Below are positions 1 to 64,000 of a DNA stretch of 64,000 nucleotides, one piece after another (within the stretch, counting starts at the first letter, position 1; each line of letters begins with the position of its first letter). This DNA comes from an uncultured Planctomycetota bacterium (GTDB taxonomy: Bacteria > Planctomycetota > Planctomycetia > Isosphaerales > Isosphaeraceae). The notes under the pieces are model-generated. The model was given only the letters and a program-made list of their open reading frames with translations, was not told the DNA's origin and did not search any database. Position numbers and translations under genes: made by a program. The stretch is from positions 192,001 to 256,000 of the forward strand of contig CAWJTV010000020.1 of the NCBI GenBank assembly GCA_963845755.1, read 5' to 3'.

Positions 1-1385
1 CAGAGGAGGGTGCCGAAGAGTGATTCCACGATCAGCAAGACGTTCATAACCCCTCCACGAGCCACGTCTCGCAGGTCGCCGAATCCGGAGGTGAACGCAG
101 CCACGCTGGTGGTCAGGCCGATCAGGATCCGGTTGGGAACGCTGTCGAGTGCACTATCGAACGGCGCATGGTCGACGTGCAACGAATTGACGCCGATCAT
201 GTAGAACATCGCGAAGACCAGGATCATGACCAGGGCGGCGACCACGGCCCGCAAGGGGTTCGTCCCGTATCCACAGCCACGGTCCAGCAGCAGCCAGTCG
301 AAGAACCGGGCCAGCTTGGTCCAGGGCCGTCGCCAAGAATGCGCGCGGGCTCGCCGCTGGTTGACCTTGAAACGGTAAAAAGCCCAGTCCTCCTCGTCGT
401 AACGGTGTAGCCCCCCGAAGATCCGCTTCAGCAGTCCATACTCGGCCATCGCCTCGGCGTGATCGCCTGCGCGCTCGCTGACCAGGCGGCCCTCGAGCTG
501 GTCGGTCCGGATCAGGAGCCGTTCGGCGACCGTGTTGTGGAAGGCGAAGCGCTGTTCGGGTCCTTGTTCGATACTTTCCAGGTAGACGAAGTCGTGGAGC
601 TTGGCCTTGGACAGGTCGAGCAGGCCGTCAAACCGCGACCGATCGGCCTCCCACTTCTTGCAGACGGTCGAGCCGCGGAACAGGAACTCCTTGTCGAAAC
701 GGCAGTTCGTCAGGACGAAACCTTGCTCGGCATGGAGGCTACGGAAATCGGCGCCCTCGGCGAACTGGACGTCGCAGAACTCGACCCAGCCGTCGAAGCG
801 GGCCTCCCAGAACCCCACTCCCGCTTCGAAGCGCGAGTCGACGACGAGCGTCCGGCCCCGGGCCCGGATGTTCGCGCAACGCCATACGCCGCCGACCGTG
901 ACCGATCGAATCAGTGGGTGGACGAGCGTCGAACCCCTGAGGTCCCAGCCCTTGGCGAAGGACGTGCGGCCGGCGGTCCGCAGCCGGTCGATCGTGCAGC
1001 TCCTCATCTCCACCTCGTCCAGGAATCGTGCCCGATCGAGCGAAGGCTGCACCAGCACGACGCGATCGAGCCGGACCGGCTTGGGGAACTCGCCCCTGAA
1101 CTTCAGCCGGTCGACTCGCACGTTGCGCAACGGCTCGCCTCGGCGCAGCCGCTCCACGGCTTCGGCCGCGGAGAGTGTCTCCAGGGGCTTGGTGGAGAGT
1201 CCCGGCTCGTCGTCGGCAAGCGCCGGGGCATCCTCGGGGACCATCAACAACTCGGGCTTGAGCGTCAAACCGCGTTGCTGGTCCGGTCCCATCTCGGTTC
1301 CCGTCGGCGAGCCCGCTTCGATCTCCGAGTTGGCCGAAGTTGCCACCATTTCGAACGAGTCGTCGCGATCCAGCGTGTTCATCAT
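1..1385 (-). CDS. Pentapeptide-like repeat protein with C-terminal K+-channel-like TM-pore-TM module (3' end runs off window)
   Basis: Not in the ORF track. Manual translation from ATG 1385 (preceded by GAGGTGGAG) stays open to position 1. It shows beta-repeat segments (FWEARFDGWVEFCDVQFAEGADF), then GYGTNPLRAVVAALVMILVFAMFY and SVAAFTSGFGDL..LLIVESLFG. Confidence 0.75.
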   Translation of the reverse strand, partial: MMNTLDRDDSFEMVATSANSEIEAGSPTGTEMGPDQQRGLTLKPELLMVPEDAPALADDEPGLSTKPLETLSAAEAVERLRRGEPLRNVRVDRLKFRGEFPKPVRLDRVVLVQPSLDRARFLDEVEMRSCTIDRLRTAGRTSFAKGWDLRGSTLVHPLIRSVTVGGVWRCANIRARGRTLVVDSRFEAGVGFWEARFDGWVEFCDVQFAEGADFRSLHAEQGFVLTNCRFDKEFLFRGSTVCKKWEADRSRFDGLLDLSKAKLHDFVYLESIEQGPEQRFAFHNTVAERLLIRTDQLEGRLVSERAGDHAEAMAEYGLLKRIFGGLHRYDEEDWAFYRFKVNQRRARAHSWRRPWTKLARFFDWLLLDRGCGYGTNPLRAVVAALVMILVFAMFYMIGVNSLHVDHAPFDSALDSVPNRILIGLTTSVAAFTSGFGDLRDVARGGVMNVLLIVESLFGTLL

Positions 1386-1512
1386 GCTCCACCTCAGCCG
1401 AATTCCCAGGATTGACAGGACCGACCCGAGACCATAGACATCGAATCGCGCCGATGGGTTCAGGATCTCCGGCGAAACCTGCGATGCGTTTCATCCCGGA
1501 TTGCCGGCCCGA

Positions 1513-2547
1513 TCAGCGGGTCGGGCCGAAGGTTGCGGGATCGCTCAATTCGGCAGACGTCCGCGGGAAGATCGCCCGGGCTTCCTCGATAAGCTCCTGG
1601 TACCGTCCCCTGTATCGCGGGGCGAAGTGGATCAAGACGAGCTCCTCGACCCGGGCCGCGACGGCCAGGTCGGCGGCCTGAATGGCAGTCATGTGCCGGT
1701 AAGTCTCGGCCTGTCGGAGCTGGGCCGCGGCGTAGTACGAGTCGCAGTAGAGCCGTCTGGCCCGGTGTGCCAGCTTGAGCAAGACGGGACGGGATGCCTC
1801 GCTCCAGGCGGTGTCGGTGACATAGGCCAGCCGGGCCCCCTTGGTGGTCGTGAAGTAGCGATCGGCGAGCGTGCCGAGCGCGAACCGGCCACCCTCGATC
1901 TCCACCGACACGTCGCGGTCCGCGCCGTTGCGGAGCAGCGCCAGGACCCGGCCGATCCAGGGCCCAGGCCGTAACGGACCGGCCGCAAGCCGGGCTGCAT
2001 CGGGATGGGCGCCGGGTTTCTCCACCACGGCGAAGGCCAGGCACGGCACCGTGTGATCGACCAGGGTCGCTTCGACCGCGAGATCATTGTTTGTATACAG
2101 GACCGGGATCCGGCCGCGCAGAGCGCGCTCGGCGACCTCCGGCTCGGGGAACCGTCGTGCGCATTCAAGGTCCGCCCAGCGAAGGCGCCCGGAGAGCACC
2201 TCGTGGACGCGCATGACGAGCTTCTGGAATGGGAAGAACGGGTGTTCGTAGCTCTTGACCCGGTCATAGACCCGGCGAATCGTCCCCTCCGGACCGAAGA
2301 CGTGGAGCGTCTTGTCGCGGTCGAGATTCGCACGGACGATCCGGTCGAGTCCCATGAAGTGGTCGACATGATGATGTGTGATAAATACGGCGGCGAGGTC
2401 GCCCAGTCGGTCCGAACCCAGGCCGGCCAGCTCGCCGGCGTCGAACAACAAGGCATCGTCGCGACCCGGGTAGTTGACGTAGAGCGCCGGGTCGCCGGTC
2501 GAGCCGTTGACCAGGCGGATGCCGGAGATGGTGCGAGGTTCCGCCAT
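1513..2547 (-). CDS. Ribonuclease Z-like MBL-fold metallo-hydrolase
   Basis: NGSTGDP, LFDAG, THHHVDH (HxHxDH), DHTVPC, YVTDT, HMT and LIHF motifs. Confidence 0.8.
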   Translation of the reverse strand: MAEPRTISGIRLVNGSTGDPALYVNYPGRDDALLFDAGELAGLGSDRLGDLAAVFITHHHVDHFMGLDRIVRANLDRDKTLHVFGPEGTIRRVYDRVKSYEHPFFPFQKLVMRVHEVLSGRLRWADLECARRFPEPEVAERALRGRIPVLYTNNDLAVEATLVDHTVPCLAFAVVEKPGAHPDAARLAAGPLRPGPWIGRVLALLRNGADRDVSVEIEGGRFALGTLADRYFTTTKGARLAYVTDTAWSEASRPVLLKLAHRARRLYCDSYYAAAQLRQAETYRHMTAIQAADLAVAARVEELVLIHFAPRYRGRYQELIEEARAIFPRTSAELSDPATFGPTR

Positions 2548-2589
2548 CTTTCAGAATTCGCCCATGCGCTCACGACGCTCGTGCCGCGG

Positions 2590-2666
2590 GAGATTCCGGA
2601 TTGGAGATTCGAGATTCCGGATTGGAGATTCGAGATTCCGGATTGGAGATTCCGGATTCCGAGATC
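2590..2666. repeat. Heptamer tandem repeat array (GAGATTC/CGGATTG/CGGATTC)
   Basis: Three exact copies of GAGATTCCGGATTGGAGATTC at 2590-2652, followed by degenerate units; intergenic. Confidence 0.9.
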
Positions 2667-2714
2667 GAGCTTCTTGCGGAATCCGGATCGGTCATCGAGA
2701 ACTGGGGATCGAAG

Positions 2715-3200
2715 CTACTTCTTCTCGGGCACGAAGAAGATCCGCAGGTTGTTGATCAGCCACTTGTCTCCCTGTTTGACCCGCACTTGGTAGAACGGTA
2801 CCTTAATCGGTTCGGCCGCGTTCTCGTTGGGCACGAAGGTGCCGGCAATGACGAGGACGTCCGAGGCCAGAAGCTTGGCATACTCTACGGTGTTCTTGCC
2901 GTGGACCTGGCTGGGATCCTTGAAGACCTCGGCGTAAGCCTTCTCGATCTCCGCGCGGCCATCATATACCTTGACCGAGATCTCGCTCTCTTCCCGGGTC
3001 TGGAAAAAGATCTTGGCGTTGTCGGTGTAGTAGGCGGCCATGGCCCTGGCATCGGCCGTATTGAATGTCGTGGCGCCCTCCTCCGTGAGCTTCTTGGCCA
3101 GCTTCATCGCCTCGTCGGCAGCCTGATCCTGGGAAGAGGCCGGGGTGACGAGACTCAGTCCGAGCAACAACCCCAGAACGATTGCCTTCGATCGGTTCAT
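2715..3200 (-). CDS. Secreted NTF2-like (SnoaL/DUF4440/YybH-type) protein
   Basis: Signal peptide; FNTADARAMAAYYTDNA..GRAEIEKAY..VRVKQGDKWLI. GAGGAG RBS spacing favours ATG 3200. Confidence 0.75.
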   Translation of the reverse strand: MNRSKAIVLGLLLGLSLVTPASSQDQAADEAMKLAKKLTEEGATTFNTADARAMAAYYTDNAKIFFQTREESEISVKVYDGRAEIEKAYAEVFKDPSQVHGKNTVEYAKLLASDVLVIAGTFVPNENAAEPIKVPFYQVRVKQGDKWLINNLRIFFVPEKK

Positions 3201-3454
3201 GATCATAACTCCTCGGGTTCGAGTGTCGGGTCATCCGAGACGACCCCACAACGAATCTCCTTGTAACAAGAAACGACCCGCTCACGCAAGGAATCCTCGG
3301 ATCCTCGCGATCGGAAGGATGGCCGGGCATTCGAGGCACGCTACGGTTCGGTGAATCGCCTGGCTTGAAATCGACCTTCGCTTGTGGTTTCCTGGGACAG
3401 GTGTCCTTTTGCGAGGAGTCACACATCTTCGGTCAATCGCATGAGGAGCGATCG

Positions 3455-4159
3455 TTGGCAGTTGCAAGTAAGGGGGTCGCGACGGGATCCGCCGTACAGG
3501 TCGAGGACGTCGTGAAGAGTTATGGCGGCACGTCATCGCCGGTCGTGGCCCTTCGGGGCGTTTCGATCGCGGTGCGCCCGGGCGAGCGGGTGGCGCTGCT
3601 GGGGAAGTCGGGCTCGGGAAAATCGACGCTCCTGAACATGATCGGCGGCCTGGATCGTCCCACGTCGGGAACCATCCGGGCAGGCGATCGCGACCTTGCC
3701 CGGATGACCGCGGATGAGCTGGCCGCGTATCGATTGACCACCGTGGGGATGATCTTCCAGGCGTACAACCTGATCACGTCGCGATCCGCGCTGGAGAACG
3801 TCGAGCTGCCGATGATCCTGGCGGGCCGTCCCGTGGCCGAGCGTCGGGCGTCGGCGTGCGAGGCGATGGCGGCGGTCGGGCTGGGCGAACGGCTCAATCA
3901 TCGGCCACCCGAGCTCTCCGGCGGCGAGCACCAGCGCGTGGCGATCGCCCGGGCGCTGGTCAACCGGCCCCGGATCCTGCTGGCGGACGAACCGACGGGC
4001 AACCTCGATTCGGCCACGGCCGCCGAGATCATGGCCCTGCTGCTCGACCACGTCCGGCGCGAGGGCACGACGCTGATCATGGTCACCCACGATGAGGAGC
4101 TGGCCCGCCAGGCCGCCGACCGCATCGTCCGGCTGAAGGATGGACAGGTCGTCTCATGA
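3455..4159 (+). CDS. ABC transporter ATP-binding protein (MacB/LolD type)
   Basis: GKSGSGKS, LSGGEHQR, LADEPTGNLD, VTHD. Probable TTG start after GAGGAG; the frame is open from 3365. Confidence 0.92.
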   Translation: MAVASKGVATGSAVQVEDVVKSYGGTSSPVVALRGVSIAVRPGERVALLGKSGSGKSTLLNMIGGLDRPTSGTIRAGDRDLARMTADELAAYRLTTVGMIFQAYNLITSRSALENVELPMILAGRPVAERRASACEAMAAVGLGERLNHRPPELSGGEHQRVAIARALVNRPRILLADEPTGNLDSATAAEIMALLLDHVRREGTTLIMVTHDEELARQAADRIVRLKDGQVVS

Positions 4160-5740
4160 ATGGAAACTCACGCACCGGCACACCGAGGGCGGCCGACCTC
4201 TGGAACCTCGCGCTCTCGGCGATGCGGCAGCAGAAGGTTCGCACGACGCTGACGATCATCGGCGTGGTGGTGGGTACGTTTGCCCTGGTGCTCAGCGTGG
4301 CCGTGGGGCGGGGGATCGATCGCGCGATCATCAAGCTGTTCCGCGAGGACGATCGGCTCCGCAAGATCCTGGTCAACACGAAGTTCGAGGAAAAACTCGA
4401 GAACGTCCCGATCGAACGCCGCGAACCCAAGGGGGAGATGAGCGACGCCAAGCGGGCGAGGCTCCGCAAGGCGATCGTGCGCACACTGGGGATTCTCGAG
4501 ACGTCCACAGTCCAAGCTGACGGCCGACGCGATCCGTAAGCTCGCGGCTCTCGACCATGTCGCCAGCGCCGTGCCGTATGTCAATCTGGGCGGCAAGGCC
4601 ATTCTCGAGGGCAAAGCCGAGGGCGCCGGTGTCAACTCAGTTCCGCCGGATACGCGTTCCTTCCGCGATCGGCTGATCGCGGGGCGATTGTTCACGCCTG
4701 AAGACGGCCGGGTCGCGATCGTCCACGAGTACCTGCTCTATCGCTGGGGACTCGTCCGCGATGAAGATGCCGAGGCGGTGCTGGGGCGGACGTTCCGCCT
4801 GGAGATTCAATCGCAACCCCCCAACACCGTAGACGTGTCCGAGTTCCTCCGGACGGACAATGAACCGATCGAGGAAAAACAGAAACGCGCCCTGGAGTCC
4901 GCCCTGAAGCGGATTGCGAGCCTGGCGCGGCTCCTGCCGCTCCCTCGCGACGAGCGGGACATGTTGGATGAGCTGTTCAACCACATCTCGGCGACCTCCC
5001 GAACGAAACCGTCGCAGACCTTCGTCGAGGAGTTCACCATCGTCGGCGTGGTCCGGGAACATGAGGAGAAGGATCGGGAGCCGGGATGGGGATTATTTGG
5101 GATTGAGATGAACGATATCCTGTTGCCGACCGCGGCGGCTGTCGCGTTCAAGATGCGCGACCCGGACGTCGCCGAGGAGGGATTCCACGAGGTTATGATC
5201 ACGGTCGATCGCGAGGAGGCCGTGAAGGACCTCGCGAAGCAGATCGAGAAGATGGGCTACCGGCAGTTCTCGCTCGCCGAATTCATCGACACTGTCCGCA
5301 TGAACGTGATGCTGATATCGATGGCCACCGCGTTCGTGGCCGTCGTGGCCCTTGTGGTCGCCTCGATCGGGATCACCAACACCATGATCATGAGCGTGCT
5401 GGAGCGGACTCACGAGATCGGAGTCATGAAAGCGCTGGGCGCGCGCGACCGTCACATCCGCTGGATCTTCCTGGTGGAGGGGATGATCCTCGGGATCTTC
5501 GGCAGCGGGCTGGGATTGGTTCTGGCGTGGCTCGCCTCGTTCCCCGGCGATTCGATCACCAGGAGCATCATGGAGTCGCAGAAAAATCATATGCCGGTCA
5601 AGGGCACGCTATTCGCGTTCCCGATCTGGATGGTGCTCGGCGTACCGGCCGCGGTCTGCCTCATCACGACGCTGGCGGCGGCCTATCCCGCCGCACGCGC
5701 CGCAAGGGTCGATCCAGTGACATCCTTGCGGCATGAGTGA
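4156..5740 (+). CDS. ABC transporter permease (MacB/FtsX family), frameshift near 4480-4515
   Basis: RTTLTIIGVVVG in ORF 4156-4539; IGITNTMIMSVLERTHEIGVMKALGA..YPAARAARVDPVTSLRHE in ORF 4571-5740. Confidence 0.88.
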
Positions 5741-5760
5741 TCAGGTTCCCACTCACGCGG

Positions 5761-6885
5761 TCAATTCGAGTCCTTGGCGGCGGCGGCGACAGAGCCCCGC
5801 TTCGCGGCGGGCGGCTTGACCGGCCCGAGCGTCTTGATCAAGCGGAGCAGCTCGCTGTCGGTCGTCAGGATCAGCCGCGTATCTCCCTTCAATGCCTCCT
5901 TGTAGACGTCGAGCGTGCGGGTGAAATTGTAGAAGTCGCCGGTCTCCAGGATGGCCTTGGCATAGGAGTCGATGATCTCCGCGTCGACGCGGCCCTTGAG
6001 GATGCTGGCTTCCTGCTTCCCCTCGCCCTCGATCTTCTGGACCTCGGCCTGGGACTTGTTGATGATCTCCTTCTTGCGCTGTTCGCCCTCGCTGGTCGTC
6101 TTGACGGCGATTGCTTCCATCAGCGAGATGGCGCGGTCGAAGGCGGCCTCGCGCACCTGGGGCACGAACTCGATCCGGGAGAGGCCGACGTCGACCAGCT
6201 CGATACCGCGGCCCTTGCCCTGACTCTCACGTTGCCCATCCTCGGCCAGGGCGTGCTGGGCGGTCTCCCGGATCTGGCTGATGATCTTGAGACGGCCGAG
6301 CTGGACGGATTCCTTGGCCTCGGGCGGGACGATGAAGTCGAGCATGGCCTGATCCGGCTCGGTGCCCGCGGCCGCCTTTCCCGGCTCGCCGGCGCGTGCG
6401 ACCATCTCCGGCGGCAGGCCCAGCGAATAGGTCATCTTGCGATTGGTGCTCCGGACGATCTCGGCCAGGTTGTGGGTGGTGATCGTGTCGCGCGCCGTGC
6501 TCCGGACGAACTCCTTGACGCGGGACTCGGCATTCGGCACGGTGCGCAGCGCCCGGACGAACTGGGCCGGGTCGGTGATCCGCCAGACCGCCCAGACCGT
6601 GACCTCGACCTTCTTGCCGTCGGCGGTGGGGACGTCAACGAGCCGCTCTTCCGGGATGGTCCCGTGCCAGACCTGGAGGGTCTTGGGCAACCGCAGGACT
6701 TCCTGGATCATCGGAACCTTGAAGTAGAGCCCGGGCTTGGTGCGGCTGACGACGGGCTCGCCGAACTGGAGCAGGACGGCCAGCTCGCGCTCGTTGACCG
6801 TGTAGAGCAGGGAATCCAACACGGGGAAGGCCAGCACGAGGGCCAGCCCGACCAGGACGGAGGCAATCGGGCGTCGGCGGTTCAT
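5761..6885 (-). CDS. hflC: FtsH protease modulator HflC (SPFH domain)
   Basis: TM anchor, LQFGEPV..PGLYFKVP, GIELVDV, FYNFTRTLDVY..LILTTDS; overlaps hflK by 4 bp. Confidence 0.85.
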   Translation of the reverse strand: MNRRRPIASVLVGLALVLAFPVLDSLLYTVNERELAVLLQFGEPVVSRTKPGLYFKVPMIQEVLRLPKTLQVWHGTIPEERLVDVPTADGKKVEVTVWAVWRITDPAQFVRALRTVPNAESRVKEFVRSTARDTITTHNLAEIVRSTNRKMTYSLGLPPEMVARAGEPGKAAAGTEPDQAMLDFIVPPEAKESVQLGRLKIISQIRETAQHALAEDGQRESQGKGRGIELVDVGLSRIEFVPQVREAAFDRAISLMEAIAVKTTSEGEQRKKEIINKSQAEVQKIEGEGKQEASILKGRVDAEIIDSYAKAILETGDFYNFTRTLDVYKEALKGDTRLILTTDSELLRLIKTLGPVKPPAAKRGSVAAAAKDSN

Positions 6886-7898
6886 GGGCTCGTCTCTCCC
6901 TTCGCGTCGAGGTTCAGGAGCGGCAGGAGCTGCTTGAGGTCGCTATCGATGATCGTCTTGTTCTTCACGCCCTGGAGGATCTCCTGCATCGCCTCGAGGT
7001 AGAGGCGCTGCCGAGTGATGTCCGGGGCGCGCTGATAGGCGTGATACTTGGCCAAGAGCGCCTCGATCTCGCCGTTCGCCTCGGCGCGCCGGCGAGAGGC
7101 ATAACCCTCGGCCTCGCGGATCAACTTGTCGCGGCTGGCCCGGGCCTCGGGGATCAGGCGGTTCCGCATCGCCTCGGCTTCATTCTCCAGCTTCTGCTTC
7201 TGCTGGATCGCGGCGTTGACCTTGTCGAAGGCCGGCTTGACCCGGTCGGGCGGGATCACGCGCTGCATCTGGAGGGCCGTGACCGTGATGCCGCAGGCGT
7301 AGGCATCGAGGATCTGTTGCGCGTCGGCGCGGGCCTTGAACGCGATATCGCTCCGCTTGGCACCGATCACTTCATCGAACGAGTAGTCGCCCACCAGGCC
7401 GTTCATCACGGTGCGGGCCACGGTCGTCAGCAGGTTCTCGGCGAACCGGTTGTTCTCGTCCTGCGGGAAGCGGAACAGGAACTGCGAGGGCTCGGTCACC
7501 TTCCACTGGACGGTCCACTCGACCGATGCGGTATTCAGGTCGCCCGTCAGCATCAGGGTCTCGTCTTCCAGGCCGATCCGCTGGGAATTGATCGGATCCT
7601 CGGTGCGGGACGCCTGGCCGAACGGCAGCCGCAGGCCGTGCTCCTCGACACTGACCTTCATCACCTGGTCAACCAGCGGAAACTTCAGATGCAGCCCCGG
7701 CATGGTCGTCGCGTGATTCTTGCCGAACCGTAGCACGACGGCCTGCTCGTGGGGTTTGACCGTGTAGCTGAGATCCGACAACAGCCACAAGGCCAGGATC
7801 AACCCGACGATCCAGGGAAACAACGGTAGGTAGCGCTGCCATACCTCGCTCGGCATCGCATCGTCTCTGCGTCGCCGATAGTCCTCGTATGACTCCAT
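6882..7898 (-). CDS. hflK: FtsH protease modulator HflK (SPFH domain)
   Basis: VVLRFGK..PGLH, MLTGDLN, PPDRVKPAFDKV, IPEARA, APDITRQRLYLEAM. Confidence 0.88.
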   Translation of the reverse strand: MESYEDYRRRRDDAMPSEVWQRYLPLFPWIVGLILALWLLSDLSYTVKPHEQAVVLRFGKNHATTMPGLHLKFPLVDQVMKVSVEEHGLRLPFGQASRTEDPINSQRIGLEDETLMLTGDLNTASVEWTVQWKVTEPSQFLFRFPQDENNRFAENLLTTVARTVMNGLVGDYSFDEVIGAKRSDIAFKARADAQQILDAYACGITVTALQMQRVIPPDRVKPAFDKVNAAIQQKQKLENEAEAMRNRLIPEARASRDKLIREAEGYASRRRAEANGEIEALLAKYHAYQRAPDITRQRLYLEAMQEILQGVKNKTIIDSDLKQLLPLLNLDAKGETSP

Positions 7899-8292
7899 CT
7901 TCGGGAAACCTTCCTCATGGAATGAGTATGACCTCAGCTCGCGGTCGCACTGAGATGGAACGGCAAGCCCATTGCACGACTCACCTGTCTGTTCGCCGCA
8001 TCTCCTGAAATCTTGGATCGATCCGGTGGGCCGGTCCGTTCGCCTTCCCTCGGCTTCGGGTGCGATGTCGGCTCGACCGACCGACCGGCCGCGCGTTCCG
8101 GCAACGTCCCTCCGCCGAGGGATCCGCGAGATTTCCCCGATTGTTGACGCGAGGTCCGGCGTTCAGCAAGTGAGGAAGTCCGGCATCCGGCCCGAGATTG
8201 GGAGGAATCCGACCGACTCACTAAAGAATTCGTTGGCGGCGCGTTCCGGGAGCCGGATATCATGGGAACGAATTCCTTCGGAGATTTCTCTC

Positions 8293-10613
8293 ATGAAAAG
8301 CCGTCGAACTTGGTCTCGGACTCCTCGGGCTGTCGGGACTCGCCCTGCTCCTGGTGGGCGGATGGCAATTGCAGGCGAAACGTGCCGATCCGTCTCGCGC
8401 TAAACCGGCGCACGGCTCCAGGCGAGCGACTCTGGGATCCCGGCGACCTGGCAGTGCGTCGGCAAGTCCGTTTTCCCCGGACTTGACGTATCGCCCCAAT
8501 CAGCCGGTGCTCGACCCGAGCGGTTACGGCGCCGTGAGCTTCCTCATGAGACCCTGGAGGCCGGATGCGACGTTGCAGGAGATCCGCGATCACTGGTACG
8601 GGGCCGGTTTCCGGGGCGCCAGGATCATGGATGAGCGGCTGACCGATCCCAATCTGACGAGAGAATCGGAGATCGCCTTTTTGTACGCGAAAGTGGCCTT
8701 GCTGAACTATGAAGGCGAGGCGCGGCAGGCCTACGAGACCCTCGGACGGCTGCGGTCGATCGTCGCGAGCGACGACCGGATCGCCCAACTTTCGCTGGCG
8801 AGCATCATCCACCTCCAGGGCATAACCGCGCTGCGGTTGGGTGAGAATGATAACTGCATCATGTGTCGTGGTGAGAGCGCCTGTATTTTCCCGATCGCGC
8901 CGACGGCCGTTCATGCCAAACCCGAGGGTTCGCGGCTGGCGGTCCGCCACTTCACGGAGTATCTCGATCAGTTCCCGAATCACCTGGAGGTCCGCTGGCT
9001 CCTCAACGTCGCCCACATGACCCTCGGCGAATACCCGGATCGGGTCGATCCCCGGTTCCGATTGAACCTGGACGATTTCTTCCAGTCCCAGCTCGACATC
9101 GGCCGGTTCCGCGACATCAGCGACGTGGTTGGGCTCGACCGCTTCAACCAGTCGGGGGGCGCGATCATGGACGATTTCGACGACGACGGGTTGCTCGATG
9201 TCGTCGTGACCTCCTCCGACCCGACCGAGAGCATGGCCTACTACCGGAACAAGGGGGATGGCACCTTCGAGGATCGGTCTCGGGACGCGGGCCTGACCGA
9301 TCAGCTCGGGGGCCTGGTCTGTTATCAGGCCGACTACAACAACGACGGGCGACTCGACATCTTCATCCCGCGGTGCCTGGCATAACTGGCCGATGCGTCC
9401 GACGCTGCTCCAGAATGACGGCACCGGCCGATTCCGCGACGTGACCCGGGAAGCCGGGCTCTTGGATCCGGCTAATTCCAACGCTGCCGCCTGGGCGGAC
9501 TACGACAACGACGGCTGGATCGACCTGTTTGTCGCCTGCGAGCGCCAGGACAACCGGCTGTACCACAACAAGGGGGATGGGACGTTCGAAGAGGTCGCCG
9601 CCAAGGCCGGCGTGCATGTCGGCGATCCTCGTCGATACTGCAAAGGGTGCACCTGGGTCGACTACGACAACGACGATTTCCCGGACCTGTTCGTGAACAA
9701 TATGTGCGAGGACGCCCGGTTGTACCACAACTCCCGCGACGGCCGCTTCGAGGAAGTCACCTCGGCGGCGGGGATCGATGGGCCCCACCTGGGCTTTTCT
9801 TGCTGGACCTGGGACTACGACAACGATGGCTGGCTCGATATCTTCGCCGCCTGCTTCGACCGGACACTCGAGGATGTCGTTCGCGGCCTCCTGAAGCTGC
9901 CACAGGACCGTTATTCGAATCGCCTGTTTCGGAACCTCGATGGCAAGGGGTTTCAGAACAAGATCGCGGAGGCCGGGCTGGACATGCCGTTCTCCAGCAT
10001 GGGGACCAATTTCGCGGATTTCGACAACGACGGATTCCTCGATTTCTACCTGGGCACCGGCTCGCCCAGTCTGGGCTTCCTGGTCCCGAATCGCATGTTC
10101 AAGAACGTCGACGGCGAGCGGTTCGTCGACATCTCGTCCTCCTCCGGGACCGGTCATCTCCAAAAGGGGCACGGCGTGGCCTGCGGTGACTGGGACCGCG
10201 ACGGCGACGTCGACCTGTTCATCGAAACGGGAGGCGCCGTTCCCGGCGACAAGTATCACAACATCCTCTTCCAGAATCCCGGCCAGGGGAACCACTGGCT
10301 GACGATGAAGCTCATCGGTCAGAAGACCAACCGGTCGGCCATCGGTGCCCGGATCAAGGTCGTCACGGCCGGCGAGAAGCCGCTGACGATTCACCGACAT
10401 GTCACCTCGGGCAGCAGCTTCGGGGCCAACCCTCTGGAGCAGACGATCGGTCTGGCCAGGGCCGACCGCGTCGCCTCGCTGGAGATCCACTGGCCGGCCA
10501 GCGGGATGACGCAGGTCTTCCACGACATCGACGTCAACCAGGCCATCGAGATCCGCGAATTCTCGGCAGGCTACCGGAAGCTTGACTGGAAGCCCTTACC
10601 CGCACTGCATTGA
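8293..10613 (+). CDS. CRTAC1/ASPIC-UnbV FG-GAP repeat protein, frameshifts near 8312 and 9372
   Basis: Many DYDNDGxxD repeats and a C-terminal ASPIC/UnbV segment (NRSAIGARI..WPASG). The junction restores IFIPRGAW..MRPTLL. N-terminal hydrophobic stretch follows ATG 8293. Confidence 0.85.
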
Positions 10614-10647
10614 GCGCGTGGCGACCTGTCGGGCTGGCCGTCCCGGT

Positions 10648-11973
10648 TCAGAGTGAGAAGGGTCGGGCTTGCCGGGCACGCGAGCCCAGCGCTTCCTCGA
10701 TCCGCAGCAGCCGGTTGTACTTGGCAAGCCGCTCGGAGCGCGCGACCGAGCCGATCTTGATCTGGCCGGCGGCGGTGGCGACGGCCAGGTCGGCGATCGT
10801 GGTGTCCTCGGTCTCGCCGGAGCGCGCCGAGACGACCGTCCGAATACCATGTTCGCGGGCCAGGTACAGGGCGTCGAGCGTCTCGGTAAGCGTCCCGACC
10901 TGGTTGAGCTTGATCAAGATGGCATTTCCCGCGCGGCGGTCGATCCCCTGTCGCAGTCGGTCGACCTGGGTGGCGAACAGGTCGTCGCCGATGAGCTGCA
11001 CCGAGCTTCCGAGCCGGGCCGTGAGCGCGGCCCAGCCGTCCCAGTCGTCCTCGGCCAGGCCATCTTCGAGCGAGACGATCGGATAGCGCTCGACCCAGCC
11101 GGCCAGCAGGTCGATCATGCCCGCGCTGTCGAGCTCCTGGCCGGCTTCGGCGCCGAGACGGTAGATCCCCTGGTCCGGGTCGAAGAAGTGGGACGAAGCG
11201 ACGTCGACGGCGATGGCGACGTCGCGCCCCGGCTCGAAGCCGCAGGCGACCATCGCATCGACGACGATTTCGAGGGCCTGTTCGTTGCCGTCGAGCCGGG
11301 GACCATAGCCGCCTTCGTCGCCGACCAGGGCCGACTCGAAGCCCTTTTCGTTCAGGACCGCGCCAGTCGCCCGATAGAGGGCGACGGTCATCTCCAGCGC
11401 CTCGCTGTAGCTGGCCGCGCCGATCGGCACGATCAGGACATCCTGGATATCGAGGTTACCGCCCGCGTGCAGGCCGCCGGAAATCATGTTGACCATGGGC
11501 AGGGGCATGTTCGGCTCGGCCGGGATGGCTCCGGGGCTTGCCGAACCGATCCGGCTTTGCCAGATTCGGTTCAGATGGACGAATAAGTCTTCGCCCCGCG
11601 CAGCCGCGGCGGCATGAGCGGCGGCCAGTGAAACCCCGAGCACGGCGTTGGCCCCGAGCCGGCTCTTGTTCGGCGTCCCGTCGAGCGCGAGCAGCCGGGC
11701 GTCGAGGCCGGCCTGGTCGTCCAGGTCCAATCCGGCCACGGCCGGGCCGATCTCACGGGTCACATTGTCGACGGCCCGGAGCACGCCCAGGCCGCCGTAG
11801 CGGGCGTTTCCGGAGTCGCGCAGCTCCAGGGCCTCATGACGGCCCGTGCTCGCTCCCGAGGGGACGATGGCCCGACCGACCGCGCCATTGGACGCGATCA
11901 CCTCGACTTCCACGGTCGGCCGGCCACGCGAGTCGAGCACCTGGCGGGCCTTGAGCGTCTTCAGGGCGATCAT
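10648..11973 (-). CDS. eno: Enolase-family protein (phosphopyruvate hydratase-like, divergent active site)
   Basis: ARQVLDSRGRPTVEVEV, VPSGASTG, GDEGG, EDGLAEDDW, GDDLF, LIKLNQVG, RSGETEDTTIADLAV, RSERLAKYNRLLRIEE. Confidence 0.85.
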   Translation of the reverse strand: MIALKTLKARQVLDSRGRPTVEVEVIASNGAVGRAIVPSGASTGRHEALELRDSGNARYGGLGVLRAVDNVTREIGPAVAGLDLDDQAGLDARLLALDGTPNKSRLGANAVLGVSLAAAHAAAAARGEDLFVHLNRIWQSRIGSASPGAIPAEPNMPLPMVNMISGGLHAGGNLDIQDVLIVPIGAASYSEALEMTVALYRATGAVLNEKGFESALVGDEGGYGPRLDGNEQALEIVVDAMVACGFEPGRDVAIAVDVASSHFFDPDQGIYRLGAEAGQELDSAGMIDLLAGWVERYPIVSLEDGLAEDDWDGWAALTARLGSSVQLIGDDLFATQVDRLRQGIDRRAGNAILIKLNQVGTLTETLDALYLAREHGIRTVVSARSGETEDTTIADLAVATAAGQIKIGSVARSERLAKYNRLLRIEEALGSRARQARPFSL

Positions 11974-11983
11974 GGGGGTGACC

Positions 11984-13015
11984 TCACATTTCTGTAGTCT
12001 CGGCGAGGATATCGAGGAGGCGCTCCCACGCCGCCGGCTCGATCCGGAGGGCCTCGCGGGCGAAGGACCGCGCCAGTGCCTGCTCGGAGCCGTCGAGGTA
12101 TTCGACCGGGCTCTTGCCGTCCACCCGCGCCAGGCAGCAGGCCGCCGTGTGGCGATTGGCCCGGCGAACCAGTTCCGCCCCGGCGACGGTCCCGATGACA
12201 CGCCGATCGAGATAGGACGCCCAGAAGGATTCGATCAATGCGATAAAATCATCATAATTCAAAAAATCATTCGCTGAAGTGTGAATCGCCTTGAGGACGA
12301 GGTGACTCAGGAAAAAGCCGAGGTCGAATGCCGGGTCGCCGGCATGGGCGCATTCGAAGTCGAGCAGGATCAGGCCGCCGGCATGGACCAGGATGTTCTT
12401 GGGGCTGAAGTCACCCAGGACAAGCGTGGCCGCTCATCCTCGGGACGGTCCATGGCGGCGATCAGGCTATCGATGCGCGGGGCCAGGTCCGGGTGGCGCC
12501 GGGCGGTGGTTCGATAGTAGGGGTCAACTCGCAGCTCATCAAAAAGGCTCGTATCCGCCAGGATTCCCCGCAAGGCCGGATGATGCGGAGCCTCGGCATG
12601 AATCGTACCCAGGATCGTGCCCAGTCGGGCGGCGATGCCAGGATCGATCCGGCCGTCCATCAGGTGACTCTTCCAGGTGACGGAGTCTTCCGGCGCAGGT
12701 CATGGCGAAGAGATAATTCGGACGATCCTCGAACAACAGATCCGGAACGGTCCCCTCGGGCAGGATCGAGCGGAGCACGCCGAGCGTGGCGAACTCGGTC
12801 CAGATGCGGTCGAGCCGGGCGTGCCACTCCATGGCGACCCTCAGCCGCTCGCGACATTGCTTGATCACGATCGGCGGCTGGCCCGCGACGTCGACGCGCA
12901 GCACGATATTGGAGACGCCGCCGGCCAGCTCGCGGACGAGGATGTCGGCGCCTGGCGCGACGTGCCCGGAATCGCGGAGGTAATCGGCGGTGGTTGCGGC
13001 GTCGATTTCGCGCAT
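11984..13015 (-). CDS. APH / 5-methylthioribose-kinase-like phosphotransferase, frameshifts near 12690 and 12430
   Basis: LAGGVSNIV, VIKQ..RLRV..W, LRVDPYY, LGDFSPKNILV..LLDFE..GDPAFDLGF and ARVDGKSPVEYL spread over three frames. Confidence 0.8.
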
Positions 13016-13023
13016 GGAATGGG

Positions 13024-13764
13024 CTATGGAGTCGGGTCTTGTGGATGTGCCAGAGGATTGGACCGCGCATCCAGCTTCGCGAGGAACGCGGCATGCTCAC
13101 GACTGGCCAGTCCGCGCTGGAGGGCGCCTTGAACCGTCGCTGAATCACCTCGAATCAATGCTGCGGGGTCGAGCCAGAGGCCAGGAAAGACCTTGCTTCG
13201 ATACAGGCCGTTCTCATCGAGCGGCAACTTCACGTATTTCCGCCGCTTTAGAACGAACCAGTCGATTTCGCGATCGCGCACACGCCAGACCACATACTCA
13301 CGCACGCCATTGCGGCGGTAAACCTCGAGCTTGGTGTGAAGGTCGAAGCTGACACTGCTCGACACCACTTCCGCGACCAATTCGGGCGCCCCTTCAATGT
13401 AGTCGTCGGGTGCGATCCTGGCCTGGCCACCCTTAGCCGGGTCGATCAAGAGTACAGCATCGGGTTGCGGTTCGTTTTTCACGTCCAGACGGGTGCTGCT
13501 ATTGTCGGCTCCGATCACTCCCGCCGTAGCTCCCTCATAAGTCCCTAGCCAGGTGATGAGGTGGAAATGTGGACGCCCATGTCGATTAAAGCATACAGGT
13601 GACGGCATGAGAACCTCCCCCTCGATCAATTCCGCTTTCTTCAGCTTGGGCATCGCGTCATACCGCCGCTCAAACTCGGCGCGACTGAGCTTGTCGCCCT
13701 GTTCCAGAGGAGGGATTTCCACCTTGTGAACCTTCTTCTGGGTTCGATGAATCACCGGGGCCAT
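13024..13764 (-). CDS. Uma2 (DUF820) family endonuclease
   Basis: AELIEGEVLMPSP, EPQPD, GAPELVAEV, DLHTKLEVYRRNGVREYVVW, SKVFPGLWLD. Confidence 0.9.
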   Translation of the reverse strand: MAPVIHRTQKKVHKVEIPPLEQGDKLSRAEFERRYDAMPKLKKAELIEGEVLMPSPVCFNRHGRPHFHLITWLGTYEGATAGVIGADNSSTRLDVKNEPQPDAVLLIDPAKGGQARIAPDDYIEGAPELVAEVVSSSVSFDLHTKLEVYRRNGVREYVVWRVRDREIDWFVLKRRKYVKLPLDENGLYRSKVFPGLWLDPAALIRGDSATVQGALQRGLASREHAAFLAKLDARSNPLAHPQDPTP

Positions 13765-14248
13765 GATCGGGACTGCCTTCCGGTTCTGGGGCGGGTCTGG
13801 GGACTCGAACTTGGTGTGATTGCAAGGGACACGCGAATCCGTTTTCTGCGGCCTCGTTTTCCTCAGCATTGAACTTTACCCAGGTGTTTCCCGGCGGATC
13901 AAGCATTTTCGGTCCATCGCTCCGGCCGGCCTTGGTCGACAAGCGGTCTTGAGTGCCGCCTCATCATCCGAATCCATCAGATCGGAGCACGACCCCGGAT
14001 TGAACTTCGGTCTCATCTCTCTTATGGTGATGAATCCGGAACGGGAGTTTGATGACCTGATACGGTACGCCCGCGATAACCGATGAGTCGATCTGCCGCG
14101 GGGCGGCTCCCATCCTCATAGACCATTGGCACGAGTTCGGGCCAATTGGCCATCAACGTCTTGTTGGCGAATGGCTGGCATTCGGATCGGAACCATTCGG
14201 CCGGATTGTCTCAGGCGACCTCATCCAAATCCTCCTGGCGGGGAAACC

Positions 14249-15256
14249 ATGAATCCGATCGCCTGGGAACGACTCTTCGGCTTTCGCCAGGCATTCCACG
14301 AGCCGGCTGTCGTCGTGATTGTCGGTTTGCTGATCCTGCTGCTGGCCGTCACGCCGCTGGTCATCCTCTTGCTGGGTCGGACCGGATGGATCGAGTCAAC
14401 GTTGAAGGACGACCTCTGGCGGCGGTACATCTCCTGGCTGGTGATGGTGCCGATCATCGTGCTGCCGATCTTGCTGGGGGCGGCGTGGACGATCCTGGCG
14501 GTCACCGCGCTGAGCCTGGTCTGCTTCGGAGAGTTCGCCGCGGCGACCGGACAATTCCGCGATAAGATCCTGTGTTTCCTGGTGGCAGTCTGCATTCTGG
14601 CACTCGCCTTCGCCGTGGCCGATCACTGGTATCGCGTGTTCGTCGCACTGACGCCCATGAGCATCGTCGTGATCACGGCCGTCTCCACCTCGCTCGACCG
14701 GCCGAAGGGATACCTCCAGCGCGTGGCGCTGGCGATCTTCGGCTTCATCCTCTTCGGCACGTGTCTGGGCCACCTGGGATTCATGGCCAACGAGACCCAC
14801 TACCGCTCCCTGATCCTTCTCCTGGTCTTCTGCGTCCAGTTGAACGACGTGTTCGCGTATCTGGTGGGCAAGACGCTGGGCGGACCCAAGTTGGCTCCCC
14901 AGACCAGCCCCGAGAAGACGATGTCGGGCGCGCTGGGCGCGGTCTTGCTCACGACCCTGCTCGTCTACTGGCTGAGCGGATTTGTCTTCATGGAGGGCCA
15001 GCTCGCGGAGCCGGTGCAGCGGCTGGTCATGGGCTTGCTCGTCAGCATCGGCGGCCAGGTCGGCGACCTGACCGTCGCGGCGATCAAGCGCGACGTCGGC
15101 ATCGCGGACACGCGGAGGATCATCCCCGGCCACGGCGGCGTGCTGGATCGAGCCAACAGCTTGCTCCTCTCGGCACCGGCCATGTTCCACTTCATCAACC
15201 ATTTCCAGATCATCGGCGGGGATCAGCCGACCAACCTCTTCACCGGCGGGGGATGA
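14249..15256 (+). CDS. Phosphatidate cytidylyltransferase family protein (YnbB-like)
   Basis: Polytopic; NDVFAYLVGK..SPEKT..GDL..AIKRDVGI..IPGHGGVLDR. Confidence 0.88.
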   Translation: MNPIAWERLFGFRQAFHEPAVVVIVGLLILLLAVTPLVILLLGRTGWIESTLKDDLWRRYISWLVMVPIIVLPILLGAAWTILAVTALSLVCFGEFAAATGQFRDKILCFLVAVCILALAFAVADHWYRVFVALTPMSIVVITAVSTSLDRPKGYLQRVALAIFGFILFGTCLGHLGFMANETHYRSLILLLVFCVQLNDVFAYLVGKTLGGPKLAPQTSPEKTMSGALGAVLLTTLLVYWLSGFVFMEGQLAEPVQRLVMGLLVSIGGQVGDLTVAAIKRDVGIADTRRIIPGHGGVLDRANSLLLSAPAMFHFINHFQIIGGDQPTNLFTGGG

Positions 15257-15259
15257 GCC

Positions 15260-15982
15260 ATGGAGTCCTGGAAGTACGACTCGGCGCGGGATATCGAGCT
15301 CGCGCCTGTCGAGCGGGCGAAAAGCCTGAGACGCGAGTCGGGGCTGTTCTCGACGGCCGGCCATCTGGCCTGGCGGCTGACCACCAGGACCTACTTCGCA
15401 ACCTACCATCGATTGTCCGTGGAGTCGGAACGATCGCTCCCCACCGAGCCGCCCTTCGTGATGATCGGCAACCACGCCAGCCATCTGGATGCGGTGTTGC
15501 TGGCGTCGGTGCTACCCTGTCGGTTGTGCGACCGCGTGTTTCCGGTCGCCGCGGGCGACGTCTTCTTCAACACGCCGGGCATGTCCCTGTTCGCCGCCAA
15601 CCTGCTCAACGCCCTGCCGATGTGGCGGAAGAATTGCGGATCGCATGCCCTCAAAGACCTGCGCAGGCGGCTCGTGGACGAGCCATGCGGCCTGATCCTC
15701 TTCCCGGAGGGGGCTCGGAGCCGGGATGGAGCGCTCCTGCCGTTCAAGGTCGGGCTGGGGATGCTCGTCGCCGGCACGTCCGTCCCCGTAATTCCCTGCT
15801 ACCTCGAAGGAGCCTTCCGTGCGTTCCCTCCGAACACACGATGGCCGCGCCCGCGGAAGATCCGGCTCCGGATCGGCTCGCCCCTCATATTTGATGCTGT
15901 CCCGAATGGCCGCGAGGGCTGGGAGCAGGTCACCTCGCAGACCCACGCGGCCGTGTGCCGACTCGGTGGGATTTGCACCTGA
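15260..15982 (+). CDS. Lysophospholipid acyltransferase (PlsC family)
   Basis: NHASHLD and FPEGARS motifs. Confidence 0.9.
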   Translation: MESWKYDSARDIELAPVERAKSLRRESGLFSTAGHLAWRLTTRTYFATYHRLSVESERSLPTEPPFVMIGNHASHLDAVLLASVLPCRLCDRVFPVAAGDVFFNTPGMSLFAANLLNALPMWRKNCGSHALKDLRRRLVDEPCGLILFPEGARSRDGALLPFKVGLGMLVAGTSVPVIPCYLEGAFRAFPPNTRWPRPRKIRLRIGSPLIFDAVPNGREGWEQVTSQTHAAVCRLGGICT

Positions 15983-16004
15983 ACGGGGAGGTTGCCGCTA
16001 CGGC

Positions 16005-16200
16005 TTAAAGCGATTAACAGTTGGGTGGCACACACTCGAAGCCTGCTCCCGAAGAACCCCCCGGAACCCCCCCTTCGCAAGGGGGGGATATTCATTGGGA
16101 AAAACCCGTTTCCTGTCCCCCCCCCTTGCGAAGGGGGGGTTCCGGGGGGTGAATTCGCGGAGCCACAGGGCGTGCGCAATGCAAGTGTAAAGCGCTCTAG
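16005..16200. repeat. Palindromic MITE/REP-like element
   Basis: Internal inverted arms CCCCCGGAACCCCCCCTTCGCAAGGGGGG and CCCCCCTTGCGAAGGGGGGGTTCCGGGGG. Degenerate terminal inverted repeat 16005-16024 vs 16181-16200 (14/20). Confidence 0.65.
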
Positions 16201-17618
16201 ACCGACAATCCTCAATTGAGTGAGCATGAGCAAGGTGGCTTCTCCATCCTTGGTCGTTTGCCTCTTTTCACGCCACCTTCACCCGCAGCGGGCGACCGGT
16301 GTAGGTCCAGTGGAACGGCTTGGCAAACACCCGATTGAAATACGCGATGAAGTTCCACAGCTTGCTCTGCAGGTCGTCCACCGAACTGAACGAGCCGCGC
16401 CGAATCACCTTCCTCATGATTACTCCGAAGACCGTCTCGATCTGGTTCAGCCACGAACTGTGCTTCGGCGTGTACACGAACCGGATCCGGTGGCCCTTCT
16501 CCGACAGGAACGCTTGCCGGCTGGCCACCGACTTGAGGATCCCGCGCGCACGTTCTTCCTCCCCAACGGCTCCGCGATCCCGCACGCCTTGGCCACCAAC
16601 CGCACCAGCATCTCCGAGCCATGGATGTTCAAATTATCCACCACGAAGATCCACCCCGCCTCCGGGTCGGTCGCCACCGTGTGCGCGATGTGTTCGACGA
16701 AATCCAACTCCGTCCGCGTCGGGCCGATCGTGGGGGTGATCAACTCGCCGGTCGTCACGTCGAAGTTGCCGATCAGAGTCAGCGTCCCATGCCGCGTATA
16801 TTCGGCCTCGATCCGCTCGGGCCTCCCGTAGGTCATCGGCTGATCGGGGGCACTCCGCTCCAGCGCTTGCAACCCGGTCATCTCATCGGTGCTGACGGTG
16901 TGCGTCCCCTGGTCCCTCGCCAGGGCCGGCGCCTCCTGGTAGGTGTCACAGACCGCCTGGACCCGCCCCGCAAAGACCACCGGATCTTTCTCGCGGGTGT
17001 TGAGCCAATACCGCTTCTTGTGCGGCTGCAAGGCGGCCTCGCGGAGATAGCGACCCACTTGAGTGACCGAGATCGAGGGCACGATGCCGCGCTTGATGGC
17101 CTCGTCGGCCAACTCCTTGGCCGTCCAGTGAGTGATCGGCCGGCCGGACTTCTCCGGGGGCTCGCAGGCCAGTGCCAGGATCGCCACGACCTGCTCGGGA
17201 GTGAACTTGCCGGAGGAGCCGGCGCGGGGCTCATCGCGGAGGACCTGCTCGACGGCCCGGCGCAACGCGGCGTGGGTCTGGGTGCACTCGATGCGGATGA
17301 GCCGCTCCCAGGCATCGGCCCAACGTCGTCGCCAGGTGCTGACCTGCCGCCGCGACAGCCCGACTGCGGCGGCGATCTCCGCGTTGTCCCGCTTCTGGAA
17401 GGCCCAGAGGATGATGGCCGCACGCTGGCGGAGTTGAGACGAGGCGGTGGGGGCCTTGTGGATCGTCTCCAGGAGATCGTGTTGACGTTCGGTGATGGTG
17501 ACCTTGGCCGTCTTGCCCGGCATGGCGAGAGCCTCCCTGGTGGTTGCGAAGCTAGCGAATCCGGGTAATTCTAGCCGGGTCATCAAGCTGTTGGTGTCTC
17601 AATTGAGGATTGTCGGTC
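16200..17618 (-). mobile_element. IS630-family insertion sequence (1419 bp)
   Basis: Perfect inverted ends CTAGACCGACAATCCTCAATTGAG (16197-16220) and CTCAATTGAGGATTGTCGGTCTAG (17598-17621). Flanking TA at 16198-99 and 17619-20. Confidence 0.93.
16268..17523 (-). CDS. IS630 transposase, frameshift near 16545
   Basis: HTH region (ITHWTAKELA), STDEMTG, EYTRHGT, VVDNLNIH; YTPKHSSWLNQIE is in the second frame. Confidence 0.9.
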
Positions 17619-20592
17619 TAGCTGCCGGCGTATCAGGTCGGGATCGACGTGTCCGCCCATGATGTTGGTGAAGGTGCCGATGGTGCTGATGACCTTCCGG
17701 AACTGGTCGGGCCGGTGCCAGGCCACGGTGAAGGCGCATCGTTGTCGTGGCGGCATGAATCGGCTGGGGCGGTTAATTCTGGCTCTGAGCTTGAGTGAGA
17801 TCTTTCCGAGGTCCAGGGGTTCATCGCTGTGTCCACCCGGGATCGCGCCGACTTCGACGTCGCGCTCGATCCGTCCCCCGAGCCGGTTGCGCTGCAAAGG
17901 GTTCATCATCCCCGGGGTACTCGCGAGGCTCATGCTCAATCGGTAGGAACCCGGGACGACGTCTTCGATCCGGAACCGGCCGTCTGCTCCCACGTGAAAC
18001 AGGTGGAATCGCCGGGTTCGCATGTAGGCTCTCCCCGACTCGGTGTGGTACCACTTGATCTCGTAGGCTCGCTGCTTCTTCTGGTCCCAGGTCCGGAAGT
18101 CCGCGGGAATCGGCATCTGGGACGGCTTGCTCGAAAGCGAGCCTGTCGCGTTGGCAACATGGACACCCGTCATGAGATCACTGGCCTCGACCGCGTCGGG
18201 GACGGCCAGGACGAGCTGGCCAACCATCGGTCGGCCCGGACCGCCCAGGACGACGTGAACCGTCAGGCCCGGCCGCAAGTCGAACCGACGGACCGGCGCT
18301 CGATTGCGTCATCGTGGGACGCTGGCCGCTCAACCAGGTGAAATCGGCCTCTCCGTCCAGGATCCGATCGATCACGAATCGCCCCTGGTCGTCAGTCGTG
18401 GCCGAATAGGACTGGAAGCGATAGCGGCCCGGAAGGACCGAGCGATTGAGGTTGACGTCGATCTCTTGATGGACGCCCGGTTTGCCACGGATCCGGAACG
18501 TGCCCTCGATCCGCGCCCAGGGCTTGAGGGTCACATCGGGCGATTGCGCCATCTCCTCGCGCGTGCGATCGCCGAAGCCCTTGTCGTGCACGGCCAGGAT
18601 GCCGAAGGGCTCGTCCTGCGGCGGGAAGAGGTAGCGGCCATCGGGGCCGGTCTTGCGATGCCCGGGGTCAAGACGACTAGGGGCAGGAGGGGGGCCCGTC
18701 GAGCGGTTGTAGGTATATCCGTCGCCATCGATGTACACATCCGCATCGGCGGCGGGTGTTCCTTCGGGTAGACGGACCACGCCCGAGATACCTCGGGCCT
18801 TTTTCAGAGCAAAGTGGAGAACGACCTCACCCTCCGCCGGCTGGATGGGTCGCGAAATGGCCGGCGCGTAGCCTTCGGCCTCGATGCGAAGGTGATAGAC
18901 CATGCCCGGCTGGTCGATGGGGATCGGTATGATCTCATAGCGGCCCTCGCTCCCCTTCACCCCACGACGGCGCTGCCAGTTGATCTCCCGGTCGTCCGCG
19001 AATCTCGTGGCGGGAATCACCGTGAAGGCGGCGACCGGTTGATTCGACTCGGCATCGAGCACGGTGCCCCGGACCCGGCCCCGGGGGTTGATGGTCAAGT
19101 CGGCCCGACCCGCGGCTGCCGCGGCCGTGCGTCCGCGGGCGCGACTGTACCCGGGGTGCCCGAGATTGAACTCAATCTCGCCTTCATGCGGCGCATCCGG
19201 CCAGACGAACCTCCCCTCGGCGTCGGTCAAGGCCCTCCAATCGAGGGAATAGCACTCCTCCCATCGAGCGGAGACGGACACCCCGGCGACCGGCCGCCCC
19301 TGGTTGTCGACGACGCGGCCGTGGAATGGCCTGCCGGGCGAGAGGCGGAAGTCGACCGGTAGAATCTCGCCTTTCGGAACGACCATCCTCCACGATGGTG
19401 CGAACCCGGGAGCCACCACGCTGATGCTCCAACGGCCCAGACGGGAGTTGCGGTCGGGGTGGATGAGGACGAAGCGGCCGGCCGCATCCGTTGTCGCTTG
19501 CAATTGGTCACGACCGCTTGAAGAATACGCCAGGACGACCTTGGCGCCGGCGATCGGTTGCCCCTTACCATCGCGGACCCGGCCGGAGACATCGAGCCCC
19601 CTGGCCTTGGCTGGCTCCTCATCGCCGGCCTTCTGGGCTTGCCGCAGGCGTGCCGTTCTCGCGATGGACGGTGCCGCGTGATTCTCGATGGCGGATCGGG
19701 CGGCGCGAACGAGCCGGCCGGCCGCGAGCAAGCCGACACCCGCGAGGACGACGATCGTTACCAGAACTTTCACCTTTGACAACGCCATGGTGTGGATCAC
19801 TCCCTGGACGAGGGTGGCGACGGATGTCGAGATGAAACGGGTCGTTGACGGAGCCGCGCGTCCGGCGAGAACGGTCGCCATGCCGGCGCGTGTGGTGGTT
19901 TCGATGAGTGCCGATGACACGCTAAGACCGACTGAATCGGAGAGCAGGGGCGCTGTCGCGGGCAGGAGTGCGGGGGCAATCCCGCGCCGTTCGAGCCGAT
20001 CGCGGAGCTTTCGCCGGGCGCGTGCCAACCGGCCGCGGAGGGCCCCTTCGCTCCACCCCAGGAATCGGGCCGCGTCCTGCTGCGATCGCCCTTCCAGGTC
20101 GCAGAGCACCAGCGCGGAGCGGTGGGCCGAGGAGAGTCGCGCAATCTCTTCATCGAGGGCCGCGCGCAGCTCGGCCTGCACGGCCACTCGGTCGGGCGCA
20201 CGAACCTCGGGCTCGGATTCGGGACGCGAGCCGCCGTGCTCCAGGGCGCGGCGGCGAACGGCATCGGCCCGCGCACGCACGGCCACGCGATAGGCCACCC
20301 CGTGGAGCCAGGGACCCAGGCGATGGAAATCGCGCAACGAACGAGCCTTGCGGACCAGGATCAGAAACGTTGCCTGGAACGCGTCATCGACGTCGGCAGG
20401 GTTGTTGAGCAAGCGTCGACAGACGCCCAGCACCATCGGGCCGTGACGGTCAACCAGGGCCTCCAGCCCCGATTCATCGCGATCGGACACGAACCGCCCC
20501 AGGAGCTGGCGCTCGTCCAGGCCGGTCACGGTCCCACCCTGGAACAACCGGTCGATCTGCCTGAGAGTTGACCGATTCGGCTCGCTTGCCAT
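17583..20592 (-). CDS. Planctomycete-type ECF sigma-70 factor with TM segment and carboxypeptidase-regulatory-like repeats; frameshift near 18285, 3' end disturbed
   Basis: [45 protein letters not shown], repeated GRVxDxxGxPxAG..TDAxGRF. The tail reads into the IS end. Confidence 0.85.
17622..17740 (-). pseudogene. Fragment of an enterochelin-esterase-like alpha/beta hydrolase
   Basis: [37 protein letters not shown] resembles the segment after the nucleophile in that family (recognised from memory). It ends at the IS terminus. Confidence 0.6.
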
Positions 20593-20778
20593 ACGGCCTC
20601 CCGATTTGATGGAGGTTGTACTGTGCCTGTCCTATCTTAATGACTGCGCGAACCTCCGGAGACCGCACGATGATTCGAGGAAACCCGTCGGGAGGACTTT
20701 CCCATTGACCCCGAATCGACGCTTACCCTATGATTCGAGTAGATGGCTGTTTGCCACGACTCGTTTCGGAGTGCCTCA

Positions 20779-20859
20779 GTGCGTAGCCTGACCGAGAACC
20801 TACGACTCAACTTTAGCCTCGGCCTCGGCCTAATCGACCGGGCGGGGAGGTACTCTTAG
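20779..20859 (+). CDS. Putative leucine leader peptide (26 aa)
   Basis: GGAG at 20768-71, GTG start, MRSLTENLRLNFSLGLGLIDRAGRYS*. Six Leu codons including two CTA; lies upstream of leuA. Confidence 0.7.
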   Translation: MRSLTENLRLNFSLGLGLIDRAGRYS

Positions 20860-20890
20860 GGTTCGTCGCGTCCGCACGAGAACGCAGCCA

Positions 20891-20944
20891 ACGAAGCCCC
20901 GAGACCCGCCCCGACCGGTGGATCTCGGGGCTTCGTGTGTTTTC
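20891..20944 (+). terminator. Attenuator terminator hairpin in the leuA leader
   Basis: 14-bp perfect stem ACGAAGCCCCGAGA (20891-904) / TCTCGGGGCTTCGT (20923-936), followed by GTGTTTTC. Confidence 0.78.
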
Positions 20945-21003
20945 GGGCCTCGGTAGTTCCATCAGTCGGCCGGTCGGGCATCTGGGATCTTGACTTGAGT
21001 TTG

Positions 21004-21094
21004 GAATCCGGAATCTCGAATCCGGAATCCGGAATCTCGAATCCGGAATCTCGAATCCGGAATCTCGAATCCGGAATCCGGAATCTCGAATCCC
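21004..21094. repeat. Heptamer tandem array (GAATCCG/GAATCTC) x13
   Basis: Thirteen consecutive 7-mers; followed by the hairpin GCGGCCGAAGGCCGC at 21104-21118. Confidence 0.92.
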
Positions 21095-21137
21095 CCTACG
21101 ATTGCGGCCGAAGGCCGCGCCAGGAAAGAGCCGAACC

Positions 21138-22736
21138 ATGAGCACGTCCACGACACCGATCGGTCCCTCTGAGCCAAACCGGGTACGGATCTTCGACACG
21201 ACTCTGCGCGACGGCGAACAATCGCCGGGCGCCAGCATGAACATCGCCGAGAAGCTCGAGGTGGCCCGCGCGCTGGCCGGGCTGGGGGTCGATATCATCG
21301 AGGCCGGGTTCCCGATCGCCTCGGTCGGCGACTTCGAGGCGGTCCGGGCGATCGCCACCGAGGTGACCGGCTCGTCGGTCTGCGGCCTGGCGCGGTGCAA
21401 CGACCGCGACATCGACCGCGCCTGGGAGGCGATCCAGTATGCCCAGCAGCCGAGGATCCACGTCTTCCTGGCGACGTCGGCCATCCACCGCGAGCACAAG
21501 CTGCGGATGAGCAAGACCCAGATCATCGAGAAGGCGGTCGCCAGCGTGCGGCGGGCCAAGGCCTGTTGCCTGGACATCGAGTTCAGCCCCGAGGACGCCG
21601 CGCGCACCGAGCTCGATTTCCTCTGCGAGGTCGTCGGGGCCGCCATCGAGGCCGGCGCCACCACGGTGAACATCCCGGACACCGTCGGCTACGCCACCCC
21701 ACTCCAGTACGCGGCGGTCATCCGGACCCTGAGGGAGCGCGTGCCCAACATCGATCGGGCGATCATCAGCACCCACTGCCACGACGACCTTGGCATGGCG
21801 GTCGCCAACAGCCTGGCCGGCTGCGAGGCCGGCGCCCGGCAGGTGGAATGCACGATCAATGGCATCGGCGAACGCGCCGGCAATGCCGCGCTCGAAGAGG
21901 TCGTCATGGCGCTGAAGACCCGGTTCGACTATTTCGGCCTGGACACCCGCATCAAGACCGAGCGGCTCTATCCCATAAGCCGGATGCTCTCGACCATCAC
22001 CGGGATGACCGTCCAGCGCAACAAGGCGGTCGTGGGCCGAAACGCCTTCGCGCACGAATCGGGGATCCACCAGGACGGGATGCTCAAGGAGCGCTCGACT
22101 TACGAAATCATGCGGCCCGAAGACGTCGGCGTGCCGCGGACGGACCTCGTCCTGGGCAAGCACTCCGGACGACACGCCCTGCGCGAGCGAGTCGCCGAGA
22201 TGGGATATACCCTGACCGACGAACAGCTCGAAACCTTGTTCCACGACTTCAAGGCGCTGGCCGATAAGAAGAAGGAAGTCTATGACGAAGACCTGGTCGT
22301 CCTGATCGAGAAGAACCTGGAGGATGCCACGCCGCACTGGCAGCTCATCAGCTTGCACACGACGGCCGGGGTGGGCGTGCTGCCGTCGGCCACGATCGCC
22401 ATCCGCCGGCCCGACGGCGAGATTGTCCAGGACGCGGCCATCGGCGACGGACCGGTCAACGCGATCTTCAAGGCCGTCGAGCGGGTCACGGGCGTCCACG
22501 CCAACCTGCACGAGTTCGTCGTCCGGAGCGTGACCCAGGGGAAGGACGCGCAGGGCGAGGTGACCCTCGAGCTGGAAGTCGAGAGCGACGATCGGTCCTA
22601 CCGCGGTCGCGCCGCCTCGACCGACATCATCGAGGCGTCGGCCCAGGCGTACCTCAACGCCGTCAACGCGATCGCCACCCGCCGGGAACGCGGTCACGTC
22701 CGCGAGGTCGTCGGCCGGCCCGGGGCGGGGGCGTAG
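21138..22736 (+). CDS. leuA: 2-isopropylmalate synthase
   Basis: [54 protein letters not shown]; regulatory domain GDGPVNA. Confidence 0.97.
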
Positions 22737-22849
22737 TCGATCGGTTGATCGCCTGGAGTCTGGAACTCTCGTAGGAGCGAGATACGACCTGCGGCGCTCG
22801 CTCCTTGTGTCTCCGCGAACGGCAGGCATATCGAATTGAGGAGCACGCA

Positions 22850-23101
22850 ATGGGCTGGAGAGAGCGGATCAACATCAACCCGAAGGTCTGCGGTGGGAAA
22901 GCCTACATCAAGGGTACGCGCGTCATGGTGTCCGTCATCCTTGACAACCTGGCGGAGGGTGAGAGCTACGAGTCGATCATGCAGGGCTATCACCTGACTC
23001 ACCAAGATATTCAGGCCGCGATCGCCTTCGCCGCCGATCTGGCCGCGGACTGGTATGTTCCTCTGGAGCCAGGAGTGCCGGATGTTGTTCAAGCTCGATG
23101 A
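22850..23101 (+). CDS. DUF433 family antitoxin
   Basis: RININPKVCGGKAYIKGTRVMV..YHLTHQDIQAAIAFA; GAGGAG RBS. Confidence 0.9.
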   Translation: MGWRERININPKVCGGKAYIKGTRVMVSVILDNLAEGESYESIMQGYHLTHQDIQAAIAFAADLAADWYVPLEPGVPDVVQAR

Positions 23102-23453
23102 GAACCTACGCGCGGAAGTCGGCGAGCCGCTGCGACAAGTCGGCCATGACGTCTCGACGGTTTACGACCAGGGCCTTCGAGGTCGAGACGATCATGAGAT
23201 CGCAGAAGCCTGTCGCGCCGAGGGGCGAGTTCTCATCTCGCTCGACCTCGATTTCTCCAACATTCAGAACTTTCCGCCTGAAAACTACCCCGGATTGATT
23301 GTTCTCCGCTTGCGGACCAAGGGGCGTACCGCCGTCGAGAGCGTGTTCCGGCGAGTCATCTCCCATTTGGACCAGCAACCGATAGCCGGACGGCTTTGGA
23401 TCGTGGACGAGCAACGAATTCGAATCCACCGCGTTCGCGACGACGAAGATTGA
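23082..23453 (+). CDS. DUF5615 family PIN-like toxin
   Basis: MLFKLDENL..GHDVSTV..DDHEI..EGRVLISLDLDF..GLIVLR; overlaps the DUF433 gene. Confidence 0.9.
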   Translation: MLFKLDENLRAEVGEPLRQVGHDVSTVYDQGLRGRDDHEIAEACRAEGRVLISLDLDFSNIQNFPPENYPGLIVLRLRTKGRTAVESVFRRVISHLDQQPIAGRLWIVDEQRIRIHRVRDDED

Positions 23454-23643
23454 AAGTCAACAGTCGCCGTGGTTGGCGACAAGGAACCGCAGGCGATCAC
23501 CGTGACGCTGTGCGACTCCGGGATTCCCGTCGTCGTCCTGGACCTGCCAATTGCATCCATCCGTCCCAGACCCTACGCTGAAACCGTCATGTGCGAGGTC
23601 GGCGAAGAAAAGGGTCAAGATAACGGGCCGAGGGGAACGGATC

Positions 23644-25011
23644 ATGTCCGGCAAGATCGACGAACGGATCGTTATCGACCCGGCGATCGGCCTGCCGGCT
23701 GACGGTGTCCCGGGGGATGTCGTGCTCCGGAAAGTGGGCCGGCGGCTGATCCCCTTCCTCTTCATGCTCTATGTCGCGAACATCCTGGACCGGGCGAATG
23801 TGAGCTTCGCACGTTTCGAGATGCTGAGTGACCTTCACCTGGGCGAAGAAGTCTACGGATGGGCCGCCACATTCTGCTTCTACCTGGGATACCTCCTCTT
23901 CGAAGTACCGAGCAACCTCATCCTCCACCGGGTCGGGGCTCGCCGCTGGATCAGCCGGATCATGGTCAGTTGGGGGATCGTGTCGACCTGCACGATGCTC
24001 GTGAAGGATGCGAGTAGCTTCTATCTGGTCCGGATCCTCCTGGGCGTGGCCGAGGCTGGTTTCTTCCCCGGCATCGTGTTGTACCTGAGTTACTGGTTCC
24101 CGGCGCGGGAGCGGGCCCGGGCGGTGGCCTGCTTCATGATGGCCTCGCCACTGGCCGGCGCGTTCGGCGGAATCGTCTCGGGCAACTTGCTCCGATACAC
24201 CGATCACGCCCTGGGGCTTGCGGGATGGCAATGGCTCTTCCTGATCGAGGGGATTCCGTCGGTCATCCTGGGAATCGTCACCTGGTGGTACCTGACCGAT
24301 CGACCGAAGGACGCCCGATGGCTGTCGCCCGACGAGCGGTCCTGGCTCGCGGACCGCATGGCCCGCGAAGAGCAGCACAACGCGGCGCACCATGGGCTGA
24401 ACCGCCTCGGGACGCTGGCCGACCCGAGGGTCGGCCTGTTCATCCTGCTCTACTTCACCATCGCGCTGGGCTCCAACGGATTCGGATTCTACGCGCCCGA
24501 GATCCTCAAGAGGCAATTCCACGGGTGGAAACCCGATGGGATCGGATACCTCTACCTGATCCCGAACCTCACGACGGCGGTCGCCATGTTCCTGATCGGC
24601 AGCCACTCAGACCGGACCGGGGAGCGGCGGTGGCATCTGGCCCTCTGCGCATTCCTGGCCGCGATCGGGTGGGCACTCAGCGCGACCCTGCAATCGCCGT
24701 GGCTCGTCTTGTTCTCCCTCACGGTGGCCCAGGTGGGGATGATCAGCATGATCGGGCCGTTCTGGTCGTTCGCGACGTCCTTCCTCAGCGGTGTCGGGGC
24801 GGTCGGGGGGATTGCGATCATCAATACGATCGCCAATAGCGGCGGCGCCCTGTCGTCGCCGCTCATGAGCTGGCTGGAGAAGGTTTCCGGCAGCTTCGCC
24901 ACCGGGCAACTCGTGCTCGCCGTGACGCTCCTGGTCGGAGGTGGGCTGGCCCTTTGCATCCGCGATGATCCGACGGCGAAACCCTTGCATCCGCGCGATG
25001 GGGAACTGTAG
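23644..25011 (+). CDS. MFS transporter, anion:cation symporter (tartrate/organic-acid type)
   Basis: RRLIPFL..LDRANV, FEVPSNL..VGARRWISRIM, LGVAEAGFFPG..YWFP, GWQWLFLIEG, SDRTGERRWH. Confidence 0.9.
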   Translation: MSGKIDERIVIDPAIGLPADGVPGDVVLRKVGRRLIPFLFMLYVANILDRANVSFARFEMLSDLHLGEEVYGWAATFCFYLGYLLFEVPSNLILHRVGARRWISRIMVSWGIVSTCTMLVKDASSFYLVRILLGVAEAGFFPGIVLYLSYWFPARERARAVACFMMASPLAGAFGGIVSGNLLRYTDHALGLAGWQWLFLIEGIPSVILGIVTWWYLTDRPKDARWLSPDERSWLADRMAREEQHNAAHHGLNRLGTLADPRVGLFILLYFTIALGSNGFGFYAPEILKRQFHGWKPDGIGYLYLIPNLTTAVAMFLIGSHSDRTGERRWHLALCAFLAAIGWALSATLQSPWLVLFSLTVAQVGMISMIGPFWSFATSFLSGVGAVGGIAIINTIANSGGALSSPLMSWLEKVSGSFATGQLVLAVTLLVGGGLALCIRDDPTAKPLHPRDGEL

Positions 25012-25095
25012 ATCACACGGAAGCCAGCCGGCTCCCGACTGCGGGACGGATGGATCGAAGAGAATTCCCGATTCAACAAGAACAGTACCCGGGGG

Positions 25096-26070
25096 ATGCA
25101 AGGCATGAAGGTCGCCGTCACGGATTACACATTCGACTCGCTCGACGTGGAACGCGCCATCCTCGAGCCGATCGGTTGTGAGGTCGTCGGGCCCTATGCG
25201 AAGAACGAGCCGGATTCCCTCCTGACCCTGGTCGCCGACGCCGATTGTGTCCTCACCCAGTTCGCCCCCGTGGATGCACGGGTCATCGGATCGATGGGTC
25301 GCGCCCGGGCGATCGTGCGATACGGCATCGGGGTCGATAATGTGGACCTCGACGCGGCAAGAGCCAGGGGTATCCCGGTCTGCAACGTCCCGGATTACTG
25401 CATCGACGAGGTCGCCGACCATACGCTCGGCCTGATCCTGGCCATGAGCCGGCAATTCATTCCCCATCGCGACCGCGTCCGGAGTGGCCGGTGGGGCTCG
25501 GGTGCACCGCTCCATGCGATGCACGCGCTCAAGCAACTGACGATCGGCCTCGTCGGCTTCGGCCGCATCGGCCGGGCGGTGGCCGACCGGCTGCGCGCCT
25601 TCCGTTGCATGACGATCGTCTTCGACCCGCTGGTCACTCAGGACGAGGTCGAGCATTGCGGCTGCATGCCCGTCACGTTCGACCGGTTGGTGCGGAACGC
25701 CGACGTGATCTCGCTGCACTGCCCATCCACTCCCACGACGCGGCGGATGTTCGATCGCGAGACTCTCGAGAAAGTGAAACCGGGTGCGCTCTTCATCAAC
25801 GTGGCGCACGGCGACCTGGTCGATACCGGGGCCCTGGTCAACGCCCTCCAGGCCGATCGACTCGGCGGCGCAGGCCTGGACGTCTGCGACCCCGAGCCGA
25901 TCCCGGCGGATAGCCCGCTCCTGACGATGGACAAGGTCATCCTGACACCGCACGTCGCGTCCGCCAGCGTGCCGGCGGTCGCGAGGCTGCGGACCAGCGC
26001 CGCCGAGACGGCGGCCAGGGCCCTACGCGGCGAGCCGCTGCTGAACGTGGTCAACGGCGTGAAGACCTGA
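25096..26070 (+). CDS. D-isomer 2-hydroxyacid dehydrogenase (CtBP-like)
   Basis: RYGIGVDNVD, NVPDYCIDEVADH, GFGRIG, SLHCP, GLDV..EP, TPHVA. Confidence 0.9.
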   Translation: MQGMKVAVTDYTFDSLDVERAILEPIGCEVVGPYAKNEPDSLLTLVADADCVLTQFAPVDARVIGSMGRARAIVRYGIGVDNVDLDAARARGIPVCNVPDYCIDEVADHTLGLILAMSRQFIPHRDRVRSGRWGSGAPLHAMHALKQLTIGLVGFGRIGRAVADRLRAFRCMTIVFDPLVTQDEVEHCGCMPVTFDRLVRNADVISLHCPSTPTTRRMFDRETLEKVKPGALFINVAHGDLVDTGALVNALQADRLGGAGLDVCDPEPIPADSPLLTMDKVILTPHVASASVPAVARLRTSAAETAARALRGEPLLNVVNGVKT

Positions 26071-26186
26071 GTGGTCCCGAATGGAGCGGGCTGGCTCTGA
26101 GTCCTCGAGGTGCCAGTCTCCTTTTCACACGATGGCCCTCGTTTTTCGCGAGGAGTCGGCGTTCTTCGGGATCCGGAGGCATCCTC

Positions 26187-26702
26187 GTGAGTCGTCGCCG
26201 CACACTCAAGGGTCTGATGATCGCCATCGCCGCGATTGGCATTGCGATTGCCGTCATCGTCAGGCCGATAGAGCTCTGGGTGGTATTCCTGCCAATCCTA
26301 CACTTGACGATCCTCCTGACGGCGATCCTCGCTTGTCTGTATCGCAATGGACTGAAGCGGGCCTACTGGAGCGGCTTCGCCGTCTTCGGGTGGGCGTACT
26401 TCCTTACAAGCATGATCCGCAACTATCTTATGGGGCAGCCGCCGCTCCTCGTGCCCGAACTTCACTTGTGGATGGGGAACGTGAATTGGATTAAATTAAC
26501 GATGAGCGACCTGATCAAAACATGGCACAGCCTCATGAGAGAGACGGATGATGTCGGCCGCCTCACCATAAACTGGTCTCTTGGGGGTCTGGCCTTCGCC
26601 GGTATTGGGGGCATCATCGCCCGAGTCTTGGCGCTCTCTCAGTCCGGCTCGACGGGCCAGGACTACCCGCCGCAGTCGCGACACCAGACCGATGCTCAAT
26701 GA
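26187..26702 (+). CDS. Hypothetical membrane protein
   Basis: Several hydrophobic segments (RRTLKGLMIAIAAIG; YWSGFAVFGWAYF); GGAGG upstream of the GTG. Confidence 0.7.
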   Translation: MSRRRTLKGLMIAIAAIGIAIAVIVRPIELWVVFLPILHLTILLTAILACLYRNGLKRAYWSGFAVFGWAYFLTSMIRNYLMGQPPLLVPELHLWMGNVNWIKLTMSDLIKTWHSLMRETDDVGRLTINWSLGGLAFAGIGGIIARVLALSQSGSTGQDYPPQSRHQTDAQ

Positions 26703-26795
26703 GCCATCGGTCCACCATGGACCGGGCCGCGCTTCGGGACGAAACGCCGCCCGGGTCAGGCGTATCTCGAATGCGCCGAGTGGTCCCGTGGCGGA

Positions 26796-27668
26796 TCAAC
26801 GTTCCCTCATGGCTGCCAGCGTGCCGCGAATGTAGCCGATGCTCTCGGCCACGCCGGGGATCGGATCATTCATGTCCTTCTCGTGCTCGAGGCCGACGTG
26901 GTAGCTGTAGCCGAGATCCAGCAGAGTCCGAAGCATACCGCGGATGTCGAGAACCCCTCGGCCGACCTCGACGGGGTGTGACCGTCCCTCCTCGCTCGAC
27001 AGGTCCTTGAAATGCACGTCGTAGAGGCGAGCGGCGCAGGTGCGAAACGCTTTGGCGGGGTCCACGCCACAACGCGCCGTATGTCCCACATCGACGCACA
27101 CGCCGATCCGCGCGTCGTACTTCTGGATGGCCTCCCAGACGTCGAGTGGTGAGGGCCAGACCTTGTCTTCCGGGCCGTGGTTGTGGATCGCCAGTTTGAG
27201 ATCGAACTCCTTGACCAGCCCATCCAGCACCGGGAGGGATTGGTGCCTCGGGTTGCAGACGATCGTGGGAATGCCCGCATCGCGCGCGTATTCGAACGCA
27301 TTCCGGAGCGCCGACTCATCGCCGGTCATGCTGACGACGCCGCAGCTCAGGGGCGTGATGCCCGCATCGCGAAACTTCTTGACGACCGCCTTGCGCTCCT
27401 CGGTGGTGCTCTTGAGTGGTAGATGGGCGTCCTTGATCGAGACGTAGTTGACTCCCACCCGGCGAACGCCCTGAATCGCCGCCTCCAGGGGCAGTCGCGA
27501 GTAGCTATATGAGGCCACCCCGACCTTCAGCCCCAGCCAGGGGTCGGTTCCCGAAGGCGGCGCCTGGGCGTTGACGTGCGGGGAGAGCCCCGCGATGGGT
27601 GAGAGGGCTGCGGACGCAGTTGCGAGTCGGACGAATCCCCTGCGAGAGAGCGAAGATGACAAGTCCAT
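26796..27668 (-). CDS. Tat-exported sugar phosphate isomerase/epimerase (xylose-isomerase-like TIM barrel)
   Basis: SRRGFV signal; LAIHNHGPED, CVDVGH, DVHFKD, EVGRG, GLEHE. Confidence 0.85.
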   Translation of the reverse strand: MDLSSSLSRRGFVRLATASAALSPIAGLSPHVNAQAPPSGTDPWLGLKVGVASYSYSRLPLEAAIQGVRRVGVNYVSIKDAHLPLKSTTEERKAVVKKFRDAGITPLSCGVVSMTGDESALRNAFEYARDAGIPTIVCNPRHQSLPVLDGLVKEFDLKLAIHNHGPEDKVWPSPLDVWEAIQKYDARIGVCVDVGHTARCGVDPAKAFRTCAARLYDVHFKDLSSEEGRSHPVEVGRGVLDIRGMLRTLLDLGYSYHVGLEHEKDMNDPIPGVAESIGYIRGTLAAMRER

Positions 27669-27911
27669 AGCCGGGTCCTTTCGAGCACGAGGGTCGAGTC
27701 GATACGAGCCTTCCTCCGACGATCGCGTCGATAATAACCGGACCAGGGGCTTGTGGCAGCCCGGCGGAGCGAGAGAACGACCGAAAGCTCCCATCGTCTC
27801 CCGGCTCGAATGCGACCCGACGGCCCCGTACAATGTCGTGGGAATCGATCGTCGTGCGTCGTGTGCGACAATCCTGGCCCCTAGAGCTACGATTTCAAAC
27901 AGGGTCTACCG

Positions 27912-29093
27912 ATGCAACTGCGTCACCTCCAGCGCTTTCGTGGCACGGCCATGTTGATCGCCGCCTTTGCCCTCACACCCCTGACGGCACGCGGTCAGGA
28001 GTCAGCCGCGTCGGAGGGGATTGCCTCGGCGCTCCGGCCATTCGTCAAGCGCCACGCACTCGCGGGCGCGGTGACACTCGTGGCCGACCGCGACAAGGTC
28101 CTCAGCCTCGACGCGGTCGGGTTCGCCGACGTCGCGACCCACAAGCCGATGGCCACGGATGCGCTGTTCTGGATCGCCTCACAATCGAAGCCCATCACAG
28201 CGGCCGCGCTCATGATGCTGGTGGACGAGGGGAAGGTCAAACTCGACGATCCCGTGGCGAAGTATCTCCCCGAGTTCCAGGACCTCTGGCTCGCCGTCGA
28301 GAGAGACAAGGACCATATCCTCTTGAGACGGCCGGCTCGGCCGGTCAGCGTGCGCGACCTGCTCCGGCACACCAGCGGGATGTCGTTCGCGTCGGCGATG
28401 GAACACCCCACGCTCGATACACTACCCCTTCGCGACGCGGTCCGGAGCTACGCCATGACGCCGCTCCAGTTCGAGCCGGGGACGAAATACCAGTACTCCA
28501 ACGCCGGCATCAACACGGCGGGCCGGATCATCGAGGTCGTCGGCGGGATGCCGTACGAGGAGTTCTTGAGCCGCCGGTTGTTCGGCCCGCTCGGCATGAA
28601 CGACACCACCTTCTGGCCGAGCGAGGCCCAGCTCAAGCGACTGGCCCATTCCTACAAGCCGAACGCGGCGAAGTCCGACATCGAGGAGACGACCATCACC
28701 CAGCTCCACTACCCACTCAGCGACCGCGGCCGGTACCCGATGCCGGCGGGCGGCCTCTTCTCGACGGCGACGGACGTCGCCCATTTCTGCCAGATGTTGC
28801 TCAACAAGGGCCGATTCGAGGGCAAACGCTATCTCTCGGATGCGTCGGTTGCGGAGATGACACACAAGCAGACGGGCGCTGGGATCAAGGACAGTTACGG
28901 CCTCGGCCTCTCGACCGGGGGTGGCGGGTTCGGACACGGCGGGGCGTATGCCACCAACATGACCATCGAACCCGGCCTCGGCCGGATCTACGTGTTCATG
29001 GTGCAGCACGCCGGCTTTCCCGACGGTGGGGACCAGAGCTTTCCAACGTTCAAGAAGGCGGCCGAGCGACGGTTCTCCGGCTCGGGGAACTGA
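27912..29093 (+). CDS. Serine hydrolase (beta-lactamase class C-like)
   Basis: FWIASQSK (SxxK), LLRHTSG, YQYSN, PAGGLFST, FGHGG; signal peptide. Confidence 0.9.
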   Translation: MQLRHLQRFRGTAMLIAAFALTPLTARGQESAASEGIASALRPFVKRHALAGAVTLVADRDKVLSLDAVGFADVATHKPMATDALFWIASQSKPITAAALMMLVDEGKVKLDDPVAKYLPEFQDLWLAVERDKDHILLRRPARPVSVRDLLRHTSGMSFASAMEHPTLDTLPLRDAVRSYAMTPLQFEPGTKYQYSNAGINTAGRIIEVVGGMPYEEFLSRRLFGPLGMNDTTFWPSEAQLKRLAHSYKPNAAKSDIEETTITQLHYPLSDRGRYPMPAGGLFSTATDVAHFCQMLLNKGRFEGKRYLSDASVAEMTHKQTGAGIKDSYGLGLSTGGGGFGHGGAYATNMTIEPGLGRIYVFMVQHAGFPDGGDQSFPTFKKAAERRFSGSGN

Positions 29094-29244
29094 TCCAAAT
29101 CACGCGGGAGACGCCCGGTATCCGGTCAGGCCATGCGGCCGATCCGGTGAGCAGGCTGGGTTGCTCAGGGAACCCTGGGCGCCTTCCAGAGGAACAGAGG
29201 GTGCGGGTCACATCGGTCAACATGCCAATATGTGGATGTGAGCA

Positions 29245-29395
29245 TTGATCCATCTCGCGAGAAGGTGATGCCGATTGGCGTCAACGGATGACCCTTGAGG
29301 TTCAGCGGCTCTTGGCCAGTGGAGGTCTGCCAGAGGATCAATGAATCATCGCGGTCCGCCGAGACAAGGGTCTTACCGTCGGACGCGAAATTGGG
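29245..29395 (-). pseudogene. Isolated WD40-repeat remnant
   Basis: FASDGKTLVSADRDDSLILWQTSTGQEPLNLKGH..ITFSRDG with no surrounding gene. Confidence 0.55.
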
Positions 29396-29604
29396 CCGGA
29401 TTGCCCTGGGAGATTGCTCCCCCAGGGCGACCCGTTCCATTACATTCTGACACGATTAAATTCTCGTGCCCGCTCTCGGGCGTGAACTTGTTGGTGAAAT
29501 GCCGGAGAAAGCTCTGGCCGAGCTGGCAGCGGCCAGGCAATCCGGGCCCCGCGACGAAACCGGGGCGGCCGGGTCCGGCCAGCCGGCCATCCTGTCGCCT
29601 CGGA

Positions 29605-30924
29605 TCAGCTACCAGGTGCAGGTTGGTATGCACCGGTGACCGCTCCGGGGGGATTGGTGCCGTTCTTGCTCGTGCAGTAATCGACCTGATACAGCCAGCC
29701 GTAGGCGTGATCGCTGACCGCGACGCTCGGTGTCAGACCGTAGCCTGCGGGGTGCATGTACTCATTGCCACCCCAATCCGTGATGTATTGGAGCGGACTA
29801 GCGATGTCAGCGGTGACCTGGCCGAGGAGCACATTGATCTGCTCTTGGTTCTCCCCGTAGGTCGTCGAGAGCTGGCCCGACCACGTCAGCATGTAGTTGC
29901 CCGGCGCATCTCGCTGACAGGCGATGCCCCACCACGCCGTCTGCGATTCATTCTGCTCGAGCCCGTCATTGTTGAAGTTTGCGGTCCCCGCCAAAATCGG
30001 ATTGCTGGACCAGTTCGTCGTATATCGACTGGCATTCAAGTCGCCATAACCCACGACGAACCCTCCGCTTGTCGCCGAGGTGCCATGGTAGCAGGCCACG
30101 CGACACCAGACGTAGTCAGTGGCGTTTTGGTAAGTCGTGACCGCGTAATCCTTGAACGCGAATTGATCGTTGGCGAAATGGAAGCCCGAGAGGTAGACAC
30201 CCCACGGGGAGCGCCCATTCGCGCCGACTCCTGACACATAGGTCAATACGAAGTTACCGTAGTCGTCCCCTGAGATGCCGCCGAGTGCGAGGTCTTGGCC
30301 CGATTGGCCGCCCGCCTGCACCGGGTTGCCCTGTGTGTATGGTACGCCTGTCGAGGGGTTGACGAGGAACGTCTGGATGTATGGGGCACCAAAGCTATTC
30401 TGGAAGGCGACCGCAACAGCCATCGCTGTGTGACCTGCGTACGTGGTGAGCTGGCGGGTAACGGCCACCCATGCCGTGGTCCCCTGTACCCACGAGCCCG
30501 TGCTCGAGTTGTAGCCGACCGGGAACGGGTTATAGCCGTTGACCGTGCAGAACGGGATCGTGGGGTTGCCTGAATTTGGATAGGTGTACTGGGCGCACCA
30601 GACCGCGGCGAAGTTCGGAGCGGTCGAAGATGAGTCGTCCGTGTCGACGGAGGCCGGAGGTTGGTCGGTCGGAGTGTTGGGCGTTCCGCTGTACACGACG
30701 CCATTCACCTTGTACGAGGGCAGTAGCTTTCCACCCCCATCGGAAGGAGCACCCTTGTAGGCATTCCGCTCGTAGTAAATCACCGGTGAGTTCTGGTAAT
30801 TGTGCATCCAGACCGAGTCGAAGACGGTCCCCTGCTTGTTGCAGGAAACCGATGGCCAGTAATCCGGGCCGTTTGACTGTGTCGTCAACAGGCTCCCCAG
30901 CATGAGTACGAATGTCCCGATCAT
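29605..30924 (-). CDS. Hypothetical secreted protein (439 aa), possible beta-propeller
   Basis: AAGGGAGG RBS, hydrophobic N-terminus, G/S/T/N/Y-rich, loosely recurring PSV..G.F..VW units. Confidence 0.75.
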   Translation of the reverse strand: MIGTFVLMLGSLLTTQSNGPDYWPSVSCNKQGTVFDSVWMHNYQNSPVIYYERNAYKGAPSDGGGKLLPSYKVNGVVYSGTPNTPTDQPPASVDTDDSSSTAPNFAAVWCAQYTYPNSGNPTIPFCTVNGYNPFPVGYNSSTGSWVQGTTAWVAVTRQLTTYAGHTAMAVAVAFQNSFGAPYIQTFLVNPSTGVPYTQGNPVQAGGQSGQDLALGGISGDDYGNFVLTYVSGVGANGRSPWGVYLSGFHFANDQFAFKDYAVTTYQNATDYVWCRVACYHGTSATSGGFVVGYGDLNASRYTTNWSSNPILAGTANFNNDGLEQNESQTAWWGIACQRDAPGNYMLTWSGQLSTTYGENQEQINVLLGQVTADIASPLQYITDWGGNEYMHPAGYGLTPSVAVSDHAYGWLYQVDYCTSKNGTNPPGAVTGAYQPAPGS

Positions 30925-31578
30925 GGTCGATTCCTCCCTTGATGGTGTTCAAGCCGTATCCGTGGGATTCCTTTTCGACCGTCGGTCGATCACGACGACT
31001 GCAGGTCGCGGGTGCTTCACTGCGAAGACCGGACGGACGGCGCAGCCGCATCGGCTTCGCCAATGAGGTTGGCCGCATCCGTATCCGGTTCGTCGGACGT
31101 TCGACCTTGAGCAGCCCCTGCACAAGACCCAGGGGCGACGAATGTTGCGTGAGTCGCGCCGCCGGCAAGTTGAGGGTCACGTTCGTGGCAGCAATCGCCG
31201 ACGTGAACACTGGACGGCGATGGTCCGATCACAGATTGACGAAGCCGGACCTGCCTGATCCACATCGCGGAATCATGCGGCCCGGACGCGCACTCGGGCC
31301 GAGGGTGTGGATACTAACCCCGGGGCCCGGACCTCGGCAGACGTTCACAATCCTTCGGCATTCGTAGGAAGTGCATATCCACGCAGGGCCGAATTGTCCA
31401 GTGAGCACGAATCACTGGGTTCTTGACGCCTCGCTCGATGTGGCTTATTAAGCCGCGGTGAGAATACGCTGGCCGAACGCGTCTTGTCAACAGTCAGTTT
31501 GGCACGTTTTCTTTTATCAACGTGCCCCCCGGGGGGAGTCGGGGGCCACACGGGGTCCGGCCTATTTGAGGGGAAATG

Positions 31579-31835
31579 AAAGGGGGTCAGGAGCGAATGG
31601 CACGAGGTTAGTCGTAACATCCATGTGAGTAGGTATTTGTGAAGAAAGTCGTGGTCGTTTCATGAACTCGACTTCTCAGCGGATGGACCCACAGCCCTTG
31701 TTTTCGGGAGGCCGCCAATCGTCAACGAGCAAGCATATACGAAAAACACAATCTCGAATTCAGCGCTTCCTCGTGTAACTCCAAGTCTAATTTGGACTTT
31801 CGCTTAACCTCGTACCATTCGCTCCTGACCCCTTT
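31579..31835. mobile_element. MITE-like element with 28-bp terminal inverted repeats
   Basis: GGGGTCAGGAGCGAATGGCACGAGGTTA (31583-610) vs TAACCTCGTACCATTCGCTCCTGACCCC (31805-832), 27/28 match; AT-richer non-coding core. Confidence 0.7.
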
Positions 31836-31913
31836 GATTCCGCGGAGAAATGACCCCGATCGCGGGTGGTGCCGGCGATCCGGTCGGAGCATGCGGACGA
31901 ACCGTTGTCCGGA

Positions 31914-33498
31914 TCACTTCTTCGAATCGCCGAGTCCAGGAGATGCCCCTCCCGGCAACCGGACGGTCAGTTCCTCGGCCTTGTGTAGCACCGCACTCAA
32001 ATCGCCCGTGGCCGCGATCGTTCCCTTCCGATCGAGGAGCACCGCGTGCGGGATCCGGCTCACTCTGTACCGCTCGTAGAGCCAGCCCCACGTCGAGCCT
32101 TTCTCCGGAGCGGCCACGTTGACGCAGACGGGGTATTGCATGTCGAATTCCTTCACGACCTTCCGGATCGCATCCTCGGTGCTGCCCGGCGGGTGGATGC
32201 CGATCACCAGGATGTCCGCCGGGTGCCTCTTGTGCAAGGCGGCCAGCCCCGGCAGGTCGTTTCGGCAGGGGCCGCACCATTCGGCCCAGAAATCCAGGAT
32301 CACGAGTTTGCCCGCGAGCTTGCCCACCTCCAGCGGCCGGCTGTTGAGCCATTTCGACTCGGCCGGGAACGGTGCCGCGGGCCGGCCGATCAGCGCCGCC
32401 TGCTTCTGCTCGTACGACCGGTCGCGGTTCTCGCGCGCCTTCCCCTCGGCGATGATCTTCGCCCACTCCTCCGGCGGGATCACCGCCTTATGGCGGTACC
32501 GTAGGGGCGGGTCGTGCGTCTGGTCGTTGACCCACGCCCCCTCCCGGAAGGACACCGTGAACAGGGCGTCGGGCAGGGACGGGTTGACCGTCGACTCGGT
32601 GATGGTGACCGTGTGCGTCAGGTCGAGGAACGGCTTGCCGTCCTCGCCGGCCGAGAAGATCACCAATCTCTGGGTCATGGGAAGCCAGCACCCCGGCGCC
32701 ACCTCCTTCTCGTCGCCCAGCGTGAACTCAAAAACCGGATCGATGAGCCGGTGCATCGCCTTCTCGTTGGCCCGCGACGGCAGGTAGATCCGACTCCTCA
32801 GGTTCGCGAGCGCGCCCGACCGGATTCCGTGCAGTCGCCCTCCGATCGCCCCGATGAAGAGCGACGTCCACGAGGCCCGGTGATTCACCACGTGGCACGA
32901 TGTCCCGTGGAAGTCGGCGAGCCCGCCGTACGCGTAGTCCTCGGGCTTGCCCAGCAACCGGGTGATCGCCTCGACGTCCTTCTCCTGGTTCCACCAGAAG
33001 GAGTGTGGCCCGGCCCGGAACGAGGCGAAATGTGTCCAGATGTGCCAGTAGAGCCATTGCTCCGGGTTGCGGTTGATGAGGTAGCCGTCGCGGTCGGGGG
33101 CGTAATCGTAGTGGTTGGCGAGGATGAACCGGGCACCATCCCACACCCGCAGGTCGTCGTCCTCTCCCACCGTCGTGACCCGCAACCGCACTCGCGAGCG
33201 GTCGAACGCGAGGTCGACCCGCCCGTCCTTTTCCGGCTCAAGGTCGCGGAACTTCGAAACGTCGGCCCCGGGGAACTGCGCCCGCAGCTCTTTCGTCCGC
33301 TTCTCGATCCCCCGCGGAGACCGTACCGAGTGCTCGTCGGCCCGGATCCGCAGGCTGCTTACGCGCTCGATCCACGCCTCCCGCGCCGCGTACCTGCCGC
33401 ACCAGGGCCGCCGCGTCGGGACCCTCGTCGGCCGTCGCGACCGCGACTGCAAGCCACAGCACCGTCCCGCCCGCCATCCCGGACCGCCCGATCTTCAT
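31914..33498 (-). CDS. Secreted TlpA-family thiol-disulfide oxidoreductase with long N-terminal domain, frameshift near 33395
   Basis: GKLVILDFWAEWCGPC..IPHAVLLDRKG; the signal peptide is in the 33498 frame. Confidence 0.82.
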
Positions 33499-33881
33499 GG
33501 GTCGGCTCCCCAGCCACGATACCCGACAAGTGTTCGAGGCTCAGAGCATCTTACAATGGTCATAGACCCACGGCAAGTTCAGGGAGCGTCACAGGGGTTC
33601 CCGGGAAATGGCGATCCTGGCATGCTTGGACGCTTACGGACAGCGCCACAAGAGCACCTTGATCGCTTCAGTTATTTGTCAACACGGGCTGGTGGGGTGG
33701 TGGTCAGTTCCGATCAATTCTAGTGATGGGTTCCCACCCGGCCTGCTGCCGGGTGGGCAATCATCCGGCCGCGGTACCCTCAGAGAATGGGTCTCGGGCT
33801 TGCCACCTAAGCCCTTATTGCCTAAGATGAATCGTCCGATCCTCTCGTCATGTGGACCGCAGGGGGTTCTGGGAAGGAACC

Positions 33882-34337
33882 ATGCCGATTACCTTCACCA
33901 AGCTGCGTCTCTCATGGTTCGCCCTGGCGGCGTTTGTGGGTGCGTCCCAGGTGACGGGCGATGCATCGGCGGCCTGTGGGTCAATGCCGGCCACCGGGGC
34001 GTGTCCGCGGGTTCGCGTTTGCTGCAAAGGATCGGAATCGGCCACGTCGATCCGGACCGCCGTTGCACCGGCGATTGCCCGTCAGGTCATCCTGTCGCCG
34101 AGCCGGAACATCTGCCCGGATATTCCCGGATGTCATTGCTGTCCGCAAGCTCCGACCGCCCCGCAACCCAGGGGACGGCATGCCGAGGAAAGCCGTCCCG
34201 ATCCGGGCCGCAGTGCGGAGGCCGGATGGCTCGATCTCGGCGTCGTTTTCCGGCCGTTTATCGGTCCGGTGCCGCCGACAGTCAGCCCGCCGCAGACATC
34301 CCCTCTCTATCTCCGCAATTCCCGGCTTCTGATCTGA
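33882..34337 (+). CDS. Cys- and Pro-rich exported leader-like protein (151 aa)
   Basis: GGAAGGA RBS; signal-like N-terminus; 8 Cys (CC, CHCC); ends PVPPTVSPPQTSPLYLRNSRLLI*. Confidence 0.7.
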   Translation: MPITFTKLRLSWFALAAFVGASQVTGDASAACGSMPATGACPRVRVCCKGSESATSIRTAVAPAIARQVILSPSRNICPDIPGCHCCPQAPTAPQPRGRHAEESRPDPGRSAEAGWLDLGVVFRPFIGPVPPTVSPPQTSPLYLRNSRLLI

Positions 34338-34567
34338 AATCGCCCCTGCATCGAGGTCATCGAGATTCATGCGTTCGGCGTCCGTATTCGGCTCCCTGCG
34401 GGCCGGAGTGCCGCTACGCATCGGGTGTCGAGCAGTCCTGATGCCAGGGCTGAGGATGACGGTCCGTACTCATGGATCGTCATCCCCCTCCCTGTCAGGG
34501 GGCGGGAACGTGCCGCCCGCAACGTGCGTGCGGCCGATTTCAGGGTCATGAAGTTGGGAGACAGATC

Positions 34568-34888
34568 ATGAATCGTCGTCGATTGTTGGGCATGGTCGGG
34601 GCGTTAGCCTTGGCCGGCGTGATGGGCGTTGTTGCGGCCGCCGAGAAGACGAAGGCGGCCAAGGCAGCAGCGGACTGCTGTTGCGGTGATAGCTGCTGCT
34701 GTGGGGACGCCTGCCAGGATGCTTGCTGCTGCGGTCCCGACTGCTGCGGCGATGCCTGCTGCTGCGAGTCCACCACGAGCAGGGCGGCTGCCGTCAAGGT
34801 CGAGTCATGCTGTGTGGAAGACGTCAAGGCGGCGGCGGACTGCTGCCCGGCGACCACGGCCGAAGCCAAAGCTGCGGTCGTCCACTGA
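34568..34888 (+). CDS. Secreted Cys-rich metallothionein-like protein (106 aa, 19 Cys)
   Basis: GGGAG RBS; signal MNRRRLLGMVGALALAGVMGVVAAA; core DCCCGDSCCCGDACQDACCCGPDCCGDACCC plus two more CC pairs. Confidence 0.78.
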   Translation: MNRRRLLGMVGALALAGVMGVVAAAEKTKAAKAAADCCCGDSCCCGDACQDACCCGPDCCGDACCCESTTSRAAAVKVESCCVEDVKAAADCCPATTAEAKAAVVH

Positions 34889-34957
34889 GATTCGGGAGAG
34901 CCGGTCCCCGGCGGCACCAGGGACCGGCTCCGGTCAGAACCCGAAGGTCAGACGCAA

Positions 34958-34992
34958 GGGGCGGGACGCATCGAGCGTCCCGCCCCGTTTCC
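34958..34992 (+). terminator. Rho-independent terminator-like hairpin
   Basis: 12-bp stem GGGGCGGGACGC/GCGTCCCGCCCC followed by GTTTCC. A second 11-bp hairpin lies at 34898-34930. Confidence 0.7.
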
Positions 34993-35081
34993 ATTGTACG
35001 GTGATACGGCACGCCGGCTAGAATCGGCGGCCGTATCGTCTATTTCTGCACCGGGGAGTAGCATCCGAGAGTGACCCGACG

Positions 35082-35185
35082 ATGACAGCGTTCGGCTTCG
35101 CCTGCTTGATCGGTGTGTTCCTGCTTACCGCTTTGGTCAGTGTCGCGACGGGCGGCACTTCGCTCATCACCGTGGCGGCGATGAG
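35082..35185 (+). pseudogene. 5' fragment of a TauE/SafE-like membrane protein
   Basis: MTAFGFACLIGVFLLTALVSVATGGTSLITVAAM, then abrupt loss of similarity. Confidence 0.45.
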
Positions 35186-35725
35186 CCCGCGCCGCGCCCC
35201 TCTCCCTCCAGGTCAGCCGGCAAGGCCGGTTAGTCTCCACCTTAAATTTTTTTTGGAATTTTTTATCTGCCGCTGGGGTCAGGACTTCAGGCGGCTCGCG
35301 GCCAAAATCCGCGCTAGGTGCATTAACGCTTTCGAAAAGTTGCGGCATCCTGATAGATATGAGGATGCGCGATGACGACACGAAGCTGGGCCTCGGGACT
35401 GCGCCGACCGATTCGCCCAATCACCGCAACCCGTTCCCGGTCAGCGAGATCGGGGATGGAGCCCCGGCAAATAGATGTCCAGAAATGCCATCCTGTGCCT
35501 CAATTCTGCCCCGGGGTAAGGGATGGCGGGGTCGTTCCGAGAAGCCGGGTCGATCCCCGGAACGTTGCCGCCCCGCTCACCATCGCGGAACGGCGTGGCG
35601 ATCGGCGAGAGCTCTCGAAAAAACAAGAGACCATTTCCGGGCCGGTCGCTCGCCCGCGAAGCGATGATCGGAGGACCGCGGAATGGTTGGGACGGTCTAA
35701 AATCGTGGCTCACTATATATAGATG

Positions 35726-35754
35726 ATTTTTAATATGTTATTGATATTAAAAAT
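35726..35754. promoter_or_regulatory. AT-rich operator-like palindrome upstream of the E1/E2/SDR operon
   Basis: ATTTTTAATAT-N7-ATATTAAAAAT perfect inverted repeat inside a ~55-bp mostly A/T patch. Confidence 0.5.
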
Positions 35755-35985
35755 AATTAAATGACTAAATGATCGTTGTTGATCTGGCGCGGTGGGCCCG
35801 GGGCCGCATGCCCGGCTCGTGGAGGCGCCGCTTGGTGTGCGCCGCTCAATTGCGGTCCGCTCCCGATGCCCTGATCTCTGGCACCGCGGGACCCGGTCCG
35901 TACAATGGAAAGCCGGATCGTGGACCGATCGGGGTGAGTTCGAGGGCGTCCCTTCCAGCGCCGGAGCCGTTGAGGTGACCGACTG

Positions 35986-38004
35986 ATGGCGACCGTGACT
36001 TCGCGTGCGGAGTTGAAGGCCGAGCGACTGCTGGGCCTATACCGGCAGATGCAGACGATCCGGCGGTGCGAGGAGCACCTGGCGCGGGCGCATCAACGCG
36101 GGCTGGTGCACGGAGCCTGCCACACCTATGTCGGCGAGGAGGCGATCGCCGTCGGTGTTCTGCGCCACCTCCGCACTGACGATGTGGTCTTCAGCACGCA
36201 TCGGGGTCACGGCCACGCCCTGGCCAAGGGGGTGGCGCCGCGAGCGCTGGCGGCGGAGCTGATGGGACGCGAGACCGGCTGCTCGTATGGCCGCGGAGGC
36301 AGCATGCACCTGTTTGCCCCCGAGGTCGGCATGATGGGCACCAGCGGGATCGTCGGCCCGTGTATCCTCCAGGCCGCCGGCGCCGGCTACAGCTTCAAGC
36401 TCCTGGAATCCGACCAGGTCGCCGTGGCTTTCTTCGGCGACGGTGCCGTCAACAACGGCGCCTTCCACGAGGGGCTGAACATGGCCGGCATCTGGAAGTT
36501 GCCGGTCCTGTTCGTCTGCGAGAACAACGAGTTCGCCACGGAGGTCCCCTTCCAGTATTCGGCTGGAAATCCCGGTGTCGCCAGCCGGGCGGACTCCTAC
36601 GGACTGCCCGGTATCGCGGTCAACGGCAACGATGTCCTGGCCGTCTCCGATGCCGCGAGCGAGGCCGTCGCGCGCGCCCGACGTGGCGGAGGCGCAACCT
36701 TGATCGAGTGCAAGACCTACCGGACTCGGCCCCACGCCGAGGGCATGGGCGATTACACCTACCGGACCCGCGAGGATGTCGACCTCTGGAAGACCCGTTG
36801 CCCGATCCAGCGGCTTCGTGGGATTCTCATCGAGGAGTCGCTCGCCGGGGAGGCCGAGCTACAGTCCATTGATGAGGAGGTCGAGGCGGAGGTCGTCGCG
36901 GCCTTGCAGTTCGCCGAGTCGAGCCCATGGCCGAAGCCGGAGTCGGCCGCCGATCACGTCTACGCGGATCCGGCCGTTGCATCGCCGTCGAAAACCCCGA
37001 TCCGCAACACGGCACCGCAGTCCGGCGGGCGCGAGCTTACGTTCATGAAGGCGACGCTCGAAGCCCTGACGGAAGAAATGGCGAAGAACCCGCACATCTT
37101 CGTGATGGGAGAGGGGATCGGCAAGCGGGGCGGCAACTTCGCCACCACGTCCGGCCTGTTCGACAAATATGGACCGGTCCGCCTCTGCGACACGCCGATC
37201 TGCGAGCGCGGGTTCGTCGGGTTGTCGTGCGGCGCCGCGATGACCGGGACCCATCCGGTGATCGACTTCATGTTCGCCGATTTCGTGCTGGACTCGGTCG
37301 GCGAGATCCTCAATCAGATCGCCAAGATTCAGTATATGAGTCACGGCCGGATCCCGATGCCCGTGCTCTTGAGAGGCTGCGTCGGAATCGGGCACTCGGC
37401 CGCCACGCATCACTCCGGCAACTACTACGCGATGTACGCGCATTTCCCCGGCCTGCGCGTGGTCGTCCCCTCGACGCCCTACGACGCCAAGGGCCTGCTC
37501 AAGCGGGCGCTCAACTGCCGCGACCCGGTCCTGTTCCTCGAGCATCGCGAGATCCTCGGTGTCAAAGGACCGGTGCCGGAGGAGGAATATGAGATCGAGT
37601 TCGGCCGGGCGGCCGTCGTTCGCGAGGGGACGGACGTCACGGTCGTCGCCCTGGCGAGGATGGTCCACGAAGTCTTGAAGGCGCACGAGGCGCTCGAGCG
37701 CGAGGGGATCTCGATCGAGTTGGTCGACCCGCGTACGATCGCGCCGCTGGATTTCGACACGATCCACCAATCGATCCGGAAGACCGGGCGCTTGCTGATC
37801 GTCGACGAGGACTTCGCGCCCTTCGGCGTGGGTGCCGAGATTGCGGCCCGGATGGCGGACGTCGGTTTCGACGACCTCGATGCACCGATCCGCCGGGTCA
37901 ATGGCGTGCATACCCCGACGCCCTACAGCCCTCCTCTGGAGGCGGCTGTCGTCCCCGACGTGGCGGCTATCACTCGCGCCATCCGAGACCTCATCCGGGA
38001 GTAA
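35986..38004 (+). CDS. Fused E1 alpha/beta TPP-dependent 2-oxoacid/acetoin dehydrogenase
   Basis: STHRGHGH, GRGGSMH, FFGDGAVNNGAFHEGLN, DTPICE, HHSG, KTGRLLIVDE. Confidence 0.93.
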   Translation: MATVTSRAELKAERLLGLYRQMQTIRRCEEHLARAHQRGLVHGACHTYVGEEAIAVGVLRHLRTDDVVFSTHRGHGHALAKGVAPRALAAELMGRETGCSYGRGGSMHLFAPEVGMMGTSGIVGPCILQAAGAGYSFKLLESDQVAVAFFGDGAVNNGAFHEGLNMAGIWKLPVLFVCENNEFATEVPFQYSAGNPGVASRADSYGLPGIAVNGNDVLAVSDAASEAVARARRGGGATLIECKTYRTRPHAEGMGDYTYRTREDVDLWKTRCPIQRLRGILIEESLAGEAELQSIDEEVEAEVVAALQFAESSPWPKPESAADHVYADPAVASPSKTPIRNTAPQSGGRELTFMKATLEALTEEMAKNPHIFVMGEGIGKRGGNFATTSGLFDKYGPVRLCDTPICERGFVGLSCGAAMTGTHPVIDFMFADFVLDSVGEILNQIAKIQYMSHGRIPMPVLLRGCVGIGHSAATHHSGNYYAMYAHFPGLRVVVPSTPYDAKGLLKRALNCRDPVLFLEHREILGVKGPVPEEEYEIEFGRAAVVREGTDVTVVALARMVHEVLKAHEALEREGISIELVDPRTIAPLDFDTIHQSIRKTGRLLIVDEDFAPFGVGAEIAARMADVGFDDLDAPIRRVNGVHTPTPYSPPLEAAVVPDVAAITRAIRDLIRE

Positions 38005-38014
38005 AGGCGACGAC

Positions 38015-39259
38015 ATGGCCACCACCATTACCGTTCCCCGGCTCGGCTGGAACATGGACGAAGGCGTGTTCATGGGCTGGCTCAAGGAGGATGGCCAGGC
38101 CGTCCGTCCGGGCGATCCCCTCTTTATCCTGGAGGGTGAGAAAGCGACCCAGGACATCGAGGCGAGCGATGCCGGAATCCTGCGGATTCCCTCGACGGCC
38201 CCGAGCCCAGGCGATACGGTCGCCGTCGGCCTGGTGATCGGTTACCTCCTCGGCCCGGGCGAGACCGAGCCGGTGGGCGTCTCGCCTGCCGTTGAGAATG
38301 GCGCGGGGAGTAGCTCGGGTGGTCATGTGGTATCGATCGCACCGGAGGCGGTCGTGCTGACCGCGAGTGGCACCCCGGCCGATCGTGGCAATCGTCCACG
38401 GATCTCACCGCTGGCCCGTCGGCTCGCGCGCGAGCTGGGCGTTCAACTGGTCACGGCTCCACGGCAGTGGCTCGACCGGGCGGATCCGCAAGGTCGACAT
38501 CCTCGCAGCCGCCGGGGATCGCGACGATCGGGAGTCGCCCGCATCGACGCAGGTCGACCGGGCGACGCTACCGGGCCGGTCGGTACCGATCGGGCCGACG
38601 CGCCGGACGATCGCTGCTCGGATGATCGAGAGCCGTCACACGACCGCGCCCGTGACGCTGAACACCACAGCGGACGCGACGAATCTGGTGAACCTCCGGG
38701 CCCAGTTCAAGGCGGCCTCACCGCCGGGACGCGAGCTGCCCGGCTATACGGACTTCCTCGTCAAGCTGACTGCGTCGGCGCTCGGAGACCACCCGATGCT
38801 TCAGGCTCGCTGGGACGGGGATCGCCTCGTGATCCCCGACGAGCCGCAGATCGGGATCGCCGTCGATACTGACGAGGGTCTGGTCGTCCCGGTGGTCCGG
38901 GGCGCGCGGGCGCTTGGGCTGGGAGCGATCGTCGATCGCGCGCGCGATCTGGTCCGTGCGCTCGCGAGCGACGGCTCCGGCCGGACGAGATGCAAGGCGG
39001 CACGTTCACGATCACGAACCTGGGCTCCTTCGGCGTCGAGACGTTCACGCCGATCATCAACCCGCCCGAGTGTGCCGTCCTGGGAATTGGGCGGATCGTT
39101 CGCGAGCCGGTCATGAACGGAGACCAGGTCGTCGCGCGGGAGCGAATGAGCCTGAGCCTGACTTTCGACCATCGCATCGTCAACGGCGCGCCGGCCGCCC
39201 GTTTCCTCCAATCGCTCGTTCGGCTGATCGAAAACCCAGGCCCGTGGTTAATTCCTTGA
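38015..39259 (+). CDS. E2 dihydrolipoamide acyltransferase, frameshifts near 38440 and 38960
   Basis: Lipoyl EGEKA; E3-binding ISPLARRLARE..GSGSTGRI; GGTFTITNLG, FTPIINPP, TFDHRIVNGA. Confidence 0.88.
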
Positions 39260-39272
39260 AAGAGGACGGCCC

Positions 39273-40054
39273 ATGCGTTGCGACCTATCGGGAAAAGTCA
39301 GCCTGGTCACCGGTGCGGCCCGGGGGATCGGCCGGTCGATCGCCGACGCCTTCGCGGCGAATGGCAGCCGGGTCGTGTACACCGACATCGACGAGGCAGG
39401 CGCACTCGAAGCCGCGTCGGGGGTGCCGGGCGCCCTCGGTCGGGCATCGACGTGACCCGCACCGCGGACATCGAGCAGACCATCGACTGGATTATCGCAA
39501 CCTGTGGGCGGCTGGACGTCGTGGTGAACAACGCGGGCGTGAATACGCTGGCGCACCGCGTGACCATCGACCAGTTCCCGCGCGAGGAGTGGGACCGGAT
39601 CCTATCCGTCGATATCACCGGCCTCTACGAGGTCAGCCGATTCGCGGCACGGGTGATGCGGGCGCAAGGCTCCGGGCGAATCATCAATATCGCCTCGATC
39701 GTCGGCCTGGTCCCGCTCCGGCTCCAGTGTGCGTTCGTCGCGGCCAAGGCCGGCGTGGTCAACCTGACCAAGGCCATGGCGCTGGAGCTCGGCCCTCACG
39801 GAATCCTCGTGAACGGAATCGCCCCCGGTTCGACCCTGACCGAGGGCACTCGCAAACTCTTCTACAGCGAGGGGGGCCTGTTCCACGATTCGGTCAAGCA
39901 GATGATCGCCCACATCCCGCTCGGGCGGCCAGCGGAGACACGGGAGATCGCGGTCGCCGCGCTGTTCCTGGCCGACCCGGAGAATAGCTACATGAACGGC
40001 CACATGCTGACGGTCAACGGCGGCTGGACGGCGGGGTATGCCCGCGAGTTCTGA
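39273..40054 (+). CDS. SDR family oxidoreductase (atypical FxxxK), frameshift near 39440
   Basis: TGAARGIG, VNNAG, NIAS, AFVAAK, NGIAPG, VNGGW. Confidence 0.88.
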
Positions 40055-40076
40055 CCGGGCGACCGGAGTTTCGCCC

Positions 40077-41070
40077 TCAGTTCCGTGGGGCCGGTTTCTC
40101 GACTTCCGGCGTAGGTTTTCCCTTCTGTACGGTCGCTTTCGGCTCCTGGAGGTGCTGATCGAACCAGTTGAACGCACTGGGCGGCGTCCGCGCCGATGGT
40201 GAGCCAGCCGTGCCCCGCGCCCTGCTTGACCGACAACTTCGCCTCGACTCCGGCCTTCTTCAGCTTCTCGACGATCAGCTCGGATTGCTGGAGTGGGACG
40301 AGCTGATCCTGATCGCCATGGATGATGAAGGTCGGCGGGTCGTCCGGCGTGACGTGGTAGACCGGCGAAACCTGTCGGGCGATCTCCTCGAGGCGCACGT
40401 CGTCGGTGATCGACACCCAGAGGCGGCTCTGCTTGTCCAGCTCGCGATAGTCGAAGGCGGGCCGGTACGGCGGGCCGTGGTCAATCGCGTGGATCTTCCG
40501 ATTGCCGGGTTTGCCGTAGTTGAGAAAGTCGGTCGGCGGGAAGAAGCACGCGACAGCCTGAACGCGGCTGGATTCGCGATCCACCACATCTTTGGCATCC
40601 GACTTTCCGTCGTCTCCGGCCGTCCCCAGCATGAGCGAGAGATGGCCGCCCGCCGATGCACCGCACACACCGAGGCGAACGGGATCGATGCCGTAATCCT
40701 TGCTGTGGTGACGGATGAATCGGACCGCTCGATTCATGTCCTGGACGATCTCGGGAACCGTGAATCGCGGCTGGCTGCCATGGACGACGGCGAACACGGT
40801 GTACCCCCGATCGGTCAGCGGTCGAACGAAAGCCGGCTGGATGGCCTCATGTGAGGAGACGAACCCGCCGCTGACGACCAGGATCACGCCAATTCCCTTG
40901 GCATCCTTCTTCGGTGTGAAGACGTCCATGGTCAAAGCCGTACCGAACTTGCGCCCGTAGATCACGTCTTCTTTGCGGTCGAAGGGCGGTTCCTCGGCTT
41001 CAACGAAGGGGGTTCCGAGGGTCATGCCGGCCATCAGGGCGAAGAACATCCGAAACGTGGCTCGATTCAT
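40077..41070 (-). CDS. Secreted alpha/beta hydrolase (esterase/lipase), frameshift near 40172
   Basis: GASAGGHL, IIHGDQDQLVP, AGHGW. The alternate frame gives NWFDQHL..PRN* with stop at 40077. Confidence 0.85.
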
Positions 41071-41177
41071 GAGAGCGTCTCCAGGGGTGCGAATATCGGT
41101 TCCCACCAGCGGACTCTTGTCAGCATAACCAATGGACCGATCCACTGCCTCATTGGTGTTGCTGATTCCGCAACGCT

Positions 41178-42308
41178 TCAGGTGAGCTCGGCTCCGCCGG
41201 CTCCGGTTGATGGACCACCTAGCGCGAATTTTCCGGGGAGGACGACAACGTGCTCGGGCGCGACGGAGAGCGTCAGGCTCTGACCTTCACGAAGGCCCTG
41301 AGACTGGCTCTGGAGTACGGAGACCATGACGGGCCAGTCGCCAGGTCCACGTGCCTGGATCTGCCGCAACTCGCCCCGGAACAGGATGCCCTCAATGGTT
41401 GCCGGGAAGCGGTTCCAGCCGGCCGGGACGGTCGTCGCCACAGCCAGGGTGTCGGGTCGGATCGAAATGGTGACGGGCGTACCTTGGCCGGGTGCGCCGG
41501 GCTGGCTTCGGCCGATGAGCCGCCCGAGAGGCGTACGCACCACGACCTCGCCGCGCAGGTCGCCTCCCTGGCTTTCGATCTGGCCCTGGAGCAAGTTCGT
41601 CGGACCCAGCAACCGCGCCACGAACACATCGGCGGGACGGTTGTAGAGGTCGGCGGCCGGGCCGACCTGCACGATCCGGCCGAGGTCCATCACGGCCAGG
41701 TGGTCGGCCAGCGCCAGGGCCTCGTCGGGATCATCCGTCAGGACCAGCGTCGTGATCCCTGCCTCCGCGTGCACCTGGCGGAGGTCGTCCCAGCAATCCT
41801 CTCGAGCCCGAGGATTCAGGACGCCGAGCGGCGCATCGAGGATCAGCAGTTCGGGCTCGGTCACCAGGGCCCGTGCGAGGGCCGTCCGGATCCGCTGTTG
41901 AGGCGACAATTGGTCGGGACGGCGCCCGGCCAAGCTATCGATACGCAGGGCGGTGAGCGTCTCCTCGATCCGGTGGCGTCGATCTTGTCGCGACAACTTC
42001 CGGACCCTCAACGGATATCCGACGTTCTCGACCACGGTCAGGCCCGGCCATAATCCCAGGTCCTGGAAGACCATCCCCACGCCCCGGACCTGGGCTGGCA
42101 GCTTCTGGACCATCCGCTCCCCGAGATAGATCTCGCCGTCGTCCGCTGACTCCAGACCGGCCACGAGCCGCGCCAGCGTGGTCTTCCCCGCTCCCGAGGG
42201 ACCCAGCACATAGTTCATTCCCCCCGGACGCAACTCGAACGACGCCCCATCCACCGCCGGGATCGCACCATAACGCTTGACCAGACCTTCGAGGGTGACT
42301 CTTAGCAT
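41178..42308 (-). CDS. ABC transporter ATP-binding protein (PotA/FbpC-like, TOBE tail) with degenerate motifs
   Basis: Walker A GPSGAGKT and GMVFQ intact; LSPQQ, LLILDAP and LTDD replace the consensus. Confidence 0.85.
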   Translation of the reverse strand: MLRVTLEGLVKRYGAIPAVDGASFELRPGGMNYVLGPSGAGKTTLARLVAGLESADDGEIYLGERMVQKLPAQVRGVGMVFQDLGLWPGLTVVENVGYPLRVRKLSRQDRRHRIEETLTALRIDSLAGRRPDQLSPQQRIRTALARALVTEPELLILDAPLGVLNPRAREDCWDDLRQVHAEAGITTLVLTDDPDEALALADHLAVMDLGRIVQVGPAADLYNRPADVFVARLLGPTNLLQGQIESQGGDLRGEVVVRTPLGRLIGRSQPGAPGQGTPVTISIRPDTLAVATTVPAGWNRFPATIEGILFRGELRQIQARGPGDWPVMVSVLQSQSQGLREGQSLTLSVAPEHVVVLPGKFALGGPSTGAGGAELT

Positions 42309-42368
42309 TTTGAGCGGTCAATGGTATTTGGTCAGGGAATACAGTGTTAGCGACGATCCGAGAAGTGA

Positions 42369-42428
42369 GTAGGGAGGGTGAAACCCACCAGAATCGGGCC
42401 ACTTCTTGGTGGCTTTCACCCACCCTAC
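42369..42428. repeat. GTAG-type REP doublet (REPIN-like)
   Basis: GTAGGGAGGGTGAAACCCACCA .. TGGTGGCTTTCACCCACCCTAC; related copy at 61783-61838. Confidence 0.8.
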
Positions 42429-42436
42429 AAGAGCTT

Positions 42437-43680
42437 CTACTGGCCATGAGTCGCCGCAAGGCGAGCCACCCGCCGGTAGCGCTGACGCGCCCAGTCGGTC
42501 CATTCCGCGCGGAGCCAGTCGCGAATACGAGACTCGCGGCACAACTTGCCGTCCGCGGCGCTCGCCAGCTCGTCGAGCATCGTCTCATCGAGGAGACGGG
42601 TTGGCGAGAGCCAGCTCCGGACCAGCCAGGCTCGAATCTTGGGGTCGGTCGCGAGCTGACCGGCGAGGGTCTCCATCATCGACATCCCGCGCTCGCCGCC
42701 TTCGCGAATCATCTTCGCGATCGAGGCCGGCGGCCAGGGTGGGGGCTCGGTCATCCACCGGAGCGCATTTTTCGGGTAATCCTCGCGCTTCAAGACGGCC
42801 CAGGCTGCCCAGAGCTCATCCTGTGCGTCGACCAAGGTCGAACCGAGCAGGTCGGCGAGAAGGGAGTCCCTGACGATGGACTTCTCCGGCTCTCGGGGAA
42901 CCTCCTCAAGTTGACCTATGGCGACCATGAACTCCAGGAACAACTGGGCGCGATCCGGGTGCGGAGCGTTTCGGAGCATAGCGACGCCCTCAATCCACGG
43001 GGCCGATTCCGTCTCGCGGCCAGCTCGCACCTCGGTGACAACTCCCGGAGCCAGGTCGGCTTCTCCGCGATCGACGGCGGCCTGCGCCGAGCCGGCTTGA
43101 CGGCCCAACCGGCGCGCATGGCCAGCCTGCCGAACCAGCCGCTCGTAACCCTCGAGGAAGTGCCCGCCGTCCAGGAGACCTTTCGCCCAAACCCGCGAGA
43201 TCGCGTCGTACCGGGGATCGTCGAACGTGATGTTCCGAACCTCGTAGACCGTAGATTCGTTGCGTTGTTCCTTCGGGCTCGATGACGGACCAATCAACCC
43301 GATACGTGCTCGGCGTATCAACAACCTGGGGGGTAAAGCGTCCGGGGTTGGAGGGGCGAGTCGATCCGATTCCGATGTTGCCAGCCAGTCGCACGAGGTC
43401 GCGGGCCCGCCCAGCAACACGTCGGGCGGGTTGTGTCGTGCCGACAGGCGGCGGGATTGTCGCGGGGTTCGAGGATCAGCCAGGCGATCCGGGACATTTC
43501 CGACTGGGCCGGGCGTTCGGCGGCGACCCATTCGCCGAACTGGATTGCGATGCGGTCGCGATCGGCCCGCGGCCAGGTCGTTGCGATCACCAGTCGATCG
43601 GATTCCAGGCCGTCGCATCCCATCGGGACGAACGCGCCGATCGCCAGCAGGACCCCAAGACCGCGACGCACAGTCCTCAC
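42437..43680 (-). CDS. Divergent ABC substrate-binding-like lipoprotein, frameshift near 43445
   Basis: Signal ending MGC; LVIATTW, DVLLGG, DDPRYD, EGVAMLRNAPHPDRAQLFLEFM recall Fe/AfuA-type binding proteins. Confidence 0.55.
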
Positions 43681-45630
43681 CTCCCGGCCCGACTTCCGAG
43701 CGTGATCTGGAGGTTGACTTCCTTGCCCTCTCGCTTGACCACGAGACTCACCCGATCCCCGGGCTTGTGTTTACCCATGCTGGCCATGTAGTCATAGATC
43801 GTCCCCACCGGCTCATCCCCGAATCGCGTGATGATGTCTCCCCCCTTGAGTCCGCCTTTCTGGGCCGGGCTCCCCTCGCTCACGCCGTCGATCCGCATGC
43901 CGTCCTTGGCTTCATAGGCATAGTCGGGGATGGTCCCGACGTAGACCGAGCCCATACGGGCCGTGTCGGAACGCTGACCTCCGTGCTTCGGTTCCGACAC
44001 TTTCACCAACGCGGGTCGATCGGGGCGGCGGATGACGTCGAGCAGGAGCAGCTCCAGGTAGTCGGCGATCCGGGCCATGCCGGCGTAGTTGATCCGGTCG
44101 GAATCGTCGCTGGGGCGGTGGTAATCGCTATGAATTCCCGTGAAGGCGAACAAGACGGGAATACCCCGGGGATAAAACGCCTGGTGGTCGCTCCCGCCGA
44201 ATCCGTCGGTCATCCCGGAGACCTTCTTGATGGTCAGGCCGGCCGAGCTGCCCAGCACATCGACGAGCGACGCGAGACCAGGAGACGTGCCGGTGCCGAT
44301 CATCGTCAGCTCGTTCTTGTCGTTGAGCCGCCCGACCATGTCGCAGTTGAACATCATGACCGTCGAGGCGAGCGGGAACAGGGGATTCTGCACATAGTAC
44401 TGCGAGCCGAGCAACCCGCGCTCCTCCCCGGAGAATGCCATGAACACGACCCGGCGGGGCGGGGGATCGCGGCGGGCGCCGATCCGTCGCGCCAATTCCA
44501 GTATCATCGAGGTGCCGGAGGCATTGTCGTCGGCCCCGTTGTGGATGGCGCGCGAGAACACCGCGAGCGAGCCTGAGAAGAAGCCGCCGTGTCCCAGATG
44601 GTCGTAATGGCCGCCGATGACGACCGTTTCCTCCGAATGCGGGCCGCTGCCCTCGATCACCCCGATCACGTTCTTCGTCTCGATCGTGTGACTCTCGATC
44701 GCGACTCGCCCGGAGAGAGACCAGCCCTTCAAGGATGCGCGACTGCGGCTCGAGGCCCCGATCGATCTGCTTCTCCAGATCCTCCAGCACCGGCTGTCCC
44801 GCCGAAGAGAGCAGTTTATCGGCGAGGTCGCGGGTCAACATCACGATCGGGATGTTCGAGAACGGAACGGACCCAGCTTTCAAGAAGTTCAACAGCCGAT
44901 CGTCGTCCTCGCGTACCGTCGTGCGATCGTTGACGATGAGGACAGCCACCGCACCGTGCTGGAACGCGTTGGTCGCCTTGTGCTGGAACGTGGCCCAGTC
45001 CGTGGACCGCGTGTTGTCGTCCCGAGGGATCCGCCTGGCCTCCAGGGGGCTCGCCTTGTCGCCGGACTGGGGCTCGCGACGGAGGATCAAGACGGCCTTC
45101 CCCTTCACGTCGATGCCCGAGTAATCGTCATAATCCAGCTTGTGCGCTTCGTCTCGGGCCGTGATGCCGTAACCGGCGAAGACGACGGGCGCGGTCTCGA
45201 GCGTCGCACCGACGCCGATGGCCAGCGGGGTAAAGTCGGTCTTGAACGCGGCGGCGAGGGCCTGCCCATCTGGCCCGTGGAACACCAGTTCCTGATCCTT
45301 GGCGAGCGTCGGGTTGCCGCCGATCGAGAAACGCTGGAAGTAGCCGTCGGCTCCCGGCGCGGGCTTGAGTCCGGACTCCTTGAAGACGCCCGCGATGTAG
45401 TCGGCCGCCGCCTCAATCCCTTTCGTCCCCGGCTCTCGGCCTTCACGATCATCCGCGGCCAGATAGCTCACATCCGCCTTCAGTCTCTGCTCGGCGGGAG
45501 CGATGGCGCGGCTGGATTTGGCCACCGCCGTCTTCGTGGATTCCGGGTCTTCAAATGCCCTTGCCGCACACGCAAGCATCACGCTTAGGGTGATCGCAAT
45601 TGGAATGGTGAGGCGGGAATCTCCGGACAT
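43677..45630 (-). CDS. M28 family peptidase with PA and PDZ domains, frameshift near 44730
   Basis: YLAADDREGR, VVFAGYGI, GGHYDHLG, NGADDNASG, FSGEERGLLGS, SDHQAF, YHRPSD, SPAQKGGLKGGD. Confidence 0.9.
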
Positions 45631-45925
45631 CGTCGTCAGTAACCGAGTAGGCGGGCGCATGCAAACTTTCCTTACGCGAAGGGATCGGACGAGTCGCGAC
45701 ACCGACGGAGACGCCCATTCGTCGACCGAATCGGTGCGGCCATGCTATGAATCTCTCCGCGATCGTTCTTCGACGCGATCACAGCCGAGGGACGTTGAGG
45801 TCCGTCAATCCCTGCCATGATTCTGGAGACTCGCCGGTCTAGCGTCAAGTTGTCGGAGTGCATCGAGCCTTCGACGTGGCCTCGACGACTGGCGGACCAA
45901 TTTCGCTCGACTACCCGGAATACGA

Positions 45926-45963
45926 TGAAGGGCCAGCCGGAAATGCCCCGGGCTGGCCCTTCA
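45926..45963 (-). terminator. Hairpin downstream of the 46011-47708 gene
   Basis: 13-bp stem TGAAGGGCCAGCC/GGCTGGCCCTTCA; weak U-tract. Confidence 0.45.
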
Positions 45964-46010
45964 AGGTGGACGAAGTATGACCGAAATGGGCTCTATTTGG
46001 AGCGACTGGC

Positions 46011-47708
46011 TCAGTCGCTCGACTGACGCGGCAGTAGGTTGATGGCCCCATCGGGCACCAGGGAATTCACAGGTGGGACGGACATCATACCTCCCATACC
46101 TCCCATCATCCCGCCGCCCATCCCGCCGCCCATCCCGCCGCCCATCCCGCCCATGCCACCGCCCATGCCACCGCCCATGCCACCGCCCATCCCACCGCGC
46201 ATGCCACCACCCATACCGCCGCCGCCACCGCCCATCATCAGCGACATCGGAATGATAGCCAGGTCAGCCACCGGGTAGACGCGGATCTCGGTCTGCTTGT
46301 CTTCCGAGTCCTCCGATGTGATCATCAGGAACCCGTCCTTGACGGTGTACGCCAGGCCGAGTTGCTTGAGGATCAGTTTCAAGGTGGTCTTCAGCGGGAC
46401 ACCTTCCAGGTCGATCTGCACGGTCGAGTTGAGCGACCGTTCCGCCTCTTGCAGACCCAAGGGATCGACATAGATCGGGATGCCTGAGAAGGTCGGCGTG
46501 GTCGTCGCTTGCCTGATGTACTTCAACACGTCGTCCAGCGGCGTCTCATTGGCGAACGACATCGAGATCGGCTCGTCGAGCTTCTCGAGGATCTGGCGGG
46601 TCTTGGCGTCGCGGTCGAAGAGGTCCACGGCCCGGCCCCAGCGCTTGATCCGCTTCTCCGAGATAAACTTGAACCAATCGGCGTCGGGATACTCGATGAA
46701 TTGATTGTCGGGGAAAGGCACCGACGCCCGGACGATGTCCTCGGTCGTCATCAGGAAACGATAGAACTTGAGCTTTTTGAACTGCATTTCCTGATTGTAG
46801 AAATTCATGGCGTTGGAAACGAAATCGCCGGCGGCGGGCGCAGGGACGTTATCGCTGTAGGGCATGGGAGCCCCCCGCTGCAAGGCGTAGGCCTTCTGGG
46901 CGAGCAACCGGGCCTCGTAGAAAGGCTGGGTCGCGGCCTTGATGTCGCCGATGCCGCCGTTGTAGAGGACGTTGTAAACGCCTTCGCTCATCAGCGTGTC
47001 GAACTGGACCATCATCGAGCCGATGGTTTCCTTGTTGGCCTGGAACAGGTCGATGGCGCGGGTGCGTTGCTCGGAGGCGGACTCGAGGCGGAGTTGTTCG
47101 GCACGCTCGCCGACGATGCGCTCCTCAGCCTGCTGGGTAGAGATCATCTGGGCCTGGATGCGACGTTCGAGTTTCGCGCGATCCGCTTCCGGGACCGAGG
47201 CGGCGGAGCGGACGACGTTGAGCGTGAGGCGCATCAAGTTCAAGGCGGCCTCGGGCTGACGGGCGTCCATCAACTCATGGGCGTGCTGGAGCCGCTGTTC
47301 GACGTCGTTGGTCAACTGCTGGCGGGCAAGGTTTTCCGCGGCCTGGGTTTGTTCCAGGGTCGCCTGGGCATCGGCGGGAGTCTTGGCCGCGGGCTGATCG
47401 ACTGCGGGCGCGTCCGGAGGTGTGGCCGGATCCTGCTGCATGGCGACCCGGACGATCGAGTCTCCCGCAGATTTGAGCTGCTTGAGCTCCCGTGCCGCCG
47501 CCTCGTTGGTCGGGTCGAGCTGCAAGGCTTTCTGATAGAACGTTCGGGCCGTCGGCACCGCGCCCTGCGCGCGAGCCTGGCGGCCCAGGTCGGTCAGTTG
47601 CTTCGAGAGGGACAGATCCTCGGCACCGAAGGTTGAGACGCCGAACAGCAGCAGGCTGCCCAGCGTCAAGAGCTCGGTAACTCTCCAAGATCGCACGGTC
47701 GGAAGCAT
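46011..47708 (-). CDS. Secreted TPR / secretin-N (STN)-like protein with Gly-Met repeat tail
   Basis: Signal peptide; KALQLDPTN; LDEPISMSFANETPLDDVL..LEGVPLKTTLKLIL..RVYPVADL; (GGGM)n at ~46087-46235. Confidence 0.8.
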   Translation of the reverse strand: MLPTVRSWRVTELLTLGSLLLFGVSTFGAEDLSLSKQLTDLGRQARAQGAVPTARTFYQKALQLDPTNEAAARELKQLKSAGDSIVRVAMQQDPATPPDAPAVDQPAAKTPADAQATLEQTQAAENLARQQLTNDVEQRLQHAHELMDARQPEAALNLMRLTLNVVRSAASVPEADRAKLERRIQAQMISTQQAEERIVGERAEQLRLESASEQRTRAIDLFQANKETIGSMMVQFDTLMSEGVYNVLYNGGIGDIKAATQPFYEARLLAQKAYALQRGAPMPYSDNVPAPAAGDFVSNAMNFYNQEMQFKKLKFYRFLMTTEDIVRASVPFPDNQFIEYPDADWFKFISEKRIKRWGRAVDLFDRDAKTRQILEKLDEPISMSFANETPLDDVLKYIRQATTTPTFSGIPIYVDPLGLQEAERSLNSTVQIDLEGVPLKTTLKLILKQLGLAYTVKDGFLMITSEDSEDKQTEIRVYPVADLAIIPMSLMMGGGGGGMGGGMRGGMGGGMGGGMGGGMGGMGGGMGGGMGGGMMGGMGGMMSVPPVNSLVPDGAINLLPRQSSD

Positions 47709-48113
47709 GGTCGAGGTTCTCCAGGAATTGGAAAGGAACAGCACCTAACCGAGTGCACTCTGTTATTTAATAATGCTTGTGTGCAAAACCGATTGATCGC
47801 CCACGACCATGAAGATCGAGGACTCCGGATCGGCGCGTGACCCTCGGCAAATGCACAGGCACCCGATGAAGGAAGCCGGTGTCACGTCGAGGCTTCACGC
47901 CTCCGCGGGCGACGGGACGGATCGGATCGATGGTGATGCCGTAGCCCGAGAGGTTGGGGGGACCGAGCCTGTCGGGAGCGCGCGGGCAGGTGTTCTGACA
48001 CACGACTGCCGCTCAGTCCGTGATTGGGAAGCGGACGGCGCGCGGAAACGTCTGACGCGATGAGAGCGTCGCACCCGCTAGCCATCGCTGCGGGGAAGGG
48101 GAGACGGGTTGGC

Positions 48114-48461
48114 TCAGCAAAGCAGGGGGCGCCATGCGCAACCCTGGCACACGCTGCGCCGATCCCCTAGAAACCGGATCGACTCGCCGGGGATGACGAG
48201 GGAATCGAAAGACCGTTGCTCGGTGAGGCGAGGGGTCTTCTCTTCCAGAACCGTTTTCGGCCGTCTTCGGAGGGGGATGAATTTCGAGACCGAGGATGAC
48301 GGCGTGGGTGGCAGAGAGAGGAAGGATTGACTGGAAACGGCACGGACGACGCAAATCGTGTCGCATTCGTCACGATTCGCGCTCTCGAGCACGACTGAGG
48401 TGGCCGGAGCGAGCAGAAGACTCGCCACGAGGACCACGCATGTCGGGCATCGAGAACACAT
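48114..48461 (-). CDS. Small hypothetical exported protein / possible upstream leader ORF
   Basis: Hydrophobic N-terminus, Cys pairs, ends CQGCAWRPLLC*; GAGGG upstream. Confidence 0.4.
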   Translation of the reverse strand: MCSRCPTCVVLVASLLLAPATSVVLESANRDECDTICVVRAVSSQSFLSLPPTPSSSVSKFIPLRRRPKTVLEEKTPRLTEQRSFDSLVIPGESIRFLGDRRSVCQGCAWRPLLC

Positions 48462-48681
48462 CGACTTGCCCTCAAGGCTCGTTTGGGATCGGAACCGCTT
48501 TCGCAAACTCCGAAAGATCCCACACCAATCGAAAATTACCCGATCCGCCGACACCAGTCAATTTTTTCCTTGCTCTGAGTGGATAAGATGCACGGCGCAA
48601 CGTCCTAACGCGGCCTAGGAATGCCGACGAAATAACTTCCCGGATTCCGGAGGTACTTAGTGACTATCTCGGAAGGTCTTT

Positions 48682-48747
48682 GTAGGGTGCTCTGTGAGCA
48701 CCGATCCGGTGTACTTTGCCGAATTCGGTGCTCACAGAGCACCCTAC
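48682..48747. repeat. GTAG-type REP doublet
   Basis: Perfect 23-bp inverted repeat GTAGGGTGCTCTGTGAGCACCGA / TCGGTGCTCACAGAGCACCCTAC. Confidence 0.85.
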
Positions 48748-48840
48748 GAGACGGCCATTGAGGCTTCCAGGACAGACTCGTACTTACCAGCGGGTTTTCG
48801 GGAAGTTGTTTCGTCAGCGGTCCACGGCCGCAAGCCAAGA

Positions 48841-48927
48841 GGGATTCGAGATTCCGGATTCGAGATTCGAGATTCCCAAGGGAACGACTTCTGGATCGGG
48901 AATCTCGAATCGGGAATCCCGGATTCC
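48841..48927. repeat. Inverted heptamer arrays
   Basis: GGGATTC GAGATTC CGGATTC GAGATTC GAGATTC, then opposite-orientation GAATCTC GAATCGG GAATCCC. Confidence 0.8.
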
Positions 48928-49126
48928 CCAGATGTGCGCACCGCGCAGAGATCCGACGGAAGACTCCAAGCAGTGCTGGCCGACATGATCGATCTGTCAG
49001 CCGAAACGTCCGTCCCGCTCGGGATTCTCAAGCCAGCCGCTCGCCGGGTTGCAGCGGAACTCGCGTTGCGATAAGCTAATCACGAGTGACTCGGACAGTT
49101 GTCTTTTGTGGTTGGGGGCCGATCTG

Positions 49127-50215
49127 TTGCGAGACGACCTGATCGCCCGCTGGGCCGACCTCCTGGTCGATTATTGTCTGAAGGTCGAGCGGGGCGAGAC
49201 GATCCTGATCGGCTCGGAGCTCGAGGCGCGGCCGCTGGTCGAAGCCGCGAGCCGGGCGGTGATCCTGCGCGGGGCCCACCCGCTGGTCCGCCTGGAGCTA
49301 CCCGGGTTGCATGAGTTCTTCCTGGAGCATGCCGACGATGAGCAACTCGCGCACCTACCCGCGGCGGCGATGGCCGAGGTGAAAGCGGTGGATGCTCGGA
49401 TCCGGATCGCCGCGGCCGGCGACACGGATTCGATGAGCCGGGTCGATCCCCGGCAGCAGGCGAAATATGAGCGCGCGCGCGAGCCGATTCGCCGGGCCGC
49501 GCGCGAGAAGCGGTGGGTCCTCACGCAATATCCGACGGCCGCCTACGCCGCCGACGCGCGGATGAGCCGGGACGATTATGAGCGCTTCGTGCAGGGGGCG
49601 TTGTTCCTCGACACGCCCGATCCGGCGGCGGAATGGAAGGCGCTGGGACGGCGTCAGGCGGCCCTGGTGGAGTTCATGTCGCGGGTTCGATCGATCCGGA
49701 TCGAGGCCGACGGCACCGACCTGACGCTCGCTGTGGACGGCCGCACCTGGATCAATTCGGATGGCCGGCGCAACATGCCGTCGGGCGAGATCTTCACCGG
49801 GCCGATCGAGGACTCGGCCAATGGCCGGCTGCGTTGCGGATTTCCCGTCTGCCGCGACGGCCGCAGGCTGGAGGGCATCGCCCTGGAGTTGAGCCGGGGT
49901 GAGGTCGTCGCCGCTCGAGCCGACGCGGGCGAGGAGTATCTGCTGGCCATGCTCGATCTCGATCCGGGCGCACGGAGGCTCGGCGAGCTCGGGCTGGGGC
50001 TCAACCCCGGGATCGATCGATTCACCGGCAGCATCCTCTTCGATGAGAAGATCGGCGGTACGGTGCATCTGGCCCTCGGCGATAGCTATCCCGAGACCGG
50101 CGGGAACAATGACTCGGCCCTGCACTGGGACCTAATCATCGACACGCGGACGCGCGGTCGCCTCTGGGCCGACGACCGCCTCGTCATGGAAGACGGACGA
50201 TGGCACGTTGATTGA
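49127..50215 (+). CDS. Aminopeptidase (M29, AmpS/PepS-like)
   Basis: ADLLVDYCL, NMPSGEIFTGP, RRLGELGLG, LFDEKIGGTVHLALG, SALHWD; probable TTG start. Confidence 0.92.
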   Translation: MRDDLIARWADLLVDYCLKVERGETILIGSELEARPLVEAASRAVILRGAHPLVRLELPGLHEFFLEHADDEQLAHLPAAAMAEVKAVDARIRIAAAGDTDSMSRVDPRQQAKYERAREPIRRAAREKRWVLTQYPTAAYAADARMSRDDYERFVQGALFLDTPDPAAEWKALGRRQAALVEFMSRVRSIRIEADGTDLTLAVDGRTWINSDGRRNMPSGEIFTGPIEDSANGRLRCGFPVCRDGRRLEGIALELSRGEVVAARADAGEEYLLAMLDLDPGARRLGELGLGLNPGIDRFTGSILFDEKIGGTVHLALGDSYPETGGNNDSALHWDLIIDTRTRGRLWADDRLVMEDGRWHVD

Positions 50216-50302
50216 CTCGGCTCCTCTCTGATGACCACGGACAAATCGGACGGTGGATCACCGGTCGATTTCGACGGGATACCCCAACCAAGGGACGAAA
50301 CC

Positions 50303-51612
50303 ATGCGATGCGTTTCAGCGCGAGATCTCCGATTATGGGTGGTCGCCTGCGGGTTCCTGTCAGGGATCCCGGTCCTGGCGGCCCGCGGCCAGACCGAATC
50401 GACGGACGCCGCCTTGCACGACCGGGTGCTCCAGCTCGTCGACCGCCTCGACGCGCCCAAGGCCGAGGCTCGCGAGGCCGCCATGGCGAGCCTGGTCAAG
50501 CTGGGCCCCAAGATCCTGCCGATGCTGCCGGACGTGGCGACTCTCCCCGCCGGTAACCGCAAGGAGCAGATCGAAAAGCTCCGCGCCGCCTTGCGCAGGC
50601 CGAGGACGACATCAATCCCCATGCGAGCCGGGTAACCCTCGAGGGGAAGGGGATCCGGTTGACCGAAGCGCTGCAGCAGATCCAGAAGCAGACCGGCAAC
50701 ATCATCTCCGACGTGCGCGAGCGGCTCGGGGCCGAGGTGACGAACCCCGCGCTGGACCTGGAGATCCGCGATAAGCCGTTCCTCGAGGCCCTCGATCAGA
50801 TCGCGAAGCAGGCCGAGGTGATGACCGAGTTCTACACCGGCGACGGCTCGGTCGGCATCTCGTCGGGCGGGACTGCGGCGAAGACGCCGATCCAGTATAG
50901 TGGGCCGTTCCGGATCGCGCTGAAGCAGATCGGCGTGGTCCGCGACTTCGCGGCCGGCTCCTCTTCCGCTACCGTACAGCTCGAAGCCGCCTGGGAGCCG
51001 AGGCTCCGCCCCATGCTCCTGAAACTCAAGGCCGACGAGCTGAAGATCACCGACGACCAGGGCAAGGAGGTCAAGGCCCAGGTCGAGATGGAGTCCGATG
51101 AGGTGGTGGTCCGGCCGGAGAATCCGGTGGCCGAGATCAACCTCAACCTCCAGGCCCCCGAGCGCACCGCCAAGCAGATCAAGAGCCTCCGGGTCAAGGC
51201 CGAGCTGACGATACCGGCCGGCATCAAGGTCTTCCGATTCCCCAGCCTCGCCCAGGAGAACGTCACCAGGAAGCAGGGGGACGTGAGCGTGATGCTCCAG
51301 GGGATGGAAATCGACGAACAGGTCTGGAAGGTCAATGTCGAGCTGGCCTACCCGGGCGAGGGGCCTGCGTTCGAGAGCTATCGCCAGGGGTTGTTCAACA
51401 ACCGGGTCTGGCTCCAGCGGGCCGACGGGTCGCGGTTCGAGCAGAACGGCGGCTTCAACAACACCAGCGCCGATGGCGGCAAGCTCGGCTTCGAATACCT
51501 CTTCGTCGACGCCCCCGGCAAGCCGGCGGATTACCAGCTCGTCTACGAGACGCCCAGCAAGGTCGTCACCATCCCGCTGGAATTCGAGTTCAAGGACGTG
51601 CCGCTGCCCTAA
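50303..51612 (+). CDS. Secreted hypothetical protein (HEAT-like plus STN-like segments), frameshift near 50600
   Basis: Signal peptide, LVDRLDA..REAA..L; continues RVTLEGKGIRLTEAL..PFLEALD..FEFKDVPLP* with strong GC3 codon bias. Confidence 0.75.
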
Positions 51613-51649
51613 CGTGGCCCTCGGCCGAAACTCAAGAGCGATTCAAGAT

Positions 51650-51712
51650 GGAGAATCAATTCGGTATCGGGAATCTTGAATCGCCAATCTTGAATCGTTG
51701 AGTCTTGAATGC
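51650..51712. repeat. Degenerate heptamer array (GAATCTT-type)
   Basis: GAATCTT GAATCGC CAATCTT GAATCGT..GAGTCTT GAATG. Confidence 0.55.
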
Positions 51713-51906
51713 TCCGAATGCGCACGGCGCAGGGATCGTACGGAGAGAGAGATGCGACATCGGCTGGTCAGGTCTGTCTGGTAGCGATCGCCGGCGCTGG
51801 CGGTCCTGCGGGATTGGCTTACAATAATCGGCGTGATTCTGACGACCGGACGACTGCCGGTCGCCAGGAGTCGCCCGCCCGCGAATGACCTCCAGCGGAG
51901 TGCATC

Positions 51907-54900
51907 ATGACCGCCGACCGCCACCTCCTCTTTGGCCTGCTTGCGCTTCAGACCGGATTGATCCAGCAATCGCAGCTCGTCGCGGCTTTCCACGCCTGGA
52001 CCTGCGACAAGTCGCGGCCCCTGGCCGATCACCTCATCGACCTGGGCCACATGAGCGCCGCCCAGCGGTCGGCCGTCGAAGCCCTGGCGGCCCTGCACGT
52101 CGAGTCTCACGGCGGCGATGTGGAGAAGAGCCTGGCCGCCGTGCCGGCCGGCAAGTCGGCCCGCGAGAGCCTGGCCGAGCTAGGTGACCCGGACATCGGG
52201 GCGACCCTCGGCCACGTCGCCTCGGGCCACGTCTCGACCCATGACGAAGAGGCCGACGACGATCGCACGGCGTCCTATGCTGTGGGGACGGCGACCAGCG
52301 AGGGCCAGCGGTTCCGCGTCTTGCGGCCCCACGCACGCGGCGGACTGGGCGCCGTCTTCGTGGCGCTCGATGCCGAGTTGAACCGCGAGGTGGCTCTCAA
52401 GCAGATCCTGGACCGGCACTCCGACGACACGATCAGCCGCGCCCGGTTCCTGCTCGAGGCCGAGATCACCGGCGGGCTGGAGCACCCCGGCATCGTGCCG
52501 GTCTACGGTCTGGGAACCTACGCTGACGGCCGGCCCTATTACGCCATGCGGTTCATCAAGGGGGACAACCTCAAGGAGGCCGTCGACCGCTTCCATGCCG
52601 GCGAGGCTCTGAAAGCGGACCCGGGACGACGCTCGCTGGAGCTGCGCAACCTGCTGAAGCGGTTGACGGACGTCTGCTACGCGATCGAGTATGCGCATAA
52701 CCGCGGCGTCTTGCACCGCGACATCAAGCCGGGCAACATCATCGTGGGCAAGTATGGCGAGACGCTGGTGGTCGACTGGGGGTTGGCCAAGGCTCTGGGC
52801 CGGGTCGAGCCCGGCGCCGACTCCGGCGAGCGGACGCTCGTCCCCAGCTCGGCCAGCGGCAGCGCCGAGACGCTGCCGGGTAGCTGCGCTGGGCACACCC
52901 AGCTACATGAGCCCGGAGCAGGCCGAGGGGGACATCGAGCACCTGGGGCCGCGTTCGGACGTGTACAGCCTGGGCGCCACGCTCTACTACCTCCTGACCG
53001 GCCGTCCGCCCGCGGAGGGGGACATCGGCGAGGTGCTGCGGACTGTCCAGCGCGGTGATCTCACGCCGCCGAGGAAGGTTGACGCGACGATCGACACGGC
53101 GCTAGAGGCGGTCTGCATGAAGGCGATGGCCCACAAGTCGAAGGATCGGTATGCCTCGCCGCGAGGTCTGGCCGAGGACCTGGAGCGATGGCTGGCGGAG
53201 GAGCCGGTCTTGGCCTGGCGTGAGCCATGGTCGCGGCGGGCCAGACGGTGGGCGCGGCGGAACCGGACCATGGTGACGGCTGCGGTGGTGGCTCTGGTCG
53301 CCGGGGTGGTCGGCCTGGGGGCGGTCCTGGGCGTCCAGACGCGGGCCAATACCGAACTGAAGCGAACCAACAATGAACTGGCGATCGCCTACAAGCAGGT
53401 GGATTCCGCCAACGCCGAGTTGCACTCGGCCAACGCCGAGCTGGCTACCGCCAACCAGAATGTGAACCGGGCCAACGCGGACCTGAAGGCGGCCAACGTG
53501 CGGGAGCGGCAGCGTTTCGAGCTGGCGATGGAAGCCATCGAGCTGTTCCACGGCGAGGTGAGCCAGGACTTGCTCCTGAAGGAAAAGGCGTTCGCCGGCC
53601 TGCGATCGAAGCTGCTCCAAGGCGCGGCCGAGTTCTACGGCAAGCTGGAGCGGCTACTCGAGGGCCAGTCGGACTCGACCTCACGGGCGGCGCTGGGCCG
53701 GGCCTACTTCGAGCTGGCCGGATTGACCCGCGAGATCGGAAAGGGGCCCGAGGCCGTTGCCGTTTACCGCAAGGGTCTGGCGGTCCGGCGCGAACTGGCC
53801 GGTCGGACAGAGGCAGACGGCGAGGCGGAACTGAACGTCGTGCGAAGCCTGATCGGCCTGGCGAGTTCGCTCAGCATGATCGGGGATGATGATGGCCAGC
53901 GAGCGTCTTACGAGGAGGCCCTCCGATTGGCCGAGGGGTTGGTCGCCTCAGGACGCGGGGCCGACGAAGCCCGGTCGGTGCTCGCCGATTGCCTCCACAT
54001 GTTCGACATGCCTAACCAGGGTGAGAGACGAGGTCCCGCGAAGACGTTGGCCATGGCCCGCCGTGCCCTGGCGATCACCCGGGACCTGGTCGTAAGGAAC
54101 CCCTCGTCCACGCGATACCTGGAACAAATCGGGCTTTGTCATCTGATGATCGGGAAATGCCTCGATGAACTCGACAGGCCGGCCGAGTCGATCGCGGCGA
54201 AAGAGGAAGCTATCGTGGTCTTTGGCAAGCTGGCCGACGCGCGGCCCGAGGCGTACGACTACCAGAACAAGCTGGCGATACTCCACAACAACATCGCCGG
54301 CACCTTGCGGTACTCGGGCCGGGTTGACGAGGCGATCGCGTCGCAGCGGCGGGCCCTGGCCATCTGGCGGCGAGCGGCCGAGGCCAACCCCGCCGTGACG
54401 AATCTGGCGAACAACGTGGCCTACGGGCTCAACCACATCGCAGAGGACTTGAACTCCATCGGCAGGCCGGCCGAGGCCCTGGAGGCGCTGGTGCAGGCGC
54501 GGCCGATCTTGCAGAAACTGGTCAATGCCAACTATGGCTCCACTTCCCACCCAGGTAACCTGGCGTGGAACTTCAGCCTCACCGGCACGGCGCTGGGCCG
54601 GATGGGGATGAAGAGCGAGGCGGATGAGGCGTTCGAAACGGCTGTGGCAAGTTCGCGGAAGCTGGCCGAGGAGCATCCGTCGGACCACTCAGTTCACAGG
54701 GGCCTGGCAAATGTGCTGAGTGATTTGGGATGGCGGCGTTTCTGGCGGGCCGGTCGTGCCGCCGAGGCAGCGACCGCGTTCGGCCAGGAGCGGGCGACTT
54801 ACCAGAGGCTGTTGGCCAATGGGTCGGCCGGTGCCGTCGATCGCGACAGTCTGGCGTATAGCGAGAGCAACCTCGCCGCGGCCCTGACCGCCCTGGGCCA

Positions 54901-55405
54901 GCTCTCCGAGGCACGGGCCTGCTGCGACCGGGCGATCGCCCTCCGAGAGGACCTGGTCAAGGACGATCCCAAGAACGGTGATTATGCCGAGGGCCTGGCG
55001 GAGGCTCTGCTGCGCTCGGGTGCGGTGCGGTCGGCGGCTGGCGACCCGGCCGGCGCCGCCGCTGACTGGCGCCGAGCCACGACACTCTATGCCATCCATC
55101 CACCGAGCGGAGAGAGGGCGATCATCCTGGCGTGCTGCCACGGGTCGCTGGCGGGGCTCACCGGACTGGCGGACGCCGGGGTCACCGCTGCCGAGGCAAA
55201 GTCGCATGCTGACCAGGCGATGGCCATCCTCCGCCAGGAAGTGGCCGCCGGCTATCGCGACGCCGATCTGCTGCGGGTCGAGCCTGGGCTAGCCCCCCTG
55301 CGATCGCGCGAGGACTTCCGGTCGATGATGATGGACCTGGCCTTCCCCGCCGAACCCTTCGCGGTGCGCGTGGATCGGGACTTCCGCCCGGTGCCTGCCC
55401 CGTAG
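51907..55405 (+). CDS. Ser/Thr protein kinase with TM, coiled coil and TPR repeats, frameshift near 52880
   Basis: [36 protein letters not shown] and SDVYSLG in the next frame. Confidence 0.92.
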
Positions 55406-55518
55406 CGCGCCGGGTGCTTGGTGGACTGTGGCGGACCTCCCTCCTGACGACCGCATTCTTGGCAGTTGGGGTGGGTGGGATCGAGCCGATTTTGCCGGCG
55501 CAGTCCCCAGAGAACCCA

Positions 55519-55803
55519 CCGAAGGGGCTCACCAACTACCGAAGTGTCTCACTCTCACAGGGTGAGCCCCTTCCAAAGGTAGTGAGCCCCTACGGGCCCC
55601 CTCGCTCACCGCCTGGGGGCCACTCCCGGTCTCACTCCATCAAGAGGAAAGAGAGAGAAGAGAGAGAGTGTGTGTGTGTAATAATCTTTAGGAGACTCCT
55701 CATGAGTGGGCCGACTGAGCGTCCCGCACGAAGGGGCTCACCAACTGCCGAAGGGGCTCACCCTGTGAGAGTGGGACCCTTCGGGAGTAGTGAGCCTCTT
55801 CGG
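55519..55803. repeat. Palindromic array of eight GAAGGGGCTCAC-like 12-mers around a GA/GT tract
   Basis: Copies at 55521+, 55541+, 55562-, 55582-, 55730+, 55750+, 55771-, 55790-; microsatellite at 55643-55680. Confidence 0.85.
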
Positions 55804-55846
55804 GACGATTTGCCGGGTTCGCCGCTAGCCTTGCCCGGCCTTGGGA

Positions 55847-57226
55847 CTACAAGATGAACCGGCTCAGGTCCTCGTCTTGAGAGAGGGCCTCGAGTCGCTC
55901 GCGAACCAGGGCCTCGTCGATGAGCACATGCTTCTCGGCGCGGTCGGGGGCGTCGAAACTGATGTCATCGAGAATCCGCTCCAGGATCGTGTGCAACCGG
56001 CGGGCGCCGATGTTCTGGGTGGACCGGTTCACCAGGAAGGCCAGGTCGGCCATGACCTCGATCGCGGCGTCGGCGAACTCCAGCGCGATGCCTTCGGTGG
56101 AAAGCAGGGCCTGATACTGGCGGATCAGCGAGGCGCGGGGCTCGCGAAGGATGCGCGCGAAGTCGTCGCGGGTCAGGTCCTGCATCTCGACGCGGATCGG
56201 GAATCGGCCCTGGAGCTCGGGCATCAGGTCGGACGGCTTGGAGCGATGAAACGCACCGGCGGCGATGAACAGGATATAGTCGGTCTTGACCGGCCCGTGC
56301 TTGGTGTTGACCGTCGTCCCCTCGACGATCGGCAGCAGGTCGCGCTGGACGCCCTGGCGCGAGACATCCGGCCCGCGGCCGGAGCCTTCATCGCCGGCAA
56401 CCTTGTCGATCTCATCGATGAAGACGATGCCCGACTCTTCCGTGAGCGTGACGGCGGCCTGGCTGATCTTCTCCGGGTCGATCAGGTTCTCGATCTCTTG
56501 CTGGAGCAGGATCGGCCGGGCCTGGCGAATCGTCATCCGACGGGTCTGGGTGGGCTTGGGCATGATCTTCTCGAACATGTTCTGGAGGTCCATCTCCATC
56601 TGCTCGAAGTTGCCGGCGCCCAGGATCGAGACCGGCGCCATCGATCGGCCGGGGAAGGTGACCTCGACCTCGCGGTCGTCGAGCGCACCGGCGGCCAGTC
56701 GGGCGCGCATCTTGTCTCGCGAGCGTTGCCGGCGGTCGGACGCCTCACCCGAGGGAGGCGATTCCCCCTCCGGCCACGGTGCCGACGGTGCCGACGTCGG
56801 CAGGAGCAGGTCCAGCAGCCGCTGCTCGACCCGCGCCTTGGCCTGTTCTTCGACCCGCTGGCGCTCGGAATTGCGGACCAGGACGATCCCCGCTTCGACG
56901 AGGTCGCGGATCAGACCCTCGACGTCGCGGCCCACGTAGCCGACCTCGGTGTACTTGGTGGCCTCGGCCTTCACGAACGGGGCGCCGACGAGCATGGCGA
57001 GCCGTCGGGCGATCTCCGTCTTGCCCACGCCGGTCGGCCCGATCAGCATGATGTTCTTGGGCGTCACATGGCCGCGGAGATCGTCGGAGAGCTGCCGTCG
57101 CCGCCATCGATTCCGCAGCGCGATCGCCACGGCGCGCTTGGCGTCGGTTTGCCCCACGATGTCGCGATCCAGCTCGGCCACGATCTGACGAGGCGTCAGC
57201 TCGCGCTCGGGTTCGTGGTCTGGCAC
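55847..57226 (-). CDS. hslU: ATP-dependent protease ATPase subunit HslU
   Basis: [69 protein letters not shown]. Confidence 0.97.
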
Positions 57227-57798
57227 GGCAGTTCCTCCACCGTCAGGTTGGAATTCGTGTAGATGTCGATCCCGCCCGCGATCGCCAGCGATTCGCGGAC
57301 GATCTCGGCGGCCGAGAGTTTCGTGTGCTTCACCAGCGCCCGCGCGGCCGCCAGGGCGTAACCGCCGCCCGAACCCGTCGACAGGATGCCGTCGCTCGGC
57401 TGGATGACGTCCCCCGAGCCGGTCAACAGCAGGCTGTGCCGCGCGTCGACCACCACCAGGACCGCCTCCAGTCGCCGCAGCATCCGGTCGGTCCGCCAGA
57501 GCTTCGCCAGCTCGGTGGCCGCCCGCGGCACGTTGTTCGGATAATCCTTCAGCTTCCCCTCGAACCGCTCCAGCAGCGCGAACCCGTCCGCTGCCGAGCC
57601 CGCGAATCCTACCAGCACCTTGCCCTCCAGAAGTTTGCGGACCTTCACCGCGTCGGACTTCATGACCTGGGTCCCGAGCGTGACCTGGCCGTCCCCCCCG
57701 ATCGCCACCCGGTCATCCTTGCGCACCGATAGAATCGTCGTCGCGTGCCAGTCCAAGTGGAAAGCCTTTCTCGATAAGGTCTTCTCCGGATCGATCAT
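57196..57798 (-). CDS. hslV: ATP-dependent protease subunit HslV
   Basis: [48 protein letters not shown]. Confidence 0.96.
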
Positions 57799-57855
57799 CC
57801 GCTCCCTATAAGAATTCGGACAATTCGATCTCGCTCGATCGCCACCTTGCGCGGG

Positions 57856-57880
57856 CGAGATTATTGAGAGGATAATCTCG
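57856..57880. promoter_or_regulatory. Operator-like inverted repeat upstream of hslVU
   Basis: CGAGATTAT-N7-ATAATCTCG, about 60 bp before the hslV ATG. Confidence 0.4.
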
Positions 57881-58199
57881 TGGGTGGAAGATTGCCAAGC
57901 CGAAGGGTCGTACCCGACCGAAAGAACCGGAGCCGATCCGATGAACTCGATTCTCCCGGCGGCGGAGCGCGGATCGCCCTGTTTCCAGAACTCTTAATCT
58001 TATAGGAGAAGTGTGAAAACTCAAGAAAGGCGAGTAGGACTCATTCATGTCTATGGCCTACGTCCTTGAATTGGAGTAGAATCCGTCCGACGAATCACGG
58101 GAGCATCCCGCGGTTCTCGCCGAACGAAACCGGGAGAGACACGCCTGTGACTGAGACACTCACATGGCTTGCGAAACGGCTTCGGAGTTTCGATCGCAG

Positions 58200-60055
58200 A
58201 TGCCTCGACGGTCGCGGCTGCTGCTTCTCGCGGCGGTTCTGGCCCCGATCGGATTCTCGTGCGCATTCTTGACCTGGCGGACCACTCGATCGAGGGCCAT
58301 CGCCGGGTCGCCGTACGCCAATACGCGCCCGGACGTGAAGTACGTCGGCGATGCGGCCTGTGCCCGTTGCCACGTCGAGATCGCCCGGACCTACAGCCGC
58401 CATCCGATGGGCCGCTCGTTGTCTCCGATCGAGGCCGTGACTGCGATCGTCTCGCGACCGACCGATCGTCCAGCCGAGTTCGAGGCGCAGGGACTCCATT
58501 ATTCCGTGGAACATTCGAGCGACCGTGTGATCCATCGGGAGATGCGCCGAGATCGCTCGGGTCGGATCATCGCCGAGAACCAGGCGGTTGTCCGGTATGT
58601 CCTCGGCTCGGGGAAGCAGGGGCTGTCTTACCTGATCGATCGCGATGGCTTCCTGTTCGAGTCCCCGATGACCTGGTATGTCCGGGAACAGCGGTGGGGG
58701 CTGTCTCCCGGTTATCGGGAGAGGAACCGCCATTTCAATCGGCCGATCCTTGCCGACTGCCTATTCTGCCATGCAAATCGGGTCCAACACCTTGCTGGTA
58801 CGGTGAACCGCTATGAGCCGCCGATCTTCCAGGGCCACGCGATTGGTTGTGAGCGCTGCCATGGGCCCGGTGAACTCCACGTCCTTCGTCCCACGATGAC
58901 TGATGGCGTGGACCTGACGATCGTCAATCCGGCAAACCTGGAACCCTCGATTCGCGACTCCGTTTGCGAACAGTGCCATCTGATCGGCCGTCAACGCGCC
59001 GTTCATGCCGGTCTCCGAAGCGAAGATTATCGGCCGGGGTTGCCGTTTTATCAATTCTGGTCGGCGTTTGTGGTCCCCGCCGGTGTTGCCAGCAACCGGT
59101 TCGGCGGCCAGGTTGAACAGATGCACGAAAGTCGTTGCTTCCGCGCGAGCCAGGGCCGGCTCGGATGCATCTCCTGTCATGATCCGCATGTCCAGCCCAT
59201 GCACGAGGAGAAGGCCGCCTATTTCCGGGACCGGTGCCTCGAATGCCATGCCGATCGGGGCTGTTCGCTCCCGGAGAAGGTTCGAAGGGAGCGGGTGCCC
59301 GGTGATGACTGCACAACCTGCCACATGCCGCGATCGGGCACCTCCAATAATCCTCATCTTGCCACGACCGACCATCGGGTTCCTCGTAAGAACCCGGGAG
59401 GCTCCGAAGCCCAGCCCTCCGACAGCATTCCGCGCAGCCTGGTCCGGTTACTGGTCGGTTTTCACGACGGCATGCTCGATGATCGAGGACGTGCCGAATC
59501 CAATCGTGACCGAGGCGTCGCCCTCTGCCGTGATGGCCGGGACGGCGCGGCGTTGGCGTTGCCGTTACTGGAAACGGCCCTGGCGGCAAGACCGGATGAC
59601 CTGCCCGCCTGGGAAGGCAAGGCCGAGGCGCTCCGCCTCCTCGGCCGGTTCGAAGAGGGGCTGCGTGCCTATCGCGTTGTCCTGGCGAAGGATCCGAGCC
59701 GCGAGACCGCCCTGGGAGGCGCGGCCCACCTTGCCGCGCTCGCGGGCCACCAGGAGGACGCGATCGCTTATTGGCGCCAGGCCATCGCTATCAACCCCTC
59801 GGCGCGGACTACCATGGCGAGCTGGCCCGCGGCCAATTGCTGTCGGGTGATCGGCGTGCGTCCATCGCGGCCGGTGAGGAGTCCCTGCGCCTTAACCCGT
59901 TTGATCTCGAGGTCAGAAAGCGGCTCGTCCAGGCTCATCTCCAGGTGGGTGACCGTGAGGCCGCGCGCCGCGAATTCGACCTAATCCTCGAATTCGATCC
60001 GCCGGACCGGGTCGACCTGCTGCGCCGATTCCGTGTACCGTTGTCGCGCCCATAG
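58200..60055 (+). CDS. Multiheme cytochrome c with TPR repeats, frameshift near 59800
   Basis: Seven CxxCH (CARCH, CLFCH, CERCH, CEQCH, CISCH, CLECH, CTTCH), N-terminal anchor, C-terminal TPRs. Confidence 0.88.
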
Positions 60056-60096
60056 AGTCGTCCTCCGTAGGCTCGCTGCGCCGTGCGCGCCTCTGG

Positions 60097-60201
60097 GGAT
60101 TCCGAATTCCGGATTCGCGATTCCCGATTCCCGGATCATTCCCCTTCGGGAATCCGGAATCGCGAATCCGGAATCCCGATTGAATTTCGGCCGAAGGCCG
60201 C
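60097..60201. repeat. Inverted heptamer arrays plus CGGCCGAAGGCCG hairpin
   Basis: TTCCGGATTCGCGATTCC vs GGAATCGCGAATCCGGAA arms between convergent genes; hairpin at 60188-60200. Confidence 0.8.
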
Positions 60202-60219
60202 GTTAGGTGGGTTTCCCGA

Positions 60220-61743
60220 TCACGCCAGCAACTTCGTAACCACTTGCCCGGCGACGTCGGTCAGGCGGAAGTCGCGGCCCTGGAATCGGTAGGTCAGCCG
60301 GGTGTGTTCGAGGCCCAGGAGATGGAGGATCGTCGCCTGGAGATCGTGCACGTGGACGCGGTCCGCCACCGGGGCGAAGCCGAACTCGTCGGTCTCGCCC
60401 AGGGTCAGGCCCGACTTGACCCCGCCGCCGGCCAGCCAGGTCGTCATCGCGTCGATGTGATGGTTGCGGCCGACCGTCTCGCGAATCTCGCCCATCGGCG
60501 TGCGGCCGAATTCGCCGCCCCAGACGACGAGGGTCGAGTCGAGGAGGCCGCGGCTCTTCAGATCCTGGATCAGGGCTGCGCACGGCTGGTCGATCTCGCG
60601 ACAGACTTGATCGAGGTCGCGGGTGAGGGTCTGGCCGGGTACACCGTGATGGTCCCAGTCGGTGTGATAGAGCTGGACGAATCGCACGCCGCGCTCTACC
60701 AGCCGCCGGGCGAGCAGGCAGTTGGTGGCGAAGCCGGGCTTACCGGGCTCGGTGCCGTAGAGGTTCAGGGTCTCGGCCGTCTCCGAACCCAGATCGATCA
60801 ACTCCGGCGCGCTGGTCTGCATCCGGAAGGCGACCTCGTAGGCGTTGATCCGCGTGGCGATCTCGGGGTCCGCCGTGACGTCGCGGTGAGATCGATTCAA
60901 CGCCGTGACGGCCTCGATGGCCCGGCGCTGGCGATCCGTGGAGATCCCCGGCGGCGTCGCCAGGTTCAGGATCGGACTGCCGCCGCCACGGAGCGGCACG
61001 CCCTGGTAGGACGAAGGGAGGAACCCGTTTCCCCAGTTCACCGCCCCGCCTCGCGGTCCTCGCGGCCCCGATTGCAGCACCACGAAGCCGGGCAGGCTCG
61101 TGGACTCGCTGCCGATCCCATACGTGATCCATGAGCCCATACTCGGCCGGCCGAACTGGACGGTGCCGGTGTTGGCGAACAGCTTGGCCGGCGCGTGATT
61201 GAAGACGTCGGTCGCGGCCGATTTGACGAAAGTCAGGTCGTCCACGACCTTGGCCATGTGCGGCAACAACTCCGAGACCCAGGCCCCCGACGCCCCGTGT
61301 CGCGCGAACTTCCGGACCGTCCCTAGCAGCTTGGGATGCTCCTTGGTGAAGATGTCCATGAATGCGAACCGTCGTCCCTGGATGAACGAGTCCGGGATCG
61401 GCTGGCCGCTATAATCCTGGAGCCGGGGCTTGTAGTCGAACAGCTCGAGCTGGCTCGGCCCGCCCGCCATGAACAGATAGATGACGCTCCGGGCCCGCGC
61501 CGGGAAATGCCCCGGCCGGGCCGCCATCGGATTGGCTCCGGCGGCTGTCGGATCGCCGGCCGTGCGCAATCGCGCCGGGCTCGCGTCCCGCCCGGATCCC
61601 GCCACTGCTCGATGATCGGCGCCCAGCAGCGAAGACAGGGCCATCGATCCCAGCCCGAGGCCGCAGTCCGTAAAGAAATGCCGGCGCGTCCGGTCGCGCA
61701 ACGCCCGGTCCCACGCCCGCTTGGTGTCGAACTCGCCGGTCAT
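60220..61743 (-). CDS. DUF1501 domain protein
   Basis: TRRHFF, SVIYLFMAGGPSQLELFDYKP, CLLARRLVERGVRFVQ, WGGEFGRTP, HVHDLQATILHLLG. Confidence 0.93.
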   Translation of the reverse strand: MTGEFDTKRAWDRALRDRTRRHFFTDCGLGLGSMALSSLLGADHRAVAGSGRDASPARLRTAGDPTAAGANPMAARPGHFPARARSVIYLFMAGGPSQLELFDYKPRLQDYSGQPIPDSFIQGRRFAFMDIFTKEHPKLLGTVRKFARHGASGAWVSELLPHMAKVVDDLTFVKSAATDVFNHAPAKLFANTGTVQFGRPSMGSWITYGIGSESTSLPGFVVLQSGPRGPRGGAVNWGNGFLPSSYQGVPLRGGGSPILNLATPPGISTDRQRRAIEAVTALNRSHRDVTADPEIATRINAYEVAFRMQTSAPELIDLGSETAETLNLYGTEPGKPGFATNCLLARRLVERGVRFVQLYHTDWDHHGVPGQTLTRDLDQVCREIDQPCAALIQDLKSRGLLDSTLVVWGGEFGRTPMGEIRETVGRNHHIDAMTTWLAGGGVKSGLTLGETDEFGFAPVADRVHVHDLQATILHLLGLEHTRLTYRFQGRDFRLTDVAGQVVTKLLA

Positions 61744-61782
61744 GAGCGATCAACCTCTGTGGACTGTCCGAGGACCCGGGAA

Positions 61783-61838
61783 GGTGGGTGAAACCCACCA
61801 AGAAATGGCCAGGTTCTGGTGGGTTTCACCCACCCTAC
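61783..61838. repeat. REP doublet, same family as 42369-42428
   Basis: GGTGGGTGAAACCCACCA..TGGTGGGTTTCACCCACCCTAC; the spacer is similar to the reverse complement of the other copy's spacer. Confidence 0.8.
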
Positions 61839-61890
61839 AAAGGCCGGATTCCGTCCTCGGGCCGTTTCTTCCTCACGCGGGTTCACTCAA

Positions 61891-64000
61891 TCACTCTCGT
61901 GTCACGAATTCATCCAGATTCAACAACACCCGCGCGACCGTGACCCATTCCGGCGGCACCGCGGGCGCGATCGTCGTCCCTGACTTGCTGCACTCGGCAC
62001 GGTCCTGGACCAGGACGCGTTCCACCGTTCCGAGCTCCTGGTCGGTCGGCGTCCGCGCCAGGCAGAGCAGGAATGCATGCCGGATTCGCTGGCGATCGGT
62101 CGCCGGCTCGGGTCGATCTTCGAGGATCCGGGCCGCGAGCCCGCCGGCAATCTCGACGAAGGCGGGGTCGTTGAGCAGGGTCAGCGCCTGGAGCGGGGTG
62201 TCGGATCGCAGCCGACGCGTGCAGGTCTGCACGCCTCCCGGGGCGTCGAAGGTGGTCAAGAACGGGTGCGGCGTCGCCCGCCAGAAGAAGGTATAGAGCC
62301 CGCGTCGGTAACGGTTCGGGCCGGTGTCCGCTTGCCACGGGCGTTTCATCTGGCCGAGGTTCATGACGCCGTCAGGCTGGGGTGGGAAGACGCTGGGACC
62401 GCCGATGATCCGCGTCAACAGTCCGCTGCTGGACAGGGCAGCGTCGCGGATCAGCTCGGCGTCCAGGCGAAGTCGCGATTGTCGCCAGAGCAATCGGTTG
62501 TCGGGATCGATCGCCTGAGCGTCGGGGCGAATCCGCGACGCCTGGCGGTAGGTGGCGGATTCCACGATCAGCCGATGGATGGCCTTGAGACTCCAGTCGC
62601 GATCGATCAGCTCGCAGGCCAGCCAGTCGAGCAGCTCGGGATGGCTCGGTGGCGAGCCCTGGGTCCCGAAGTCGTTATCTGTCTCGACCAGGCCGCGACC
62701 GAAATAGGCCTGCCAGATCCGGTTGACCGCCACGCGCGCGGCCAGGGGATTGCGCCGATCCACGAGCCAGTGGGCCAGGTCCATGCGATCCGGCGGGGTC
62801 CCGGGGCTGTCGGCGGTCATCGCGGGCAAGACCGCGGGTACGGCCGGCTCGACCCGCTCTCCTTTCCGCGTGAAATCGCCGCCGAGATGCACGAACGACT
62901 CGCGCGGCGGGCCCGGACGCTCCGAGACCACCATGGTCGTCACGAATTTCGGCAGGTCGTCGCGAAGCTTGGTGAGAGCCGCGTACTCGGTCTGTAATGC
63001 CGGGTCCTTCGCCATCATCAGCTCGATCATCGCGCGGCGCTGGGCGTGCGTGCGTTTCTCCCGCGGCGTGTCAAAGATCACCCGCACCTCTGCGGTCTGC
63101 GCCTGGGTGAATTCGAGCGTGACCGTGGACTCCCACCGACGCTCTCGCTCGTCGAGATCGGGATATCGCACGGCCAGGGTCTTGTGAAACGCATCGATCT
63201 GGACTCGGATCTTCTCGCGCCGGGACAGTTCCGCCGGGCTGGCGATCTCCAGGTCGGGCTCGTCCACGTTGTTGAAGAAGGCGAAGAGCCGGTAGTATTC
63301 GCGCTGGCGGATCGGGTCATACTTGTGATCGTGGCACTGGGCGCAGCCGATCGTCAGGCCGAGGAAGACGGTACCGGTGGTGTTGACCCGGTTGACGATC
63401 GACTCGATCCGGAATTGCTCGACATCGATCCCACCCTCCTGGTTGATCTGGGTATTCCGGTGGAACCCGGTCGCGATCCGCTGGGCGAACGAGGCGCCGG
63501 GCTGGAGGTCGCCGGCAATCTGATCGATGGCGAACCGATCGAACGGTAGATCGGCATTGAACGCGGCGATCACCCAGTCGCGGTATTTCCAGATCGCGCG
63601 GGGTGCGTCAATGTTGTAGCCGTTGGAATCGGCATATCGAGCCTGGTCGAGCCAGGGGCGTGACCATCGCTCGCCGAAGTGAGGGCAGCTCACCAGGCGA
63701 TCGACAAGCCGTTGATAGCGGTCCGGGGACTGATCGGTCAGGAAGGCGTCTCGCTCGACTGGCGAAGGGGGTAATCCGGTCACGTCGAGGCTCACCCGAC
63801 GCAGCAAGGTCGCCGGATCGGCCTCCGGTGACGGTGCCAGGCCGGCGCGTTCGAGCCGGGCCACGACGAACCGATCGATCGGATTGCGAACCCAATTCGT
63901 CAACCGCACATCGGGCGGCACTGGCCGCCGAGGAGGCAGGAACGCCCAGTGAGTCGTCGCGGGAGGTACTCCGGGCCGTTCACCGGCAACGCCACCGGCC
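61891..64000 (-). CDS. PSD1 / DUF1549-DUF1553 planctomycete cytochrome c domain protein (5' end outside window)
   Basis: HWAFLPP, NPIDRFV, WLDQARYADS, CAQCHDHKYDP, PSHPELLDWLA, RLDAELIRD, TPLQALTLLN. Confidence 0.93.
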   Translation of the reverse strand, partial: AGGVAGERPGVPPATTHWAFLPPRRPVPPDVRLTNWVRNPIDRFVVARLERAGLAPSPEADPATLLRRVSLDVTGLPPSPVERDAFLTDQSPDRYQRLVDRLVSCPHFGERWSRPWLDQARYADSNGYNIDAPRAIWKYRDWVIAAFNADLPFDRFAIDQIAGDLQPGASFAQRIATGFHRNTQINQEGGIDVEQFRIESIVNRVNTTGTVFLGLTIGCAQCHDHKYDPIRQREYYRLFAFFNNVDEPDLEIASPAELSRREKIRVQIDAFHKTLAVRYPDLDERERRWESTVTLEFTQAQTAEVRVIFDTPREKRTHAQRRAMIELMMAKDPALQTEYAALTKLRDDLPKFVTTMVVSERPGPPRESFVHLGGDFTRKGERVEPAVPAVLPAMTADSPGTPPDRMDLAHWLVDRRNPLAARVAVNRIWQAYFGRGLVETDNDFGTQGSPPSHPELLDWLACELIDRDWSLKAIHRLIVESATYRQASRIRPDAQAIDPDNRLLWRQSRLRLDAELIRDAALSSSGLLTRIIGGPSVFPPQPDGVMNLGQMKRPWQADTGPNRYRRGLYTFFWRATPHPFLTTFDAPGGVQTCTRRLRSDTPLQALTLLNDPAFVEIAGGLAARILEDRPEPATDRQRIRHAFLLCLARTPTDQELGTVERVLVQDRAECSKSGTTIAPAVPPEWVTVARVLLNLDEFVTRE

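Follow-up and report, generated by a model that had tools for sequence, protein, structure and literature searches.

A conserved two-gene unit of Planctomycetota in which the end of an exported cysteine-bearing protein gene is predicted to mask the ribosome-binding site of a cysteine-rich protein gene

The window analyzed here, a 64,000-nucleotide stretch of contig CAWJTV010000020.1 from an uncultured Planctomycetota bacterium (Isosphaeraceae), carries a compact two-gene unit on its forward strand. The first gene, ORF A, encodes an apparently exported, cysteine-bearing protein whose family is defined by its C-terminal motif, and the second, ORF B, encodes a small cysteine-rich protein. The unit and its immediate neighborhood comprise the following features:

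31914..33498, - strand: divergent TlpA/ResA-like thioredoxin-fold gene with WCGPC, matched in Pfam and NCBIfam
33800..33828, + strand: promoter-like TTGCCA-17 nt-TAAGAT, upstream of ORF A
33882..34337, + strand: ORF A, 151 amino acids, with a signal-like N-terminus
34338..34567, + strand: 230-nt spacer, predicted to fold as a multi-helix junction
34568..34888, + strand: ORF B, 106 amino acids, putatively exported, with an RR signal (MNRRRLLG...), metallothionein-like by composition
34898..34931, + strand: hairpin in the 3' untranslated region after ORF B, its arms aligned and largely invariant in five loci
34958..34996, + strand: terminator-like hairpin of 12 pairs (11 of them G-C), then GTTTCCATTG, the probable end of the A-B transcript
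35082..35183, + strand: TauE/SafE remnant, first 34 codons only, in the neighborhood outside the conserved unit

The same arrangement of promoter-like site, ORF A, spacer, ORF B, and terminator was also found in all four of the related Planctomycetota loci listed among the genome matches (L001, L002, L003, and L004; at least four such loci exist), each with different flanks, and these together with the window form the five-locus set used below. Among the matches listed, ORF B lies on the strand of ORF A, 227–359 nt downstream of it, in all five loci, and gene order, spacing, and intergenic non-coding sequence are kept despite unlike flanks. Computation thus establishes both the operon layout and its conservation: ORF A and ORF B were found together in every locus examined (5/5), and three pairs of equally sized source contigs (21514, 26574, and 2059, with differing sources for 2059) are suggestive of linkage beyond these five.

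The promoter-like site at 33800 is the sole sigma-70-like match on the + strand within 33450–35450 by an E. coli-type consensus. Across the five loci its aligned TTGnC and TAnnnT letters do not change, whereas the intervening 17 nt do, and the homologous site passes the scan in L003 and falls below threshold in L001, L002, and L004. In none of the five loci does the spacer hold a terminator-like site, as had been remarked of the window by a first-pass annotation made from the letters alone; that annotation had also named a separate promoter for ORF B as evidence against its proposal of a ribosome-stalling switch, and a scan of the + strand of the spacer by the same E. coli-type consensus returned no promoter-like site in any of the five loci. 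Downstream of ORF B, the terminator stem and the trailing ATTGTACGG are conserved in all five. As part of the reading favored below, we tentatively take A and B to be one transcript, with the promoter-like site at 33800 as its origin and the terminator-like hairpin at 34958 as its end.

The flanking genes differ from locus to locus. The divergent neighbor, rightly described before as a CxxC TlpA gene (thioredoxin fold, WCGPC; Pfam Thioredoxin_8, 5e-11), is apparently frameshifted near its 5' end, the signal-peptide start at 33498 being out of frame with the thioredoxin ORF; it occurs in the window only, and L001 has an AhpC/TSA gene upstream. The TauE-like fragment noticed downstream is indeed a remnant, sharing 28 of its 34 residues with the N-terminus of the full TauE in L002 (Pfam 5e-38). 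The unit is flanked by AhpC/TSA, a P19-type iron transporter, and FTR1 in L001, and by a MerR regulator, DUF326, and a 2CSK_N sensor kinase in L004, where the DUF326 protein, which has an RR signal, adjoins ORF B. Together with the TlpA-like gene of the window, these neighbors lend some support to a link with metal or redox, but a clear metal context is confined to one or two of the five loci.

As first described, the ORF A protein has eight cysteines (positions 32, 41, 47, 48, 78, 84, 86, and 87) and ends in LYLRNSRLLI immediately before the stop codon; it also has 20 prolines. Its N-terminus is signal-like over about residues 1–30 (...ASA/AC), as judged by eye and model without a dedicated predictor, and the hydrophobic pattern ...ALAA..G....ASA is conserved among homologues, as are the cysteine clusters 41/47/48 and 84/86. 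We found 30 homologues at 47%–75% identity and 202 homologous clusters of about 150 amino acids in a representative library, with a family median of 153 amino acids (104 members of 140–170) against 151 in the window. The family has no match in Pfam or NCBIfam, ORF A itself none in Pfam at E-values up to 1, and neither a PDB profile search with 95 members nor a tblastn search of plasmid sequences with ORF A gave a match; in the protein atlas, matches to A and to B are unnamed clusters only, commonest in Planctomycetota. What emerges is a large unannotated family of Planctomycetota whose strictly conserved motif runs right up to the stop codon. Apart from the cysteine clusters and the tail, ORF A evolves fast throughout, with dN/dS of 0.39–0.56 in the locus comparisons and 451 differences at third codon positions versus 341 at first and 327 at second positions. 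In an AlphaFold model built on a 25-row alignment (pLDDT 52, pTM 0.15), the sole feature is the signal helix at residues 6–25, pLDDT falls below 50 over residues 29–78, and the protein beyond the signal helix is accordingly predicted to have no fold and to be largely unstructured.

One could suppose that ORF A is no real gene and that its frame is open by chance, the DNA being GC-rich and non-coding. The codon-position GC content of ORF A is weakly coding-like (0.64/0.64/0.70 versus about 0.64/0.48/0.89 in neighboring genes), and frames that overlap it are also open. We rejected this reading, which is effectively refuted by the 202 clusters of the same length ending at one motif and by the excess of synonymous over non-synonymous differences, especially in the tail; the L004 copy, moreover, has a GC3 of 0.84.

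The best-conserved part of ORF A at the amino-acid level is its C-terminal end:

34302..34337, + strand: tail codons PLYLRNSRLLI and UGA, encoding a candidate ribosome-pausing peptide

Among 177 family sequences scored for the tail, whose mutual identity is 50% or lower, 166 carry the motif P-L-Y-L-R-[TN]-[SA]-R-L-L-[IF]-stop, always abutting the stop codon, and three more deviate only by Ala at -10. The stop codon is UGA in all five loci, and the C-terminus is hydrophobic (Leu-Leu-Ile/Phe). The alignment of homologues that the first-pass annotation had recommended thus turned out as it expected, for the cysteine clusters as well as for the last residues. Selection acts here on the peptide: in the locus comparisons the tail has pN of 0.00–0.12 versus pS of 0.18–0.71, and between the window and L004 the 12 tail codons differ by eight synonymous changes and one non-synonymous change (pS 0.71, pN 0.04). 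A pure RNA constraint on the tail was rejected on the ground of these synonymous changes without amino-acid change, and because the PLYLR codons fall outside the helix P1 described below, RNA pairing does not explain their conservation. The tail had also been called proline-rich, which does not hold: the last 11 residues of the window protein contain one proline, and PP stands at -17/-16. Of the 166 tail-bearing sequences, 51 have PP in their final 15 residues and 97 in their final 20, and neither RAPP nor PPP occurs in the tail of the family. The motif bears no resemblance to known or published arrest motifs, and a full-text literature search for it returned no relevant paper.

ORF B, with 19 cysteines in 106 amino acids arranged as CCC/CC/CxxC runs, fully deserves the label of a Cys-rich protein given to it before. 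A search found 12 homologues, or 27 with a profile; dN/dS is 0.26–0.62, and the family has 5–26 cysteines (15–26 in closer members). An RR pair stands within the first eight residues in 26 of 28 family sequences, and TIGR01409 (TAT_signal_seq) scores 15.4 bits on ORF B against a cut-off of 16.7 (E = 0.018), this below-cut-off match being seen in 1 of 13 members. The same 13 members match no Pfam or NCBIfam family, including the metallothionein and DUF326 models, and a search of the literature on cysteine-rich or metallothionein proteins of Planctomycetes found nothing relevant. The amino-acid composition of ORF B suggests that it may bind metal. Tabulation of the genes downstream of ORF A, another check proposed at the outset, gave the same gene in five of five loci, though these encode Cys-rich proteins rather than the transporters or oxidases that had been expected.

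A long-range RNA helix, P1, is predicted to connect the two genes:

34320..34342, + strand: 5' strand of P1, the last sense codons of ORF A from Ser147, the stop codon, and 5 nt, including the anti-Shine-Dalgarno UCCC
34535..34559, + strand: 3' strand of P1, ending in GGGA of the Shine-Dalgarno sequence of ORF B
34556..34560, + strand: Shine-Dalgarno sequence GGGAG of ORF B, 7 nt before ATG

In this helix of about 23 bp, the last five or so codons of ORF A, the stop codon, and 5 nt pair with 25 nt bearing GGGAG, a pairing predicted alike in the minimum-energy single fold, the consensus fold, and the per-locus folds. The GGAG of ORF B is invariant in the five loci, and in four of them the partner of its GGGA is the UCCC within the Ser-Arg codons; in L003 the partner is instead a GCUCCC 35 nt further upstream. 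The P1 duplex of the window (with 34535–34559) has a computed energy of -30.7 kcal/mol (z = -7.1), which was equaled by none of 1000 shuffles and by none of 1776 other windows of the locus, and across the five loci the range is -20.5 to -30.7 kcal/mol (z of -3.0 to -7.1; 0 to 9 of 1000 shuffles equal). The Shine-Dalgarno sequence of ORF B is predicted to be paired with a probability of 0.78–1.00 in the five free RNAs, and its partner is the very codons that specify the invariant tail, which is the architecture that a stalling switch would need and which we count in favor of one.

Ribosome occupancy at the end of ORF A was simulated by masking a ribosome footprint, which opened the Shine-Dalgarno sequence in three of the five loci, where pairing fell from 0.97 to 0.31 (window), from 1.00 to 0.51 (L004), and from 0.78 to 0.52 (L002). 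It stayed closed in L001 (0.80) and L003 (0.98), in which other C-rich segments of the spacer take over, and the opening was smaller still when the upstream sequence was left free. The GC-rich RNA at this locus has many alternative pairings in simulations. In a covariation test of P1 across the five loci, no pair showed compensatory double changes; 10 pairs change on one side only and 8 have unpaired exceptions, and the 5' strand is also under coding constraint.

Between the strands of P1, the spacer itself is highly structured:

34343–34357/34435–34449, + strand: P2, CCCTGCATC/GATGCCAGGG, enclosing nested helices
34454–34485, + strand: H3 hairpin, GGATGACGGTCC/GGATCGTCATCC, which forms in five of five loci
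about 34484–34507, + strand: C-run hairpin, part of the spacer junction
34512–34534, + strand: hairpin, part of the spacer junction

The three nested hairpins that the first reading had picked out in the 230-nt spacer (P2, ATGCGT/ACGCAT, and H3) are all present, and the consensus fold or single folds of the five loci retain them. The segment 34320–34575 folds at -136.2 kcal/mol versus -103.6 +/- 5.3 for 200 shuffles (z = -6.1, none as good), and in the consensus structure of the five loci the share of paired cells is 89.4% (of 405), compared with 37%–50% when partners are slid. Double changes occur in 11 of 82 pairs; shuffles give 6.0 +/- 1.8, with 11 attained in 3 of 500, a weak statistic given five sequences. 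Single-stranded-looking segments of the spacer are invariant in the loci compared, as is a second, anti-Shine-Dalgarno-like C-run (CAUCCCCCUCCCUG), which vies for the Shine-Dalgarno sequence of ORF B in simulations. In L003, a hairpin loop takes a 125-nt insertion with its stem kept; this insertion and indels of 1–2 nt led us to reject a conserved small ORF in the spacer. A search of 33500–35400 against Rfam 15 at E-values up to 10 returned chance-level matches only, the best being to a microRNA model (20.3 bits versus a gathering score of 104). Because a conserved junction of 230 nt far exceeds what a masking helix needs, some input besides masking is likely to act through it.

To explain these features together, the reading we favor, at a probability of about 0.4, is a switch resembling CutF and SecM, in which a ribosome that pauses at the end of ORF A unmasks ORF B. 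On free mRNA, the Shine-Dalgarno sequence of ORF B would be locked in P1 against the Ser-Arg-Leu-Leu-Ile-stop codons of ORF A and the 5 nt that follow, with the 230-nt spacer folding as the junction that closes P1, and efficient translation of ORF B would consequently require a ribosome sitting at the end of ORF A. At termination, the tail PLYLRxSRLLI would fill the tunnel from the peptidyl-transferase center to the constriction and may slow termination, and the length of the pause would be set by the fate of the already exported N-terminal part of the protein, whose conserved cysteine clusters may meet metal or thiol-redox conditions in the periplasm. Synthesis of the exported, metallothionein-like ORF B protein would thereby follow extracytoplasmic conditions. 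We infer the pause by analogy with known nascent-chain systems, and with it a modulation by export or metal. The conserved unit, the predicted P1 helix, and the peptide-level selection on the tail speak for this reading; the mixed footprint simulations, the lack of compensatory double changes in P1, the unfamiliar tail motif, the absence of a DUF2946 match, the oversized junction, the sparse metal context, and the E. coli-type consensus of the promoter scan weigh against it.

A somewhat unlikely alternative is plain translational coupling of two partner proteins, in which ORF A yields a protein that persists in the periplasm, perhaps as a metallochaperone or thiol partner of ORF B, its tail is a docking, sorting, or protease-recognition motif, and P1 couples the genes without a regulated pause. 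Selection on the tail at the level of the peptide would be expected of a binding motif no less than of an arrest motif, the hydrophobic C-terminus and the conserved cysteine clusters suit such a protein, the two genes always occur together, and P1 would suffice without any pause. However, the low-confidence model offers no fold past the signal helix, the dN/dS of ORF A is loose for a structural partner, and the motif abuts the stop codon in every case, its codons being the strand predicted to mask the Shine-Dalgarno sequence of ORF B. That the spacer is instead an autonomous cis-regulatory RNA, a ligand- or protein-responsive switch or a thermosensor that frees the Shine-Dalgarno sequence, with ORF A an ordinary gene whose 3' end merely supplies one strand of the closing helix, appears distinctly improbable to us. 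The conservation of the spacer in sequence and structure (including its covarying pairs and folding energy), its invariant single-stranded-looking segments and competing C-run, and the stem kept around the L003 insertion all speak for it, whereas the covariation comes from five sequences, no Rfam family was recovered even at permissive E-values, and the invariant tail of ORF A and the constant attachment of the spacer to that gene would be left unexplained.

We give very little chance to independent expression of the two genes, with ORF B served by a promoter of its own that is invisible to the scan and P1 not formed in vivo. The restriction of the scan to an E. coli-type consensus, the many alternative pairings of a GC-rich RNA, and the lack of compensatory double changes in P1 would accord with it, but spacing, order, and intergenic sequence are retained in all five loci in spite of their different flanks, P1 complementarity exceeds that of shuffles in each of them, and no terminator follows ORF A.

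The pausing switch also admits a bolder version, speculative and rather unlikely in our estimation, in which PLYLRxSRLLI-stop would represent a new, proline-poor class of arrest at the termination stage, carried by an exported cysteine-bearing sensor (about 200 clusters, chiefly in Planctomycetota), with the stalled ribosome sitting on the masking strand and the spacer junction serving as a second, new sensing RNA. If this were true, two signals would converge on the synthesis of ORF B, one from the periplasm (metal or thiol redox) sensed through the nascent chain and one from the cytoplasm sensed through the RNA. Nascent-chain sensors such as SecM, VemP, MifM, CutF, and CruR are among the few direct routes by which conditions outside the cytoplasm reach the ribosome, and to our knowledge nearly all known examples have proline-containing motifs and short intergenic hairpins and come from Proteobacteria or Firmicutes. 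The tail motif offers a simple search handle for further examples.

The closest parallel is the cutFOG operon of Rhodobacter capsulatus, in which CutF (Sec signal) precedes CutO (Tat signal), a stem-loop shields the Shine-Dalgarno sequence, and most CutF-like spacers are shorter than 100 nt (PMC9973294); CutF is described there and in a later report as acting only in cis (PMC9973294; 10.1101/2025.02.05.636593). ORF A likewise opens its unit as a small gene with a Sec-like N-terminus, Cys motifs, and a C-terminus under conservation, and the next gene, ORF B, has a twin-arginine-like signal and a putative role in metal handling. The rule set for CutF-like proteins asks for fewer than 150 amino acids and an N-terminal signal peptide; ORF A, at 151 amino acids with a signal-like helix and ASA motif, lies at the edge of it. 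The two systems differ, however, in that ORF A has no sequence relationship to CutF (with the E-value limit at 0.1, the DUF2946 profile matched none of 95 family members), its tail is without PPP or RAPP, the A-B spacer measures 230 nt, the anti-Shine-Dalgarno lies in the last codons of ORF A and acts through a long-range helix rather than a local intergenic hairpin, and ORF B is a small Cys-rich protein and not an oxidase, efflux component, or TonB-dependent transporter. The main text of PMC9973294 makes no mention of Planctomyc-. In Bordetella pertussis, CruR (Bp2923) is described as an exported uORF protein with a Cys motif and a conserved C-terminal arrest motif that exerts copper-responsive control of downstream genes in cis (PMC9426467). 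CruR belongs to DUF2946, carries CXXC and RAPP, and works through Rho-dependent termination, whereas ORF A has no RAPP and no DUF2946 match, and the structured A-B spacer would probably be a poor loading site for Rho. The earlier suggestion of a leader analogous to CutF and CruR but lacking RAPP is supported in part: RAPP is indeed absent, and the tail is not proline-rich.

As set out in PMC10987492, arrest-peptide uORFs are recognized by a position upstream of sec or yidC, a secretion signal or transmembrane segment at the N-terminus, conservation of the C-terminal sequence among homologues, and a separation of more than 30 residues between the two. Some arrest classes (NSP-stop, NAP-stop, and DGMK-stop) stall with the stop codon in the A site, and DGMK-stop does so without proline. 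ORF A shows three of these four traits, namely an N-terminal signal (called without a dedicated predictor), a conserved C-terminus, and about 120 residues (from residue 30 to 151) between them; the fourth is lacking, since the gene downstream is ORF B in five of five loci. It resembles SecM, VemP, and MifM in combining an export signal and a C-terminal motif with a downstream Shine-Dalgarno sequence sequestered in RNA structure, which in those systems is opened by the stalled ribosome (PMC10987492), and differs from them in that the gene downstream is not secA, secDF, or yidC and that PLYLRxSRLLI-stop, as a candidate arrest motif, matches none of the published motifs.

ORF B recalls metallothioneins and Tat-exported Csp/DUF326 proteins in packing 19 cysteines into 106 residues, many as CC/CCC/CxxC runs that follow an RR signal; it matches none of these models, and the likeness is one of composition only. 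In RNA phages, the start site of the replicase is masked by pairing with a distant part of the coat gene and is opened only by translating ribosomes. The ribosome-binding site of ORF B is similarly predicted to be masked by a distant upstream coding segment; here, however, the unit is a cellular operon, and the masking strand lies at the very end of ORF A, where it coincides with an invariant peptide motif. The wiring would thus be of a different kind, with the motif's own codons acting as the masking strand and joined to their target over 230 nt by a folded junction, and the target itself, an exported cysteine-packed protein, would be new.

The putative exported leader gene ORF A (33882-34337, +; 151 aa, 8 Cys, 20 Pro, C-terminus LYLRNSRLLI-stop) and the downstream ORF B (34568-34888, +; 106 aa, 19 Cys) were as the first-pass annotation had described them, down to the 230-nt spacer (34338-34567) between them. 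A genome scan found at least four further loci besides the window, all in Planctomycetota metagenome-assembled genomes, and in the window and all four listed loci (L001-L004) a B homologue lies 3' of A on the same strand. The distance is 227-235 nt, or 359 nt in L003 because of a 125-nt insertion, while the flanking genes vary among the five loci. Linkage outside these loci is indirect, with A and B homologues found three times on equal-sized contigs (21514, 26574, 2059).

Genes flanking the A-B unit in the five loci
Window: upstream, TlpA-like thioredoxin gene; downstream, TauE remnant
L001: upstream, AhpC/TSA; downstream or nearby, P19-type iron transporter, FTR1
L002: upstream, Sulfatase; downstream or nearby, TauE, SBF/ACR3-like carrier, methyltransferase
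L003: upstream, DUF1501; downstream or nearby, DUF1877
L004: upstream, MerR regulator, MauE-like membrane protein; downstream or nearby, DUF326 protein, 2CSK_N sensor kinase, response regulator

In the five-locus DNA alignment, conservation of the non-coding parts of the unit equals or exceeds that of the middle of ORF A. The region 5' of A carries invariant TTGnC and TAnnnT elements separated by 17 variable nt, coinciding in the window with the only match to an E. coli-type promoter consensus in 2 kb:

33800-33828, +, promoter-like site TTGCCA-17-TAAGAT

The homologous site scored above the scan threshold in L003 and below it in L001, L002 and L004. A simple scan of the spacer detected neither a terminator-like site, in keeping with the original annotation, nor a plus-strand promoter-like site, and two conserved hairpins follow B, the second (34958-34986) terminator-like. 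The simplest reading is one transcript comprising promoter, A, spacer, B and terminator. The 3' untranslated region (34889-34996) carries in all five loci a first hairpin (34898-34931), preceded by GGGAG, then the terminator-like hairpin and the invariant ATTGTACGG.

Several features of the surroundings were also recorded. Third-position GC is 0.70 in ORF A and 0.77 in ORF B versus 0.86-0.89 in flanking genes, which fits either horizontal movement of the unit or RNA-structure constraint. The divergent neighbor is, as annotated, a thioredoxin-fold protein (WCGPC); its signal-peptide-like start (33380-33500, -; ATG 33498, MKIGRSGMAGGTVLWLAVAVATA) is out of frame with the 512-aa thioredoxin ORF beginning at 33452, an apparent 1-nt frameshift reflecting assembly error or a pseudogene. 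The TauE-like fragment reported 3' of B was recovered as a match to the first 34 residues of the full L002 TauE gene, after which the sequence is unrelated; two very AT-rich patches follow (~35235-35270 and ~35705-35770; window GC 64%), and the region (35082-35780) resembles the scar of a deletion or insertion. In L004 (4423-7746 and 8070-10279), the unit sits between the MerR/MauE-like pair and the DUF326 Cys-rich RR-signal protein, adjoined by the 2CSK_N kinase and response regulator; the N-terminus of the MauE-like protein resembles, by eye, a heavy-metal-associated domain, and judged by gene content the surroundings read as a metal-resistance island.

ORF A has a weak codon-position signature (GC 0.64/0.64/0.70 versus ~0.64/0.48/0.89 in neighboring genes) and is overlapped by other open frames, so a chance open frame had to be excluded. 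This was ruled out by homologues, dN/dS, an excess of third-position changes and the GC3 of the most distant copy (0.84, L004). A word-indexed search returned 30 homologues (47-75% identity, nearly all 148-151 aa), and a profile matched 202 clusters at E<=0.001 and 70 at E<=1e-10 among 1.84 billion cluster representatives, mostly ~150 aa with alignments reaching their own last residue. Across four DNA copies (L002 was omitted from the codon alignment owing to a frameshift near codon 60), dN/dS was 0.39-0.56, with 451 differences at third positions versus 341 at first and 327 at second positions. By these measures ORF A is a genuine, fast-evolving gene. The window protein matched nothing in Pfam or NCBIfam, a Pfam search of 95 family members returned no family, the PDB held no relative, and its protein-atlas clusters are all unnamed, Planctomycetota being commonest. 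AlphaFold predicted nothing folded except the signal helix (mean pLDDT 52, <50 over residues 29-78). The existence of the family is well supported, and its function is put forward here as a hypothesis. The L002 copy (6001-6452) switches frame near codon 60, and four family translations (P0021, P0034, P0047, P0072) do likewise, reading on into the spacer; indel errors in long-read assemblies are the likely cause, with gene decay a less favored alternative.

The most conserved element of ORF A is its C-terminus. Among 177 sequences (the window protein, 29 word-search homologues and 147 profile-search matches), 166 end in P156 L146 Y157 L164 R139 T75/N57 S100/A37 R156 L161 L155 I137/F23-stop (counts of 166), a tally with some circularity since the search profile includes the tail, though as just 11 of 150 positions. 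Three further sequences deviate solely by Ala at -10, and the other eight are truncated or frameshifted. Over the last 12 codons, the window and L004 differ by eight synonymous changes and one non-synonymous change (pS 0.71, pN 0.04), other locus pairs behaving similarly, which places the conservation, as judged from codon changes, at the peptide level. Outside the tail, the family keeps only the hydrophobic N-terminus, a nearby CxxxxxCC cluster, and CxC followed by PxAPxP. The "Pro-rich tail" originally annotated thus fits the 20 residues preceding the motif but not the conserved final 11, which hold a single proline. No paper containing the motif was found in the literature.

ORF B likewise had no family match in Pfam or NCBIfam, and neither gene falls in a database family. 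Its N-terminus (MNRRRLLG...AAA) is signal-like, with RR in the first eight residues of 26 of 28 family sequences and a Tat-signal model score of 15.4 bits (cutoff 16.7). The mature part (dN/dS 0.26-0.62) is dense in CCC, CC and CxxC runs. Adjacent-Cys runs typify metal-thiolate proteins, not disulfide knots, and ORF B may on this account be called metallothionein-like, by composition only. The L001 homologue (6678-6884) has just 68 aa, stopping after the first cysteine block, and the L004 version and a database homologue (P0046) have one additional block repeat, indicating that the Cys-rich part varies by whole modules.

The spacer RNA is strongly structured. The folding energy of 34320-34575 was -136.2 kcal/mol versus -103.6 +/- 5.3 in 200 dinucleotide shuffles (z = -6.1), and all three hairpins named in the annotation recur among the five related sequences, either in the consensus or in single folds. 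In both predicted single and consensus folds, a long-range helix, P1, encloses the remaining spacer as a junction:

34320-34342, +, P1 5' strand (Ser-Arg-Leu-Leu-Ile codons, UGA stop and 5 nt)
34535-34559, +, P1 3' strand, ending in GGGA of the Shine-Dalgarno of B
34556-34560, +, Shine-Dalgarno GGGAG of B, 7 nt 5' of ATG

Per-locus folds paired this Shine-Dalgarno with probability 0.78-1.00, its partner being UCCC of the Ser-Arg codons in four of five loci. The exception is L003, where a synonymous change (UCC to UCU) moves the predicted pairing to a GCUCCC that also belongs to A, 35 nt further upstream. P1 duplex energies ranged from -20.5 to -24.4 kcal/mol in L001-L004 and reached -30.7 kcal/mol in the window (z = -3.0 to -7.1 over the five loci), equaled by 0, 0, 0, 9 and 2 of 1000 shuffles and by 0 to 25 of ~1775 other windows per locus. 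In the consensus structure, 89.4% of 405 pair cells were paired, versus 37-50% with partners slid, and both-side changes affected 11 of 82 pairs (6.0 +/- 1.8 in shuffles, 3 of 500 reaching 11), all in inner helices. P1 itself had no double-changed pairs, 10 one-sided ones and eight with unpaired exceptions, in five sequences that give little statistical power and with a 5' strand additionally constrained by coding. As a prediction, the masking helix is well supported. Rfam yielded no family for the spacer. All five loci form hairpin H3 (window 34454-34485), whose loop in L003 (6563-6718) holds the 125-nt insertion. Reminiscent of a miniature mobile element, this insert is bordered by a short GAGTGT repeat and makes a long, imperfect hairpin of its own, and the basal 11 H3 pairs are retained.

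Assuming a footprint of typical size, a ribosome that has reached the stop codon (UGA in the A site) would occlude ~34317-34348, the entire P1 5' strand. We simulated unmasking by removing this strand and recomputing Shine-Dalgarno pairing.

Probability that the Shine-Dalgarno of B is paired, in free RNA and without the P1 5' strand
Window: 0.97, 0.31
L004: 1.00, 0.51
L002: 0.78, 0.52
L001: 0.89, 0.80
L003: 0.91, 0.98

Given this mixed outcome, thermodynamic support for unmasking is only partial, and unmasking was smaller still when upstream coding sequence was allowed to pair. In L001 and L003 the site was re-paired by other C-rich spacer segments, particularly the conserved CAUCCCCCUCCCUG, and the spacer probably has alternative conformations. 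CAUCCCCCUCCCUG (window 34480-34495) is invariant at aligned L001-L004 positions and includes an anti-Shine-Dalgarno-like CCUCC; in simulations, it and the ORF A 3' end are rival partners of the Shine-Dalgarno, which hints at a two-state switch.

The reading we favor, at a probability of roughly 0.4, is that B is translated well only for as long as a ribosome sits at the end of A. The invariant 11-residue peptide would extend through the tunnel between the peptidyl-transferase center and the constriction, with the stop codon in the A site, and could lengthen occupancy, the duration of the pause being set by the fate of the exported Cys-bearing N-terminal part of A; the gene layout and its conservation are demonstrated, and we infer both pause and signal by analogy. 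Plain translational coupling of A and B as partner proteins, in which the tail would mediate docking or sorting, is a somewhat weaker contender; it shares the masking helix with the favored reading and takes the peptide-level conservation of the tail as serving a protein partner.

That the spacer acts as an autonomous RNA switch seems unlikely. A junction this large and this well conserved leads us to suspect an RNA-level input alongside the role of A. Independent expression of A and B, set against the shared layout in five loci, is less likely again, and that ORF A is a spurious gene, for all its weak codon signature, is barely credible.

CutF of R. capsulatus is the closest described system: it combines a Sec signal with a CxxxC motif and a proline-rich C-terminal stalling motif and acts only in cis, and a stem-loop shields the Shine-Dalgarno of Tat-exported CutO (PMC9973294); CutF belongs to DUF2946 and stalls in the tunnel (preprint 10.1101/2025.02.05.636593), while CruR, a DUF2946 uORF with CXXC and RAPP, works through Rho (PMC9426467). 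The first-pass comparison to CutF and CruR holds for the layout, similar on paper, and for the missing RAPP, yet ORF A is no member of their family: it has no DUF2946 match and neither RAPP nor PPP, and PP occurs in the last 15 residues of only 51 of 166 family sequences. Arrest at a stop codon is documented, including for a proline-free DGMK-stop motif, and ORF A shares three of the four features by which Fujiwara et al. identified arrest uORFs, its downstream gene being neither sec nor yidC (PMC10987492). The CutF authors put most CutF-like spacers at <100 nt and argue that a stalled ribosome can unfold structure only over short distances (PMC9973294), whereas ORF A holds the anti-Shine-Dalgarno in its own terminal codons and would bridge 230 nt, and this predicted helix linking the last codons of ORF A to the Shine-Dalgarno of B is a new observation.
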